A stretch of 64,000 nucleotides of DNA, taken from contig CAVSWC010000013.1 in the NCBI GenBank assembly GCA_963731585.1, positions 188,003 through 252,002 of the forward strand, in the 5' to 3' direction. The translations under genes were made by a program, and so were the position numbers. Below the pieces are notes generated by a model, which was not told the origin of the DNA, made no database searches, and saw only the letters and a list, made by a program, of their open reading frames with translations. This document shows positions 1 to 64,000 of the stretch, in pieces (the stretch's first letter is position 1; every line of letters starts with the position of its first letter). This DNA is from an uncultured Alphaproteobacteria bacterium (GTDB lineage: Bacteria; Pseudomonadota; Alphaproteobacteria; Rhizobiales; Xanthobacteraceae).

Positions 1-919
1 AGCGCGCCGTGCAGGTCGATCCAGTCGAGCGAGAGGATGACGTCGGCCTCGCGTCAGGACTTGCCGCGCGGATTTGCTTAGCACGTTGAACGGATCGACC
101 GGATGCGCCGGATGATCGGTGGGGAACATCGAGCCGGCCTTCAGGTCCGACATCACCACCGCGCCGAGACGCTCGGCGAGCTTGATGCGCGCGTCCCAGA
201 TCTCTTGGTCGCGGGCGCCGCGGCCCATCAGCATCACGATCTTCTGCCGCCTTGTTGAGCAGCGCGATCGCCTTGTCGACGCTTTCCTTGGCGGGACGCG
301 CCGGCGGCGGCGGCGCAAAGCGCGCCATGTCCGGCCACTCAGGCTCCTTCTCCAGCTTCGCTTCCTGCAAGCCGGCGTCGAGGCAGATGTAAACCGGCCC
401 GGTGGGTTCGGTCTGCGTCAGGATATAGCCGCGCGTCATGCCTTCGACGATCGCCTGCGGCGAGGAGGGCAGGTCATCCCACTTCGTCATCGAGCGCACC
501 CAGGCGCCCTGGTCGCGGGTGGTGTGGATCCAGTCGATCCAGGGCCGGCGCTGCGTATTGTCGAGCGGGCCGGTGGCTCCCATGATGATCATCGGCGCGC
601 GGTCGCACCAGGCATTGAAGATGCTCATCATGCCGTGGATCAGGCCGACATTGCTGTGCAGCGCGCAGGCCATCGGCTTGCCGGTGACTTTGGTCCAGCC
701 ATGCGCGACGGCCACGGCGTGGTCCTCGTGCAGGCAGAGGATCATGCCCGGATTTTTGTTGCCGAGATGATTGACGACGCTGTCGTGGAATCCGCGATAG
801 CTCGCACCCGGCGTAAGGCTCATATAGGGGATGCCAAAACGCCGCAGCATCTGCGCCGCGACGTCGCTGCCCCAGGCTATCTTCCCGTCGGGTTGCCCTT
901 CAGGCTTATCCAGTTTCAT
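1..919 (-). pseudogene. Thiamine-diphosphate-binding enzyme, acetolactate-synthase-large-subunit-like (5' part, runs off left edge; two frame shifts as sequenced)
   Basis: Minus-strand ATG at 917-919 is preceded by GGAGG. Translation MKLDKPEGQPDGKIAWGSDVAAQMLRRFGIPYMSLTPGASYRGFHDSVVNHL...IIMGATGPLDNTQRRPWIDWIHTTRDQGAWVR fits a TPP-enzyme N domain. KIVMLMGRGARDQEIWDARIKLAERLGAVVMSDLKAG and ADVILSLDWIDLHG continue in other frames (shifts near 255 and near 60). Confidence 0.8.
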
Positions 920-1079
920 CTAACTCCGCCTCCCAAAACCGGCTGCCGCGTTTTTGACTCGCAAAACAGCGCGTTTCGAACAATGATCGCCGCCCATTGG
1001 GGGCGGTACGCTTCCCGGCCCCCTATCAAGACCGCCGGATGAATTTTCGCAAGAGCGGCGCAAAGTAAAGGAGGGTCGA

Positions 1080-1283
1080 ATGATCCACAAGCTGCGTATT
1101 TTGGGCACTGGCGCCGGGGCTTTTCATGGCTGCAACGCTAGCTGCCGGTCGGTGCACCACTGCGAGGCCAGCCAGCAGTGCGGTGGTCCAAGCCCTCATA
1201 AGCGCATTTATGCCGCAAACAGCGGGCTGCGTTGGTGGCCACGTAATAGCTCCTCTGCGTTGATGTTAGAAACGCCGGCGTGA
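1080..1283 (+). pseudogene. Remnant of a Bug/TctC-family gene 5' end (signal-peptide fragment only)
   Basis: RBS plus start at 1070-1107 (GGAGGGTCGAATGATCCACAAGCTGCGTATTTTGGGC) is nearly identical to 2918-2955, the start of the Bug gene (MIHKLRILG versus MIHKLQILG). No receptor domain follows. Confidence 0.35.
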
Positions 1284-1372
1284 CGGAACGCCGGCGTTGA
1301 TGCCCTGCACCTGCTGCGGCGCAGCATCACGGTATGTTGCTCCCGTTCCCAATACCGGCAGGCGTTCTCGCT

Positions 1373-1426
1373 ATATCATTGTCGCGCTTGGACAGCGCCA
1401 TATCATTGTAGCGCTTGGCCAGCGCC
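1373..1426. repeat. 27-bp imperfect tandem direct repeat, two units
   Basis: ATATCATTGTCGCGCTTGGACAGCGCC is followed directly by ATATCATTGTAGCGCTTGGCCAGCGCC (2 mismatches). The repeat ends about 20 nt before the cupin ATG. Confidence 0.9.
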
Positions 1427-1445
1427 GGCCTTGGAAGGAAACACC

Positions 1446-2696
1446 ATGCACGAGGTACCAGGCGAAGCTGAACCGGGCGAAACCCACTGGCACGAACCAG
1501 CCGGCAACAAGAAAGCCGGCATCGGCGCCTTCACCAAGCTTCCGACGCCCTATGACCGCTTTATGGAGGCGGAAGGCATCCCGGTCTTCCGCGACATCGG
1601 CATCAGCAAGGTGCAGAACCTTCCCCTCTATCCGTGGAAGCGGACCGGGGGGCGCGGCCATTTCATTCAGCTCCTTGGCACCGAGACCAAGTGGGGTTGC
1701 TATGTGGTCGAGGTGCCAGGCTCCGGCGCGCTGAATCCGGAGAAGCACATGTACGAGGAGATTTTCCTCGTGGTGGAAGGGCGTGGCTCGACCGAAGTCT
1801 GGATCGAGGGCGACAAGAAGCGTCACATCTTCGAATGGCAGAAGGGCTCGATGTTTTCGATTCCGATGAATGCCATGCACCAGATCGTCAATGCTTCATC
1901 GTCACCCGCGCTCCTCCTGGCCGGCACCACGGCCCCGAATGTGTTGAACCAGATCAACAACGTCGATTTCATGTTCAACAACCCTTACGTCTTCCGCGAC
2001 CGCTTTTCGGGCGCTGACGACTATTACAAAGCCAAGGACGATATAGAGGCCGATCCCGTGCGCGGTCTCGCCATGCGCCGCTCAAACTTCATCCCCGACG
2101 TGATGAACTGCGAACTGCCGCTCGATAATAGGCGCTCGCCCGGCTATCGCCGCGTCGAACCATTCATGACTGACAACCAGTTCTATTTCTGGATCGGCCA
2201 GCATGAGAACGGACGCTATTCGAAGGCGCATGCGCACACCTCCGCCGCCATCCTGATCTGTTTGAAGGGCAAGGGTTACACCTACAGCTGGCCGGAACGA
2301 TTGGGTGAGCAGCCTTGGAAGGACGGGCACGCCGACCAAGTGCGACGGCTCGATTACGAGCCGGTTGGCATGGTGACGGCGGCGCCGGGCGGCGCGCGCT
2401 GGTATCATCAGCACTTCAGCGTGTCGCAAGATCCGTTCCGGCTTACGGCCTGGTTCGGTCCGCATAATCCCGGCCGGGATCCCGGCGCGCCGGGTGACAA
2501 GCACACCGACTACACTGCGATCGATATCACCGAGGGTGGTACCGCCATCCCTTACTGGATGGAAGATCCCTTCATCCGCGAAGAGTACGAGGCGAAGCTG
2601 AAGGAGGAGGGCGTCAGAAGCCGGATGAAGCCGGAATGGTTCGCTCCGCCGGTTGAAACCAAATCCGCGGAGAGGCGGATGTGGGATGTGGTTTAA
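1446..2696 (+). CDS. Bicupin-fold protein (dioxygenase-like, function unknown)
   Basis: ORF 1431-2696; the ATG at 1446 follows GGAAGGA. It has two cupin-like halves (GSGALNPEKHMYEEIFLVVEGRGSTEVW and GRYSKAHAHTSAAILICLKGKGYTYSW). The family call is by motif recognition only. Confidence 0.7.
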   Translation: MHEVPGEAEPGETHWHEPAGNKKAGIGAFTKLPTPYDRFMEAEGIPVFRDIGISKVQNLPLYPWKRTGGRGHFIQLLGTETKWGCYVVEVPGSGALNPEKHMYEEIFLVVEGRGSTEVWIEGDKKRHIFEWQKGSMFSIPMNAMHQIVNASSSPALLLAGTTAPNVLNQINNVDFMFNNPYVFRDRFSGADDYYKAKDDIEADPVRGLAMRRSNFIPDVMNCELPLDNRRSPGYRRVEPFMTDNQFYFWIGQHENGRYSKAHAHTSAAILICLKGKGYTYSWPERLGEQPWKDGHADQVRRLDYEPVGMVTAAPGGARWYHQHFSVSQDPFRLTAWFGPHNPGRDPGAPGDKHTDYTAIDITEGGTAIPYWMEDPFIREEYEAKLKEEGVRSRMKPEWFAPPVETKSAERRMWDVV

Positions 2697-2927
2697 GCGT
2701 AGCGACTGATGCTCAGGTCGGCCATTGCAGCGCGGCTCAAGGCGGAAGGCGTCGAAAACCGCGTGCGCCCGGAATATTACGACAAGAACTACAAGGCCCG
2801 CTGCCGACGAAATAATTATTGCAGGGTGCCATCGATCTGCATTTGAATAGATAGCATACTTACAATAACATCTTCGCTACTGAGTAATGTTCGAAATCGT
2901 TCAGGCGCCAGGAATGAGGAGGGTCGG

Positions 2928-3979
2928 ATGATCCACAAGTTGCAAATTTTGGGCCGGACCGTGGTCTTTGGCGGCCCTGCTGGTTTCCGCGGGGCTCAAT
3001 CCCGCCTCGGCCCAGAAGTCGGTGGAAGACTTCTATAAGCGAAAAAATATCGACCTCATCATCGGCTATTCGCCCGGTGGCGGGTACGACCTCTTTGCGC
3101 GCCTGGTCGGGCAGCACCTCAGCAGACATATTCCGGGTAATCCGAACATCGTCCCGCGCAATATGCCGGGCGCCGGCAGCCGCACCGCGGTGGCATGGAT
3201 TTCCAGTGTCGCGCCGAAGGACGGCATCCGTGCTCGCGACCGCCGACCAGTCGCTCTCGGTCGCGCAGGCGATGGGCGACAAAGCCCTGACCGACATGAA
3301 GATCGACACCTCGAAGCTGATCTATATCGGCAATCCGAGCGCGGACAATAACACGACCTCGATGTGGCACACCTCGAAGGTGAAGACCATCGAGGACGCC
3401 ATGAAGTACGAAGCGCCGATGGGCGCCACCGGCGGCAGCACGTCCTCACAGTATCCGCGGGCGATGAACGCGCTCCTCGGTACCAAGTTCAAGATCATCC
3501 TCGGCTACCCGGGCGGCAACGACATCAACATCGCGATGGAGCGCGGCGAGGTCGAGGGCCGCGGCTCGAACGCTTGGGCGTCGTGGAAGTCGACACGGAT
3601 GGACTGGATCAAGGATAAACAGATCAACATCATCGTTCAGATCGGTCTGACCAAGGCGCCCGACCTTCCGGACGTTCCCTTGATGATGGATCTGGCGAAA
3701 AATCCCGAGGACAAGGCGGTGCTGAAGCTGCTGTCGGCTTCAACCACCATCGGCCGCCCGCTTTTCACCAGCCCGGGCGTTCCGGAAGAACGCGTGAAGG
3801 CATTGCGCGCGGCCTTCGAGGCTACGATGAAGGATCCGGAATTCCTTGCCGACGCGGAGAAGCGTGGGTTCGACATCAATCCGGTGTCCGGCGAGGAACT
3901 GCAGAAGATTGTGGCCGACATTGTCGCGACGCCAAAACCAATCGCCGATCGGCTGCAGTCGATCATCGGGACGGAGTAA
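2928..3979 (+). pseudogene. Bug/TctC-family periplasmic solute receptor (two frame shifts as sequenced)
   Basis: ATG at 2928 follows GGAGGG. The signal peptide is MIHKLQILGRTVV then LAALLVSAGLNPASAQ. This is followed by IIGYSPGGGYDLFARLVGQHLSRHIPGNPNIVPRNMPGAGS and a C-terminal GRPLFTSPGVPEERVKALRAAFEATMKDPEFLADAEKRGFDINP. Frame changes occur near 2962 and 3228. Confidence 0.8.
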
Positions 3980-3998
3980 CTTGGAATTACATCGTGAA

Positions 3999-4026
3999 GC
4001 GGCGGGGCAGCCTCCCGCCGCTTTTT
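3999..4026 (+). terminator. Rho-independent terminator between convergent Bug and idi genes
   Basis: GCGGCGGG, a 7-nt loop, CCCGCCGC, then TTTTT. Confidence 0.6.
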
Positions 4027-4597
4027 ACGGCTGCATCCACCTGGCGATCGCATCGCCGTGGTTTCGCAAATAGTGGTTGAACCAGACCGAATAACGCTCG
4101 GGATGCGCCGCCTGGTCGGCCCTAAGCTCCTCGAAGGAAATCCATTTCCAGTCGCTGACTTCCTCGGGATCCGGCGCAACGGTGCCGTCAATCCTGGCGT
4201 CGAACGTGCCGCCGAACACGTGCACGACTTCGTTTTCGATCAGGTCGTTTGAAACGGCCGCGCGGTAATGCGCGGTGAACAGCGGCTGCAATTCGCAAAG
4301 CACGCCCATTTCTTCGAACAGCCGCCGGCTTACCGCGTCTTCGTTGCTTTCGTCAGGGCGCGGATGGCTGCAGCAGGCATTGGTCCAGAGCCCTTCGGAA
4401 TGATATTTGCCGGAGGCGCGCCGCTGCAGCAGCATCATGCCGCTCGGGTTGCGCACCAGCGCCGAGACGGCGCGGTGTTGCAGCCCGCGCCGGTGCGCGT
4501 CGAGCTTGGGGGCGGTGCCGAGCAGCACGTCGGCATCGTCCACCAGCAGGATCGTATCGTTATCGGTCGCGCCAAGGATGCGTATGCTGCTTTGCAT
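4025..4597 (-). CDS. idi: Isopentenyl-diphosphate delta-isomerase, type 1 (Nudix fold)
   Basis: 190-aa ORF with LQHRAVSALVRN, WTNACCSHPR, EEMGV and ENEVVHVF motifs. Confidence 0.85.
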   Translation of the reverse strand: MQSSIRILGATDNDTILLVDDADVLLGTAPKLDAHRRGLQHRAVSALVRNPSGMMLLQRRASGKYHSEGLWTNACCSHPRPDESNEDAVSRRLFEEMGVLCELQPLFTAHYRAAVSNDLIENEVVHVFGGTFDARIDGTVAPDPEEVSDWKWISFEELRADQAAHPERYSVWFNHYLRNHGDAIARWMQP

Positions 4598-4686
4598 GCA
4601 AAAGGCCTATCAGCGAAGGGTGATGCGGTCGAGTCTGGCGCGGCAAGCCCGGCTGTGGTGAACTTGACTGCACGGGAGAAGCCGCC

Positions 4687-5466
4687 ATGAATTCCCCAAC
4701 GAAATCGCTGGTGCAATCGCAGTTCGGCGCCAATGCCGAAAGCTATGCCACAAGCCGGGTGCATGCGCAGGGCGAGAGCCTGTCCCGCCTGGTGGAGGCG
4801 GTGCAGCCGCGCCGGGACTGGGAGGCGATTGATATCGCCACCGGGCCCGGCCATACCGCCCTGGCTTTCGCGCCGAAGGTGAAGCATATCATCGCCACCG
4901 ACGTGACACCGGAAATGCTGCAGGTAGCGCGGGGGCTTGCGGAAAAGCGCGGGCTGACCAATGTCAGCTTCGCAGAGATGCCGGCTGAAAAGCTGCCGCT
5001 GCCGGATGCCTCATTCGATCTCGTGACCTGCCGCACCGCTCCGCATCATTTCGCTGACGTGCCGGCATTTGTCGCCGAAGTGGCGCGCGTGCTGCGGCCC
5101 GGCGGCGTCTTTGGCCTCGTGGACAATGTCTCGCCCGACGAGCCGGAGGCGGCCAGGCGGTATAATGAATTCGAGAAGCTGCGTGACCCGAGTCACGGCC
5201 GTTGCCTGAGCGAAAGCGAGTGGCTCGATCTGATCACCCGCGCCGGGCTGATCGTGCGGCACCGCGAAATCCTGACCAAGGATATCGAACTCGAGGGCTG
5301 GGCCGGACGGATGCAAGTGTCGCCCGACGCTAAGGAGAAGCTGTACGCAATCTTGCGCGATGCATCGGGGGGATTGCGTGATTTCCTACAGCCGAAAGAG
5401 CTTCCCGACGACATCGGCTTCGTGCTGATGGAGACGCTGATCGTGGCGGAGAAGCCGCTGACGTAG
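4687..5466 (+). CDS. Class I SAM-dependent methyltransferase
   Basis: 259-aa ORF with motif [12 protein letters not shown] and the post-I/II region [11 protein letters not shown]. Confidence 0.85.
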
Positions 5467-5477
5467 GACGTTCCCCG

Positions 5478-6549
5478 CTAGCGATTGCCGCTGCCGACAG
5501 CCTCCGCGACGGATTTGAATCCGTCCGCGCGCAGCAAGGCTGCGAGTTCGCGCTTGACGCGTTTCACCAGTCCCGGCCCCTGGAACACCATCGCGGAATA
5601 GAGCTGCACGAGCGAAGCGCCGGCCTTGATCTTGGCGTATGCATCGGCCCCGCTGGCGATACCGCCGCAGCCGATGATGGGGATGCGGCTGCCAGCATAT
5701 TTGTACATCGTGGCGAGGCAGGCGGTGGATTTCGGCATCAACGGCCTTCCCGATAATCCGCCCTCCGCATGGCGGTCGGCGCTGCGAAGATGCGGGGGCC
5801 GGTCGATCGTGGTGTTGCCGATGATCAGGCCGTCGACGCCGGTCTTGATCACGACCTCGGCGATGTCGCGCAATTCCTGCTCGCCGAGATCGGGGCCGAC
5901 CTTGGCAAGTACCGGCGGCAGCTGCGGCCCGTCGGGCGCGGCGCGGCTGCGCGCGTCGAGCACGCGCACGACCAGCTCTTCCATCTCGGCGCGCGCCTGC
6001 AGCGCCCGCAGCCCGGGCGTATTCGGCGACGAGAGATTGACCACGATGTAATCCGCAAGCCCGGCCACCGCCTCGACCCCGCGCTACGTAGTCGGCCGCG
6101 GCGTCATTGCTGTCGCGGTTCTTGCCTACATTGGCACCGACAATGCCTTTGCGTCCGGCGCGCTTGCGCTCGGCGAGGCGTTCAGTGAAAGCGCCGAGCC
6201 CGCGGCTGTTGAAGCCGAAGCGGTTGATCACCGCTTCGTCCTCGTCCAAGCGGAACAGCCGCTTGCCGCTGTTGCCCGGCTGCGGACGCGGCGTCACCGT
6301 GCCGGCTTCGGCAAAGCCGAAGCCGAGCGCCAGCATGGCGTCGGGCACCTCCGCGTCCTTGTCGAAGCCGGCTGCAAGACCAACAGGGTTGGGAAAATCG
6401 ATCCCGAACACGCGTGTCGCGAGAATGGGGTCGTCCGGATCGCTCGCGCTGCGTACGAGGCCAAATTTCAGCGCGCCGATCGTCAGGCGATGCGCGCTTT
6501 CCGGCTCGATCCACCGCAGCAGGGGCCGCGCGAAGGGGTAGAGGTCCAT
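5478..6549 (-). pseudogene. pyrD: Dihydroorotate dehydrogenase (quinone), class 2 (one frame shift as sequenced)
   Basis: The N-terminal part is [30 protein letters not shown]...[12 protein letters not shown]...NRFGFNS. The C-terminal part is [22 protein letters not shown]...GGLSGRPL...[36 protein letters not shown]. The two parts lie in different frames, with the junction near 6075 in a C-run. Confidence 0.9.
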
Positions 6550-6806
6550 GTCTAGTGTTCCGAATCCAAAGTTCGCTTGTTCCCGCGGCACTCTCCGAAG
6601 CGAAATTTGGATTCGTCGAACACTAGCAAAATCCATAATTCTCGTGCCGCTTTTCGATTTGAGGTTCCTAAGCGAGCGTGCGGCAGGCAGTGTAGGAACT
6701 TCAAATCGGCGGCACGGGTGCTATCTTGCTATGGCTGCTCAACTAGAGCAAATAAGCCTGCCGCACCTGTTGGTTACGGGAGCACCATGGACAGCGTGGT
6801 TAACGC

Positions 6807-7334
6807 ATGAGTCAAGCCGCACCGAAAGCGCCTGCACAGGGATCGCCATTTTGGCAGTTTTCCCTGGGTCTTTATCGCGCACCCGGCGTGGCCGATGCCT
6901 GCATCCTGTTGCAGGACGAGGCGGGGGTGGACGTCAACCTGCTGTTCTTCCTCTTGTGGAATGCATCGCTGAAGCGGCAATTCGCGTCCACCGATGTGCA
7001 TGCGGTGGACAGCTGCGTCGCCGGCTGGCGCAAGACCGCGGTGATTCCCATGCGCGAAATCCGGCGCGGGCTGAAGTCCGCCACCGGATTGATCGAGCCG
7101 GGCGCAGCCGAGCTTTTCCGCACCAAGGTTAAAGGGCTCGAGCTCGAAGCCGAGCGTCTGCAGCAGGAAACGCTGTTTGCGCTTTCGCAGTCGGCCACTC
7201 TGGGCAGGGAAGCGGCTTCCGCCGATGCGGCGGCGCGCGCCAACATCGCGGCTTACGAAAAATATTCCACCCGCGATTTTCCAAGGCCTGCGGTCGATGC
7301 GATCCTCGCCGCCTTCGGCGCAAAGCACGGCTGA
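6807..7334 (+). CDS. Conserved hypothetical protein (TIGR02444/DUF2390-like)
   Basis: 175-aa ORF. GSPFWQFSLGLYRAPGVADACILLQDEAGVDVNLLFFLLW resembles that family, by recognition only. Confidence 0.55.
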   Translation: MSQAAPKAPAQGSPFWQFSLGLYRAPGVADACILLQDEAGVDVNLLFFLLWNASLKRQFASTDVHAVDSCVAGWRKTAVIPMREIRRGLKSATGLIEPGAAELFRTKVKGLELEAERLQQETLFALSQSATLGREAASADAAARANIAAYEKYSTRDFPRPAVDAILAAFGAKHG

Positions 7335-7355
7335 TACCCTGACAGGAAAACCTCA

Positions 7356-7943
7356 ATGGCCGCAAAGACACCCCAACGCCTGATCGTCGGCATCTCCGGA
7401 GCGTCAGGCGTCGTCTATGGCGTGCGCATGCTCGAGGTGCTGCGCGACGCCGGCATCGAGACGCATCTGGTCATGAGCAAGGCGGCCGAGCTGACGCTGG
7501 CCTACGAGATGGAGATGAAGCCGAAGGATGTCCGCGTGCTCGCTTCGCATTTCCATGCGCAAGCGGACGTCGGCGCCTCGATCTCCTCCGGGTCTTTCCC
7601 GACCATGGGCATGGTGATCGTACCGTGTTCGGTCCGCTCCATGAGCGAAATCGCCGCCGGTACCACCGGAAGCCTGCTGTCGCGGGCGGCCGACGTCGTG
7701 CTAAAGGAGCGCCGCCGCCTGGTGCTGGCTTTCCGTGAGACGCCAATTCATGCCGGTCATCTGCGGACCATGACGCAGCTCACCGAGATGGGGGCCATCA
7801 TCGCGCCGATCGTGCCGGCCTTCTACAACCGCCCAAAAACCTTGGACGACGTGATCAACCACACGGTCGGCCGGCTGCTCGACCTCTTTGGGGTGGAGAC
7901 CAAGCTGGTCAAGCGCTGGAAAGGGGCGCCGGAAGAGTCCTAA
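7356..7943 (+). CDS. ubiX: Flavin prenyltransferase UbiX
   Basis: 195-aa ORF with RLIVGISGASGVVYGVRMLEVL, MGMVIVPCSVRSMSEIA and FRETPIH. Confidence 0.9.
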   Translation: MAAKTPQRLIVGISGASGVVYGVRMLEVLRDAGIETHLVMSKAAELTLAYEMEMKPKDVRVLASHFHAQADVGASISSGSFPTMGMVIVPCSVRSMSEIAAGTTGSLLSRAADVVLKERRRLVLAFRETPIHAGHLRTMTQLTEMGAIIAPIVPAFYNRPKTLDDVINHTVGRLLDLFGVETKLVKRWKGAPEES

Positions 7944-8106
7944 GAACCCGTCCATCGTGGCATTTTTGCCCCTATTCGGCCCCGCTTTGGCGCCCGTTCG
8001 GCGATTTCAGAGTTCCGGCTCCAAAATTAAGAATCTGGTCTTGAATGCGCCTTCATCATAGGCGAATCCGGCTGGGCTTTCGTTTCCGTTCCGGGGGAGG
8101 TTCTGG

Positions 8107-9093
8107 ATGTTCCTGCGCTTTGCCACCGCTTGTGCCGTGCTTGCGATCGGGCTTGCTTGCTCGCCGGAACGCGCGGCTGCGCAAGGATACCCGTATGTCT
8201 ATCGCAACGTTCCTCCGGGCCCGCCGCCGCCCTATGAGATCCTGCCGGACATTGAAAGCGACCAAGGACCGGTCGTCATGGTTCCGGATGCGCGCCCCGG
8301 CGTCTCTTACCCGCCGCGGCCGGAACGCTACGTGCCGCCGGCTCCGGGCTTCGTCTATCCCGAACGGTTAGAGCCAGCGCCTTACGGCCACATACCCGGG
8401 CGTGACTCTGCGATCCGTCGCGGCGAGCTCCCGCCATTGCCGCCGGCCGACATCAATGCGCCGCGGCCGCCGGCGGGGGTCAATTCCAACCAGCAATCGA
8501 TCTATTCCACGCTGCCGCCGGAAGATCAGCCGGAAGTGGGCGAACGAAAGGAATTGCCGCAGCATCTTCGCCGCCAGCTCGTCGACTACCGCTCCAAAGA
8601 ACCGGCCGGCACGCTCATCATCGATACCGCCAATACCTACCTCTATCTCGTGCTCGGTAACGGGCAGGCGATGCGTTATGGCATCGGGGTTGGCCGCGAC
8701 GGTTTCACTTGGGCTGGAACCGAACGCATCTCGCGGATGGCAGAATGGCCGGACTGGCATCCGCCGGAAGAGATGATCGAGCGCCAGCCTTACCTGCCAC
8801 GCTTCATGGCAGGCGGTGAGGGCAATCCGCTCGGCGCGCGCGCGCTCTACCTCGGCAAGACGCTGTACCGCATCCACGGCACCAACCAGCCATCGACCAT
8901 CGGCACCTTCGTATCGTCGGGCTGCGTGCGTCTGACCAACGAAGATATCCAGGACCTCTACGACCGGGTGAAGGTCGGCAACCGCGTGGTGGTATTGCCA
9001 GGCAAGCCGCCTGCCACCGCGCAGGCCCAGCCGCCGGCTCCGGCGCAGGGGTTGCCGCCGGCTACCGCGCAGGCGCAACAGCCGCCACGGTAA
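8107..9093 (+). CDS. L,D-transpeptidase (YkuD domain) with Pro-rich linker
   Basis: Signal peptide MFLRFATACAVLAIGLACS. The YkuD core is YRIHGTNQPSTIGTFVSSGCVRLTNEDIQDLY. Confidence 0.85.
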   Translation: MFLRFATACAVLAIGLACSPERAAAQGYPYVYRNVPPGPPPPYEILPDIESDQGPVVMVPDARPGVSYPPRPERYVPPAPGFVYPERLEPAPYGHIPGRDSAIRRGELPPLPPADINAPRPPAGVNSNQQSIYSTLPPEDQPEVGERKELPQHLRRQLVDYRSKEPAGTLIIDTANTYLYLVLGNGQAMRYGIGVGRDGFTWAGTERISRMAEWPDWHPPEEMIERQPYLPRFMAGGEGNPLGARALYLGKTLYRIHGTNQPSTIGTFVSSGCVRLTNEDIQDLYDRVKVGNRVVVLPGKPPATAQAQPPAPAQGLPPATAQAQQPPR

Positions 9094-9240
9094 TTCGCGC
9101 CGCTGATCACCCGGCGCCACCAATTTATACTTGCGCATGACCTTACCGGTTAACGGGTTCCCATTTCGCCGGGTCCTGCGCTCGGAACCTCTTCGTCTGC
9201 TCCCGGTTTATGTCTTGCTCAACTGGGAACGGCAGGTGCG

Positions 9241-10293
9241 ATGGCTGATGCAAGCGCGGCGTTAAACAGGCTTCTGCAGGCCAGAAGCCGCACGCCCGGC
9301 CCTCTGCGCCGCGTCTCACCCAACGAACTCAACATCCGCCGCCGCCGCAACGGCAGGGGATTCTCTTATATCGGGCGGGGTGGTCGCACGCTGCGCGACA
9401 GCGCCATATTGCGCCGGCTGAAATCGCTCGCGGTGCCGCCTGCCTATGAAGACGTGCTCTATTCCGAGGACCCGCGTGCGCATCTGCAGGCGGTGGGCCG
9501 CGACGCCGCCGGCCGCTTGCAATACCGTTATCACCCGGAATGGGAAGAAGTGCGCGAGCGCCGCAAAGCCAAGCGCCTGGTCGCGCTGGTGGAGGCGCTT
9601 CCGCGTGTCCGCCGCTGCATCAACAAGCATCTTGCCGCCGACGAGGCGACGCGCGAATTCGTGCTGGCGGCGATCATACATTTGGTCGCGCAAAGCGCCA
9701 TCCGCTCCGGCAGCGAGGCTTATCTGCGCGCGCATGGCACGCGCGGTGCCGCGACGCTGTTGAAATCGAATGTGAGCATCAAACGGGATACGGTGGCGTT
9801 GGCGTTCAAAGGAAAAGGCAGCCAGGCGGTGCAGCGGAAGATCCGCTGCCGGAAGCTGGCCAAGGCCATCGGTATCTTGCTGCAATTGCCGGGCAAGCGG
9901 TTGTTTCAGTATCGTGACGATGGCGGCAAGCTGCGCAGTGTGGAGCGGCGTGAAGTCAATGAATTTCTCTACGCGATCGCCGGGGTGCGCATTTCACTGA
10001 AAGACTTCCGCACCCTGCTGGCGTCCACGTCGGTGCTGGAAAAGCTGGCGCATATTCCACCGGCCAAGAACGAGCGCATGCGCCGCCGTCAAATGCTCGA
10101 GGCCGTGCAGTCCGCCGCGGACGATCTCGCCAATACTCCCACGGTCTGCCGCCGCAGCTATGTACATGACACGATCTTCGCGGCTTTCGAGAACGGCGCC
10201 CTCAATCGCTTTTCCTCAGAGCTGAAGCAGTGCCGTTCCTCGAGCGGGCGCGAGCGCGTGTTGGCGCAGGTCGTTGCGAGCGCCGTGCATTAG
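9241..10293 (+). CDS. DNA topoisomerase IB (bacterial, poxvirus-like)
   Basis: 350-aa ORF with LKSLAVPPAYEDVLYSEDPRAHLQAVGRDAAGRLQYRYHPEW and a C-terminal TPTVCRRSYVH (catalytic Tyr context). Confidence 0.8.
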   Translation: MADASAALNRLLQARSRTPGPLRRVSPNELNIRRRRNGRGFSYIGRGGRTLRDSAILRRLKSLAVPPAYEDVLYSEDPRAHLQAVGRDAAGRLQYRYHPEWEEVRERRKAKRLVALVEALPRVRRCINKHLAADEATREFVLAAIIHLVAQSAIRSGSEAYLRAHGTRGAATLLKSNVSIKRDTVALAFKGKGSQAVQRKIRCRKLAKAIGILLQLPGKRLFQYRDDGGKLRSVERREVNEFLYAIAGVRISLKDFRTLLASTSVLEKLAHIPPAKNERMRRRQMLEAVQSAADDLANTPTVCRRSYVHDTIFAAFENGALNRFSSELKQCRSSSGRERVLAQVVASAVH

Positions 10294-10361
10294 CTCCATC
10301 GCGAAGATGAGGTGGCGCTTCTTTCCCTCTCCCGGCGAGCCAGGCAAGGAAAAGCGGAAAC

Positions 10362-10976
10362 TTATGCGACCTGCTCCAGCAGCTTTGCGCAAAGCCGCAG
10401 GTCGTTGACGAAACGGCCGTATTCCGCGGCCTTGTCGTTGTCGTCCTGGATCCGCAGCAGGTAGGATGGATGGATGGTCGCGATCAGCGGCGTGCCGTCG
10501 GCCAGCGGCACCACCCGGCCGCGCAGCTTGACGATCGCCGTCGGCCTGCCGGTCAGGCTGCGCAGGGCGGTGGCGCCCAGCGCCACCACCAGCTCCGGCT
10601 TGACGATGCGGAGTTCCTGCTCCTGCCACCAGTGGCAGCGATCGATCTCATAGGCATTCGGTTTCTTGTGCAGCCGCCGCTTGCCGCGCTGCTCGAATTT
10701 GAAATGCTTCACCGCGTTGGTGACGAAGATTTTGCGGCGGTCGAGTCCCGCTTCGGCGATGGCGCGGTCGAGCATGCGGCCGGCGGGGCCGACGAAGGGC
10801 CTGCCTTCCAGGTCTTCCTTATCGCCCGGCTGCTCGCCTACCATCATCACCCGCGCGCGCGGCGAGCCTTCTCCCGGCACGACCTGGGTCGCGTCCTTGT
10901 AGAGCGGGCAGCGCGTGCACTGCGCTTCCGCCTGTGCCAGGGCAGTCAGGGAACGGTAGGCAATCGGTTCGGCCAT
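10362..10976 (-). CDS. Family-4-type uracil-DNA glycosylase with UdgX signature
   Basis: CTRCPLY Fe-S cysteines are present. Motif A is GEQPG rather than GE[AG]PG. There is an inserted loop FEQRGKRRLHKKP (KRRxH), and motif B is HPSYLLR. An alternative TTG start lies at 11006. Confidence 0.8.
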   Translation of the reverse strand: MAEPIAYRSLTALAQAEAQCTRCPLYKDATQVVPGEGSPRARVMMVGEQPGDKEDLEGRPFVGPAGRMLDRAIAEAGLDRRKIFVTNAVKHFKFEQRGKRRLHKKPNAYEIDRCHWWQEQELRIVKPELVVALGATALRSLTGRPTAIVKLRGRVVPLADGTPLIATIHPSYLLRIQDDNDKAAEYGRFVNDLRLCAKLLEQVA

Positions 10977-11045
10977 GGACCCAATCCCAAACAGTCCTGG
11001 AATCAACCGCTCGGCGGCGGTCCCGGTTCCGTCCCGCTGCCTTCC

Positions 11046-12002
11046 CTATGGTTTCATTTGATTGATCGGCTTGCCGTCAAGCCAGGCTCGGATATTGGCA
11101 ACCATGCCGGTATAGAACACCTTGTAATTGTCCAAGGTCGCATAGCCGAGATGTGGCGTCGCCACGACATTGTGCAGTTTCCGGAACGGGTGATCCAGCG
11201 GCAAGGGCTCCTCGTTGAAAACGTCGATACCGGCGCCGCCGATCTTCTTGTTCTGCAAGGCAGCGATCAGCGCGCCTTCGTCCACGCATTGCCCGCGCGA
11301 GGTGTTGATCAGGTAAGCCGTCGGCTTCATCAGCGCCAGATCGGCCGCGCCGATCAGCCCTTCGGTTCGCGGCGAGAGCTGCACATGCAGGGTGACGAAA
11401 TCGGATTGCTTCAACAGCTCCTCTTTCGTCGTCAACGTCACGCCCAGTTGCTGGCAGCGTTCCGCGGTGAGATTTTGGCTCCAGGCGATGACGTTCATTT
11501 CCATCGCCTGTGCAATGCGCGCGACACGGCTGCCGACCTTGCCAAGGCCGATGATGCCGAGCGTGCGGCCGAGCATGCCGGTGCCGGCGGTGGTCTGCCA
11601 CCGCACGCCGTCCTTCATCTGCCGGTCCTCGTAACCGATGCGGCGGGACAGTTCGAGCATCAGCCCTACGGTCAGTTCACCGGGCGTATAGCCGATCGAT
11701 TCCGTGCCGCAGACGAGGATGCCGCGCTCGTTGGCGGCGGCGACATCGATAGCTGCATTGCGCATGCCGCCTGAGGTGATGATCTTCAGGTCCGGCAGCG
11801 CCTCGATCACCTCGCGAGAAATCAGTGTGCGTTCGCGCATCAGGCAAAGTACCGCGACGCCGTTCAGCGCCGCGATGACTTTGCGCGTGTCGCCGGACGG
11901 CTGGGTAAAGGTCTGGAATTCGACCTCGGGAAGCTGCGACCAGTCGGCAACCTGGCGCGCCACGTCGATATAGTCGTCAAGGATGGCGCCGCGATACTTC
12001 AT
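11046..12002 (-). CDS. D-isomer-specific 2-hydroxyacid dehydrogenase family protein
   Basis: 318-aa ORF with NAD motif GIIGLGKVGSRVARIA, plus INTSRG and ATPHLGY. Confidence 0.85.
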   Translation of the reverse strand: MKYRGAILDDYIDVARQVADWSQLPEVEFQTFTQPSGDTRKVIAALNGVAVLCLMRERTLISREVIEALPDLKIITSGGMRNAAIDVAAANERGILVCGTESIGYTPGELTVGLMLELSRRIGYEDRQMKDGVRWQTTAGTGMLGRTLGIIGLGKVGSRVARIAQAMEMNVIAWSQNLTAERCQQLGVTLTTKEELLKQSDFVTLHVQLSPRTEGLIGAADLALMKPTAYLINTSRGQCVDEGALIAALQNKKIGGAGIDVFNEEPLPLDHPFRKLHNVVATPHLGYATLDNYKVFYTGMVANIRAWLDGKPINQMKP

Positions 12003-12107
12003 AGATTCCCCCCGAGCGGTATGCCTGTGGGGCTTGTCTCATCATACCGAGATGGCCCCGGCAAGGGACCGTGGCGGCAAGCCGAAAGCGGGTAATCTGG
12101 TGCGGGG

Positions 12108-12314
12108 TCAGCCGCCGGCTTTCCAGAGGTTGGAAAGGTCGACGTCGGTCGTGGCGGGCTGCTGGCCGTGTTTTTCTTGCCACTTCGGGCCCGGACCGCG
12201 CATATAGTGAAGTTCGGGACGGTAGGAATTGAAGAGGCTATGGGTCAGCCGCCGAGTTTTCTCGGCGATTCGAGCCGTTACCGTGGTCGCGAAAGCCGCG
12301 GCTGTCTCTCCCAT
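12108..12314 (-). CDS. Small hypothetical protein
   Basis: Short ORF reading MGETAAAFATTVTARIAEKTRRLTHSLFNSYRPELHYMRGPGPKW. Only coding-like composition supports it. Confidence 0.35.
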   Translation of the reverse strand: MGETAAAFATTVTARIAEKTRRLTHSLFNSYRPELHYMRGPGPKWQEKHGQQPATTDVDLSNLWKAGG

Positions 12315-12567
12315 GGGACACTCCCACACTGCGCGGCACAACCCTCATTTCTAAAATCGCGCCGCAATTGTCCGCATCATCCGGCACACCTGTTAAAAGA
12401 CTGGTATACGGCGACCGCGGCATTGAAATAGCGTTTCCACATCCTTACTTGCGTTGACTACTCGCTTCGTTCCCCGCGCATACCCGAATGCAAATCCAGG
12501 TGACCGGAACCTCTGCGGGCGAATGTCGTTGTCGTTAAGAGGGGTGGGTTCCCGGAGAAAAGCAGCA

Positions 12568-13681
12568 ATGCGGATCGCGCAGATTGCTCCGCTCATGGAA
12601 AGCGTGCCTCCGAGGCTATATGGCGGCACCGAGCGGATCGTGTCTTACCTGACCGAGGAACTCGTCCGCCTCGGTCACGATGTGACGTTATTTGCAAGCG
12701 CCGATAGCATGACCGCTGCCAAGCTGGTCGGATGCGTTCCGCAGGCGTTGCGGCTCGATGTCAATATTCGCGACACGATCCCCTATTACATGCTGATGTT
12801 GGATCGGGTACGGCAGCAGTCCGGCGAATTCGATATCCTGCATTTCCACATCGACCAGTTCCATTTCCCGCTTTTCCGCCATATGGCGGGCCGCACCGTG
12901 ACGACCACGCATGGCCGGCAAGACCTGCCCGACTTGAAGCCGCTTTACATCGGGTTCGGCGACATGCCGCTGGTTTCGATCTCGAACGATCAGCGCCGGC
13001 CGATCTTGAACGCCAATTTCGTTCAGACGATTTATCACGGCCTGCCGGCCGACTTGCACAAACCAATCTTCAGTCCGCGCGGCGGCTATGTTGCGTTTCT
13101 TGGACGCATCGCGCCGGAAAAGCGGCCAGACCGCGCGATCCAGATCGCCCGCTCGCTCGGCGTCCCGCTGAAGATCGCGGCCAAGGTGGATCGCGTCGAC
13201 GAAGACTATTTTCGCGAGGTTATCGCGCCGCTGCTCGATGGGCCGGGTGTGGAATTCGTCGGCGAGATCAACGAGCAGCAGAAAAACGAATTTCTAGGCG
13301 AGGCGAAGGCTCTGTTGTTTCCCGATCGATTGGCCCGAACCTTTCGGCCTGTCGATGATAGAGGCCATGGCCTGCGGCACGCCAGTGCTGGCCTTCCGCT
13401 GCGGTTCGGTTCCGGAAGTGATCGATCAAGGCGTGAGCGGCATCATCGTGGACAGTCTTGAGGAGGCCGTGGGCGCATTGCCGCGTGTCATTGCGCTCGA
13501 CCGGCGGGCGGTGCGGCGGCGGTTTGAGGAAAGATTTACCGCCACCCGTATGGCCAAAGATTATCTTGGCGTCTATCGTTCGCTGCTTAAGCGCTCGCAG
13601 GAACAGCGTCAAGAACACGACGATGTTCAGCTTGCGGGTGACATCACCACGGATGCTCCAAGGCTGCACATTGACTCGTGA
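12568..13681 (+). pseudogene. Glycosyltransferase family 4 (one frame shift as sequenced)
   Basis: MRIAQIAPLMESVPPRLYGGTERIVSYLTEELVRLGHDVTLFAS. After a shift near 13322 the text continues IDWPEPFGLSMIEAMACGTPVLAFRCGSVPEVI. Confidence 0.85.
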
Positions 13682-15861
13682 CGTTTCGCCTCTGCCCGCC
13701 GCCGCTGAGGCGGTAACCGAGACACCGTTTTACATACCGGCGACCGGGCCTTCGACGCGGCCGCGCTGTACGCTTAAGCATGCGGACACCTTCGCGGTGC
13801 TCGACAAGCACGGCGACATCGGCGCGACGCCGGACGGGCCGGATGGTCTTTTCCACGCCGATACGCGCTACTTGTCGCGGCTGGAGCTGTTGATCAATGG
13901 AATGCAGCCCTTGCTGCTCGGCTCCAATGTTCGTGACAACAATTCTGTCCTCACCGTCGACCTGACCAATCCGGATTTCTATCTCAATCAGAAACTGGTG
14001 CTGCCGAAAGACACGGTGCACATCGTGCGCACGATCTTCCTCTGGCAAAAGACGGCTTATCAGCGCTTCGGCATTCAGAACCACTCCGAACGGCGTATCA
14101 ATTTGCATCTGACGTTCGCCTTTGCCAGCGATTTCGCCGATCTGTTCGAGGTGCGCGGCATGCGCCGTGAACGTCGCGGACTCTTGCGCCCGGCGAAGGC
14201 GAGCGAGCGCAGAGGTCTTGCTCAGCTATGAAGGGCTGGACCGCCGGCTTCGGCAGACGGTACTGTTTTTCGATCCCGCCCCGACGCAACTCGGCGCAAC
14301 AGCCGGCTCCTACAAGCTCAGGCTGCAGCCGGGCCAGCGCTGCGTCCTGTTCGTCGCGGCCGAGAGCAACGCGGAGCCCGGCGTGCGCCCGCCGCCCTTC
14401 CTGCGCGGCATGCAGGCCGCCTTCCGGGCAATCCGTCATTCAACCGGAGACATGGCGGCGGTCGAGAGCTCCAACGCCGTGTTCAACCAAGTGATTTGCC
14501 GCTCAGCGGCGGACCTGTCCATGCTGATGACGCGGACGCCGCAGGGCTCGTATCCCTATGCCGGCATTCCCTGGTACTCGACCACTTTCGGCCGTGACGG
14601 GATCATCACCGCGATGCAGACGCTGTGGTGCGATCCGGGCATTGCCAAGGGCGTGCTGGCGCGGCTCGCGGCGCATCAGGCAAAGGCCGAGGATCCGCTC
14701 GCCGACGCGCAACCCGGGAAAATCCTTCACGAGATGCGCTACGGCGAAATGGCCGCGCTGCGCGAGGTGCCGTTCGGGCTGTATTATGGCAGCGTCGATT
14801 CCACGCCGCTGTTTGTCTGGCTCGCTGGTCTCTATGTGCAGCGCACCGGCGACATGGAAACCTTGCGCACGCTGTGGCCGCATATCGAAGCCGCGCTAAA
14901 TTGGATCGACGGCTGGGGCGATCCCGATGACGACGGCTTCGTCGAATACCACCGCATGACCGGGGAGGGGCTCGTCAACCAGGGCTGGAAGGATTCCCAG
15001 GATGCGATCTTTCACGCCGATGGCCGTTTGGCGGAAGGGCCGATCGCACTGGCGGAAGTGCAGGGTTACGTCTACGCAGCCAAGCTCGCCGCAGCGCACT
15101 GCGCGCGCTGGCTGGGAAACAGCGTGCTGGCCGAAACGCTAGAGAAATCGGCGGCAGAACTCGCCGAACGTTTTGAAGAAAAATTCTGGTGCCCAGAACT
15201 CGGCACCTATGCGCTGGCGCTCGATGGCAAGAAAAAACGCTGTCAGGTGAAAACCTCCAACGCCGGTCATCTGTTGTTTTGCGGCATGATCAGGCCGGAG
15301 CGCGCCAAGCTGGTGGCGGAAGGCTTGATGCGTCCGCAATTCTTCACCGGCTGGGGCATCCGTACCGTAGGGAAAGAGGAAGCGCGCTACAATCCGATGT
15401 CCTATCACAACGGATCGGTCTGGCCGCACGACAATGCGCTGATCGCGCTCGGCTTCGCCCGCTATGGATTCAAGAGCTTGGTCGATCGCGTGTTCACGGG
15501 CATGTTCAGTGCCGCGAGCTACATGGAATTGTCACGGCTGCCGGAATTGTTCTGCGGCTTCCGCCGCGCCCCGAGCCAGGGACCGACGCTATACCCGGTC
15601 GCCTGCGCACCGCAGGCCTGGGCCAGCGCCACGCCTTTCGCTCTGCTGGAGGCTTCGCTCGGTCTTGAATTCGAGCCGGCCGCCAATGAGATCCGGCTGC
15701 ACAATCCGCATTTGCCGGCCTTCCTCGATGAGGCGGTCCTGCGCAATCTGCGGCTCGGCCAGTCCAGCGTTGACCTGCGCCTGCGCCGCCATGGCGAAGA
15801 GGTTTCCGTGCAGGTGATCCGCAGTCAGGGTCATGTGCAAGTGAGCGCCGTCTATTCCTGA
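13623..15861 (+). pseudogene. Amylo-alpha-1,6-glucosidase / glycogen-debranching-like protein (one frame shift as sequenced)
   Basis: The N-terminal part is TLKHADTFAVLDKHGDIG...GLFHADTRYLSRLELLING. The C-terminal part is GWKDSQDAIFHADG...SYHNGSVWPHDNAL. The frame changes near 14185, and the 5' end overlaps the GT4 stop. Confidence 0.85.
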
Positions 15862-15955
15862 GGCCGGCCCGTCTTGCTCTTTGGCGGGTGGATCGCTAAA
15901 TCAGCGACAACTTTCCCCACAATGCGCCGCGGCGCGACACGAGGGCAGGGCGCCG

Positions 15956-17608
<1,653 letters not shown>

Positions 17609-17691
17609 GGCAGCCAGGGCCTGTCACATCAGCCGATCCGAATCGCATATGAATAACACCAGCGCGCTTTGCGTTCAAAAGAGGTCACGCC

Positions 17692-18276
17692 ATGTCGTTG
17701 ACGCCTGACATTCCAATCCCGCCGCAGGGCCACCTGCGCCCGCTGCCGCAGCTGATTTTCGGCTCGCGCTGGCTGCAGCTCCCGCTCTATCTCGGCCTGA
17801 TCGTCGCACAAGGCGTCTATGTCATCCTCTTCCTCAAAGAGCTCTGGCATCTCATCCTGCACTCCTTCGACTTCAGCGAGCAGCAGATCATGCTGGTGGT
17901 GCTCGGCCTGATCGACGTGGTGATGATTTCCAACCTGCTGATCATGGTGATCGTGGGCGGCTACGAGACCTTTGTTTCGCGGCTGGAACTGCAAAATCAT
18001 CCGGACCAGCCGGAATGGCTGAGCCACGTGAATGCCAGCGTGCTGAAGATCAAGCTCGCCATGGCGATCATCGGCATCTCGTCGATCCACCTGCTGCGGA
18101 CTTTTATCGAGGCGGGCAGCCTGGGCTCCGACCGCACCAGCTACACCGAAACCGGAGTGATGTGGCAGACCATCATCCATTGCGTATTCATCCTCTCCGC
18201 CATCGGCATCGCCACCGTCGACCGTATGGGCCAGCCGATTCCGGTCGGGCCCCACAAGGCCGCCGGCCACGCATGA
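17692..18276 (+). CDS. UPF0114 (YqhA/TIGR00645) family membrane protein
   Basis: 194 aa, multi-TM, with [23 protein letters not shown] and [21 protein letters not shown]. Confidence 0.8.
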
Positions 18277-19505
18277 AGTTCCGGCTCACCGCGCTGACGT
18301 TGGCTTGGCTGATCGCCGCGGCGGTGCCGCTGCCGGCACGCGCCGCCGATGCCGCATTCCAGCAGTGGCTGCAGGCGCTGCGGCCGCAAGCAGAGCAGCT
18401 CGGCATCTCGCGCGCCACTTTCGACGCGGCCACGCGCGATCTCGAGCCGGACCTGTCGCTGCCGGACCTTGCGGTTCCGGGCCAGCCGAAGCGCGTCGAC
18501 CAGCAGCCGGAATTCGTGCAGACGCCGGCGGATTACCTGCGCGAAACCTCGCTCTCGCGTCTGGCGGCGCAAGGCCGCGCGCTTGCCGCCGAGCACCGCG
18601 CCACGCTGGCGCGCATAGAAAACGACTTCGGCGTGCCAGCCCCGGTGGTGCTGGCTATCTGGGGCCGCGAGACGGCTTTCGGGCGCTCGAATGAGGGGCG
18701 AGACGCGATCCGGGTGCTGGCAACGCAGGCCTATCTCGGCCGGCGCAAGGATCAGTTTCGCGATGAGTTCCTATTTTTGCTGAAGATGCTGCAGGAAGGC
18801 CATGCCACGCGCGCGCAGTTGCGCTCGTCCTGGGCCGGGGCGATGGGGCTTACGCAATTCCTGCCGTCGGAATTCTACCGGCACGCCGTGGATTTTGACG
18901 GCGACGGGCGGCGCGACATCTGGAATTCCGTGCCGGATGCGCTCGCCTCGGCGGCGAAGCAACTCGCCAGCAAAGGCTGGCAGCGGGATCGGCGTTGGGC
19001 CTACGAAGTACGCGCACCGAAAAATCTCGACTGCACGACCGCGCAGCCGAGTCACACCATGTCGGTCGGCGCCTGGCTTGAGCGCGGCTATGCGCCGCTC
19101 GGCGGACCCAAGCCGTCGGCTGCGGAGCTGACGGAGCCTGCTTCCGTGCTGCTGCCGGAAGGCACCTATGGTCCGGCGTTTCTGACCTTGAAGAACTATT
19201 ATGTGATCAAGGATTACAATTTTTCCGACCTCTATGTTTTGTTTGTCGGCAACCTCGCCGACCGCATCGCCGGCGGCGGCCCCTTCGTCACGCCCTGGAG
19301 CAAGGCCTCGCAATTGCACACGACCGACGTGGAGCGAATGCAGCAGACCCTGACCCGGCTGGGTCTCTATCAGGACAAGATCGACGGCAAGGCCGGGATG
19401 CTGACGCGCTCGGCGTTGGGCGCTTACCAGAAAGCCAACGGGCTGAAGCTCGATTGCTGGCCGACGCGGGCCGTGCTCGACCACATGGCGAAATCCAAAC
19501 CGTGA
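18273..19505 (+). CDS. Lytic murein transglycosylase (MltB/SLT_2 type) with C-terminal peptidoglycan-binding domain
   Basis: The ATG overlaps the upstream stop (ATGA). A signal peptide is present, then [19 protein letters not shown] and the C-terminal [34 protein letters not shown]. Confidence 0.85.
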
Positions 19506-19510
19506 GGCGC

Positions 19511-19542
19511 AAAACAAACGGCCGGCTCTGGCGAGCCGGCCG
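19511..19542 (-). terminator. Rho-independent terminator downstream of the 19565-19933 gene
   Basis: Stem-loop CGGCCGGCTC-TGGC-GAGCCGGCCG, followed on the minus strand by TTTGTTTT. Confidence 0.55.
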
Positions 19543-19564
19543 TGGAGATCCAATCAAGCCGCGC

Positions 19565-19933
19565 TTACGGGCAAATGAAGCGAGGTTTCGACCAGGCGAC
19601 CGGACGGCCGGCGCGGTCGAACGCGACCGGCTTGCGCGCCCAATACCCGCCCGGGCAGGCGACGGGATAACCGGCGGAATAGCCCGTGTAAACGACGTAG
19701 CCGGGAGCCGGACGATAGGCCGGGTAGGCGTAGACCGGGGCTGCAGCGGCCCCGATGATTGCGCCGGCGGCAAGCCCGCCAATGACGCCAGCCGCAACCG
19801 CCCCGCCGACATTTCCATGTCCATGTCCATGGTGATGTCCATGGCGGTGGTTTGCTTGAGCCGGAACCGATGCGCTCATAACACCAGCGGCGATGGTGCC
19901 GGCCGCCAGCAGTCCAACGAAAGCTTTCTTCAT
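19565..19933 (-). CDS. Secreted His-rich, glycine-zipper small protein
   Basis: GGAGGGAG RBS. Signal peptide MKKAFVGLLAAGTIAAGVMSASVPAQA, then HRHGHHHGHGHG, GGAVAAGVIGGLAAGAIIGAAAA, and a Tyr/Pro-rich tail with two Cys. Confidence 0.6.
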   Translation of the reverse strand: MKKAFVGLLAAGTIAAGVMSASVPAQANHRHGHHHGHGHGNVGGAVAAGVIGGLAAGAIIGAAAAPVYAYPAYRPAPGYVVYTGYSAGYPVACPGGYWARKPVAFDRAGRPVAWSKPRFICP

Positions 19934-20065
19934 CTAGTGATTCTCCCTCCAAAGCGGCCAGCAAGTCGCAAGACCGCGCGCACAGTGAATCAACGTAGCT
20001 TCAGTATCGAGCAACGAACACTGAGGCTGCTAATATGTCGTAAATTCGGCCTGAACACGAGATGA

Positions 20066-20102
20066 ATGAATAAAAGGCGTCTCCGCAATAGCGGGACGCC
20101 TT
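20066..20102 (-). terminator. Rho-independent terminator downstream of the disrupted small paralog
   Basis: AAGGCGTCTCCGC-AATA-GCGGGACGCCTT, followed on the minus strand by TTTTATT. Confidence 0.5.
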
Positions 20103-20132
20103 GTCTTATCTTTTTCCGGTCAGTTTGCAGGC

Positions 20133-20345
20133 TTAATCGCAAAACTCGGACACGGCGCCAGCGCGGGCCGTGGTTGGTCCAGACCTTTTGGCGCACCAGG
20201 TGACAACGGCTATAGGCATAGGACCGCCGTAGTAGACCGGCCCCGGCGCCGAGGCGTAACCGTAATCCGGGGCTACAGCGGACCCGATGATGGCGCCAGC
20301 CTACATGAACGCTTCAGCCGGGGATCGAAAAGGCGCTTGATCATC
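20133..20345 (-). pseudogene. Disrupted paralog of the 19565-19933 small secreted protein
   Basis: Minus-strand text AGAIIGSAVAPDYGYASAPGPVYYGGPMPIAVVTWCAK parallels AGAIIGAAAAPVYAYPAYRPAPGYVVYTGY...C in the neighbour. An in-frame TAG lies just upstream, and the putative start MIKRLF is in another frame. Confidence 0.3.
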
Positions 20346-20512
20346 CTTTCAGTCATTGGAGGCTTGGCTGGCGGGCGACCGGCAGCCTGTAAACCCGGAA
20401 ATTCACAGTAAATACATCCAAAACCGGTGTTAGATTGCCATTTCGGGGGCCTTCGACATAGAATTGACGCTGTTTCCGGATTTTGTGCCGGCAAGAAAAG
20501 CGGTAACGGGGA

Positions 20513-21502
20513 GTGTCGATGTCTCACTTCGGAAGACTGTGCCTTGCTGCCGGGCTGCTGCTGCCGCTGACGGCGCAGGCCGATGATGTCCGGCCCTATG
20601 ACAAGGCGTCGTTTTACTTCGCCGCGCATCAGGACGACTGGCAGCTCTTCATGAATCCGTCGGCCTTCCTCGATGTCAGGGGCGCCAGGACCAAGACCGT
20701 CTTTGTGCATCTCACTGCCGGCGATGCCGGCGTTGGCATGGGATTACGCGGCCGGAAGCATCCTTTCTATCTGGCGCGGGAAAACGGAGCCGAGGCGGCC
20801 ATCCGCTTCATGGCGGACGCCAACGAGATGCCGGTCGAGAAGGTCGCCGAACGCACGACCCTCAACGGGCATTCCATCTATCGCGTGAGTTATCGCAACA
20901 CGGTCTCCTATTTCCTGCGGGTGCCGGACGGGAACGGCACTGGCGCGGGATATCCGACGACCGGCAACCAATCCTTACGGCGATTGGCCGACGGCCAATC
21001 CGACCAACTGCGCGCCATCGACGGCTCGACGGTCTATCGCGGCTGGGACGATCTGACTTCAACCTTGCGCGCACTGATCGACTATGAGAGAGCGGGCGCG
21101 TCCACCGTTCAGATCAACGTCGGCGAGACCGACCCGGTGATCAATCCGGGCGACCATTCCGATCATCAGATGACGGCAAAAGCCGCTCTCGACGCCACCA
21201 AGAATTTGGCTTGCGCGCGCCGGCAGTACTTCGTCGATTATGCCAGCGGCGGCCTGCCCGAGAACCTCGACGCGAAACAGCGCGACATGGAGAGCGCGGT
21301 CTTCGCGGTGACCGCGGCCGGCATCCGTGCGCTCGATCATTCCAGCGCCTGGCATCATTACAATGACACCTATGTCGGCCGAAATTATTTCCGCGTGGAA
21401 GAGGGCACCGGCCGTTGCGACGCGCCCCGTCCGGAAATCGCAGTTGCGCCGCAGAAAACCATACCGTCCGGCCAACAGCTTGCGGTAGCCAAGCCGAAAT
21501 AG
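20513..21502 (+). CDS. Secreted PIG-L/LmbE-family deacetylase
   Basis: Signal peptide, then the AAHQDDWQLFM, HLTAGDAG and GDHSDHQ motifs. Confidence 0.8.
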   Translation: MSMSHFGRLCLAAGLLLPLTAQADDVRPYDKASFYFAAHQDDWQLFMNPSAFLDVRGARTKTVFVHLTAGDAGVGMGLRGRKHPFYLARENGAEAAIRFMADANEMPVEKVAERTTLNGHSIYRVSYRNTVSYFLRVPDGNGTGAGYPTTGNQSLRRLADGQSDQLRAIDGSTVYRGWDDLTSTLRALIDYERAGASTVQINVGETDPVINPGDHSDHQMTAKAALDATKNLACARRQYFVDYASGGLPENLDAKQRDMESAVFAVTAAGIRALDHSSAWHHYNDTYVGRNYFRVEEGTGRCDAPRPEIAVAPQKTIPSGQQLAVAKPK

Positions 21503-21727
21503 CGCACGCAGGCACCCCAGCGAGCAAAACCGGTTCCGCGACTCATTTTCAGTCTAATCGGCCAAAGCCCTTCAGCCCCGCTGGAGGGCTTTCGTCGCAC
21601 AGAATCCGCCTGCCGGGCCGATGCGTCTGGAACCATGACCTATGCGCCAAGTTGTCCAGCTAAAGACAGTGCGGAGCAGGCAAATCCCGAAAGCCGACTT
21701 TTGCATCTTGTATCCACGAGGCAGGCG

Positions 21728-23000
21728 ATGCGCAGACGGATCGACCCGAAAATTCCGTCCAGCCGCGAGATCGACGCCATACCGACGACGCATTCCCGAG
21801 CGCGTCAGCCGAAAGAGGACGCAGGCCTGCGCGGTCCGGCCAAGCGCCAGATCGCCGCGATCGAAGTGCTCCCCACGCCCGCCCAGCGGGTCGCCTCGGT
21901 CGACGCGCTGCGCGGCTTCAGCATGTTCGCCATTCTCGGTACCGACAGTTCTCGCCAAGGCGATTGAGCAAATGCTGGCCAATGCCGGCTGGTTTCTGGC
22001 CGCGCTCGGCGCGATCATCGGTACCCAATTCACCCATGCCGAGTGGCATGGCGCCTATTTCTACGATCTGGTGTTTCCACTTTTCATTTTCGTGACGGGC
22101 GTCGCGATCGTGTTCTCGCTGCCGAAACTGCTGGAGCAGGAGGGCAGATGGGCCGCGCATAAGCGGGTGCTGCGGCGTTCCGTGGTGCTCTTCGTGCTCG
22201 GCGTGATCTGCTATGGCGGCGTGGCAAACGGTTGGAGCGAGATGCGGCTCGGCGGTGTGCTGCAGCGTATTGCGCTTTGCTACCTGGTCGCTTCGCTCCT
22301 GTTCCTGAACGTATCGCTGCGCGGCATGGTCGCGAGTTTTGCCGCGCTGCTGATCGGCTACTGGGCGCTGATGACCTTTGTGCCGGTACCCGGCATCGGC
22401 GCCGGCTCCTTCGCTCCAGGCGCCAATCTCGCCAACTGGATCGACGCGCATTACCTGCCCGGCCGTAAATGGGAAGGCAGCTGGGATCCCGAAGGCATTC
22501 TCACGACGCTGCCGGCGATCGGCACCTGCCTGCTCGGGGTCTTCGCCGGGCTGCTGCTGAAAAATCCACAGCTCGAAGCGCGGCAAAAGTCGCTCTGGCT
22601 AACCTATGCCGGGCTTGCGCTGCTCGCTGCCGGCCTGCTCTGGAGCGTGCAATTCCCCATCAATAAATATCTTTGGACCTCGTCCTTCGTGCTCGTCGCC
22701 GGCGGCTTTGCCGCGATCATGCTTGGCGCCTTGCATGAGATCATCGACGTGCGCGGCTACAAGGCCTGGGCGAGCGCTTTCATGTGGGTCGGCGCCAGCG
22801 CGATCCTGCTCTATGTGTTCAACGTCATGTTCGGATTCCATCTCATTGCACAGCGCCTGGTAGGCGGCGACGTGGAGCGGCTGGCCGATCGGCTGGTCTC
22901 GCCCGGCGCCGGACGTTTCTTGGTCACCCTCGTCGCGCTGTTGATCGCTCTGGCTGCCGCCCGCTTCCTGTACCGCCGCAAGATTTTCCTGCGCCTGTGA
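21728..23000 (+). pseudogene. Acyltransferase-3/DUF5009 (heparan-alpha-glucosaminide N-acetyltransferase-like) membrane protein (one frame shift; start uncertain)
   Basis: VDALRGFSMFAILG is in one frame. After a shift near 21945 comes a multi-TM body with FYDLVFPLFIFVTGVA, GVLQRIALCYL and DPEGILTTLPAI. Confidence 0.75.
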
Positions 23001-23059
23001 GGGCACGGTATTGCGGTAGCTGACGGCCTTGCTGGTGGTTCAGTCGAAAGGGCGATCCG

Positions 23060-23485
23060 TCACGCCGCATCGTCGGGATTAAGTCCGTGTTTGGCGCAGA
23101 GGTTGCGCACGATCCGCATATCTTTGCCGCCGGCAATGGCGCCGACTACCGACGACACGATTTGGCCGTTGGAAATTTGCACCCGCACGAGGTAAGGCTG
23201 CAGCCCGTTATAGGGCGGGTGCGGGCTTTTCGCGCTCACCGCCGCGCAATAATGCGCCTGGCCGTTGACGGCAGTGTTGGCCGGAAGCGGCGCCCAGAGA
23301 TACTTCGCCTTTTCCGGCTCGCGTATGTGCTCGAGCACGGAATCCGCAATCACTCTCTTCTCATCGGCGGTGAGTTCCCGCGCCGCGCTGGTGCTGACGG
23401 TGCTGACGGTGTAGGAGGCGCCCGATGCCGTGCAGGCCGACAACACGAAGGCCGCGCCCGCGGCGAATAAAGGGTTCTTGTTCAT
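23060..23485 (-). CDS. Hypothetical lipoprotein
   Basis: 141-aa ORF with lipobox MNKNPLFAAGAAFVLSAC. Confidence 0.6.
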   Translation of the reverse strand: MNKNPLFAAGAAFVLSACTASGASYTVSTVSTSAARELTADEKRVIADSVLEHIREPEKAKYLWAPLPANTAVNGQAHYCAAVSAKSPHPPYNGLQPYLVRVQISNGQIVSSVVGAIAGGKDMRIVRNLCAKHGLNPDDAA

Positions 23486-23690
23486 GGCAACTTACTTTTC
23501 TGGCCCGGCGAATCATTTCGCTTTCTGTCACAGCTGGTGGTTCAGGCGTCAAGCGCTGTGGGCTTGAGTTGATCTACCGCGTCTTCGACGCAAGCGCGCG
23601 ATCAGCAAAAATGGGTACTGGTTTACGAAAAGCAATCAAGCTTGCGCAGATTGCGCAAACTTATCCGCGGTTCGCGCGCTAAAGCCCCCA

Positions 23691-23730
23691 CCTTACCCTC
23701 CCCCGCAAGCGGGGGAGGGTAAGGGAGGGG
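23691..23730. repeat. Family A-like palindromic hairpin (single module)
   Basis: CCTTACCCTCCCCCGC-AA-GCGGGGGAGGGTAAGG, followed by GAGGGG. Confidence 0.7.
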
Positions 23731-23781
23731 AAATCGGCGAACCGGCTCCCAGTTCGCCGGATCATACGCTATGCTCGCAGG

Positions 23782-24738
23782 ATGCTGGCTACGATTCGCC
23801 GCCTGGCTTTTTCAGCCGCCGCTTTGCTTCTGGCGGCAAGTCTCCCCTGTCTGGCCCAGAACGCCGACGACGTCGCCGTCATCCAGGCGCGTGCACTCGA
23901 TCTGGTGAACCAATCGCGCGAAGAGCATGGCCTGCCGCCGCTTGCGCTGGAAGACAAGCTGAACACAGCTGCGCAGGCGCATGCGGACGACATGTTTACC
24001 CGTCGCTACTACGGCCACGCCTCGCCGGAGGGACTTACTGCGGCCGACCGCTATGTGACGGCCGGCGGCAGCAGGTGGCGGCTGATCGCCGAGAACATCG
24101 CACAGTGCTCCGGCTGCCGGCCGCCCGCGCGCGTCGGCGCGCTGCGGCGGCTGCACGCGAGTTGGCTGGAAAGTCCGGGCCATCGCAGGAACATCTTGCG
24201 CGAAGGCATTACCCATTTCGGGTTTGGGATGGTGGTGGATGCGGAACGGCAGCTTTATGCGGTGCAGACCTTCGCCGGCCCGGGCCGGCCGCGCAGTTTG
24301 CAGCCGGATGAAGCGCAAGCGCCGCTCTCGGCTGAGGAGCAGGCACGGCAGGTGTTGCATCGGTTCAACCAAGCGCGCGAGCAATCGGGCAGCACGCCAC
24401 TGGGATTCAGTCCCGCTCTTACCGATGCGGCGCAGACCATCCTGCCGGACCATGGGCTGGAGCAGTTCGATCTCGCCAGCCGCGAAGATCTGCTTGACGT
24501 CTTGCCGCCCGCCGAACGCACGCGCTGGCGCTTGATCACGGTGTTCTCGGCTGATTGCGGCGCATGCGGCACCATCCCCACCGCCGCCGACCTGCGCTTC
24601 TTCGCGCAGCAGTGGCTGGACGATCCGAGCTACCGGCAGGCGGTGCTCGATACTTCCGTCACGCATGTGGGGTTTGCCATCGCCACCAACGGGGAGGGCA
24701 TGAAGGTCGCGCTCGCCGTGCTGGCGCGGGCGATGTGA
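23782..24738 (+). CDS. Secreted CAP/SCP domain protein (two CAP-like halves)
   Basis: Signal peptide, then HGLPPLALEDKLNTAAQAHADDM, GHASP, ENIA and WLESPGHRRNIL. Confidence 0.8.
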   Translation: MLATIRRLAFSAAALLLAASLPCLAQNADDVAVIQARALDLVNQSREEHGLPPLALEDKLNTAAQAHADDMFTRRYYGHASPEGLTAADRYVTAGGSRWRLIAENIAQCSGCRPPARVGALRRLHASWLESPGHRRNILREGITHFGFGMVVDAERQLYAVQTFAGPGRPRSLQPDEAQAPLSAEEQARQVLHRFNQAREQSGSTPLGFSPALTDAAQTILPDHGLEQFDLASREDLLDVLPPAERTRWRLITVFSADCGACGTIPTAADLRFFAQQWLDDPSYRQAVLDTSVTHVGFAIATNGEGMKVALAVLARAM

Positions 24739-24751
24739 GGAGTGAGGCTGC

Positions 24752-24997
24752 TCAGTCCTTGTCCTTGACAGTCGTAGAGGGACGATCATTGCCGCGCGCG
24801 GTTTCCGTGTGCCACTCGCCTTTGGCGTCCTCGAATTCGATCTCTTCCGTCTCGCCGGGTGTTCTCTGCTCTTCGGCTGCGATCTGTGCCGCCTTCAGCG
24901 CCGCGGCATGCGTGGGGAAGGTTTCGGAGAAAACATCACCGACCTTGTAGGCCCAGCCGCCATCATGCTCGACGATTTCATACGTGACATCAGACAT
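24752..24997 (-). CDS. DUF2188-like small protein
   Basis: 81-aa ORF reading MSDVTYEIVEHDGGWAYKVGDVFSETFPTHAAALKAAQIAA. Confidence 0.65.
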   Translation of the reverse strand: MSDVTYEIVEHDGGWAYKVGDVFSETFPTHAAALKAAQIAAEEQRTPGETEEIEFEDAKGEWHTETARGNDRPSTTVKDKD

Positions 24998-25148
24998 GGG
25001 AATCCTCTCTGACCGGCTGTGGTTGCAGCGTGGCTAGTGTAACATTTCGGCAAAGCGAAGGCAGGCAATAGCGGCATGCATTAAAGCCCCGCCGCTTGGC
25101 CCGTTTCATGCCTGCTCGGCGGCGGATACATGCGCGCGGAGCACGGAT

Positions 25149-26124
25149 CTACATCTGGAATCCGGTTGCCTTCACGATCGCCGTCCATTTCTTCGCTTCG
25201 TCTGCGAGCAGCGCCTTCAGCTCCGCCGGCGAGAGCGCCTTCGGCTCAAAGCCGATCTTCGCGATGTTTTGGGCCAGCTCCGGCGCCTTGAGGATTTCGC
25301 TGACTTCAGCGTTGAGCCTGCTGACGATGGCGGCTGGCAGATCGGCGCGGCCGAAAATGCCGTAATAGGTCGTCGATGACCACGCTCGGATAACCGCTTT
25401 CGGCCATGGTCGGAATCTCGGGCATGTCGGGAGCGCGCGTTGTCCCGGTATAGCCGATGATCCGCAGCTGGCCTGCGCGGTGCAGCGGCAGCAGCGTCGA
25501 GGCGTTACCGATATTCATCTGAATGCGCCCGCCCAACAGGTCGGGCACCGCCTGCGCGCCGCCCTTGTAAGGCACGTTGGTGATATCGATCCCGGCCGCC
25601 GACTTGAACATCTCGCCCACCAGCTGCGGCAAGGTCCCCTGGCCGAAGCCGAAGTTGAGCTTGCCGGGATTGGCTTTGGCGTGAGCGACAAATTCCTGCA
25701 CCGTTTTTGCCGGCACGTCGTTTCCGATCACGATGACGTTCGACGCCGCTCCCACCGTTGCGATCGGCACGAAATCCTTCAGCGGATCGTAGGTCGGCGT
25801 CGTGCTGACGACCGGAGCGATCAGATGGGTGGGGCTGTTGGAGAACAACAGCGTGTGGCCGTCCGGCTCGGCGCCGATCACGGCGTTGACGCCGACGGTC
25901 GTGCCGCCGCCCGGCCGATTGTCGATGATGACGGGCTGTCCGAGACGCGCCGATAGCTGCGGCGCGATCAGCCGGGCGAGCACGTCATTGGGCGAACCGG
26001 CCGTGTAGGGCAGGATCAGCTTGACCGGCTGGCTGGGATAGGATTGCGCCTGCCCGGGCGGGGGCATCCCGCAGGCGACACAGACGGCGGCAATCGCAAC
26101 CAGCAAACTCCGCATTGCGCTCAT
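25149..26124 (-). pseudogene. Bug/TctC-family periplasmic solute receptor, second copy (one frame shift as sequenced)
   Basis: GGAGGAG RBS. MSAMRSLLVAIAAVCVAC, then YPSQPVKLILPYTAGSPNDVLARLIAPQLSARLGQPVIIDNRPGGGTTVG. The C-terminal YYGIFGRADLPAAIVSRLNAEVSEILKAPELAQNIAKIGFEP is in another frame (shift near 25375). Confidence 0.8.
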
Positions 26125-26201
26125 CGTCTCCTCCGCACAAAGCTTCCGCGATTGTCTCGCTCGCCGGTAATTCGAAAACACGATAGTGTAATCGCCAACT
26201 G

Positions 26202-27017
26202 TTGAAACGGGAAAGTATTGCGGTGATCCGTATCGCCATTCTTGCCTGCCTTTTCAGCTTCAGCCTCGGCGCCGCGGCTGCCTCCGATGACATGGTGCGG
26301 CTGGCCGGCGGCACCTTCACGATGGGCAGCGACGCGCGGGCTGACGGACGAGCGGCCGCCGCACAGCGTGACGCTGAGAGCCTTTTCGATCGACCGCCGC
26401 GCCGGTGACCAATGCGGAGTTCGCCGCCTTCCTGAACAAGCTCGGCGCCACCGCCAATGCGCGCGGCCAGCATCTGTTCGACTTCGACGACTCGCGACGC
26501 GCGCATCCACAAAGTGCAGGGCCGTTGGCGCGCCGATCCCGGCTTCGACAATCATCCGGCCAACGAGATGAGCTGGTATGGCGCGCGCGACTATTGCGCG
26601 GCGCTCGGCAAGCGGCTGCCGAGCGAGGCCGAGCGCGAATTCGCCGCGCGCGGCGCGCAGGGGCGCACCTATCCCTGGGGCGAGGCGCCGCCGGACGCCA
26701 GCCGCGCGCGCTACGGCATCGGCTGGACCAAGACCGTGCCGGTCGGCTCCTTCCCGCAAGGCGCGACGCCCGAAGGCGTGCTCGATCTCGCCGGCAATGT
26801 GCATGAATGGACCGCCAGCATCATGCGGCCTTATCCCTATCGCGCCGACGACGGGCGCGAGGAAGGCGATGCGTTCGCCGATCGCGTGGTGCGCGGCGGC
26901 GCGGCCGATACCGGGCCCGACACCTTGCGCGCCAGCTGGCGCGGGGCGAGCGTCTCGCGCGGCGCGCGGGCCGGCCATCACAATATCGGCTTTCGCTGCG
27001 TAAAGGATGCCGAATAG
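26202..27017 (+). pseudogene. Formylglycine-generating-enzyme (SUMF1/FGE-sulfatase) family protein, three frame shifts
   Basis: Consecutive family motifs lie in four successive frames: MVRLAGGTFTMGSD, TDERPPHSVTLRAFSIDR, TNAEFAAFLNKLG, then NHPANEMSWYGARDYCAALGKRLPSEAEREFAARG...GNVHEWT...RVVRGGA...HNIGFRCV. Confidence 0.75.
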
Positions 27018-27042
27018 CGGCAGCGCCGGACTGAAACACCGC

Positions 27043-27120
27043 TCATTCCCGCGCATGCGGGAAATCCAGGTTGCTGGTTTCAGTGCTTGCAGCTCTGGAC
27101 CCCCGCTTTAGCGGGGGTGA
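27043..27120. repeat. Intergenic REP-like hairpins
   Basis: ATTCCCGC-GCAT-GCGGGAAAT and ACCCCCGC-TTTA-GCGGGGGT. Confidence 0.5.
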
Positions 27121-27198
27121 GCGGCAGACATAACCCGCTGCAAAGCGCGCGCGCCTGCCCTATATTCCCGAAAACCACGCCGCAGGAGGAAGCCCGCG

Positions 27199-27465
27199 AT
27201 GTGCCGCAATATCCGCACGCTGTTCAATTTCGCGCCGCCGGCGACGGAAGACGAGATCCGCGCCTCCGCGCTGCAATTCGTGCGCAAGCTGTCCGGCTTC
27301 AACAAGCCCTCGCAAGCCAATGCCGAGGCGTTCGACCGCGCGGTCGAGGAAGTATCGGCCGCCGCGCGCCGGCTGCTGCAGTCGCTGGCGACCAGCGCGC
27401 CGCCGCGCGACCGCGAGGTGGAAGCCGAGAAGGCCCGCGCCCGTTCGCGCGAACGTTTTGCTTGA
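27199..27465 (+). CDS. DUF2277-like small protein
   Basis: 88-aa ORF reading MCRNIRTLFNFAPPATEDEIRASALQFVRKLSGFNKPSQANAEAFDRAV. Confidence 0.65.
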   Translation: MCRNIRTLFNFAPPATEDEIRASALQFVRKLSGFNKPSQANAEAFDRAVEEVSAAARRLLQSLATSAPPRDREVEAEKARARSRERFA

Positions 27466-27594
27466 AGGCGCCGGACGCATGGAACTTTCGCGGCGTTGCA
27501 GCATTGTTGTTAAACACCCAAGCGATGACTCCAACAATTGCCTGACAATTAACGCGGCCAGCCCGACGCGCGAAGGGCTATAGGAGATAACATC

Positions 27595-28032
27595 ATGCGT
27601 TCATCCGGATTTCGTACAGCTTTCGTCGCTCTGATTGCCCTCGCGGGCGCCAGTCTGTCGTCCGCGGCTTATGCCGATACCGGCAGCGTTCGGCTTTCGG
27701 TCGTCAAGGCCGGCTGGTTCCTCGGCGCTTCCGGCGGCAGCGGCACGCTGGTGTTCAAGGGAAAGCAATACCCGCTGTCGATTGGCGGCGTGAGCGGGGG
27801 CCTGGTGTTCGGCGCTTCGGCGACCGATCTTTCCGGCCGGGTCAGCAACATCCGCAGGCCGTCGGACGTCGCCGGCGTCTACGGCGCGGTCGGCGCGGGC
27901 GCTGCGGTCGGCGGCGGAGCTCGGGCGATCACGCTGCGCAACGAGAAGGGCGCGCTCTTGCAGTTGCAGGGCCGGCAGGCCGGACTGATGGTCAATGTCG
28001 ACGTGAGCGGAATGGCGATCTCGATGCGGTAA
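27595..28032 (+). CDS. Secreted glycine-rich hypothetical protein
   Basis: Signal peptide MRSSGFRTAFVALIALAGASLSSAAYA, then Gly-rich beta-like repeats. Confidence 0.6.
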   Translation: MRSSGFRTAFVALIALAGASLSSAAYADTGSVRLSVVKAGWFLGASGGSGTLVFKGKQYPLSIGGVSGGLVFGASATDLSGRVSNIRRPSDVAGVYGAVGAGAAVGGGARAITLRNEKGALLQLQGRQAGLMVNVDVSGMAISMR

Positions 28033-28069
28033 GCGCGTAGGGCGCGGGTGCCATCTGGAAGGACGCGTC

Positions 28070-28453
28070 ATGCGCCTGACCCTAGCCCTTGGCATCATCG
28101 CCGCGGCGCTCGTCTGCGGCGCGCCGGCGGCGGCGCAGCTGCAGCAGGAGATCGACATGCGGCTGCGCTCCGCGGGCTTCAAGGTCCGCCCCGCGGCGAC
28201 GGCGCAGGAGATCGATCTGCTCCGGCGCGCGCCGGCGCGCGTGATGCTGTCGCGCACCGAGCAGGGCCGGCGTTACTACGTCTTGGCCGATCCCGATTTC
28301 TGCAAATGCGTCTACGCCGGTGATGAGCAGGCGCTGCGGACATACCGGGACACCAGCATGAGCCCGAGCCCGCCGCCGCCGGCCGCGGAGATGGCGATCC
28401 GCGAGCTGGACGCCGCGCTCGGACAGACCGCCCTGTTCGGCCCGCCGTTTTAG
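28070..28453 (+). CDS. Secreted hypothetical protein
   Basis: Signal peptide MRLTLALGIIAAALVCGAPAAAQ. 127-aa ORF with no recognised domain. Confidence 0.5.
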   Translation: MRLTLALGIIAAALVCGAPAAAQLQQEIDMRLRSAGFKVRPAATAQEIDLLRRAPARVMLSRTEQGRRYYVLADPDFCKCVYAGDEQALRTYRDTSMSPSPPPPAAEMAIRELDAALGQTALFGPPF

Positions 28454-28616
28454 CTGCACGCGCCTCGCGCGGAGGCTTTGCGGATTCGATTGTCAAACAG
28501 CCAAGTGTTTCTTCTCTCGTCTGCCCGCCTTGTGGGGCAGCGGTAGGGACGAGTGCCTTCTCGTCGCGATGGCCGGCGTCCGGGGTGACGAGCGATACCG
28601 TAATCTAACCTCTCTT

Positions 28617-28760
28617 CCTCATGGTGAGGAGCATCGCATAGCGATGCGTCTCGAACCATGCAGGCCCGAGCCCGCTGCCCATCCTTCGAGACGCGGCTTC
28701 GCGCTCCTCAGGATGAGGTGGAGGTTGCTTGCGCGCTCACAATGTCAAACAGCCAAGCGT
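28617..28760. repeat. Family B composite repeat (CATCCTTCGAGACG...CTCCTCAGGATGAGG palindrome plus TGTCAAACAGCCAAG tail)
   Basis: Near-colinear with 54041-54203. Both share CCTCATGGTGAGGAG, GTCTCGAACCATGCAGGCCCGAG, CCCATCCTTCGAGACG, GGATGAGGTGGA and TGTCAA(A)CAGCCAA. Confidence 0.85.
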
Positions 28761-29364
28761 CATCGGCCCGTGTTTTGTCAGGCGGCGGGTGCGCCTGTCT
28801 TTCTTCCCGAGGGGGCCCGGGAGTTGCCCCGAAAAATATCCGAGGGAGCGGAGCGCCGAAAGGCGCGTCAACAATTCCACGCTTGCGAGGCGCGGCGCGT
28901 GTCGTGCGAGACACGCTCGCCTCTCGGCGCTCCACCGCGGCGGTTTTTGCCGTCGGGACTGCTCCGTCCGACACCCGGACCGGCCTTTCGGCCTGATCCC
29001 GCAGGCTTCCGCCTGCGTTCGTCCGGGAGCGTCTGCCACGCGGCGGGCCCTCGTAGTAGGGCCGGGCAGCAACCCCGAGGCTCCCGGAGATGGCTTGCGA
29101 AACCATCCGCAGGCGCCGCACCCGCTCCGCCAATCAAGACGCCTCATGATGGCGCCCCCGGATGAGCAGGCAGCAACAGGATACAGAACTCCTCTGGGAA
29201 AACAGCCGGCGTGCACGGGATATCCCAGGATAAGTGCAAGAGCTTGTTTGTGTTCGGAAAAACCTGTTGATAGCGTGGGATAACAGCGCCCGTGGCGGAA
29301 AAGGCCAAGCGCGCGGTCATGCCCCAAAGCCCAGCCAGGCATGACGACGGAGAGAGCATCCGCC

Positions 29365-29422
29365 GCCATCCTTCGAGACGCCCGCTTGCGCCGATGCGCA
29401 TGCGGCCTCGTCAGGATGAGGG
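29365..29422. repeat. Family B palindromic repeat
   Basis: GCCATCCTTCGAGACGCCCGC...GCGGCCTCGTCAGGATGAGGG. Confidence 0.8.
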
Positions 29423-29449
29423 AGTGTTACACCGCCGCCTCGGGCCAAC

Positions 29450-30212
29450 CTACGGCGCCTGCATCCCGTTCGCCTTCATGACGGCTCCGGCCGCTGGTGT
29501 GGTCACATGCTGGATGAATGCCTTCGCCGCTTCCGGCTCCTTGGCCTTGGCGCCGACCGCGGCTACGAACACCAGGTTCTGGTCGAATTGCGCGGGCACG
29601 GGACCGGCATAGTCGAGGCCCGGCACGCCAACCAGAAGATTGCTGACGAACAGCGCGAGCTCGGCCTCGCCCTTGGCCACCGCCTGCGGGACATCCGTCG
29701 GCGCGTTCTGCGGCTTGATCTTGGCCTGCATCTCCTCGGCGATGCCGAGGCGGTCGAACACGGCAAGGAAATGCTTGCCGTTGATGCTGTCCGGCAGGAT
29801 GGCGACGGACTTCGCCTTGATCAGCGTTTGCTTGAACGCCTCCGGCGTTGAGATGTCGGGCTTGGGCGCGCCGGCGCGCACGGCGGCGCCGAGACCGACG
29901 CTGCCAATGGGCGGGCGCGCGCCCGGCGCAAAATGTTGCTGGTTGGCCGGATCCTTCATTGGCGCGTCGATCATCACGACGACATCGAACGCCGCGCCCT
30001 CCTGGATCTTTTTCATCACCTGCGGCGTCGCCGCGTATTCCGCCGTGACCTTGTGACCGGTCGCCTGCTCGAACTGCGGGATCAGCTCCTTGAAGGCGCC
30101 GGTCTGGGCGCCGGTCGCCAGCACTTTCAGTTCAGCGGCCTGCACGCCGGCACGCGAGAAGAAGAACCGATGCAAGAATTGCCGCAGCCGCGGCCCGCGA
30201 AGCTGTGCGCAT
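29450..30212 (-). pseudogene. ModA-like (molybdate/tungstate-type) periplasmic substrate-binding protein (one frame shift in the signal-peptide region)
   Basis: MRTASRAAAAAILASVLLLA is in one frame. The next frame reads AGVQAAELKVLATGAQTGAFKELIPQFEQATGHKVTAEYAATPQVMKKIQEGAAFDVVV, with the shift near 30140. Confidence 0.7.
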
Positions 30213-30352
30213 GGAAGCCCCCTGATCTGAAGATGAACTAACTCGCAACCGCGCGGGGCGCCGGGGCGGTTCGATCCTAGCGGGCGCGCCGTCCTGCGGC
30301 AAACGAGGAAACCCGGCCGATTTCGGGCTTGTGCGCCGCAGCCCTGTCGCAC

Positions 30353-32563
<2,211 letters not shown>

Positions 32564-33015
32564 TTGCCCGCCAGGGCTTCGGCGTGTTGGGAAAGTTCCG
32601 CGCCAGATGCTTGCCGGTGACATTGCCGTTGTCGACCGGCTGGATCGGGCGGCCTTGGTATTCCTCCACGCCGCCGCGCTCCTTCACCCATGCGATGCGC
32701 GTGCGCGGCAGGCCGCGCTCCACGTCGATGACGGCGTCCGGGTCGGTATACGGCCCGGTGGTGTCATAGACCGGCAGCGGCGGCTCGTTCGGATCCGAGA
32801 CGGCGATCTCGCGCAGCGGCACGCGCAGGTCGGGCGCGGCCTCCGGCACGGAATAGATTTTCCGCGAGGCGGGCAGCGGGCCGGTGGTGACCTTCGGCGT
32901 CTCGAATTCGGCGGCGGGGATCGGCTTGTTCATGGCACTCTCCAGTCTTTCATCCTCATGCTGAGGACGCGCCTTTTCGCGCGAGCGACGCGTCTCCGAA
33001 GCACGAGGCCCGATC

Positions 33016-33057
33016 GCCATCCTTCGAGACGCCGCTACGCGGCTCCTCAGGATGAGG
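33016..33057. repeat. Family B palindromic repeat in the thiC leader
   Basis: GCCATCCTTCGAGACGCCGCTACGCGGCTCCTCAGGATGAGG, lying between the riboswitch aptamer and the thiC ATG. Confidence 0.8.
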
Positions 33058-33097
33058 ACGGAATAATGGGCAGCCGAAGGAAGGGGATAACGACGTG

Positions 33098-33212
33098 TCC
33101 TGTCCCTTCGCCGGCATGACCCGGATCAGGTTCGAAGGGTCACCGCGCTGCCTGTTGCGCCCGCAATGGGCCAGGCCGTCGGTATCTCAGCCTCCTGCGA
33201 GGCACCCCTGGG
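33098..33212 (-). promoter_or_regulatory. TPP (THI-box) riboswitch
   Basis: The minus strand reads CAGGGGTGCC...GGCTGAGATACCG...ACCCTTCGAACCTGATCCGGGTCATGCCGGCGAAGGGACAGG. This matches the conserved GGGGTGC / CTGAGA / ACCTGATCNGG-NTNATGCC-GCG-AGGGA cores, upstream of thiC. Confidence 0.88.
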
Positions 33213-33431
33213 AACGGGGCTAATGTAGTCCCGTGGCGGGGGGTGTCAACGCAAGTTCTCCGTGCACGGCTCGGTTTCGTCGGCGGGCTTGCGTATCCCG
33301 GGCGCGGCGCAGCATGTCAATGCTGCGACGCAGACCCGGGACCGTTCCAATCCGTGGTGGTCCCGGATCAGCGGTGCACCGTTACACGCTGCACCGCATC
33401 CGGGACACGCGTGCCGCGCATCGCTGCGACG

Positions 33432-34068
33432 TCAACGCGCCGTGTCAGGAGAAAAAATGAACCGCACCAGGTCGCGGTAAAGCAGGACGTGCCGCGGCAG
33501 GATGGTGGGGTCGGTGAGCAGACGGCCCATGACAAGGCCGCCTTCCACCAGCGCCAGCGCCATATCGGCGAGCGACTCGAGGTCGACCTCCTGCTTCGGC
33601 GGATATTTCTGCGCGATCAGATCCAGTCTTTCCCGGAAGCGCCGGCGCCACTGCAGCACGCTCTGCCGTGTTGAGCTCGCGCACCTCGCGGTCGAACAGC
33701 TGATCCGAGTATGCGAAGGAGGCGGCGAGGCAGCCGGGATAATTCGCCGGCAGGTTCGACATCAGCTCGGCAAAGAGACGCAGGCCGACCAGGAAGCCGT
33801 GCAGCGGGTCTTCGTTGAGCTCGTCGCCGCGGCGGAAGATATCGTCGACCAGCACCTTATCCTGGTCGAGGTAGCGCAGGATCAGCGCCTTGGCGAGCGC
33901 GTTCTTGTCCTTGAAGTGATAGAAGAAGCCGCTCTTGCTGATGCCGGCCGCGACGATCAGCTCCTCGATCGAGGTGGCGGCGAAGCCTTTCGCCATGACG
34001 GCGGCTTCCGCCAGCGCCAGCAGGCGCTCTTTGGTCTCGTTCGGGCGCTTGGGCGAGCGTTCGAGCAT
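33432..34068 (-). pseudogene. TetR/AcrR-family transcriptional regulator (one frame shift as sequenced)
   Basis: [59 protein letters not shown] is the HTH region. The C-terminal WRRRFRERLDLIAQKYPPKQEVDLESLADMALALVEGGLVMGRLL is in another frame (shift near 33665). Confidence 0.8.
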
Positions 34069-34277
34069 GGCCGACTGTACCACGAGTCCAGTTGACGCGG
34101 TCAGCGCAGTTCGCCGCAACCCATAAGCCAAGCAGTCCATGCGCAAAACATTGAATTTGCTCCGCAAAATTAATGCGCCTGGCTGCACCACAAGTCGGCT
34201 AACGCTCGCGCGCGAAAACCCTTAGGTCCTGCCGCAACGGCGCCGATCCCCGGCGCGGACGACTAAGGACCATTGTG

Positions 34278-35246
34278 ATGAGCAAATACCGCAACGCCCT
34301 GCCGCAGCTGGCCGGCGAGCTGCTTCCTCACCGACGGCGGCCTGGAGACGACGCTGATCTTCCACGAAGGCCTGGACCTTCCGCTATTTCGCGAGCTTCG
34401 ATCTGCTGACAGTCGGAAGGCGGGCGCGAGCGCTGCGCGGCTACTTTCGAGCGTTATATCGCGATCGCGCAAGCGCGCCGGTATCGGCTTCGTCCTGGAG
34501 AGCCGCGACCTGGCGCGCCAATCCCGACTGGGCGGCAAAGCTCGGCTATTCGACGCGAGGCGCTTGGCGAAGGCCAATCGCGACGCCATCGCGCTGATGG
34601 TCGGAGCTGCGGCGCGACGCATGAGACGCCGCACTCGCCGATGGTGATCTCCGGCAATATCGGCCCGCGCGGCGACGGCTACAAGCCGACAACGCGATGA
34701 CGCGCGAAGGAGGCGCAGGATTATCACGGCTTGCAGATCGACGATTTTCCGCGACACCGAAGCCGATATGGTGAGCGCCTTCACCATCAACTATGTCGAG
34801 GAGGCGATCGGCATCGTCGCGGGCGGCGAAGGCGGCGGACATGCCGTCGGTGATCTCGTTCACGCGTCGAGACCGACGGCAAGCTGCCGAGCGGCCAGAG
34901 CTTGCGCGACGCGATCGAGCAGTGCGACGGCGCCACCGGCGGCGGGCCGGCCTATTACATGATCAACTGCGCGCATCCGACGCATTTCGAGGACGAGCTG
35001 AAGACGGGCGGCGCCTGGGTCAAGCGGCTGCGCGGCCTTCGCGCCAATTCCTCAAGCGCAGCCATGCCGAGCTCGACACCTCGCCCGACCTCGACATCGG
35101 CAATCCGGTGGAACTCGGCGGCGACTATCGCCGGCTGCGGCGCTCTGTTGCCGCACCTCACCGTTCTAGGCGGCTGCTGCGGCACCGACCACCGCCATGT
35201 CGAGCAGATCTGCGCCGCCTGCTTCGGGACCAAGGCTGCCGCCTGA
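34278..35246 (+). pseudogene. Homocysteine S-methyltransferase family paralog, shattered by about a dozen or more single-base indels
   Basis: Colinear with the intact copy downstream: MSKYRNALPQLAGE, FLTDGGLETTLIFHEGLDLP, GFVLES, TWRANPDWAAKLGYS, PMVISGNIGPRGDGYK, RDTEADMVSAFTINYVEEAIGIV, MPSVISFT, ETDGKLPSGQSLRDAIEQCDGATGGGPAYYMINCAHPTHFEDEL, RSHAELDTSPDLDIGNPVELG, LGGCCGTDHRHVEQICAAC. Consecutive pieces keep switching frame. Confidence 0.8.
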
Positions 35247-35280
35247 AGCCTTTCATCAACCCGCAAAAGGGACAATTGTG

Positions 35281-36237
35281 ATGAGCAAATACCGCAACAG
35301 CCTGCCGCAGCTTGCCGGCGGACTCTTTCTCACCGACGGCGGCCTGCTTACCACGCTGATCTTCCACGACGGCATCGAGTTGCCGCATTTCGCCTGCTTC
35401 CACCTGCTGGAGTCGCCGGACGGCCGCGCGCGCATCTGGGCCTATGCCGAGCGCTACATCGCGCTCGCCAAGCGGGCCGGCACGGGCTTCGTCCTGGAAA
35501 GCGTCACCTGGCGCGCCAATCCCGACTGGGCGGAAAAACTCGGCTATTCGCGCGATGCGCTGGTCAAGGTCAACCGCGAGGCGATCGCGCTGATGCTCGA
35601 TCTGCGGCACGCGCATGAGAGCAGGCAGACGCCGATCGTGATTTCCGGCACGATCGGCCCGCGCGGCGACGGCTACAAAGCCGACAACCGGATGACGGCG
35701 AAGGAGGCGCAGGATTATCACGCCTTTCAGATCGAGATTTTCCGCGACACCGAAGCCGACATGGTGAGCGCCTTCACCCTCAACTATGTCGAGGAGGCGA
35801 TCGGCATCGTGCGGGCGGCGAAGGCGGCGGGCATTCCATCGGTGATTTCGTTTACGCTCGAGACCGACGGCAAATTGCCGAGCGGCCAGAGCCTCAAGGA
35901 TGCCATCGAGCAGTGCGACCGGGAGACCGGCGGCGGGCCGGCCTATTACATGATCAATTGCGCGCATCCCACGCATTTTGAGGCGGAGCTGAGGAAGGGC
36001 GGCCACTGGCTGAACCGGCTACGCGGCCTGCGCGCCAATTCCTCCAAGCGCAGCCATGCCGAGCTCGATGTCGCCCCGGATCTCGACATCGGCAATCCGG
36101 TGGAGCTCGGCCAGGAATACCGCAAGCTGCGCGCAATCTTGCCGCAACTCACCATCCTGGGCGGCTGTTGCGGCACTGATCACCGGCATGTGGAGCAGAT
36201 CTGCGCGTCATGCGTTCCTGCGGAGGCCGCCGCTTAG
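35281..36237 (+). CDS. Homocysteine S-methyltransferase family protein (intact copy)
   Basis: Uninterrupted ORF with MSKYRNSLPQLAGGLFLTDGGLLTTLIFHDGIELP, VISGTIGPRGDGY, INCAHPTHF and the Zn-ligand region ILGGCCGTDHRHV. Confidence 0.85.
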   Translation: MSKYRNSLPQLAGGLFLTDGGLLTTLIFHDGIELPHFACFHLLESPDGRARIWAYAERYIALAKRAGTGFVLESVTWRANPDWAEKLGYSRDALVKVNREAIALMLDLRHAHESRQTPIVISGTIGPRGDGYKADNRMTAKEAQDYHAFQIEIFRDTEADMVSAFTLNYVEEAIGIVRAAKAAGIPSVISFTLETDGKLPSGQSLKDAIEQCDRETGGGPAYYMINCAHPTHFEAELRKGGHWLNRLRGLRANSSKRSHAELDVAPDLDIGNPVELGQEYRKLRAILPQLTILGGCCGTDHRHVEQICASCVPAEAAA

Positions 36238-36314
36238 CCTAGGCCCCGACAAATCGCCGGTTGCATGGAACCGTTCACGGGCTTCGTCCGTTCTATGCAA
36301 TCGGGTTTTATTGA

Positions 36315-37784
36315 TTGCTGGGGCACCTGTTGGATCAAATAATGCTTCGGGCAGGGGCGAGCGATGTGACGCCAGCCCGCCCTCCGATCCTAAAAGAAGG
36401 GCGAAATTGCTGGCGCATTGCGCCAGCCAAGCGCGCTGCCGTGCTGATCGACGGCGCCGATTATTACGCGGCGCTGGAGAAGGTGCTGCGCAAGGCGCGC
36501 AAGTCCATCATCATCATCGGCTGGGGCTTCGACGCTGGCATCAGGTTGCTTCCCGACCAACCGGATTCGCCCATGCTCGGCGATTTCCTGCGCGCGCTGG
36601 TGGAGGAAAATCCCGAGCTGCAAATCCGCGTGCTGATCTGGAGCGTGGCTGTGCTGCACGCGCCCGGCGCCCCGCTACCGCTGTTGCTTGGCGCGCCGTG
36701 GGAAAGGCATCCGCGCATCCAGGTGCGGCTCGACCGCGAGCATCCGCTGTATGGCGCGCACCACCAGAAGATCGCCTGCGTCGACGACACCGTTGCCTTC
36801 GTCGGGGGCATGGACCTCACCATTCGCCGCTGGGACACCACCGAGCATGAGGCGACGCACGAACTGCGCAAGGGTCCGGATGGCGTGCCTTATCCGCCGG
36901 TGCATGACGTGCAGATGGTGGTGGAGGGCGAAGCGGCGCTGGTGGTCGCCGATACGGCGCGGGAGCGCTGGCGGCGCGCCATCCGCGAGGACATTCCGCC
37001 GGTGGCCGCCGTTCACGATCTCTGGCCGGACGATCTGCATCCTGATTTCACCGATACGCCAGTCGCGGTCGTGCGCACCTTGGCTTCCTGGCGGGGCCTG
37101 CCGGAAGTCACCGAAGGCATGACGCTCACGCTTGATGCGCTCGGCGCGGCGGAGCGCTCGATCTACATGGAGGCGCAATATCTCACCGCGCCGCGGGTGG
37201 GAGACGTGCTGGCGGAGTCGCTCGCGCGGCCGCAAGGCCCGGAGCTCGTCATCATCGTGCGCAAACTTTTCACCAGCAAAATGGAAGGCTTCGTGATGGG
37301 CGGCAACCAGTGGAGGCTGGTGCAGCGGCTAGTCCGGGCAGACCGTTACGGGCGCTTCGGCGCCTATTACCCAGTGGTGCCGCAGGGAGGTGAGGATCGC
37401 CCGATCACGGTGCATTCGAAGATCATCATCGTCGACGACGATTTCGTCCGCATTGGCTCGTCCAACCTCAACAACCGCTCGACCGCGCTCGACACCGAGC
37501 TCGATCTGGCCATTGAGGTGCAGAATGACGCAAGCCGCCGCGCCATCGCGGCTCTGCGTGAAAAGCTGATCGCCGAGCATCTCGATTCCACGCCGCAGAC
37601 GGTGCGTGAGACCTTCGAGGCCGAAGGCTCGTTGTGGCGCACCATCGAGAAGCTCAGCTGTAACCGCCGCTGCCTGCGAAAAGTCCCCGACATGGGTGAT
37701 CTGCCGACCAAGCCGGTGTTTGGCACCTGGCTGCTCGATCCCAAGCGCCCGTTCTTCCTGTTTCCGCGCAAGCACGGACCCTAG
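36315..37784 (+). CDS. Phospholipase D / cardiolipin-synthase-like protein (two HKD motifs)
   Basis: HQKIACVDD and HSKIIIVDDDFVRIGSSNLNNRS. An ATG alternative lies at 36342. Confidence 0.85.
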   Translation: MLGHLLDQIMLRAGASDVTPARPPILKEGRNCWRIAPAKRAAVLIDGADYYAALEKVLRKARKSIIIIGWGFDAGIRLLPDQPDSPMLGDFLRALVEENPELQIRVLIWSVAVLHAPGAPLPLLLGAPWERHPRIQVRLDREHPLYGAHHQKIACVDDTVAFVGGMDLTIRRWDTTEHEATHELRKGPDGVPYPPVHDVQMVVEGEAALVVADTARERWRRAIREDIPPVAAVHDLWPDDLHPDFTDTPVAVVRTLASWRGLPEVTEGMTLTLDALGAAERSIYMEAQYLTAPRVGDVLAESLARPQGPELVIIVRKLFTSKMEGFVMGGNQWRLVQRLVRADRYGRFGAYYPVVPQGGEDRPITVHSKIIIVDDDFVRIGSSNLNNRSTALDTELDLAIEVQNDASRRAIAALREKLIAEHLDSTPQTVRETFEAEGSLWRTIEKLSCNRRCLRKVPDMGDLPTKPVFGTWLLDPKRPFFLFPRKHGP

Positions 37785-37883
37785 ACCGGCTAGCCCCGCT
37801 GGCGCCGACGCAGCCGGTTTTCGGCACCTGGCTGCTCGAATCCGAAGCGGCCGTTCTTCCTGTTCCCGCGCAAAAAGGACTAG
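37711..37883. repeat. About 72-bp direct repeat pair: the PLD 3' end is duplicated 27 bp downstream
   Basis: AGCCGGTGTTTGGCACCTGGCTGCTCGATCCCAAGCGCCCGTTCTTCCTGTTTCCGCGCAAGCACGGACCCTAG (37711-37784) versus AGCCGGTTTTCGGCACCTGGCTGCTCGAATCCGAAGCGGCCGTTCTTCCTGTTCCCGCGCAAAAAGGACTAG (37812-37883). Confidence 0.85.
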
Positions 37884-38650
37884 AGCGCGTACGCGTAATC
37901 GGGCTGGCCTGATACCGGTTCGGCGACCGCGTTCCGCACGCGGTGGTCGTAATCGTCAGCCAAAGCGCGCAGCGCAGCCGCGCCGTTGCCGACAAAAGAT
38001 GGCCCGTGCATGAGCGCCAACCTTTGCGGTGCGAGTTTCGCCAGCCGACGAATCGTCGTGCCCATGCCGGGGTTCAGGCTGGAATATCTGAACAGGTCTT
38101 CGGCGGCGATCGCGGGTCCGACGATATCGCTCTCGGTCAACGCAGGTCCGTTGCCGAGCTGGGTAAACAGGTCGCCGCACAGCAGGGTCCCGGTCGTCTC
38201 TTCGTAGAGGACGCCTGCCTCCCAGCCATGCGGAATATGCGGCGTGTCCAGGTAACGGACTCGCTTGCCGTTTCCAAGGTCGATCGTTTCACCGTCGCTT
38301 AGAACGCGAGGTTTGCGGTCGGCCATGTCGTTCAGCGAGACCAGGCATCCGGTCTGTCCGTGCGCCACTTCGGCTTGCGGCGCGACCGCCAGCCATTCAT
38401 TCATCGCGCCACACTCGTCGGCCTCATAGTGGCCGAAGGTAATCCAGCGCAGCCGTTCCGGCGGAATAAGACGACTGACCGCCGAACGGACGAGCGGGAA
38501 CATCTGCCGGGGGCCGGTGTGGAACAGTAAGGGAGCCTCTCCAAGAATGAGGAACTGATTGAAGGTGAAGCCGGCTGGTGGCGCGATGTCCGGCACGAAG
38601 GTTGAGAGCCGATAGATGTCGGTGGCGATTTCGTCGATCCTGGTTTCCAT
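37880..38650 (-). CDS. MBL-fold metallo-hydrolase
   Basis: METRIDEIATDIYRLSTFVP...FNQFLILGEAPLLFHTG...ITFGHYEADECGAMNEW...YLDTPHIPHGWEAGVLYEETTGTLLCGDLF. Confidence 0.8.
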   Translation of the reverse strand: METRIDEIATDIYRLSTFVPDIAPPAGFTFNQFLILGEAPLLFHTGPRQMFPLVRSAVSRLIPPERLRWITFGHYEADECGAMNEWLAVAPQAEVAHGQTGCLVSLNDMADRKPRVLSDGETIDLGNGKRVRYLDTPHIPHGWEAGVLYEETTGTLLCGDLFTQLGNGPALTESDIVGPAIAAEDLFRYSSLNPGMGTTIRRLAKLAPQRLALMHGPSFVGNGAAALRALADDYDHRVRNAVAEPVSGQPDYAYAL

Positions 38651-38806
38651 GACTTCCTCCTTGCTCAGCGTTGGTTTTCTCCAGGGCGCCCCTGCGGCCC
38701 TTGGCCGGGCCACTGGACGCCGTCCCATATTCATGGTACAGCCTTGTGTACCCAAATTTCGGGGGCTTGTCAATATTGAATACACACTGGAGTGCAGTGA
38801 AATAAT

Positions 38807-39394
38807 ATGACCCGGACCTACACACTCAAGCGCCGCGCCGACCAGCAGGCAGATACCCGGCGACGGATTGTCGAAGCCGCGGTCGACCTGCATGGCAGCA
38901 TCGGGCCCGCGCGCACTACCGTCAGCATGGTGGCGGAACGGGCCGGCGTGCAAAGGCACACCTTCTATGCCCATTTTCCCGATGACCGGAGCCTACATCT
39001 TGCTTGTTCGGGGCTGGCTCTTGAGCGCGACCCATTGCCGGACGCCGAGCCATGGCGGGCGATCGAGAATCCCAGCGAGCGGCTGCGTGTCGGCCTGCGC
39101 GCGATCTATGACTGGTACGAGCGCAACGCCAACCTGGTCGCAGCTGTGCTTCGCGATGCCGAATATCACGCGCTGACGCGAGAGGTCACAGAGTTGCGAT
39201 TCGGACCGCCCATGACGGTCTGTGGCGACGTGCTCGGTGCAAAGCTCAATGCGAAACAGCGCGCGCTGCTACGGCTGGCGCTCAGCTTTTTCACGTGGCG
39301 GACGCTGGCGCGCGAGAGCGGGTTGAAACAGGGTGCTGCTGTCGCCGCTGATGGTGCAAGCCATTACAAGAATCGCCCACGTCCGGATCTCTAG
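38807..39394 (+). CDS. TetR-family transcriptional regulator
   Basis: ADTRRRIVEAAVDLHGSIGPARTTVSMVAERAGVQRHTFYAHFPDDRSL is the HTH region. The C-terminal end is uncertain because an alternative frame reads AAMVQAIT. Confidence 0.75.
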   Translation: MTRTYTLKRRADQQADTRRRIVEAAVDLHGSIGPARTTVSMVAERAGVQRHTFYAHFPDDRSLHLACSGLALERDPLPDAEPWRAIENPSERLRVGLRAIYDWYERNANLVAAVLRDAEYHALTREVTELRFGPPMTVCGDVLGAKLNAKQRALLRLALSFFTWRTLARESGLKQGAAVAADGASHYKNRPRPDL

Positions 39395-39787
39395 GATTTT
39401 GCAGAAGTTTCGTAATCGCAGCGATTCCCGTATCCGATATGGTGGAATAAAACCATGCTCGCGCCTGCGGGTAGTCAGGGTCGTTGCAAATCCCCGCCAC
39501 GCCTTTCCTTTGTAACAAGCTGCGGATTTCGCTCTCATCTTTTGGAACCCCTTGTCGAAGCGCGGGGGATTCTTCCGAATAAACTGCGCAAGTTGCTCTC
39601 TCAGTTGCTCATAGCGTTGCTCATCGGACGCGGTGATGGGTTCGCCGCAGTATACGAGCATTTCGTGTATCTCTCGGAGTATATCAAACTCACAGGAAAC
39701 CGCGGTTTCAGCATGTGTTGCGGGAATCCATGAGCGAGCTACTGAGAAGCTAGCAGCCACGCCAAGCCATCGGTTTTGTCTTTTCAT
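39269..39787 (-). CDS. Small secreted hypothetical protein in a lower-GC patch (3' end uncertain)
   Basis: The ATG lies 3 nt after the stop of the EEP-UPF0104 gene. Signal-like MKRQNRWLGVAASFSVARSWIPATHA is followed by a Cys-containing body. The ORF tail overlaps the convergent TetR gene, so the true stop is probably earlier or in another frame. Confidence 0.4.
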   Translation of the reverse strand: MKRQNRWLGVAASFSVARSWIPATHAETAVSCEFDILREIHEMLVYCGEPITASDEQRYEQLREQLAQFIRKNPPRFDKGFQKMRAKSAACYKGKAWRGFATTLTTRRREHGFIPPYRIRESLRLRNFCKILEIRTWAILVMACTISGDSSTLFQPALARQRPPREKAERQP

Positions 39788-39790
39788 GCT

Positions 39791-41521
39791 TTACTGCTTC
39801 CCGCGGAAATAAATCTCCGTCAGGCCGAACAGCGGCCCGCCGATGCAGAGCGGCAAGAGAAAATAAATCACGCGGAACATCACCAGCGCGCCGATGACGG
39901 CGCCGCCCGGAATGAGGAACATCACCACGCTTTCGATCACGCCCAGCCCGCCGGGCACGTGCGTCAGCAATGCGCTGGCGTTGGCGATGACATAGGCCGC
40001 CGCCACGGCGAAATAGGGCAGGTCGCCGACAGCTGAGAGTGTTTGATGCAGACAGCCGGCCACGCAGGCGAAATTCGCCGAGCCGATGCCGATCTGCGCG
40101 GCAGCGAGCTTCAGCTCCGGCATCGGCAGCGTCCAGTTCTTGATCTTCACCTTGCGGCGCAAGAAGGCGGCCAAGACCAAATAGAGTCCCGACAGGACGA
40201 GACAGAGCGCGCCGAGCGCCATGGCGAAGGAGGGCGCCAGCCCTAGCATCTTGGCGGCGAGATCCGGCCGCCACAGCAGCGCGATGCCCGCGAGCGTGAG
40301 CAAGCCGAGGCCAACCGTCACCCCGCAGAAGATGATCAGCTTGGCGATCTGCCCGACGCTCATCCCCCAGCGCGAATAGAAGCGGTAGCGGATCGCGCCG
40401 CTCGACAGCGCCGCAAAGCCGATATTGTGGCCGAGCGAGAGCGAGCAGAAAGAAGCGAGCGCACATCTGCGATACGGCAGCGGCGTGCCGGCATAGCGCA
40501 CCGCCAGCCAGTCGAACCAGCTCAGGCAGAAATAGCTCGCAGCCGCAAAGCCTGCCGCGAGCGCGAGCCGCGGGAGCGGAATCGCCTTGATGGATTGCAG
40601 GATCTGATCGAGGCTGTAGCCGCTTAGTGTGTTGTAGAGCAGCCCGGCGGCGAGCGCGATCACCGCGACCGCGATGGCGCGCTTCAGCCAGGTCATGCGA
40701 CGCTCGTGCTGCGCCTTCTGACTGCTCAGTGCGCGCTGGCGCGCGAGGCGCTTGCTGGTGGCCATTATTGCGCCGCCTGTTGGACCGCCGCCGAACTCGA
40801 CCTCGAGATCGATCGTCAGAGGCAGGTGATCGGAGGCGATGCGCGCCAGCGGTGTACGCACAGTCTCGACACGCGTGACATGGATGCCGGGCCCAACAAA
40901 GGCGTAGTCGATGCGCAGCGTTGGAAAGCGCGCAGGAAAAGTCGCCTGATAGTGTTTGTTGCGCGAACGATGTGCGTCGTGCAGCCGCCCGGTCAATTTG
41001 CGATAGCTGCGGGAGCGCGGCTGCATATTGAAGTCGCCCACCAGCATCACCGGGTCGCGGCAGTCCGCATGGCCGAGCCATTCCTTGCTCACCAGGCAGT
41101 CGATCTGTTTATGCCGCTCGCGCGCCACCAGCCCGAGATGGGTATTGATCACCTGCAGCTCACTGCCGCCGATTTTGATCGCCGCCCAAATCGCACCGCG
41201 CGGCTCCAGCCCACGCAGGCGTGGCAGGCCGGGCAACGCGTCTGCCTTCACCAGGCGCGACGGGCAGGCAGTGAGGATGGCATCGCCATAAAGCTCCTCC
41301 ATCACCTTCAGCGCGGGATGAAATTGCGCGCGCATGCCGAGCGCGGCTGCAATCAGTTCCGCTTGGTCGACGCCGCCGCTGCGGGCGCGGCCGACGTCCA
41401 ATTCCTGCAGCGCGACGACGTCCGGCTTGGCCGAGGCGATCACGTCCGCGATCCGCTGCGGCGAATATTGGCGGTCGCGGCCCCGGCAGCGATGGACGTT
41501 GTAGGTCATGATGCGGATCAA
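39791..41521 (-). CDS. Fusion protein: endonuclease/exonuclease/phosphatase (EEP, YbhP-like) domain plus UPF0104/LPG-synthase-TM (YbhN-like) membrane domain
   Basis: The N-terminal part is MTYNVHRCRG...VVALQELD...INTHLG...LVGDFN...SDHLPL (EEP). The C-terminal part of about 330 aa is multi-TM, with FCLSWFDWLAVRYAG, LSLGHNIGFAALSSGAIRYRFYSRWG and THVPGGLGVIESV. Confidence 0.8.
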   Translation of the reverse strand: MIRIMTYNVHRCRGRDRQYSPQRIADVIASAKPDVVALQELDVGRARSGGVDQAELIAAALGMRAQFHPALKVMEELYGDAILTACPSRLVKADALPGLPRLRGLEPRGAIWAAIKIGGSELQVINTHLGLVARERHKQIDCLVSKEWLGHADCRDPVMLVGDFNMQPRSRSYRKLTGRLHDAHRSRNKHYQATFPARFPTLRIDYAFVGPGIHVTRVETVRTPLARIASDHLPLTIDLEVEFGGGPTGGAIMATSKRLARQRALSSQKAQHERRMTWLKRAIAVAVIALAAGLLYNTLSGYSLDQILQSIKAIPLPRLALAAGFAAASYFCLSWFDWLAVRYAGTPLPYRRCALASFCSLSLGHNIGFAALSSGAIRYRFYSRWGMSVGQIAKLIIFCGVTVGLGLLTLAGIALLWRPDLAAKMLGLAPSFAMALGALCLVLSGLYLVLAAFLRRKVKIKNWTLPMPELKLAAAQIGIGSANFACVAGCLHQTLSAVGDLPYFAVAAAYVIANASALLTHVPGGLGVIESVVMFLIPGGAVIGALVMFRVIYFLLPLCIGGPLFGLTEIYFRGKQ

Positions 41522-41642
41522 TGCGGGGCTCCGGGCGAGGCGACGGCAGGCGATTTATCCAATGGGCGGAACCAAAATGGGTTCCGGCAAGGGTAACGCG
41601 CGGTTATCGAAGTTTGAAAGGCGAAGAACAATCCCTCTCTCG

Positions 41643-41775
41643 TTATGGCCGGGCCTAGACCCGGCCATCCATCATTTTGCGAAGAAGATGGACCGTCGGA
41701 CCTCGGGCCTGTCCGAGTTCCGCACAATAGCCCGCACATCGAGTAAACCCGATGCGCGGGTCAAGCCCGCGGCTG
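41643..41775. repeat. Intergenic REP-like hairpins
   Basis: ATGGCCGGGC-CTAG-ACCCGGCCAT and GCGCGGG-TCAA-GCCCGCGGC. Confidence 0.45.
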
Positions 41776-41918
41776 ACGGGTGGCGGTTTGCAGCCACGTT
41801 GCGCGCCCCAAGACCGGCACTAAGGGGCCATATTGTCGGCGGAATCCGACCCGATGGAGTATCCCAGAATCCGTTGAGGGGCGCGAAAGAGAGCGGTGTC
41901 GGGCCGCAAGGGAGTTTT

Positions 41919-43182
41919 ATGTCTATAGCTTTGCGCGAAGGCGTTCAGCGCCTCGAAGTGACGATGCGCGTTACGCTTGCCGTGCTGGCGCTCGGCAGCG
42001 GTGTCTATACTTATCTCGGCGTCCGCGACCTGCTCAACGGCGATGCCACGGTGGTCTTCTTTGCCGCGGTGATCTACGCGGTGGCGGTGTCGGTCGGCAT
42101 TTATGCCTTCTGGTCCTTCCTGATGGGCTTCATGCCGCATGTGCGCGACGCCAAGAGCCGCGGCCTTCTCTTCGGCTGCATGCTGCTCGGCTCGGCGATG
42201 ATCTGTCGCCATGTCGGCCTGGCTGAATGCTTCCGCGCTCGCAGGCGCCGCCGCCATCCAGCAGCACCTCGCGATCTCCGTGGAGAATTACACCCGTGAC
42301 CTCGACAAGGCCTATCGCAACGGTCTCGCGGTGCAGGGCCTGCTTCCTGACATCCAGATGGCTTCGGCGCGCTTCGCCAAGCTCGCCGAATCCGAGCGCG
42401 GCGGCTCGCTCACTGGAACGTCGGGCTCGGGCACGGTCGTGCAATTGCTCGGCCAGATGTCGACGCAACTTGCCGGGCTGTCGCAGGAAGTCACCCAATC
42501 CGCCGGCAATCAGAAGACGCTGTTCGAACAGGGCAGCAAGCATCTGGAGAAGATGCGCGAGCTGGTTTCCGACCGCGGCCCGATCAATGCCCGCATCGAC
42601 GCCTTCGGCAAGGAAGCCACTGCGCTGATGGGCACTATCACCACCTTGCAGCAGCGCTCGGTCGCGCCCGCGGTCAAGCGCGCCGCCGATGGACTAGCTT
42701 CCGGATTCATCGCGCCCGCCGCCGGCGGCCGTGGTGACCTCGGCGAACGGCAGAACGCGGTGGTGGGCAAGGTGGCGGCGGCAGTTTCCACGCAGGCGGC
42801 CGCGCTCTCCGCCGCGGCGGACAAGATCGTCGAATTGCCGCCGGTCGAGCCGACCCGTTTCCAGCCGCTCTCGCCCGCGGAAGCGGTCTGGGTCTATGCC
42901 GGCGATTTCCTGCCGAGCTGGGCCGGGGCCATCTCCATCGATCTGCTTCCCGCCGTGCTGGTGCTGATCCTCTGCGTGGTGCATGCGGGGATTCGGCAGG
43001 ACAACGCGCCGGTCGAGCCTTCCACCACCATGACGGCGTCGGAGCTGATCACCGCGCTCCGGCTCGCCCGCGACGTGGATGCCGAAGCAACGCGCGGCCG
43101 ATCCGCGACCACTGAAGTGGTGGACGCGCTGCTGCTCGAGAAGAAGCCGCCGACGCCTTTGCGCGTGGCAACTGCGGATTAG
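41919..43182 (+). pseudogene. Hypothetical membrane protein with long coiled-coil-like central region (one frame shift as sequenced)
   Basis: The N-terminal TM helices are VTLAVLALGSGVYTYLG, VVFFAAVIYAVAVSVGIYAFWSFLMGF and LLFGCMLLGSAMI. After a shift near 42205 the text continues MSAWLNASALAGAAAIQQHL..., with a C-terminal TM helix WAGAISIDLLPAVLVLILCVV. Confidence 0.55.
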
Positions 43183-43194
43183 TGGCGGACGAGC

Positions 43195-44004
43195 ATGGCT
43201 TTGCTGACCCCCGAACACCGCGCCCGCTTCAACGCCTGGCTGAGCGACCGGCCCGACGACAGCATTTTGCGCAAGCTGTTCGCGGTGATGATCGCCGGCA
43301 CAGTCACGGTGCTGGCGCTCGACTATCTCGAGCTTTCCGGTTTGCGCGAGCAGGTCGCCGCGACTATCCCGGAAATGTCTACCGAAGCCATTCCCGCCGC
43401 ATTGCCGATTGACGGCGAACCCATGATCGGCCCGCTGCGGCGGCCGGACGGCCCGCTGGCGGCGAAGATGACCTTCGAGCTCGTCGCCGACGGCCGCCTG
43501 CGCGCCACCGGCACCATTCACCCCGGCACCGCGAAAATCTTCGCCGAGGAAGTCGAAAAGCGCGGCGTTTACATTAAAACGATCGTGCTGCATTCGCCCG
43601 GCGGGTCGGTCACCGACGCGCTGGAAATGGGCCGGCTGATCCGCAAGAAGAATTTTGTCACCCAGGTGGAAGCGGGCCGCTATTGCGCCTCCTCCTGTCC
43701 GCTGATCTTCGCCGGCGGCGTCGAGCGGCGCGCGGGCGAGAAGTCGGTCATCGGCGTGCATCAGGTCTCAGCGCTGGCGCCTGCCGGCGCGCCCACCGGC
43801 GGCATGGCCGAAGCGCAGCGCATTTCCGCCGTCTGCCAGAAATATCTGCGCGACATGGGCATCGACCTGCAGGTCTGGACCCATGCCATGGAGACGCCGA
43901 AGGAGAAACTCTATTCCTTCAAGCAGGACGAATTGCTCACGCTGAAGCTGGCGACGGATGTCGGCGGCAAGGCGGTGGCTGAATCGGCGAAGAAAAAGGG
44001 TTAG
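43195..44004 (+). CDS. Membrane-anchored ClpP/SppA-fold-like periplasmic protein (COG3904-like), function unknown
   Basis: TM helix LRKLFAVMIAGTVTVLAL, then IVLHSPGGSVTDALEMGRLIRKKNF...RYCASSCPLIFAGG. Recognition only. Confidence 0.5.
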   Translation: MALLTPEHRARFNAWLSDRPDDSILRKLFAVMIAGTVTVLALDYLELSGLREQVAATIPEMSTEAIPAALPIDGEPMIGPLRRPDGPLAAKMTFELVADGRLRATGTIHPGTAKIFAEEVEKRGVYIKTIVLHSPGGSVTDALEMGRLIRKKNFVTQVEAGRYCASSCPLIFAGGVERRAGEKSVIGVHQVSALAPAGAPTGGMAEAQRISAVCQKYLRDMGIDLQVWTHAMETPKEKLYSFKQDELLTLKLATDVGGKAVAESAKKKG

Positions 44005-44084
44005 CTGACACGATCCTTTGCTTCGTCTGCCCGGTACGCGGTCTTTGAGCCCCCCTCTCCCGACCGCGTGCCGGGCGCTCTTAT

Positions 44085-44563
44085 TTACCCGTAAGCGCCG
44101 ATGTGATGGAGGTGCATCGTCCAGTGCTCGATCACGACCGCCGTACCGTCCATACTCAGCACCTGGATCTTGACCGTCCCGGCTGCGGCCGGCACGTTGC
44201 GAAAGGTGAAGGACACCATCCGGCCGTCGAGGCGGTTTTCCGGCGTGTAGAACTCCGCCGCCGCGGGGATACCGGCCGCAGTCGCCGTTAAGGGTCACGC
44301 GCACCTTGAGGCCCTTCGGATGCTTGGCGCGGATCTGCGCCGAGAATTCGACGCGCATACATGACCCGGTTGAGAGCGTAGTTGATATTCGACCCCGACA
44401 GATTCACGAACGACGTTGAAGTGACGGTAGTCCCGCTACCGTGGGCAGACCGGGTCCCGCCGGTGATGCAATCGTAATAGGCCTCGCCCGGCCGCGATGG
44501 CGTCACCGCGAAAGCCGCGGCGACGACGAGGAGTAACACAAGCCTGCAAGTCCAGTGCTGCAT
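44085..44563 (-). pseudogene. Secreted hypothetical protein (two frame shifts as sequenced)
   Basis: MQHWTCRLVLLLVVAAAFAVTPSRPGEAYYDCITGG..., then RVEFSAQIRAKHPKGLKVRVTLNGDC, then EFYTPENRLDGRMVSFTFRNVPAAAGTVKIQVLSMDGTAVVIEHWTMHLHHIGAYG. These three pieces lie in three frames. Confidence 0.4.
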
Positions 44564-44630
44564 TGCCGCCCCCATCGATGCGCCGCCAACCGGAGCAGGA
44601 CTCGCGGCGCATGACAAGTGGTCCTTAACG

Positions 44631-45551
44631 TCAGGCGCGCCCCATCCGGTGCAGCTTGAGCACGGCATAGACCGCGGCATTCGCCGGCGTCGGCACGCCG
44701 AGCTCGCGGCCGAGCGCCACGACCTTCCCAGCCAGCCAGTCGATCTCGATGCGGTTGCCGCGCTCGAGATCGTGCAACAGCGACGCCTTCATGCCGGGCG
44801 GCGCGGTGTCGGCGAATTTCATCCGGGTGTCGAGAAAGTCCGGCGGAAGCGTCACGCCCTTGGCGCGCGCGAGCGCGATGACTTCCTCCATCAGGCTGCG
44901 GAAGAAAACGCGCGTGTCGGGATCGGCCAGGATCGGCCCAAGCGGCATGCGGGTCGCCCCGGTCGCGCCCGAAAGCCCGATCAGGAAGACGAATTTCTCC
45001 CAGCGCTCGCGGTTGATGTTCTCCGCCTGCGCGATGTCGATGCCGGCTTCCTTCCCCGCGGCGGTGAAGGCGGCAAGCTGCGCGTCGGGCTTTCCGTCGA
45101 TGCGCCCGCACACCATCTTGGCGAACTGACTGGTGTGGCTGATGACGCCCGGCGCACCGATCACGCTGGCGATATAGGCCGAGCCGCCCGCCACCTTGTC
45201 CTCGCCAAGGATCGGCACGAGGCGCTCCACGCTGTCGACGCCATTCTGGAAGGTGATGACGCGGGTCTGCGGGCCAAGGAGCGGCTTCGCCGTCTCGGCA
45301 GCACTTTCCGTGTCCCATAATTTGACGGCGAACAGCACCACCTCGACCGGACCGACGTCCTTCGGATCGGACGTGGCGCGCACATTATTCAGGTGAAGAT
45401 TGCCGAGCGGGCTTTCGATCCTCAGGCCGTTCTTGCGGATGGCTGCAAGCTGCGCGCCGCGCGCGATGAAGCTCACGTCGTGTCCCGCGGCCGCAAGCCT
45501 GCCGCCGAAATAGCCGCCGACGGCTCCCGCCGCCATCACTGCGATGCGCAT
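44631..45551 (-). CDS. panE: 2-dehydropantoate 2-reductase
   Basis: MRIAVMAAGAVGGYFGGRLAAAGHDVSFIARG Rossmann motif with an ApbA/PanE C-terminal domain. Confidence 0.85.
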   Translation of the reverse strand: MRIAVMAAGAVGGYFGGRLAAAGHDVSFIARGAQLAAIRKNGLRIESPLGNLHLNNVRATSDPKDVGPVEVVLFAVKLWDTESAAETAKPLLGPQTRVITFQNGVDSVERLVPILGEDKVAGGSAYIASVIGAPGVISHTSQFAKMVCGRIDGKPDAQLAAFTAAGKEAGIDIAQAENINRERWEKFVFLIGLSGATGATRMPLGPILADPDTRVFFRSLMEEVIALARAKGVTLPPDFLDTRMKFADTAPPGMKASLLHDLERGNRIEIDWLAGKVVALGRELGVPTPANAAVYAVLKLHRMGRA

Positions 45552-45611
45552 GACATGCCTCTCGTCATCCCAGCCCGACCCGGGAACCCATCATGCCTGC
45601 ATAGCATGCCT

Positions 45612-45700
45612 TCGTCATGGCCGGATTCATTCCGGCCATCCCGATGAGGGAGGCAGTGCGTCCAGAATCGAAATGGCCGGGACAAGACCCCGGCCATGAC
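45612..45700. repeat. Intergenic REP-like hairpins
   Basis: ATGGCCGG-ATTCATT-CCGGCCAT and ATGGCCGGG-ACAAGAC-CCCGGCCAT. Confidence 0.45.
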
Positions 45701-45722
45701 GACTCTTTCGAATGATGTCTTC

Positions 45723-46472
45723 TTAGTAGACGCTGCTGAACCGGTTACCCGTCAGGGTGGCCTGCGGAAGGCGTGGCTGCTCGGTCGCGGCCGGCAACAC
45801 CACGACCTTGGTGCCGATCTTCACGCGCTCATAGAGATCAGCCACGTCTTCATTGAGCATGCGGATGCAGCCGCTCGACACATTCTGGCCGATGGTCGAC
45901 GGCGCGTTGGTGCCATGGATGCGGTAGACCGTGCCGCCGATATACATGGCGCGCGCGCCGAGCGGATTGCCTTCACCGCCCGCCATGAAGCGCGGCAGAT
46001 AAGGCTGGCGCTGGATCATTTCCGGCGGCGGTACCCAATCGGGCCATTCCGCCTTGCGCTCGATCGAGCGCACGCCGGACCAAGTGAAGCCTTCGCGGCC
46101 GACGCCGATGCCGTAGCGCATCGCCTTGCCGCCGCCGAGCACGTAATAAAGATACGTATTCGGCGTATCGACAATAATGGTGCCCGGCGCTTCGCGCGTC
46201 GGATAATTCACGATCTGCCGGCGCAGATGCTGCGGCACCGCGGCGGCGCTTTCCGCCGGCTCGGGCACGACGGATTCATAAGGCTGCTGCGCCGGTGCGT
46301 AAGCATAGGCCTGCTGCGGGGCGATAGGCGCAAAGACCGAAACGGGATGGCGCAATGACGATGTGGCGCTATAGGCCAGGGTCTGCGCGGAGGCAGGCTG
46401 CATCCCAAGGACCGCTCCGGCGGTCGCAAAAATGGCACCGACGGAACGGAAAGACCTGACGGAAAACTGCAT
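45723..46472 (-). CDS. L,D-transpeptidase (YkuD domain), second copy
   Basis: Signal peptide MQFSVRSFRSVGAIFATAGAVLGMQPASAQ. The core is YRIHGTNAPSTIGQNVSSGCIRMLNEDVADLY. Confidence 0.85.
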   Translation of the reverse strand: MQFSVRSFRSVGAIFATAGAVLGMQPASAQTLAYSATSSLRHPVSVFAPIAPQQAYAYAPAQQPYESVVPEPAESAAAVPQHLRRQIVNYPTREAPGTIIVDTPNTYLYYVLGGGKAMRYGIGVGREGFTWSGVRSIERKAEWPDWVPPPEMIQRQPYLPRFMAGGEGNPLGARAMYIGGTVYRIHGTNAPSTIGQNVSSGCIRMLNEDVADLYERVKIGTKVVVLPAATEQPRLPQATLTGNRFSSVY

Positions 46473-46725
46473 GAGACCCTCTCTCGGCTTCCGTAGCAAT
46501 CAAGCCGAAAGAGCCTGGAAGGTTCCGGCGGCATATTTTCCGAAAATGTCAAGCGCCATGGAACGATTTCGCAGGGAGCGAATTACAGCTTCGGTACGAC
46601 GCTTCTTCGCGTGACGGTAACGTGCGCGGCGATGCGTCCTTTTGTTTATGTATTCGGACCTGCTTTGACCCTCAGATCACAGGGTATTGATGCTGTGCTC
46701 TTCGCACTTTTCTCTGGGACGCCCG

Positions 46726-47058
46726 ATGGGGATGACATTAAAAGCGGCATTAAGCGGCGCAGTTGTTTTGGTAACATTTTCAGCAGGCGGGCAGCCCGCG
46801 GCGGCGCAACAGTGCACGGGTCCGTTCGCTTCATGCGCCAATGAAGTCCGCGCCACATGCCCACTCGATCGAACGGGCGAGCCGCGCATCACCTTTTTTG
46901 ACCGCGCCGGCAATGCCATGCGCTTCGAAAAATGCGTCGGGCGCATTTTTGCAGCCGCAGGCCAGCCCGACCCCTACAAGACTGGACAAATGCCGTCCGG
47001 GGATCTGGCGATGCCCGCTGTCGAGATGCTTGAGCCGTCGAGCGGTCACAGAGATTAG
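46726..47058 (+). CDS. Small secreted Cys-containing hypothetical protein
   Basis: MGMTLKAALSGAVVLVTFSAGGQPAAAQQ signal peptide, with four Cys in the mature part. Confidence 0.45.
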   Translation: MGMTLKAALSGAVVLVTFSAGGQPAAAQQCTGPFASCANEVRATCPLDRTGEPRITFFDRAGNAMRFEKCVGRIFAAAGQPDPYKTGQMPSGDLAMPAVEMLEPSSGHRD

Positions 47059-47079
47059 GCGCCGCCTCTTGCAACGCCC

Positions 47080-47160
47080 GTCTTGTCATCCCGGCCGAGC
47101 CAACGGGTCCGTGCGAAACGCGGCCCGATGACAGGCTCCGCGAGAGCGGGATCCCCATAA
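47080..47160. repeat. Intergenic repeat of the type that translates as ...IGPRFARTRWL...
   Basis: TTGTCATCCCGGCCGAGCCAACGGGTCCGTGCGAAACGCGGCCCGATGACAGG. This is a sequence class I recognise as recurrent in this bacterial family. Confidence 0.35.
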
Positions 47161-47215
47161 GAGGTTACTGAATGAACTCGTCCCGGATCGGCTGGCGCCG
47201 TCCTGGATGACAGCA

Positions 47216-47719
47216 CTAGCTTTGTTTCTTCTCCGCGTGCCAGCCGGTCACCGCGTCCGGCACCGCGTCGGTAGAAGCGAAATAGGGCTTGATGTCGATC
47301 AGCGGCGTATCGTCGAGGCAATCCAGCCCTTGCACCGACAGCTGGGTGCCTTCCACTTTCAGCAAACGCACGACGCTCATCGCGATCGGGTTCGGCCGCG
47401 CGGGCGACCGCAGGGCGAATGTGCCGCGTTGCTCGCCATAATGCCGCGGCACCTGCAGCGCCAGGTCCCGCCGCGCCTTGTCCATCCAATAAAGCACCAC
47501 GAGATGCGAGCAGGTTTCCACGTCTTTGAGCGCCGGGGCCCAGCGCGGATCGACTTCGATGCGGCACACCGCCTCGGATTCCCGCGCGTTCTTCGGGCAG
47601 TCCTCCCGGCGGGTCCAGGGCGTGCGGATGCGCCCGACGAAATACACCTCCGCGTCGGCTTTCGCCGGCAGGTCGATCGCCTGCTCGCCGGGGCGGATTC
47701 CGAAGGGGTCGTCGGCCAT
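47216..47719 (-). CDS. trmO: tRNA (t6A37-N6)-methyltransferase TrmO (TsaA/UPF0066)
   Basis: YFVGRIRTPW...CSHLVVLYWMD...RGTFALRSPARPNPIAMSVVRLLKVEG...LDCLDDTPLIDIKPY. Confidence 0.85.
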   Translation of the reverse strand: MADDPFGIRPGEQAIDLPAKADAEVYFVGRIRTPWTRREDCPKNARESEAVCRIEVDPRWAPALKDVETCSHLVVLYWMDKARRDLALQVPRHYGEQRGTFALRSPARPNPIAMSVVRLLKVEGTQLSVQGLDCLDDTPLIDIKPYFASTDAVPDAVTGWHAEKKQS

Positions 47720-47773
47720 TGCTGGATCTCGGCTGGGTACGGGGTTTGGGCCTTGAAGTCACTGGTTTAAAGG

Positions 47774-47791
47774 TATAAAGATATCTTTATA
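47774..47791. promoter_or_regulatory. Perfect 18-bp AT-rich palindrome, putative operator of the adjacent ArsR-type (SahR-like) regulator
   Basis: TATAAAGATATCTTTATA lies in the trmO/sahR divergent spacer, about 15 nt upstream of the first ATG of the regulator gene. Confidence 0.5.
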
Positions 47792-47804
47792 TGTCTCGGC
47801 CAGG

Positions 47805-48831
47805 ATGGGCCGCCCGTTTAATGAGTTTGCGATGTCGCAACAGTCCGATCTGGCTTTCACCACTTTGAACGGCGTCCTCAAGGCCGCCGGGGAGGGCACC
47901 CGGCTGCGCATTCTCGCGCTCCTGGCCGAGGCCGAACTGACGGTTTCCGACCTTACCGAGATTTTGCGCCAGTCGCAGCCGCGCATCTCCCGCCATCTGA
48001 AACTGCTGAGCGAAGCGGGGCTGGTCGAGCGCTTCCGCGAGGGCTCCTGGGCCTTCTTCCGGATCGCCGAGCAGGGCGCCGGCGCGGAAGTGATGCGCGC
48101 TTTGCTGGCGCGGCTCGCACCGGAGGACCCGACGGTGGCGCGGGACCGCGAACGCCTGACGATGGTACGCGCCGCCCGCGCGGCCGCCGCGCAGGCCTAT
48201 TTCCGCAGCCACGCCGCGGAGTGGGACCGCATCCGCAAGCTGCATGTGGCTGACGCCGCGGTTGAGGAAGCGATCAAGGCCGCGGTCGCCGACCGGCCTG
48301 TGGAAGCGCTGCTCGATCTCGGCACCGGCACCGGCCGCATGCTGGAATTGTTCGGCCCCGACATCGCGCGCGGCGTCGGGCTCGATCTTTCGCTCGACAT
48401 GCTGGCGCTGGCGCGCGCGCGGCTTGATCGCGCCGGCCTGCGCCATTGCACCGTGCGCCAAGGCGATATCTACGATCTCGAACTGCCGAAGAACTCCTTC
48501 GATCTCGTGATCGTGCATCAGGTGCTGCATTTCCTTGACGACGGCGCACGCGCCATCCGTGAGGCGGCGCGGGTCTTGCGCCCCGGGCGGGCGGCTGTTG
48601 GTGGTGGATTTCGCGCCGCATGACCTTGAGTTTCTGCGCGACCAGCATGCCCATCGCCGCCTCGGCTTCGCCCCGGAAGCGGTGACGCAGTGGCTGGAAG
48701 CTGCCGGGCTTGATTCCGTTCTGCATCGCACGCTTTCGCCGGAGCCCGGCACCGACGGCAAGATCGCGGTCTCGCTCTGGCTCGCGCGCGACCCGCGCAT
48801 CGCGCTCGCTTCCTCGCGCGAGGTGGCGTGA
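47805..48831 (+). pseudogene. sahR: ArsR-type wHTH fused to SAM-methyltransferase-like domain (SahR-like methionine-cycle regulator; one frame shift as sequenced)
   Basis: The HTH is RLRILALLAEAELTVSDLTEILRQSQPRISRHLKLLSEAGLVERFREGSWAFFR. The MTase fold is LLDLGTGTGRMLELF...LRPGGRLLVVDFAPHD, with the shift near 48590. The gene sits directly upstream of metF, and its stop overlaps the metF start. Confidence 0.75.
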
Positions 48832-49798
48832 TGCCGCAAGATCGCGCCAGCCGCATCGATACCCATGGCGAGCGCCGCATCGGCGTCTCGTTCGAATTCT
48901 TTCCGCCCAAAACCGAAGAGATGGAGAAGAATTTATGGGAGGCGATCACGCGGCTGGCGCCGCTTGCGCCCGATTTCGTCTCGGTGACCTATGGCGCCGG
49001 CGGCTCCACCCGCGAGCGCACCCATGCCACCGTCAAGCGCATCCTGGAGGAAACCAGCCTCACGCCGGCCGCGCATCTGACCTGCGTCGCCGCCACCCGC
49101 ACGGAAGTGGATCAGGTGATCAGCAATTATTGCGCGGTCGGCGTGCGCCATATCGTGGCGTTGCGCGGCGATCCGACCAGCGGCGTCGGGGCGCATTACA
49201 CGCCGCATCCCGGCGGCTATCTCAACGCGGCCGACCTCGTCGGCGGCATCAAACGCAGCTGCGATGTGGAAGTCTCGGTCGCCGCCTATCCGGAAAAACA
49301 TCCCGATAGCCAGACGGTCGATGCCGACATCGACATGCTGAAGGCCAAGGTGGAGGCCGGCGCGACCCGCGCCATCACGCAATTCTTCTTCGAGAATGAT
49401 CTGTACTTCCGCTATCTCGACCGCGTGCGCGCGCGCGGCATCGATGTGCCGGTGGTGCCAGGCATCCTGCCGGTGCAGAATTTCAAACAGGCCAAGAGTT
49501 TCGCCGAACGCACCGGCGCCTCGGTGCCGGCCTGGCTGGCGCGAGCGCTTCGAAGGACCTCGACGACGATCCCGCCACCCGCAAGCTGATCGCCGCCGCG
49601 GTCGCCGCCGAGCAGGTGGTCGATCTGGTTGATCGCGGCGTCACCAATTTCCACTTCTACACCATGAACCGCGCCGACCTGGTCTACGCGGTGTGCCATT
49701 TGCTGGGGTTACGACCGGTGCCGCTGTTTCCCTCTCCCATAGGGAGAGGGTGCCCGAGCGAAGCTCGGGAGGGTGAGGGGTTATGGCGTCCGTTGTGA
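48828..49798 (+). pseudogene. metF: 5,10-methylenetetrahydrofolate reductase (one frame shift as sequenced; 3' end reads into a repeat)
   Basis: IGVSFEFFPPKTEEMEKNLWEAITRLAPLAPDFVSVTYGAGGSTRERTH...AHLTCV...HIVALRGDP...ITQFFFENDLYFRYLDRVRARGIDVPVVPGILPV. After a shift near 49545 it continues ERFEGLDDDPATRKLIAAAVAAEQVVDLVDRGVTNFHFYTMNRADLVYAVCHLLGLRP. Confidence 0.9.
49729..49782. repeat. Family A module (hairpin, linker, GGGTGAGGGGTT)
   Basis: CCCTCTCCC-ATA-GGGAGAGGG TGCCCGAGCGAAGCTCGGGAG GGTGAGGGGTT. Confidence 0.85.
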
Positions 49799-50118
49799 AA
49801 AAAGCCAGGCGGCTACGTCAGGATCAAACAGATGCCGAGCGAAAGCTTTGGTTTCAACTGCGCGATCGGCGTCTTGCGGACCTGAAGTTTAGACGGCAGA
49901 TGCCGCTCGGAGGCTTCATCGTCGATTTCTGCTGCGAGGAAGCGCATCTCATCGTTGAAGTCGATGGCGGGCAACACAACGAAAACGAACGAGACGTGGC
50001 GCGGACCAGGGGGCTGGAAGCGATGGGATATCTGGTGCTGCGCTTCTGAAATCATGACGTGTTGCAAAACATCGACGGTGTTCTCGAAACGATAGTCGGT
50101 ACGACAAAACAACAAAGC
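49783..50118 (+). pseudogene. DUF559 (Vsr-like) endonuclease-domain protein with an in-frame TGA at the conserved Trp position
   Basis: MASVVKKARRLRQDQTDAERKLWFQLRDRRLADLKFRRQMPLGGFIVDFCCEEAHLIVEVDGGQHNENERD...[26 protein letters not shown]. The family consensus at that point is RFWNN-VL. Confidence 0.75.
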
Positions 50119-50122
50119 GCGG

Positions 50123-50244
50123 AACCCCCTCACCCCATCCCTCTCCCCACAGGGGAGAGGGAGAACAGCGCCGCAGCGCCAACCGATACTTCCCTCTCCC
50201 ATAGGAAGAGCGTGCCTGAGCGAAGCTCTGGCGGGTGAGGGGTT
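50123..50244. repeat. Family A modules (one inverted, one direct)
   Basis: AACCCCCTCACC-CCAT-CCCTCTCCCC-ACA-GGGGAGAGGG, then CCCTCTCCC-ATA-GGAAGAGCG TGCCTGAGCGAAGCTCTGGCG GGTGAGGGGTT. Confidence 0.85.
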
Positions 50245-50254
50245 ATTGAGTGAG

Positions 50255-53200
50255 ATGTCAGTGACAAGAATCGCCAAAAATTCCCCCGTCGCATCCGCCA
50301 TCCGCCGCGCGGCGGCCGAGCGCATCCTGGTGCTCGACGGCGCCATGGGCACCATGATCCAGGCGCTGCGGCTCGACGAGGCCGGTTATCGCGGCGCGCG
50401 CTTTGCGGATTGGACGCGCGACGTGCGCGGCAACAACGACCTGTTGATCCTCAGCCAGCCGACCGCGATCCGCGACATCCATCTCGCTTACTTCCTGGCC
50501 GGCGCCGACATCGTCGAAACCAACACCTTTTCCTCCACCAGCATCGCCCAGGCCGATTACGGCATGCAGGCGCTGGCCTATGAGCTGAACGTCGAAGGCG
50601 CGAAGCTGGCCAAGGATGCCGCGCGCCTGGCCGAGGATAAGGACGGCAAGCCGCGCTTCGTCGCCGGCGCGCTCGGTCCGACCAACCGCACCGCATCGAT
50701 CTCGCCCGACGTCGGCAACCCCGGCTTTCGCGCCACCACCTTCGACGATCTGCGCGCGGCTTATGGCGAGCAGGTGAGGGGATTGCTCGACGGCGGCGTC
50801 GACATCCTGCTGATCGAAACCATTTTCGACACGCTCAACGCCAAGGCGGCGATCTATGCCATCGCCGAGATCACCGAAGAGCGCGGCATCGACGTGCCGC
50901 TGATGATTTCCGGCACCATCACCGATCTTTCCGGCCGCCTGCTGTCGGGCCAGACGCCGGAAGCCTTCTGGAATTCCGTGCGCCATGCCGCGCCGCTGTC
51001 GATCGGGCTCAATTGCGCGCTCGGCGCCAAGGAGATGCGCGCGCATATCGACGAGCTCGGCCGCGTGGCCGATACGCTGGTCTGCGCCTATCCGAACGCC
51101 GGACTGCCGAACGAATTCGGCCAATATGACGAGACGCCGGAACACACGGCGCGGCTGATGGGCGAATTCGCCTCATCCGGCCTGGTCAATATCGTGGGTG
51201 GCTGCTGCGGCACGACGCCGGCGCATATCCGTGCGCTGGCCGAGGCGGTCGCCGGCAAGGCGCCCCGCCCAATTCCGGAAATCCCGCGCATGCTGCGGCT
51301 GTCCGGCCTCGAGCCCTTCACGCTCACGCCGGAAATCCCTTTCGTCAACGTGGGCGAGCGCACCAACGTCACCGGCTCCGCGCGTTTCCGCAAGCTGATC
51401 ACCGATGGCGATTTCCCCGCCGCGCTCGATGTGGCGCGCGAGCAGGTGGACAATGGCGCGCAGATCATCGACGTCAACATGGACGAAGGCCTGCTGGATT
51501 CGCAGGAGGCGATGGTCAACTTTCTGCATCTCGTCGCCTCCGAGCCGGACATCACCAAGGTGCCGGTGATGGTGGACTCTTCGAAGTTCCCCATCATCGA
51601 GGCCGGGTTGAAATGCATCCAGGGCAAGCCGGTGGTGAATTCAATCTCGCTGAAGGAAGGCGAGGCGGCTTTCATCGATCACGCCAAGATCGTGCGCCGG
51701 CATGGCGCCGCGGTGGTGGTGATGGCCTTCGACGAGCAGGGCCAGGCCGATACGCTGGCGCGCCGCACCGGCATCTGCCAGCGCGCCTACGACATCCTGG
51801 TCAATCAAGTCGGCTTCCCGCCGGAAGACATCATCTTCGATCCCAACATCTTCCCGGTCGCCACCGGCCTGGAAGAGCACAACAATTACGGCATCGATTA
51901 TATCGAGGCGACGCGCTGGATCCGAAAGAACCTGCCGCACGCGCATGTCTCCGGCGGCGTGTCGAACCTTTCCTTCTCGTTCCGCGGCAACGAGCCGGTG
52001 CGCGAGGCGATGCATTCGGTCTTCCTCTATCACGCCATCAAGGCCGGGATGGACATGGGCATCGTCAATGCCGGGCAGATGATCGTCTATGACGACATCG
52101 AGCCGGAATTGCGCGAAGCGGTGGAAGACGTGGTGCTCAATCGCCGCGCCGACGCATCCGAGCGGCTGCTGGCGCTGGCCGAGCGCTACCGCGGCCAGAC
52201 CCGCGAGCAGAAGGAAGCCGATCTCGCCTGGCGCGGCTGGCCGGTGGAGCAGCGGCTGTCGCATGCGCTGGTGCACGGCATCACCGAATTCATCGAAACC
52301 GACACCGAGGAGGCGCGCAAGAAAGCCGAGCGCCCGCTGCACGTGATCGAAGGCCCGCTGATGGACGGCATGAACGTCGTCGGCGACCTGTTCGGCTCCG
52401 GCAAGATGTTCCTGCCGCAGGTGGTGAAGTCGGCGCGCGTGATGAAGCAGGCGGTGGCTTACCTGCTTCCCTTCATGGAGGAGGAGAAGCGGCTCAGCGG
52501 CGCCACGCAGTCAAATTCCGCCGGCAAGATCGTGATGGCCACGGTGAAGGGCGACGTGCACGATATCGGCAAGAACATCGTCGGCGTCGTGCTCCAGTGC
52601 AACAATTACGAGGTGGTCGATCTCGGGGTGATGGTGCCGGCGGCGAAGATCCTGGAAACCGCGATCGCGGAGAAGGCCGATCTGATCGGCCTTTCCGGCC
52701 TGATCACCCCCTCGCTCGACGAGATGGTGCATGTCGCTTCCGAAATGGAGCGGCAAGGCTTTGAGCTGCCGCTGCTGATTGGCGGCGCCACCACCAGCCG
52801 CGTGCATACCGCGGTGAAGATCCATCCGCACTACAAGCGCGGGCAGACGGTCTATGTGAACGATGCCAGCCGCGCGGTCGGCGTGGCGCAGGCGCTGCTC
52901 TCGCGCGAGGCGAAGAACGATTACATCACCGATATCCGCGCCGAATACGCCAAGATCGCCGCCGCGCATGCGCGCGCGCAGGCCGACAAGCAGCGGCTGT
53001 CGCTTGCCGCCGCGCGCGCCAATGCGCTCAAGCTCGACTGGCAGGCGCATAAGCCAGTGAAGCCGAGCTTCATCGGCACAAAGGTGCTGGAAGATTATCC
53101 GCTGGAAGAACTGGTTCCCTATATCGACTGGACGCCGTTCTTCCAGACCTGGGAGCTGTCCGGAAAATTTCCCGCCATCCTGGAAGATCCGAAATTCGGC

Positions 53201-53993
53201 CCGGCCGCACGGCCGCTCTACGAAGACGCGCGCAAGATGCTGGACCAGATCATCGCGGAGAAATGGTTCCGCGCCGGCGGCGTGATCGGCTTCTGGCCGG
53301 CCAACGCCGAGGGCGAAGATATTTTGCTCTATGGCGATGAGGCGCGCAAAACACCGATCGCCACGCTGCATACCCTGCGCCAGCAACTCAGCAAGCGCGA
53401 AGGCCGCTACAACGAAGCGCTGTCGGATTTCATCGCGCCGCGCGTCTCGGGCGTGCCGGATTATGTCGGCGCCTTCGCGGTCACCGCCGGCGTCGGCGAA
53501 GACGAAATCGCCGACCGCTTCAAGCTGAAGAACGACGACTATTCCGCCATCCTGGTGAAGGCGCTGGCCGACCGGCTGGCGGAGGCCTTCGCCGAGCGGC
53601 TGCATCAGCGCGTGCGCACGGAATTCTGGGGCTATGCGCCGGACGAGATCCTTGAGCACGCAAGAGCTGATCGAGGAAAAGTATCAGGGCATCCGCCCGG
53701 CGCCCGGCTATCCGGCGCAGCCCGAGCACACCGAGAAAGCGACCATCTTCAAGCTGCTGCCGGCGGACAAGGTCGGCTTGCAGCTGACGGAAAGCTTCGC
53801 GATGTGGCCGGGCGCCGCGGTGAGCGGGCTCTATTTCAGCCATCCGCAGAGCCATTATTTCGGCGTCGGCAAGATCGAGCGCGATCAGGTCGAGGACTAC
53901 GCCCGCCGCAAGGGCTGGAGCCTGCAGGAAGCCGAGCGCTGGCTGGCGCCGATCCTCAACTACGATCCGAAGCCGGTCGAGGCGGTGGCGTAG
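50255..53993 (+). pseudogene. metH: Cobalamin-dependent methionine synthase (one frame shift as sequenced)
   Basis: [13 protein letters not shown] (Hcy domain), [26 protein letters not shown] (pterin-binding), the B12 motif [15 protein letters not shown], and the AdoMet-activation domain. After a shift near 53650 it continues [29 protein letters not shown]...[21 protein letters not shown]. Confidence 0.92.
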
Positions 53994-54040
53994 ATTTCTC
54001 CCGCCGGTATCCACTCGTTATGTCCCAGCACAACTTCTCG

Positions 54041-54203
54041 CCTCATGGTGAGGAGGCGCGCGCGTAGGCGCGGGCCGTCTCGAACCATGCAGGCCCGAGA
54101 CCGCGGCCCATCCTTCGAGACGGCGCTTCGCGCCTCCTCTGGATGAGGTGGAATGTGTTGCGCTGTCACGGTGTCAACAGCCAACGGTGTTAAACAGCCA
54201 AGT
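54041..54203. repeat. Family B composite repeat, second near-colinear copy
   Basis: See 28617-28760; same order of blocks and same orientation. Confidence 0.85.
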
Positions 54204-54351
54204 CTTCACTTTCGTCATGCCCGCACTTGTTGCGGGCCTCTAGGGGCGCACTGCCTCGGGCATCGGGATGGCCGGAATAAGTCGGGCCATGACAATCGGA
54301 ACATGGTGCCTTTTAAACGCATTGACTCCTCACAACGCGAGGAGGTTTTCG

Positions 54352-54555
54352 ATGCCAGCCAAATCCAAGCAGCAGCAGAAGGCCGCCGGCGCCGCGCTCG
54401 CGGCCAAGCGCGGCGAGCAGCCGAAGTCGAAGCTGCGCGGCGCATCGCGCCAGATGGCGGAATCGATGAGCGAGGACGAGCTGGAGAAGATGGCCAGCGT
54501 CAAGCGCAGTAAGTTGCCGCGTCGCGCGGCCGGCGGGAAGACGCGTAAGCGCTGA
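54352..54555 (+). CDS. DUF3008-like small basic protein
   Basis: GGAGG RBS. MPAKSKQQQKAAGAALAAKRGEQPKSKLRGASRQMAESMSEDELEKMAS. Confidence 0.65.
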   Translation: MPAKSKQQQKAAGAALAAKRGEQPKSKLRGASRQMAESMSEDELEKMASVKRSKLPRRAAGGKTRKR

Positions 54556-54946
54556 CTCGCTCACTGGCGCGCAAGCGGCGCGGATTTTCGCTGCGAACGC
54601 GCGCGCCAGATCTCGTGTCAAAAGCAAACACCGGAGAGCGATGCTCTCCGGCGTCGATTTGATCGATTGTGTAACGGATGACGGCCGTTGCCGTTCGCCT
54701 TAATTTCAGAACGCTCCGAGAATGATTGCACCGAGGAAAAGAAATACGGCGCAAATCGCAAGCGTATCAAGTCTTAAGGTGACGCCCACCTGCGTGCCTC
54801 CCGCTGTGACGACCCGGCAAGCTTATCCATAATGTCGGCCGGGCCAAGCGGCGCCGGCGCCGCAGGGGGATAATTCCGCGTGAGGGTGTCACCGGCCCTT
54901 TGATTTTACTCGGAAATGTGCGTTACAATCTTTTGTTATCCCGACG

Positions 54947-56213
54947 TCATCGTCGCTTGGCGATGACGTTTTCCACAAAGGCCGCCGCTTCCAGCGTGGC
55001 ACGGTCGCGGCCGAAGCGCCCGACGATCTGCACGCCGAGGGGTAATCCGGCGCCGTCGGTGATGCCCGGCACGTTGACGCAAGGCGTCCCCATCGAGGTC
55101 CATAGCCGGTTGAAGATCGCCTTGCCGGTGGTGTTGAATCCGAGCGGCGCTGCGCCCGGCGCCGACGGCGTCAAGATGAACTTTCCTTCCAACAGCTCGT
55201 TCACCGCATGCCGCGCGCGCCGCGTCAGCCGCCGCGCCGAGTCATATTCCTCCGAGGTGATGCTCGCGGCCTTGTCCAACAGCAGGCCCAGCACCGGCCC
55301 GATCGCATTGCGGTGATTGTCATATTCATAGGCCAGCGCGCGGAAGGCCTCGTAATCCATGATGATCGGCTGCAGGCGCCAGGCTTCCTCCACCACATCA
55401 GGCAGGTCGATATCTTCCACCCTCGCGCCGGCGGCCCGCGCGGCGCGCGCGGTATCTTCGATCGCGCGCTGCATGTCGGCGCTCGCTTCATGCCAGACGC
55501 CGGTGCGCGCGACGAGCAGCGCCGGGCGGTTCAGGCGGCGTGCGGTCGACGCGCAGGTCGCGCCCGCTGATGGCGGCGGCGGCATAGGCTACATCCACCA
55601 CCCGCGCGGCGAACAGGCCGACGGTATCGAGCGACCAGGAAAAGCATTTGATGCCGACGGTCGGCAGCAGGCGATAGGACGGCTTGAATCCTGCGATGCC
55701 GCAGAACGCGGCGGGACGGATCACCGAGCCGCCGGTCTGGGTGCCGGTGGCAATCGGCACCATGCCGGCGGCGACCGCCGCGGCGGAGCCGGACGATGAG
55801 CCGCCGGGCGAATGCGCGAGGTTGCGGGGATTTTTGGTCTTCGCCGGCTGCATATGCGCGAATTCGGTGGTGACAGTCTTGCCCAGCACCACTCCGCCGG
55901 CGCGCTTGAGCATCGACACCGCGGAGCAATCAGCGGACGGCCGGTGGCCGGCATAAATTTTTGAGCCGTATTCGGTGGGAAAATCGACTGTGTCGAAAAT
56001 ATCCTTCACCCCGACCGGCAAGCCGCGCAGCAGCGCCGGCCCGTGTGCTTGTGCTTGCGCTTCTGCTCCTCCGCGCGCGCTCGATGTCGAGCACAGTGAA
56101 GGCGCCGATCTCGGCGTCCTGCGCGGCGATGGCTTCGGCGCACATATCAACGACCTTAGCCGACGTCAGGGTGCCGTCCTCGATCCGCCGCTCAAGATCC
56201 AGTACCGAAGCAT
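54947..56213 (-). pseudogene. Amidase-signature family protein (about three frame shifts as sequenced)
   Basis: GLPVGVKDIFDTVDFPTEYGSKIY, then GKTVTTEFAHMQP...AHSPGGSSSGSAAAVAAGMVPIATGTQTGGSVIRPAAFCG (AS signature), with C-terminal CVNVPGITDGAGLPLGVQIVG. The pieces lie in different frames (near 56208, 56065 and 55545). Confidence 0.8.
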
Positions 56214-56345
56214 TGTTGTCGTTCTCCTGCCCGCGACTTGACCCGAAACGAGACGGCCGTTCAAGCAACGATTTTTTATCCTTAAATACGGAGTTCGATT
56301 TCAGCGTTGATAAGTCGTTAATTCAAAGCCTCGCATTCTCGCGAG

Positions 56346-57790
56346 ATGAGACGGGGGCTCTGTTTTTCTCTTATCGGTGTGGCTGTTTCTCGGCGCGCTC
56401 GCGGGCTGCGGCCGCGGCTTCCTGACATTTGAGGAGCGCGAAGCCTGGCGGCACGAAGCGGAAGTCCAATGCCTGAAGTCCGGTGCGGTGAAGGAAGGGC
56501 CGGCGCTGGTGCGGATCAGCCCGATCGAAGGTCCGGGCATTTGCGGCGCGGATTTTCCGTTGAAGGTCGCCGCTCTGGGGGAGAGCTCCGGCCCTGGCCT
56601 TCGCCGACGACTTGCGTCCGCCCGGAGCGATTCCGACAGGGGGAGCAGCACAGCCGCGCTGGCCGGCATCGCAGCCGCAACCCGCCGAAATCTACGCCCC
56701 GGCGCCGGTCTACAACCGGCCAGCACCGCCACCTCATGCCGCGGCACGCGGCAACCCGCCTTATGCACCGCGTGCCTCCGATGCTTATGTTCCGCCGCCC
56801 GGCTCCAGTAACCACCTTCGCGAACCGGCGCCGCGGCAGGCCGCCCCGAATTACCCGCCGAATTACGCGCCGAATGTCGCCCCGGGCGAGCCGATATCGC
56901 TGCGAGCTCCCGGCATTGCCGACCTGATCGAGGCCGACGCCATGCGCAGCTATCCACCGGATCGTCCCGGCGGCAGCGTCGTGCGCTCTTACCCGCCCGA
57001 CCGGTCGGCTTATCCTGCGCCGACGTCGTATCCGGCGGATCGGCCGTCCTACCGCGCGCCGTCCTATCCGCTTGACCGCCCTGCTGCTTCCGCGCCGCAA
57101 ACCCTGCCGGCGCTCGGCCCCGTCCGCGGCCCACAAGTCACCGGCTCAGTCGGTCCGGTGGAAATAACGCCGAATGCCACGCTCGCCTGTCCGATCGTCT
57201 CCGCGCTCGATCAATGGATCGCGCAATCGGTGCAGCCCGCGGCGATGCGCTGGTTCGGCCAGCCGGTCGCCGAGATCAAGCAGATCTCCGCTTATTCCTG
57301 CCGCGGCATGAACGGCCAGGCCGGCGCGCGAATTTCCGAACACGCCTTCGGCAATGCGCTCGACATCTCTGCCTTCACGCTGGCCGACGGGCGCAAGGTG
57401 GTGGTGCGCACGGCCTGGAACGGCGCGCCGGAAGAGCAGGGATTTCTGCGCGACATCCAGGGCGCCGCCTGCCAGCAATTCACCACCGTGCTGGCGCCGG
57501 GTTCCAACCGCTTCCATTACGATCACATCCATGTCGATCTGATGCGGCGCCCCGGCGGCCGCCAGATCTGCAATCCCGCCGCGATGTCCGGCGAAGTCGC
57601 CGCCGCCCGCGCCGCGCAGCAAAAGGGCTATGCGCGCCGTACCGATCCTGCCGCGATCACCGGCTCGATTGATCGCAAAGGCAAAATGGCCGATATGCCC
57701 TCTGAGGACGACGACCATCGATGGGTCGATCCCGAGGCGCCGACGAGGCAGGCGGAGAGTCGCTCGCGCGAGCGCTTTCGCGACCCGTGA
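56346..57790 (+). pseudogene. Extensin-like_C domain lipoprotein with Pro-rich repeats (one or two frame shifts as sequenced)
   Basis: Lipobox VWLFLGALAGC. Pro-rich region with SYPPDRP-like repeats. C-terminal LACPIVSALDQWI...ISEHAFGNALDISAFTLADGRKV...FHYDHIHVDL. Shifts occur near 56360 and 56600. Confidence 0.75.
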
Positions 57791-57997
57791 TCGAATTCTT
57801 TTCTCCGCTCGAAGTGCGACTTATCCGACGTTGATCGCTTAACCCATCTCGGTAACGCGAGGTCGGCAGAGGGCGGGGAAGAGGGAGACGAGAGACGTAG
57901 CGCACTGGTTAACTCTTGGTGACCGCACCCTCCGAAAGATGCAATTTGTACATCAGGATTAATCCGAAAGTACCGGTTGGCGTTTAGAACTTCGCCT

Positions 57998-58989
57998 ATG
58001 CGCGTCGTATTGGTTGATCCGAGCCGGACCGTTCTGAAATTTGTCTCGCGTCTTCTGGAAGCGCGCGGCGATGAGGTGCGTCCTTTCACCGATGGGCGCG
58101 CCGCGCTGGCTTATGTCGCGGAGGATCCGCTGGTCGAATGCGCTGATCACCAGCGCCGAGCCGATGTCGATCTCCGGCCTTGAATTGTGCTGGGAAACGC
58201 GGCTGCTCGCGGGCGACCGGCGCTCCATCTACGTCATTCTGATGTCGTCCAACCAGGAGCGGCGCAATCTGGTTGAAGCGCTCGATTCCGGCGCCGACGA
58301 TTTTATCGGCAAGCCGCCCGCCGCAGAGGAGCTCTATGCCCGCCTGCGCGCTGCCGAGCGGCTCGCAACCATGCACCGCGACCTGGTACAGTTCGCTTCG
58401 CTCGATCCGCTCACCGGCATCTTTAATCGCCGGGTTTTCTTCGAACGGGCGCAAGCGGCGCTGGCGCAACGTTCGAAAAACGACAAGTTGGCCGCAATCA
58501 TGCTCGACATCGATCATTTCAAGCGCATCAACGACGCCTACGGCCATTCTATTGGCGACCGGGCGATCCGTGAAATCGCCAGCCTGATTTCGAATACTGG
58601 CGAGATCGTCGGACGGCTGGGCGGCGAGGAATTCGCCATGATCCTGCCGGGCCGCGACCTGACCGGCGGCAAGCACATCGCCGAGCGCCTGCGTCAGGAA
58701 ATCATGACCCTGCGCCTGCCGGCAGATGACAGGGTCGTGCCGCTTACCTCCAGCTTCGGCGTCAGCGAATGGGTTGTCGGGCGAGAGCATCGATGAAACG
58801 CTGCGCCGCGCCGACATGGCGCTTTATTCCGCCAAATCGGCGGGGCGCAACCGGGTGGTTACCACCGACGATGCCCTGGAGCTGAACGATTACAACGGCG
58901 TGGGCCGCCCGGTGCGCGCAGCACCACGGACCGAAGCGCCGCCGGCCCAAGCCAACGCCACGACAAGCAGCCCGCGCTCCGCGGCCTGA
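57998..58989 (+). pseudogene. Response-regulator receiver plus GGDEF diguanylate cyclase (two frame shifts as sequenced)
   Basis: MRVVLVDPSRTVLKFVSRLLE...GADDFIGKP (REC), DPLTGIFNRRVF, and RLGGEEFAMIL (GGEEF active site). Shifts occur near 58135 and 58775. Confidence 0.85.
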
Positions 58990-59102
58990 GGGCGCAGCGC
59001 CGCGCTGTCATCGGCCGCAACTGAGGCCTTATCACCGCGCCCGCCACACCCTATATTAGCTGCCAAGGCGGCCGGTTCGTGCCGCCTGCTGGGAGGATCG
59101 CA

Positions 59103-60083
59103 ATGGCCCGCTTTCGTTTCCGTCATATTTTTGCGCTGCTCGCCGCCGTGGCGGTGATGAGCTTCATCATCGGCGAAGCCGACGCCCGCGTTGGCCGCGG
59201 CGGCAGCCTCGGCAGCCGTGGCGCACGCACTTATTCGGCGCCGCCTCCGAGCGCGACCGCGCCTTCCACCGCCGCGCCGATGCAACGCACGATTACGCAG
59301 CCGAATGCGACCCGGCCCACGACGCCCGCGACATCTCCGTCGCCCGGCCTTGCCGGCCGACCCGGGGGATTGTTCGGCGGCGGATTGCTCGGCGGTTTGG
59401 CCGCCGGCTTCATCGGCGCCGGCCTGTTCGGCCTGCTCTTCGGCCACGGCTTTCTGGGTGGCCTCGGCGGCTTTGCTTCCTTCCTCGGCCTGCTCCTGCA
59501 AATCGGGTTGGTGATCATCGTCGCCCGCCTGGCCTGGGCCTGGTGGCAGCGCCGCCAGCAGCAGCCGGCTTTGGCTTCCGGTCCGTCCATGCGAGACAAC
59601 GCGACCGGCCAGGGCGGCGGGTTGGGCGGCTTCCTCGGCATGGGTGCGGGTGCCGGCGCTGCGGCGGCAGAAACCGGCGCGCCGCTGGAAATCGAGCCGA
59701 AGGATTTCGACGCCTTCGAGCAACTGCTTGAAGAAGTCCAGCAGGGCTACAGCGACGAGGATCTGAACGCGCTGCGTTCGCACGTCACGCCGGAGATGCT
59801 GTCGTATTTCGCCGACGATCTGGCGGACAACGCCAGCCGCGGCGTGCACAACAAGGTCTCGGACGTGAAGCTGCTGCAGGGCGACCTGGCGGAAGCCTGG
59901 CGCGAAGGCGATACCGACTATGCGACCGTCGCCATGCGCTTCGGCCTGACCGACCAGACCCTCGACCGCACCACCGGACGCCTGGTGGAAGGCTCAACCA
60001 GCCCGATGGAAGCCACCGAGCTGTGGACCTTCCGCCGCATACGGGCCGGTTCCTGGGTGCTCGCCGCTATCCAGCAGACCTGA
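59103..60083 (+). CDS. Tim44-like domain membrane protein
   Basis: Signal/TM, a Gly-rich TM region, and a C-terminal FEQLLEEVQQGYSDEDLNALRSHVTPEMLSYF...ATELWTFRR typical of bacterial Tim44-like proteins. Confidence 0.75.
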   Translation: MARFRFRHIFALLAAVAVMSFIIGEADARVGRGGSLGSRGARTYSAPPPSATAPSTAAPMQRTITQPNATRPTTPATSPSPGLAGRPGGLFGGGLLGGLAAGFIGAGLFGLLFGHGFLGGLGGFASFLGLLLQIGLVIIVARLAWAWWQRRQQQPALASGPSMRDNATGQGGGLGGFLGMGAGAGAAAAETGAPLEIEPKDFDAFEQLLEEVQQGYSDEDLNALRSHVTPEMLSYFADDLADNASRGVHNKVSDVKLLQGDLAEAWREGDTDYATVAMRFGLTDQTLDRTTGRLVEGSTSPMEATELWTFRRIRAGSWVLAAIQQT

Positions 60084-60108
60084 TCGCGACCATATCGATA
60101 AAGAAAAA

Positions 60109-60135
60109 GGCCGGGCCAACAGCCCGGCCTTTTTT
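60109..60135 (+). terminator. Rho-independent terminator, probably bidirectional (between convergent genes)
   Basis: AAAAA GGCCGGGC-CAACA-GCCCGGCC TTTTTT. Confidence 0.75.
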
Positions 60136-61395
60136 CTTCCCCTATCCCGAGAGCAGGGAGAGATTGGCCGCAGTGCCCTCGAATCTCTAGCCGTCGCGTC
60201 CGTCAGGCTTGCCATAGCCGCCCGCCGTCGGCGTCTTGATCGTCACGGCTTCGCCCGCATCCAGCAAGGTGGAGTCGCAGCCCTTCAGTTTTTCGATCCG
60301 GCCGTTGTTCCGCCGAACGCTGTTTTCTCCGACCTGACCCGCTTCGCCACCCGCCAGACCGAACGGGCGCACGCGGCGGTGCCCGGACAAGATCGTGCAT
60401 TGCATCTTTTCCAGAAATCGGATGCTGCGTGAGACGCCGTCGCCCGCCTTCCATTTGCCCCGTCCGCCGGAATTTTTCCGGATATGGAAATCCTCCAGCA
60501 GCACGGGATAACGCAGCTCCAAAACTTCGGGATCGGTGAGGCGGGTATTGGTCATATGCGTCTGCACCGCGTCGGTGCCGGGAAAGCCGGGACCGGCAGG
60601 TGAGCCGGAGCAGATCGTCTCGTAATATTGATAACGCGCATTGCCGAAATTGAGGTTGTTCATGCGTGCCTTGCGCCGCCGCCATCGCACCGAGCGCGCC
60701 AAACAGGCAATTGGTCACCGCCTGCGAGGTTTCCACGTTGCCGGCTACCACGGCGGCGGGATATTCCGGCGACAGCATCGAGCATTTTGGGATGACGATG
60801 CGGATCGGCCGCAGGCAGCCGGCATTCATCGGGATGTCGTCGTCCACCATCACGCGGAACACATAAAGCACCGCCGCACGCGTCACCGGCTCCGGCGCAT
60901 TGAAGTTGTCGCCCTGTTGCGGCGAGGTGCCGGTGAAATCCACCGTCGCCTCGCGTTTTTTCCGGTCGACGCTGATCTTCACCTGGATTCGCGTGCCCTG
61001 ATCCATCTCGTAGGTGAATGCGCCGTCGTGCAACTTGTCGATCACGCGGCGCACGCTCTCGGCCGCGTTGTCCTGCACGTGGCCCATGTAAGCCTGCACG
61101 GTGGCAAGCCCGAACTGCGCCACCATCTTGCGCAGTTCCTGCGCGCCCTTTTCGTTGGCGGCGATCTGCGCCTTCAGGTCGGCGACATTCTGCGCCGGGT
61201 TGCGCGCAGGATAGCTCGCCCCGTTCAGCAGCGCCCGCAACTCCTGCTCGCGGAAGCTGCCGCGATCCACCAGCTTGAAATTGTCGATATAGACGCCTTC
61301 CTCGCCGATGGTGACGGCATCGGGCGACATCGAGCCCGGCGCGATGCCGCCGATGTCGGCATGGTGGCCGCGCGAGGCGACCCAGAAGAGAATCT

Positions 61396-61544
61396 GCCCT
61401 CCACCCGCGGAGCGAAGCGAAGTGGCGGGGAGGGGTTGGGGGTGGGGGGCGCTTTTCTTGGAAGTCCCCCCACCCCGGCGCGCCGCTGCCGCGCCGCGCC
61501 GACCCTCCCCGCCACTCGCAAGGGCTCGTGGGAGGAGGGTGGAG
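61396..61544. repeat. Family A two-module palindromic element inside the oxoprolinase gene (in frame, no stop)
   Basis: CCCTCCACCCGC...GCGGGGAGGGGTT GGGGGTGGGGGG, a 16-nt spacer, CCCCCCACCCC ... CCCTCCCCGCC...GGGAGGAGGG. It is translated as STLLPRALASGGEGRRGAAAARRGGGTSKKSAPHPQPLPATSLRSAGGG. Confidence 0.85.
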
Positions 61545-63208
61545 AATACCGGCGTGCAGACGGTGATGTCCGGCAGATGGGTGCCGCCGTTATAGGGCGC
61601 GTTGGTCGCAAACACGTCACCCGGGCGGATCTTCGGATTCTGCCGGATGATGGTTTCCACCGCGCGGTCCATGGAGCCGAGATGCACCGGCATATGCGGC
61701 GCGTTGGCCACCAGCGTTCCGTCGGCGGAAAACACGGCGCAGGAGAAATCCAGCCGCTCCTTGATGTTGACCGAGTAAGCCGTGTTCTGCAGCGCAACGC
61801 CCATCTGTTCGGCGATCGCCATGAACAGGTTGTTGAACACTTCCAGCATCACCGGGTCGGCCTTCGTGCCGATCGCGCTCTGGCGCTTGAGTTTTTTGGC
61901 ACGGGTCAGCACGAGATGGTTTTTCACCGTCAGTTCCGCGCACCAGCCGGCTTCGACCACCACGGTCTGATGCGGCTCGATCATGATGGCGGGACCGGAG
62001 ATTTTCGCGCCGGGCTTGAGCTGATCGCGGGTGAAGATTTTGGCCGGGTGCAATTTGCCGCCGGAGAAAAACTTCGTGCGCCGCGTAGGGCGGGGGAGTT
62101 TTGCGCCGCTCTTGCGCCGCATCGGCTCGCGGAATTTGGCGCCGCCGCCGATCGCTTCCACCGACGACGGCTTCGATCACCAGCTTCTTGCTGCGGTCGA
62201 TGAAACCGAAGCGCGCTTTATGCGCCTTCTCAAAGGCAATCTGCATTTTTGCCGCGACGCCCGCAGGCACTTCCAGCGCGGTATCCGTTCCCGCGTAGCG
62301 GATATGCGCGCGCACCAGCAGCTTGATCTTGCCGCGCGCCACGCCCTGGCCGGCGACTTCCTTCGCAGCCTCCTTGCCAAGACGCGCCGCGGTCTTGTTC
62401 AGCGCCGCCATCGCCTGGGCATTCAGCGGCAGCTCGACCGCCTGCTGGCGCGTGGCGCGGATATCGGCCAGGCCCATGCCATAGGCGGAGAGCAGCGAGG
62501 AGAAAGGATGGATCAGCACCGTGGTCATGCCGAGTGCGTCGGCGACCAGGCAGGCATGCTGCCCGCCGGCACCGCCGAAGCAGTTGAGCGCGTAGCGCGT
62601 CACGTCATAGCCGCGCTGCACGGAAATTTTCTTGATGGCGTTGGCCATGTTCTCGACCGCGATGCGCAGGAATCCGTCGGCCACTTGCTCCGGCGTCCGG
62701 CCGACCTCGCGCGCCAGCGCCGCGAAAGCAACGCGCACCGCGTCGGCGTCGAGCGGTTGATTTTGTTGCGCGCCGAAAATCTTCGGGAAGAAATCCGGTA
62801 TCAGCTTGCCGACCATGACATTGGCGTCGGTGACCGTGAGCGGGCCGCCGCGGCGATAGCTCTTCGGCCCGGGATTGGCGCCCGCCGAGTCCGGCCCGAC
62901 GCGAAAGCGTGCGCCGTCGAAATGCAGGATCGAGCCGCCGCCCGCCGCCACGGTGTGGATCAGCATCATCGGCGCGCGCATGCGCACGCCCGCCACTTCG
63001 GTCTCGAAGCTGCGCTCGTATGCGCCGTCGAAATGCGACACGTCGGTCGAGGTGCCGCCCATGTCAAAACCAATCAGCTTTGTGAATCCGGCCTCGCGGC
63101 CGGTTTCCGCAAGCCCGACCACGCCGCCGGCGGGGCCGGAGAGGATCGCGTCCTTGCCCTGGAACAACTCCGCCGCGGTGAGCCCGCCCGCGGAGGTCAT
63201 GAACATGA

Positions 63209-63360
63209 GTTTCCCTCGCCCCGCTTGCGGGGAGCGGGTGGCCGAGCTTGCGGAGCGCGAGTCGGGTGAGGGGGCGTCTCCACGAGCTTGGCAGCGTCTG
63301 ACAGCTCGCCCCTCGACGCTCCGACCCTCTCCCCGTGAAGAACGGGGAGAGGGAGAAGAG
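63209..63360. repeat. Family A two-module palindromic element inside the oxoprolinase gene (HyuA part)
   Basis: CCCTCGCCCCGC-TT-GCGGGGAGCGGG, linker, GGGTGAGGGGG, a spacer of about 34 nt, CCCCTCGACGCTCCGA, then CCCTCTCCCC-GTGAAGAAC-GGGGAGAGGG. Confidence 0.85.
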
Positions 63361-64000
63361 GTCGCTCAGCTCATTCCGCCACCCTCTCCACATACCGCCG
63401 CAAAATCGGCGAGAGATAAGCGTCCACCACCGTGGTGTCGCCGCGGCCGATGAGCTTGATGAGAGGCGAGACTTTGTGGCTGACCGAGAGCTGCGGAAAG
63501 CCGATCTCGCGCGCCAGCGCCGCCACGCGCTGCTCGTGCGCGGGATGGCGATAGCCATGCATGAAGACGATGGCGACCGCTGCAATGCCGTCCGCCCGCG
63601 CGGCTTTGAGCGCTGGCCGCAACGCATCGAGATCCGGCGCACGCTCCACCGTGCCGTCCGCGCGCACGCGCTCGTCCACTTCGATCACGCGCTCGTAGAT
63701 CACTTCCGGCTTGAGGATGTGCTTGGCAAAAATCTTCGGCCGCGCCTGATAGCCGATCTTCAGCGCGTCGCCGAAGCCCTTGGTGATGAGCAGCAGTGTG
63801 CGCGCGCCCTTGCGCTCGAGCAGCGCATTGGTCGCCACCGTGGTGCCCATCTTAATGGCGCCGATCCGCTCGGCGGGGATCGGCTCGCCGCCTTGCAATC
63901 CGAGGATATCCCGAATGCCTTGCACCGCGGGGTCGCCATAGGCTTCGGGATTTTCCGACAAGCAGCTTGTGCGCGAGCGAGCGTGCCATCCGGCCGCCGC

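Follow-up and report, generated by a model that had tools for sequence, protein, structure and literature searches.

Genes of the DUF559 family are linked to a structured, dispersed repeat, and this link is real and general: gene and repeat form a unit of fixed orientation that is widely spread across phyla, and the dispersed motifs match those flanking the gene in the same genome. By their sequence, the repeats are the element known as BoxC, PIT or TMECO, an intrastrand triplex motif (PMC4666352). We propose, at roughly even odds (a probability of about 0.5), that a YcjD-type DUF559 gene placed between inverted BoxC/PIT/TMECO copies constitutes with them a conserved partnership that would work in a manner analogous to REPIN-RAYT. 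The window, which is the whole 64,000-nucleotide stretch of alphaproteobacterial DNA analyzed, contains the following features (TM, triplex motif):

23684..23731, no strand assigned: one hairpin, CCCTCCCCCGCAAGCGGGGGAGGG, flanked by G-boxes left and right, which can be read as a TM on either strand
32430..32542, no strand assigned: ORF-less inverted TM pair in (+,-) order, adjoining the thiC TPP riboswitch
48828..49798, plus strand: metF (MTHFR), the upstream neighbor, whose frame runs through the left module
49730..49782, plus strand: left TM module; orthologs carry the same module
49783..50238, plus strand: predicted DUF559/Vsr-like PD-(D/E)XK nuclease ORF (PF04480), with the domain part at 49783-50118
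50123..50161, minus strand: right TM module in inverse orientation, AACCCCCTCACCCC - AT - CCCTCTCCCC-ACA-GGGGAGAGGG
50192..50244, plus strand: second TM module of the left type, its hairpin degenerate, immediately 5' of the metH start
50255..54000, plus strand: metH, the downstream neighbor (end approximate because of a frameshift)
61397..61539, no strand assigned: ORF-less inverted TM pair of the sub-variant CCCTCC.../GGGGTGGGG
63213..63359, no strand assigned: ORF-less inverted TM pair with long linkers

The ORF in the metF-metH spacer matches the Pfam profile PF04480 (DUF559) with an E value of 2.1e-42 (residues 5-105, profile positions 4-105 of 109, TGA read as W), and its product matches PDB 3HRL (E 6e-26), a solved homolog on the strength of which we take the fold as fixed. 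This bears out the initial annotation, which had recognized a DUF559/Vsr-like ORF at 49783-50118 with a TGA at 50047 and a lower GC content than its surroundings (measured here at approximately 0.55-0.57, versus 0.65-0.71 in metF and metH). The reading frame continues past 50118 to 50238, and the resulting C-terminal tail is the right module in translation. The in-frame TGA at 50047-50049 interrupts the ORF, giving a truncated product of 88 aa, and replaces the conserved Trp of RFWN, at which position homologs have LRFWNxD; orthologs at 58-87% identity have intact reading frames. Because metF (a 1-nt insertion near 49585) and metH (a C-terminal frameshift near 53660) are disrupted in the same window, the TGA could be a sequencing error and the gene not a true pseudogene; it represents either such an error or a real inactivation. 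Relatives are found in Xanthobacteraceae, Rhodoplanes and Pseudolabrys. The window holds one DUF559 copy, and no cytosine methyltransferase is linked to it there.

The left module, its inverse counterpart on the right and the second left-type copy all lie where they had been placed by the initial annotation. The left module consists of a hairpin at 49730-49750 (pyrimidine arm CCCTCTCCC, loop ATA, purine arm GGGAGAGGG), a self-complementary linker of 21 nt (CCCGAGC-GAA-GCTCGGG, 49753-49769) and the G-box GGTGAGGGG at 49772-49780, followed by TT, such that the ATG at 49783 comes 2 nt after the box; as DNA it folds into two hairpins with the box unpaired (z = -5.4). The right module is kept in the orthologs, where it is visible as the C-terminal tail (E)PPHPxPLPxGERE. 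The second left-type copy is contained in a direct repeat of 76 nt (50183-50258 versus 49721-49796, 83% identity); an extra left-type copy is also found at another locus (L081), and the order gene-TM(-)-TM(+) recurs in Enterobacter asburiae and Escherichia coli. The ORF-less elements formerly placed near 32421, 61396 and 63209 (here 32430-32542, 61397-61539 and 63213-63359) show the same layout as that around the ORF, hairpin-box followed by box-hairpin, with 16-35 nt between the boxes, and one further element is present at 23684-23731. Over the 64 kb this amounts to four (+,-) pairs, one extra copy and one two-sided element built on a single hairpin. The hairpin pattern is present 3 times, versus 0.00 expected by chance, and the box GGTGAGGGG 6 times versus 0.40. 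Two sub-variants are represented, CCCTCTCCC/GGGTGAGGGG and CCCTCC/GGGGTGGGG. As a separate observation, a common variant of the motif has a G-A mismatch (CCCTCGCCCC/GGGGAGAGGG). The ORF-less pairs had been regarded as derivatives of the DUF559 unit. They do belong to the same repeat family, but an origin by internal deletion found no support: at their inner ends the pairs have nothing beyond the terminal inverted repeat itself (GGGGTGAGGGGGTTC / GAACCCCCTCACCCC) in common with the unit, which explains their likeness to the ends of the ORF (ATGG..., ...GGAACCCCC).

The modules do not represent an undescribed repeat family; on comparison with the published TMECO consensus, CCCTCNCCC-N3-6-GGGNGAGGG-N3-GGGNGAGGG (PMC4666352), they prove to be members of a known one. 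The right module at 50126-50161 fits this consensus exactly on the minus strand (CCCTCTCCCC-TGT-GGGGAGAGGG-ATG-GGGTGAGGGG). The left module fits it except that loop 2 is a 21-nt hairpin, a variant also found at four other loci (L033, L049, L066 and L072) and in Shinella. The third block mirrors the purine arm through G*G, A*A or T*A triads, without a flaw in both window modules, and across loci the mirror rule holds at 6.90 of 9 positions versus 6.45 +/- 0.045 under permutation. Further, the G-box covaries with the purine arm, GGGAGAAGG accompanying GGATGAGGG and GCGGGGGAA accompanying ATGGGGGCG. A purine-motif triplex calls for exactly this mirror relation between G-box and purine arm. With the published repeat the window modules also share their multi-copy, intergenic occurrence, often as inverted pairs. 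Rfam offers no known RNA family that explains them: at the gathering threshold the whole window returned only the TPP riboswitch, and a permissive scan of 49650-50300 gave chance matches only. Holder et al. 2015 (PMC4666352) cite earlier descriptions of the repeat by Bachellier et al. in the 1990s and by Hoyne et al. in 2000. Their own study found that the E. coli motif forms a stable triplex in vitro as single-stranded DNA, by CD and NMR, that the triplex was not detected by in vivo DMS footprinting in E. coli and cannot form in RNA, that PIT elements block DNA polymerase in vitro and have neither promoter nor terminator activity, and that motif loci are unstable (PMC4666352). It reported no associated gene or mobility function near the motif and did not mention DUF559 or ycjD (PMC4666352), whereas here a DUF559 gene lies between the copies. 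The initial annotation knew of no link between DUF559 and a repeat family; likewise, our literature search found no paper linking DUF559 to BoxC/PIT/TMECO or any other repeat.

The general association was established with 82 DUF559 loci from Alpha-, Beta-, Gamma- and Deltaproteobacteria, Planctomycetes, Chloroflexi, Nitrospirae, Verrucomicrobia and Myxococcota, all belonging to the short YcjD-like clade and selected by peptide patterns. Motif counts rest on a strict consensus or on a finder that scores the mirror rule; a relaxed regular expression for degenerate modules matched shuffled sequence as often as real sequence. The motif is strongly enriched at these other DUF559 genes, as the initial annotation had anticipated: its density reaches 2.6/kb up to 200 nt from the gene, versus 0.057/kb beyond 500 nt. 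At 80 control metH loci it is 0.017/kb, and 4 of the 6 motifs there lie directly beside DUF559 genes that happen to be present. The orientation is fixed, with 38 plus and 4 minus copies upstream and 42 minus and 10 plus copies downstream, at median distances of 25 nt and 30 nt, respectively. Terminal inverted repeats exceed those of shuffled sequences at 55 of the 82 loci, their loops being reverse complements of each other, and the left and right motifs of one locus are more alike (identity 0.838) than motifs of different loci (0.752 +/- 0.009; reached by 0 of 1,000 permutations). Across different C-terminal tails the motif is translated in all three frames (PLPxGERE, PSPxxGEG and LSRxRERE), which indicates conservation at the DNA level. 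These results support the earlier claim that the gene and its flanking inverted modules are one unit. Dispersed motifs, too, resemble those beside the DUF559 gene in their own locus (0.857 versus 0.709), and for 13 of 40 this locus ranks first of 82; the same resemblance is seen in Shinella. The pairing extends to Neisseria, Deinococcus and Synechocystis, with the opposite, box-out orientation in the latter two. In a motif-centered sample of 120 viral contigs, no other gene family recurs as a neighbor of the motif, and no transposase was found. Counting against a partnership are the 27 of 82 loci that have no clear terminal inverted repeat, the enterobacterial DUF559 genes that have no upstream motif copy, the 132 of 138 motifs in viral contigs that lie far from any DUF559 gene and the negative in vivo footprint of the triplex in E. 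coli.

The pattern extends to E. coli ycjD, whose stop codon coincides with a motif and which is followed by TMECO #9; strain K-12 has 23 motifs. Across a spread sample of 60 genomes, the median number of motif places is 19 with ycjD versus 3 without it, a correlation that is confounded by phylogroup and hence rests on few independent events. Exceptions occur in both directions: about 12 motif places persist in O157:H7, 22 are present in one ycjD-negative strain, and only 8-12 in three ycjD-positive genomes whose ycjD span is longer and which presumably carry the ST69/ST182-type allele. The presence of ycjD varies at sapF-fabI, where it alternates with the eefRABCD operon and not with an empty motif pair; ST69 and ST182 appear to have gained it independently. 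Enterobacter, a TM-rich genus, has a DUF559 gene, with flanking motifs in E. asburiae. No DUF559 homolog from Salmonella, which is reported to be without TMECO, was present among the best 120 matches listed.

Several parallels are offered by REPIN-RAYT systems (Nunvar 2010; Bertels & Rainey 2011, PMC3116915; Bertels 2017, PMC5581495), in which a single-copy, vertically inherited nuclease gene is likewise flanked by inverted structured repeats, and the repeat is dispersed as inverted pairs, with copies matching the gene-flanking subtype and without target-site duplications. The RAYT protein is an HUH/Y1 transposase, whereas the protein here is a predicted Vsr-fold PD-(D/E)XK hydrolase; the REP repeat is a GTAG-tagged hairpin, whereas the present one combines a hairpin with a mirror G-box, the triplex motif. 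The likeness is therefore one of analogy, not of membership. In the mechanism that we envisage, the DUF559 protein would recognize the motif, most likely while the strand is transiently single and folded as a hairpin or triplex during replication, and would nick or cleave there. Repair or recombination of the break by the host might then copy, delete or homogenize motif pairs, and a single, mostly vertically inherited nuclease gene could thereby sustain dispersed non-autonomous pairs. A point against this mechanism is that, to our knowledge, a hydrolytic PD-(D/E)XK nuclease is incapable of strand transfer itself, such that any dissemination would have to rely on host repair. We more tentatively suggest the specific version in which BoxC/PIT/TMECO is a REPIN-like non-autonomous population maintained by a domesticated DUF559/YcjD nuclease that recognizes folded hairpin or triplex DNA.

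The initial annotation had instead favored an active autonomous element, with the modules as transposon ends, DUF559 as a transposase-like nuclease, the ORF-less pairs as MITEs and the window copy as a recent insertion. In keeping with this, the unit is compact (393-690 bp), its terminal inverted repeats contain the start and stop codons, its gene neighborhoods are many and differ from taxon to taxon, and its presence varies at metF-metH and at E. coli sapF-fabI. Age and copy number argue to the contrary and render an active element distinctly unlikely. The metF-DUF559-metH order is conserved down to 58% protein identity, across family-level divergence; synonymous sites are saturated, and dN/dS of the ORF is approximately 0.07-0.17 in pairs with estimable dS. 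The window copy is accordingly an old resident under purifying selection and not a fresh insertion. Synteny between genera is seen at many DUF559 loci. Paralogs from the same genome share only 68-78% DNA identity, and our search for near-identical DUF559 paralogs found none. Complete replicons mostly carry one copy each (48 places in 45 replicons). True plasmids hardly ever carry the gene, the 45 of 72,556 plasmid records with a homolog being mostly chromids or mislabeled chromosomes. Of the polymorphism anticipated earlier, one part was borne out, in that metF-metH spacers without the unit exist in related genomes, too diverged to map junctions, with no DUF559 remnant in the one at L147; the other part failed, in that none of the 22 units bounded by terminal inverted repeats has a target-site duplication. 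MITEs with their parent insertion sequences and the palindrome-associated elements of IS200/IS605 do share terminal inverted repeats, subterminal hairpins and short ORF-less derivatives with the present system, which differs from them in having no DDE or Y1 transposase, no target-site duplication, no multi-copy autonomous element and a gene that is old and syntenic.

The absence of target-site duplications would also suit a homing-endonuclease-like gene, for which the ORF-less pairs would be empty targets, DUF559 would have homed into the center of one and the repeats would be targets and homology arms rather than ends. The VSR, DUF559 and DUF2726 proteins form one fold superfamily (PMC3424549), to which Vsr and the Vsr-like (EDxHD) homing endonuclease I-Bth0305I belong, both, like the protein considered here, small stand-alone nucleases; Vsr-like nucleases such as I-Bth0305I do function in homing (PMC3239194; PMC3424549). 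The shared (+,-) orientation and short box-to-box spacing of the ORF-less pairs agree with this reading, as does the Pseudomonas DUF559 segment, which at 68% identity between flanks of 84-87% looks as after allele replacement. It is nevertheless unlikely: a working homing endonuclease is expected to convert the many unoccupied pairs that have long coexisted with one intact gene, persistent purifying selection on a single locus misfits the usual cycle of invasion, decay and loss, and the box-out motifs of Deinococcus and Synechocystis have the opposite orientation. Unlike the genes of I-Bth0305I and Vsr, the window gene is outside any intron, intein or conserved host gene, has no linked methyltransferase and is flanked by dispersed repeats. 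Polymerase blockage by PIT elements and the instability of motif loci (Holder et al., PMC4666352) raise the alternative that DUF559 removes such triplex or hairpin structures for the host, as a helper traveling with the repeats without spreading them. Long-term purifying selection and vertical inheritance are consistent with such a role, and in Caulobacter the DUF559 protein VsrA elicits an SOS response when its methylase partner is missing, which indicates that members of the family do damage DNA in vivo (PMC12907096). This reading, the least likely of those weighed here, leaves the exact placement between a matched inverted pair of fixed orientation unexplained, and the E. coli lineages devoid of ycjD, which tolerate the motifs, have fewer of them rather than more. 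Finally, there might be no functional link, the motifs being cis elements (RBS context, mRNA ends, insulators) or passive accumulations in the short spacers flanking a gene that is small and dispensable, and DUF559 an ordinary mismatch or repair nuclease. The motifs are intergenic everywhere, a scan of 49400-50400 found no promoter or terminator, and the box GAGGGG, which precedes the ATG by 2 nt in the window, at L081 and in Shinella, might act as an RBS. We hold this to be quite unlikely, since the density near DUF559 remains an estimated 5-fold or so higher even with all far motifs confined to an assumed intergenic share of 12%, the orientation rule, left-right matching and reverse-complementary loops argue against passive accumulation, and the association persists across phyla despite saturated synonymous sites. 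The absence of promoter or terminator activity in PIT elements, and a mirror-box covariation that points to a DNA triplex, impossible in RNA according to Holder et al. (PMC4666352), likewise speak against it.

Known since the 1990s and present in hundreds of bacterial genomes, BoxC/PIT/TMECO is a triplex-forming repeat that marks unstable loci, and DUF559 is a very large family, with thousands of homologs including E. coli YcjD and a solved structure, that has almost no assigned function. The two are joined here by three observations, namely, the matched inverted framing across phyla, the match of motifs within the same genome and the fewer repeats in E. coli without ycjD. The DUF559 family may hence be the partner of this long-known repeat. 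If the partnership we propose is true, it would give DUF559 a function and reveal a natural protein capable of reading non-B DNA. It would also constitute a second long-lived, vertically inherited repeat-nuclease symbiosis, mechanistically independent of REPIN-RAYT.

The sequence agrees with the initial annotation in that a DUF559 (Vsr-like) nuclease gene, the only one in the window, lies between metF and metH bracketed by inverted hairpin-box modules, and three ORF-less pairs of the same layout (hairpin-linker-box, then box-linker-hairpin) were confirmed elsewhere. The relevant features are:

49730-49750, left module, perfect hairpin CCCTCTCCC-ATA-GGGAGAGGG
49772-49780, left module, box GGTGAGGGG following a 21-nt linker (gene ATG at 49783)
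50123-50161, right module, inverse arrangement AACCCCCTCACCCC-AT-CCCTCTCCCC-ACA-GGGGAGAGGG
50183-50258, second copy of the left module type (76 nt, 83% identity), adjoining the metH start
About 32430-32542, ORF-less pair
61397-61539, ORF-less pair
63213-63359, ORF-less pair
33085-33219, minus strand, TPP riboswitch (Rfam RF00059, 62 bits), adjoining the pair at 32430-32542
23684-23731, single hairpin CCCTCCCCCGCAAGCGGGGGAGGG with a G-box on either side; a triplex motif is possible on both strands

With the TGA at 50047-50049 read through, the ORF matches Pfam DUF559 over residues 5 to 105 (E 2.1e-42) and the solved “endonuclease-like protein” of Neisseria gonorrhoeae, 3HRL (E 6e-26). This TGA may be an assembly error, since metF (a 1-nt insertion near 49585) and metH (near 53660) are also frameshifted, and the disruption of both housekeeping neighbors weakens the case for a true pseudogene. 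The neighboring frameshifts themselves could be either indel errors of assembly or signs of a decaying locus. The hairpin pattern occurs three times in the window (0.00 expected) and the box six times (0.40 expected). Folded as single-stranded DNA, the left module is predicted to form two hairpins with the G-box unpaired (z = -5.4).

A literature search with sequence strings led to Holder et al. 2015 (PMC4666352), and the module, which had been taken for an undescribed family, is the published BoxC/PIT/TMECO intrastrand triplex motif, CCCTCNCCC-N3-6-GGGNGAGGG-N3-GGGNGAGGG. That study reports 3610 copies across 262 proteobacterial genomes, including 23 in Escherichia coli K-12, five of them as inverted pairs; as single-stranded DNA the motif forms a stable purine-motif triplex in vitro, it has been linked to locus instability, it has no promoter or terminator activity, and no transposase or integrase has ever been found near it (PMC4666352). 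Endonucleases, DUF559, and ycjD (the E. coli DUF559 gene) are nowhere mentioned in it. Our arm and box sequences fit the triplex rule: the box mirrors the purine arm at 6.90 of 9 positions (6.45 +/- 0.045 when permuted), and variant arms pair with matching variant boxes (GGGAGAAGG with GGATGAGGG, AGGGAAGGG with GGGATGGGT, and GCGGGGGAA with ATGGGGGCG). In the window-type module, the long linkers are hairpins that close on themselves and hence would not disturb the triplex fold. A CCCTCC/GGGGTGGGG sub-variant, shared by the element at 23684-23731 and the pair at 61397-61539, might be paired with a separate DUF559 gene outside the window.

The DUF559 locus between metF and metH is old. The metF (MTHFR)-DUF559-metH order is kept in homologs down to 58% protein identity, in Rhodoplanes sp. 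Z2-YC6860, Xanthobacteraceae MAGs, and other assemblies. Synonymous differences among these orthologs are saturated (pS 0.67-0.85; pN 0.22-0.30), dN/dS is about 0.07-0.17 for pairs with estimable dS, and the hairpin arms and box are essentially invariant across the same distance. Nearly all of the best database homologs (63-87% identity) end in (E)PPHPxPLPxGERE, which is the translation of the right module, with the variable residues falling at its linker and loop. The unit varies in presence among 80 control metH loci from metagenomes: one locus (L085) carries it in full, and in many relatives metF and metH are direct neighbors only 0-90 nt apart, the DUF559 gene and the modules both being absent (L084, L086, L092, L105, and L106). 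These spacers are too diverged for exact junction mapping. The metF-metH spacer of a more distant relative (L147, 1189-1475) contains a (-,+) motif pair plus another, degenerate copy, with no DUF559 gene or detectable remnant of one.

The link between gene and repeat is general. Scanning genomes with the window protein yielded 79 DUF559 loci of 45-69% identity from Alpha-, Beta-, Gamma-, and Deltaproteobacteria, Planctomycetes, Chloroflexi, Nitrospirae, Verrucomicrobia, Myxococcota, and other groups, and the association was evaluated on 82 loci. In 55 of the 82, the upstream region matches the reverse complement of the downstream region well above shuffled sequences, and the loops of the left and right copies are reverse complements (e.g., GCAAGC/GCTTGC). 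Counted with the published consensus, allowing at most one mismatch per block, motif density is 2.6/kb within 200 nt of a DUF559 gene versus 0.057/kb beyond 500 nt, bearing out the expected enrichment of modules around DUF559 genes elsewhere; in the control metH loci it is 0.017/kb, and four of the six motifs there adjoin incidental DUF559 genes. The box mostly points toward the gene (upstream, 38 plus to 4 minus; downstream, 42 minus to 10 plus). Left and right motifs are more alike within a locus (0.838) than between loci (0.752 +/- 0.009), and none of 1000 permutations reached the within-locus value. Different C-terminal tails read through the motif in each of the three frames (PLPxGERE, PSPxxGEG, and LSRxRERE), so its conservation is that of DNA and not of peptide.

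Lineages vary in arrangement. A linker-hairpin variant in Shinella ends 2 nt 5' of the ATG, the same position as in the window, and Deinococcus and a Synechocystis plasmid carry motifs with the box facing outward. N. gonorrhoeae has one motif upstream of its DUF559 gene, and downstream the pairs form a tandem array; 3' of the 3HRL-encoding gene (L164, 1990-2690) this array comprises three units with a period of about 281 nt, in inverted pairs of two subtypes. Two Legionellaceae loci (L023 and L041) have terminal inverted repeats that reach about 90-130 nt through expansion of the hairpin loop to 37-48 nt, with arms and box kept. In Pseudomonas (L009, L011, and L019) the flanks are 84-87% identical and the DUF559 segment only 68-79%, pointing to either faster evolution of the unit than of its neighbors or in-place replacement. 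JGI annotates some DUF559 products as “lysyl-tRNA synthetase class 2” (L026, L036, P0010, P0015, P0038, P0048, and P0111); in Lysobacter the DUF559 frame extends into a neighboring EpmA/GenX-like gene, which may be the cause of this misannotation.

The idea of a unit with a family of related elements thus stands, shorn of the novelty of the repeat and of the recent autonomy ascribed to the window copy. Recent mobility is argued against by the absence of target-site duplications in 22 units bounded by terminal inverted repeats (393-690 bp), by paralogs only 68-78% identical at the DNA level within one genome, by synteny of many loci across genera (Comamonadaceae, Pseudomonas, Nitrospirae, and Planctomycetes), and by mostly single-copy occurrence in complete replicons (48 places in 45 records), true plasmids being almost never carriers. 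Motifs dispersed 400 nt or more away from the gene nevertheless resemble their own gene's flanking motifs (0.857) more than those of other loci (0.709), the own locus ranking first of 82 for 13 of 40; in Shinella, a pair 10 kb from the gene carries the same lineage-specific variant. In a motif-centered sample of 120 viral contigs (1.09 Mb; 138 exact motifs), only 6 motifs adjoin a DUF559 gene, all three DUF559 genes are motif flanked, and no other neighbor family and no transposase recurs.

In E. coli K-12, ycjD is the sole DUF559 gene. A degenerate pyrimidine arm and hairpin overlie its stop codon (tail ...SPSP), and TMECO #9 lies about 170 nt 3' of the gene; between them, about 43 nt of the ycjD 3' end (GGAGACGGTGCTGGAGAATATTC...) is directly duplicated (L083; NC_000913.3, 1351204-1351480), reminiscent of the duplicated left module of the window. 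Enterobacter asburiae, of a TM-rich genus, has the same gene-TM(-)-TM(+) order at a different locus. Of 5426 complete E. coli genomes, 3377 carry ycjD; in the others, about 38%, the eefRABCD efflux operon is the alternative occupant of sapF-fabI (L288 and L289). The gene is a marker of phylogroups A, B1, and C and of ST69 and ST182, and at least two independent ycjD/eefRABCD replacements have been inferred (PMC12817139). In an evenly spaced set of 60 genomes, the median number of motif places is 19 where ycjD is present (n = 37, range 8-29) and 3 where it is absent (n = 23, range 1-22; Mann-Whitney p 4e-9), a difference that tracks phylogroups, so that few independent events lie behind it. Exceptions are O157:H7, with about 12 places, and one ycjD-negative strain with 22; the ycjD span is longer in three ycjD-positive genomes, presumably the ST69/ST182-type allele, and these have 8-12. 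TMECO is reported to be lacking in Salmonella and very abundant in Enterobacter (Holder et al., PMC4666352). The organisms named among the best 120 YcjD homologs include Escherichia, Shigella, Enterobacter, Kluyvera, and Klebsiella and not Salmonella, which is consistent with co-occurrence, though such a list does not prove absence.

The properties of the DUF559 unit match those of REPIN-RAYT systems and differ from those of an insertion sequence and its MITEs: one gene, passed on vertically and subject to purifying selection, sits between matched, inverted copies of a structured repeat; inverted pairs of that repeat subtype also occur elsewhere without an ORF; and there are no target-site duplications. 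The difference is that the protein here is a Vsr-fold hydrolase and the repeat a triplex motif. We therefore propose YcjD-type DUF559 proteins as the protein partners of BoxC/TMECO repeats. From the observed association we infer that the nuclease might recognize the motif when it folds on transiently single-stranded DNA and introduce a nick there, whereupon host repair would copy, delete, or homogenize motif pairs. Competing readings are a true autonomous transposon, which the age and synteny of the loci speak against; a homing-type gene, for which the motif pairs would be the target; a guardian nuclease; and the absence of any functional link between DUF559 and the motifs. A literature search, with subscription journals mostly outside its coverage and an earlier mention thus possible, returned no paper connecting DUF559 with BoxC/PIT/TMECO or any other repeats. 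The pairing would be a repeat-nuclease partnership, a type already known; it joins two long-standing unknowns and is directly testable in E. coli K-12.

Follow-up and report, generated by a model that had tools for sequence, protein, structure and literature searches.

Genetic organization of the locus

The window, i.e. the whole 64-kb stretch of DNA that was analyzed, ends within a gene on the minus strand (60187–64000; its 5′ end lies beyond the window), which codes for an ATP-dependent lactamase of the 5-oxoprolinase type in which HyuA and HyuB are fused. The deduced protein contains the Pfam domains Hydantoinase_A and Hydantoinase_B; the name oxoprolinase, like the 5-oxoprolinase activity, is taken only from the source annotation of homologs. 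The match to Hydantoinase_B (PF02538, E=7e-139) falls into two stretches, which are separated, between profile positions 108 and 109, by an additional DNA segment. As described in an earlier note on this DNA, a minus-strand ORF (60203–62161) reads straight through this segment, which lies, with the frame kept, inside the HyuB-type domain.

The additional segment is 150 nt long (61394–61543, minus strand) and has a GC content of 76%. It is inserted, in frame and without stop codons, directly after the Phe codon that closes ...DITVCTPVF and directly before ILFWVASRGHH...; ...GGTHLPDITVCTPVF ends with its Phe codon at 61544, ILFWVASRGHHADIGG starts at 61393, and the insert translates to STLLPRALASGGEGRRGAAAARRGGGTSKKSAPHPQPLPATSLRSAGGGQ. 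The earlier note, which correctly quoted the junction peptide as ...HLPDITVCTPVF[STLLPRALASGGEGRRGAAAARRGGGTSKKSAPHPQPLPATSLRSAGGGQ]ILFWVASRGHHADIGG, had placed an element of about 147 bp at 61396–61544. The element is real and its position was correct to within 2 nt, but its measured extent differs as given above. Peptides that would span the insert junctions include TPVFSTLLPR and SAGGGQILFWVASR.

The insert is a nested palindromic repeat (MITE/REP-like) of a family termed here family X. In the sense of the gene, it consists of (i) a left terminal inverted arm of approximately 40 nt (CCACCCTCCTCCCACGAGCCCTTGCGAGTGGCGGGGAGGG; 61503–61542), (ii) a GC-rich internal hairpin A, which is variable in sequence among the family copies that were folded (61476–61502), (iii) an internal hairpin B composed of GGGTGGGGGG, a 16-nt loop and CCCCCCACCCC (61439–61475), and (iv) a right terminal inverted arm (CCCCTCCCCGCCACTTCGCTTCGCTCCGCGGGTGGAGGG; 61397–61435), complementary to the left one; all four lie on the minus strand. 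The palindromic nature of the segment was borne out by perfect arms of 14 nt (61421–61434 and 61503–61516) and 11 nt (61439–61449 and 61466–61476), with outer arms also present, and by a strong predicted RNA fold (−116.5 kcal/mol; z=−7.0 versus shuffled sequences). After correction for GC content, the element is the most structured 160-nt stretch of the window (z=−6.1). It contains no stop codon in any of the six frames, and its stop-free character, although correctly recorded in the earlier note, is therefore an effect of composition; only the length divisible by three, and hence the preserved frame, is informative.

In Rfam, no family matched the element, either above the gathering threshold or with E≤1. 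Elsewhere in the window, a TPP riboswitch was detected on the minus strand (33085–33219; RF00059, 62.2 bits, above the gathering score). The neighboring region 33359–33431 is 89% identical to positions 10956–11028 of L001, a relative syntenic with the window.

Comparison with empty sites and location of the insert in the enzyme

The gene order of L001 (oxoprolinase, Tim44, RR-GGDEF, extensin-like and amidase genes) is the same as in the window, and a blastn alignment of the two breaks exactly at 61544 and 61393. A search for relatives with an empty site, as suggested in the earlier note, was successful. In the nearest of them, L112, the same codons are separated by 12 nt encoding GGNK (TTC-GGCGGCAACAAA-ATC). 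A loop of 4–6 residues was found at this site in 86 of 116 homologous proteins, as well as in 77 of 80 genome loci, which agrees with the claim that HyuB/oxoprolinase proteins normally have a short loop here. Between 13 and 65 residues separate PVF from the RGHH motif in 30 of the 116 measurable homologs, a share that depends on the query (30/116 with an insert-bearing query, 3/80 with an insert-free one) and does not represent an unbiased estimate. The run of codons in the window is a true insertion relative to an empty allele.

The insert is bordered by two segments that correspond to β-strands: upstream HLPDITVCTPVF (61544–61579, minus strand; alignment to 6yra_B and AlphaFold2 strand) and downstream ILFWVASRGHH (61361–61393, minus strand; alignment to CapB and AlphaFold2 strand). 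In solved structures of the homologs CapB (6YRA chain B) and N-methylhydantoinase (7HK5/9H03), the two strands are joined by a turn of 2–4 residues. The metal ligands of the caprolactamase CapB are Asp41, His99, Asp102 and His124, and these are conserved in oxoprolinases (PMC8453981). The His codon at 61577–61579 and the Asp codon at 61568–61570 align with His99 and Asp102 (H and D of THLPD, 8–11 residues before the insert), while the His codon at 61364–61366 aligns with His124 (first His of RGHH, 10 residues beyond the insert). As judged from these alignments, the insert is situated at the far tip of a β-hairpin, with three of the four metal ligands at the hairpin base.

Mapping of the site onto a model, another of the checks suggested earlier, gave a consistent picture. 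An AlphaFold2 prediction of a 400-residue fragment encoded by the window, made with 53 homologs and of moderate quality (mean pLDDT 63.7), comprised a strand (residues 99–107), an unstructured insert (pLDDT 31–37) and a second strand (residues 157–167); its best structural matches were 9H03 and 6YRA chain B. The insert is thus predicted to add approximately 46 disordered residues at the tip of the hairpin. The insert peptide matched no Pfam family. Comparison of the host gene with its counterpart in L112 yielded a dN/dS of 0.15, which suggests that the gene is under purifying selection.

A dispersed family of palindromic repeats

Scanning of metagenomes with a 19-mer derived from the left arm of the window copy retrieved 28 stretches, approximately 22 of which share the full modular architecture, with copies of 130–190 nt. 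This architecture comprises a first arm (CTyCCCTCCC..GCGAGCGaaGCGAGTGGCGGGGAGGG), a short variable hairpin, GGGGTGGGGGG followed by a variable loop and CCCCCCACCCC, and the inverted first arm. The arms at both ends (approximately 38 nt) are mutually complementary, and the same arms are present in about 17 other copies. Despite its sequence changes, hairpin A forms a stem-loop in the majority of the 20 copies in which it is present; it is weak in L098, replaced by two small hairpins in L106 and L108, and missing in 2 additional copies.

A model based on 11 other copies, leaving out those of the window and L098, was used in an nhmmer search and matched the element over its whole length (61397–61540; E=1.3e-20), a score somewhat inflated by the retrieval of the copies with a window-derived 19-mer. 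The same model detected no second copy anywhere in the 64-kb window. The earlier note had ascribed to the element the architecture of the intergenic “family A” repeats of the window. This kinship had to be abandoned, as blastn-short and local alignments with the other palindromes of the window gave scores at random level; these palindromic elements belong to families other than family X.

Most family X copies are located outside genes or just 3′ of stop codons, and four of them lie on different contigs of a single metagenome-assembled genome (JAESGW01). On three metagenome contigs, a gene for an RluC-like pseudouridine synthase (KVQNVAVTTDEGGMRVDRFLEARFPGLSFSH...; L088, positions 407–425; L090, 5231–5249; L100, 3783–3801) has a copy at its N-terminal end, where the copy lies in an open frame. 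Another element is nested inside the family X copy of L088. A blastn comparison of the element with plasmids gave no match, possibly owing to the low-complexity filter, and a protein search with the 50-residue insert peptide gave nothing; since the word index returned one candidate, the latter search is uninformative.

The terminal inverted repeats, the small size, the dispersed copies (approximately 22 in metagenome contigs) and the absence of coding capacity suggest that, by its architecture, the element fits the definition of a MITE. The dispersed copies are what points to its mobility. No consistent direct repeats were found at the junctions of the window copy, of L098 or of the intergenic copies; ATTC occurs on both sides of the window element and is explicable by the codons. 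T-rich left flanks, considered as a possible target motif, are the counterpart of the right ends (...GAG/AAG) and more likely belong to the inverted arms. The terminal sequences of 17 copies, (C)T(y)CCCTCCC...GGGAGGG(r)AG, carry neither the GTAG nor the CGTC tag, so that the element does not appear to belong to the REP superfamilies defined by this tag.

Recurrent insertion sites in oxoprolinase-type genes

Examination of the extended loops, which are spread over at least 15 separate lineages, revealed 8 or more types of repeat-derived peptide, among them SPSPLVGEG...PSPQGGGE, RHPEERAKRASKGDGPG..FEARA..HLRMT, TTDDGRR..RPSSV and the type found in the window. In a tree of the host proteins calculated without the insert, sequences that carry an insert are intermingled with those that lack one. 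The small clade of the window, (P0007 one family, (window, (P0003 empty, P0002 another family))), contains three different inserts and one empty site. Family X itself is present at this loop in three distant clades with differing junctions, including the distant L098/P0005 lineage, and a half-element remnant was identified in P0009 and P0012. These occurrences represent independent, recent events followed by decay, and the loop is a recurrent, probably tolerated insertion site at which many related soil bacteria carry different repeats.

The presence of long segments at the same position in many relatives, three of them (P0005, P0009 and P0012) similar to that of the window, might be expected if the segment were an old, lineage-specific loop or domain of this enzyme clade rather than a mobile element, and the earlier note had named orthologous segments of similar length as an observation that would speak against an insertion. 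Such segments do exist; however, they belong to different families or represent independent insertions and are nested among empty-site relatives, and therefore support the insertion. An old loop is also extremely improbable because in the closest relatives the site is empty or occupied by an unrelated insert, the DNA family is found mostly outside genes and also in other genes such as the RluC-like one, and the segment is a near-perfect DNA palindrome whose peptide resembles no Pfam family.

Mapping of a Bosea reference protein onto the 80 genome loci revealed two more expansion sites besides the PVF/ILFW loop of the Hydantoinase_B domain (hot spot 3; 61394–61543 in the window): hot spot 1, in the HyuA part, at reference residues ~229–239 (before RLMFMxSxGGL), and hot spot 2, at residues ~553–564 (before AFExAHKARFGF). 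Hot spots 1 and 2 coincide with Pfam domain boundaries, i.e. with inter-domain linkers. Intact ORFs of 1318–1367 residues (stop to stop) with inserts at all three sites were identified. In the protein search, the best 120 hits were all of 700 residues or fewer, although their 90% clusters also contain full-length proteins (1318–1350 residues); these clusters are represented by fragments beginning after the second insertion site.

Other repeats of the window also have relatives at these sites. A small intergenic hairpin at 23685–23730 (CCCCCACCTTACCCTCCCCCGC/GCGGGGGAGGGTAAGGGAGGGG) belongs to the family that forms the in-frame inserts of L011 and L049 at the PVF/ILFW site. The repeat at 50120–50171 matches the insert of L001 at hot spot 3 and a second element in the oxoprolinase gene of the window, and that at 54028–54161 matches the inserts of L113 (hot spot 3) and L083 (hot spot 1). 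Relatives have members of the latter family, translated as RHPEERA..SKGDG..FEARA..HLRMT, at hot spots 1 and 3. In the window, both repeats are placed outside genes, the copy at 50120–50171 being partial and lying just upstream of a 1323-codon open frame (50096–54064).

The second palindromic element of the host gene (63209–63360, minus strand), of a type designated family B, is located in the HyuA part at hot spot 1 and is built of CCCTCTCCCC..GGGGAGAGGG modules. Family B is also present at hot spot 1 in L049 and L098.

These observations raise the possibility that the three sites are true target sites and that the insertion machinery prefers, for example, A-rich Lys-codon tracts, which are conspicuous in GC-rich coding DNA, or resident elements; the recurrence would then stem from targeting and not just from a selective filter on permissive loops. 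The target at the loop is only 12–18 nt long and has been hit in all the lineages counted above; two of the approximately six recognizable elements of the window are found in the oxoprolinase-type gene; empty sites consist of A-rich tracts of Lys codons (e.g. GACGACAAAAAGAAAAAG); the element at a given site may differ even between close relatives, and elements may be nested, as in L088. Against such targeting, the exact point of insertion in the loop varies by several nucleotides, neither a conserved target motif nor a target duplication was seen, and two linkers and a hairpin tip are what a pure selection filter would leave. A crude census of perfect GC-rich hairpins in the 80 loci, which is too unspecific a measure, revealed no strong enrichment at the hot spots. 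Remnants such as TSTLPTTSLRSVEGGGKK are also found at the site. On this evidence, preferential targeting may have occurred but is rather doubtful. The wider proposal, that there are three genuine hot spots at which at least 6 unrelated repeat families insert, replace one another and decay, with targeting or a trap effect of the coding context acting in addition to tolerance, is equally tentative.

Preservation of the reading frame

Of 11 free family X copies, 4 have a length that is a multiple of three. As 58% of the frames of the free copies contain no stop codon, a random insertion would keep the ORF with a probability of approximately 0.19 (58% open × one third). Among the expansions of at least 24 nt in the genome loci, those that kept the frame and contained no stop codon numbered 13 of 15 at hot spot 1, 22 of 23 at hot spot 2 and 8 of 8 at hot spot 3. 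Since the loci had been selected on their HyuB match alone, sites 1 and 2 constitute an unbiased sample. Pooled over the three sites, 43 of 46 expansions were in frame (compared to the ~19% expected by chance); the exceptions come only from the window and L083.

This bias suggests that the inserts are translated and that the enzyme remains functional, and it speaks against a bypass by the ribosome or a simple cleavage of the mRNA. The insert of the window would therefore be translated and tolerated, much as in Rickettsia palindromic elements. An intein or a bypassed intervening sequence was considered and rejected, given the absence of a Pfam hit for the insert and the retention of frame in the pooled expansions.

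The stability of the predicted hairpin and the covariation of hairpin A, whose structure persists while its sequence changes, could be reconciled with an element acting at the RNA level, either as an RNase III or pausing hairpin tuning expression or as a sequence bypassed by the ribosome. The frame retention described above would be unexpected if the insert were skipped or the mRNA cut. Moreover, the element has no Rfam match, and the needs of transposition explain conserved hairpins equally well. A role of this kind is therefore considered highly unlikely.

State of the host gene in the window

As sequenced, the host gene contains six +1 frame changes (near 63975, 63960, 63378, 63368, 62166 and 60665). 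The ORF 60203–62161 is in the true coding frame only from approximately 62165 to 60665, with single-base changes at 62166 and 60665. A TGA stop codon (63371–63373) is present just upstream of the second element, which adds 134 nt and in which the frame is broken as sequenced. Deletion in silico of single bases at ~63378 and ~63368 opens the reading ...VANELATSSPSPRSSRGEGR...SPQAGRGKLMFM, like that of intact relatives. The earlier note mentioned neither these disruptions of the gene (at least six) nor the second element in the HyuA part with its stop codon, nor the recurrence of insertions at the hot spots.

With six frame changes in 3.8 kb and a stop codon beside the second element, the gene might be a decaying pseudogene in this genome, in which an in-frame element of 150 nt would be coincidental and uninformative on tolerance; a random family copy keeps the ORF with a probability of ~0.19–0.33, and a single in-frame case carries little weight. 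However, the neighboring RR-GGDEF (twice), extensin-like and amidase genes are also shifted in comparison to L001. All ten shifts are +1, at approximately one per kb, and they affect every gene but one in the region 54900–64000, which fits a technical insertion bias; the two shifts visible at the base level are single extra bases that do not lie in homopolymers. The low dN/dS relative to the empty-site relative is also at variance with decay. Similar breaks are present in L083, although its near-identical cluster mate (90% or more identity) encodes an intact protein of 1342 residues (P0128). The uniform direction and density of the shifts, together with the dN/dS value, make it very probable that they result from assembly insertion errors, and the gene is unlikely to be a pseudogene.

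In L083 (8278–12076), a contig of long-read style, the oxoprolinase gene is annotated as three separate ORFs of 207, 367 and 691 residues, and the breaks coincide exactly with the repeat inserts. Repeats with runs of G or C seem to be places where long-read-style assemblies create false gene splits.

Discussion

The best explanation of the data, which we consider highly probable, is that a non-autonomous palindromic mobile repeat has entered an oxoprolinase-type gene in frame, and that it is translated, tolerated and nearly neutral there. This reading is built on the anatomy of the element, its membership in a dispersed family, the comparison with empty alleles, the recurrence of insertions and the frame bias; we infer from the sequence comparisons its translation, tolerance, neutrality and mode of transposition.

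The events may be envisaged as follows. A GC-rich palindromic repeat, moved by a transposase assumed to act in trans, would land in the gene within a hydrophilic, loop-coding stretch of 12–18 nt between two β-strands of the Hydantoinase_B domain. Copies with a frame-keeping length would survive, their composition making stop codons rare. The insert would then be translated as a Gly/Ala/Ser/Arg/Pro-rich disordered excursion of approximately 46 extra residues, directed away from the active site; the enzyme would tolerate this addition, and the element would have no function for it. Being nearly neutral at this position, and removable only by a precise in-frame deletion, the element could persist. 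Its later fate would be erosion by in-frame deletions or overwriting by new insertions. In this manner, the loop and the two inter-domain linkers may be places where members of several unrelated repeat families repeatedly land or are retained across Xanthobacteraceae-like soil bacteria.

The comparison with Rickettsia palindromic elements (RPEs) made in the earlier note was apt. RPE-1 and its relatives, reportedly described by Ogata et al. in 2000, form several families of 100–150 bp. Like family X, RPEs are palindromic and occur in intergenic DNA as well as, with the frame kept, in conserved protein genes, where they are translated and occupy permissive surface regions. A discussion of RPEs is also given in PMC3733652. 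The window element shows the same combination of a palindromic repeat that keeps the frame of a conserved gene and also occurs in intergenic DNA. In contrast to RPEs, its host is a GC-rich, free-living soil alphaproteobacterium and, given its GC content of 76%, homology in sequence to RPEs is very unlikely. Furthermore, the peptide in this case is Gly/Ala/Arg/Pro-rich and predicted to be disordered, and the same codon-scale site has been hit repeatedly by different families.

The “byp” elements of Magnusiomyces mitochondria, which are GC clusters skipped by the ribosome, need not keep the reading frame. They resemble family X in being GC-rich mobile palindromic clusters inside protein-coding genes, but the frame retention at the three hot spots argues for ordinary translation in the present case.

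MITEs such as Coxiella QMITE1/2 and the Neisseria Correia elements share with family X the lack of coding capacity, the terminal inverted repeats, a size of ~100–200 nt and a dispersed distribution. Family X differs from them in that its internal modules are themselves variable hairpins and in that the examined junctions show no consistent target-site duplication. MITEs, e.g. QMITE1/2, sometimes create in-frame fusions or protein extensions (PMC5896051).

The RAYT-mobilized GTAG/CGTC REPs are GC-rich sequences with a conserved tetranucleotide at one end of a 20–40-nt hairpin (Di Nocera et al. 2013, PMC3733652). They are mostly intergenic, with a minority in ORFs adding 10–80 residues; relatives of the present bacterium (Rhodopseudomonas, Bradyrhizobium) carry such families, and uvrA and polA have been hit more than once (PMC3733652). 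Unlike these intragenic REPs, the family X unit measures 130–190 nt and has long inverted arms, rather than being a 20–40-nt hairpin or a dimer of it. The supplementary files examined from that study (PMC3733652), among them its table of intragenic REPs, list no oxoprolinase, and text searches of the literature retrieved no report of such insertions in oxoprolinase genes.

By analogy, the insertion described here would be functionally the same phenomenon as RPEs, the intragenic REPs of Di Nocera et al. (PMC3733652) and in-frame MITEs (PMC5896051). The type of event is known; what is new is the pattern of three sites and multiple families, with hot spots beside a catalytic metal site. In-frame palindromic repeats are best known from Rickettsia, a bacterium with a small, decaying genome. 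The present data point to the same process in soil bacteria that are free-living and GC-rich; here it takes place close to a catalytic metal site and has recurred independently many times at the same few codons.

Such genes may represent a natural replicated experiment, both on the tolerance of a protein to 40–60 disordered residues and on the distinction between targeted and selection-filtered insertion. The finding also bears on genome annotation: elements with runs of G or C may generate false gene splits in error-prone long-read assemblies, and repeat-derived peptides inflate the “hypothetical” sequence space. Should the three sites prove to be genuine hot spots of the kind tentatively proposed above, palindromic repeats would be the main source of loop-length change in this oxoprolinase-type protein.
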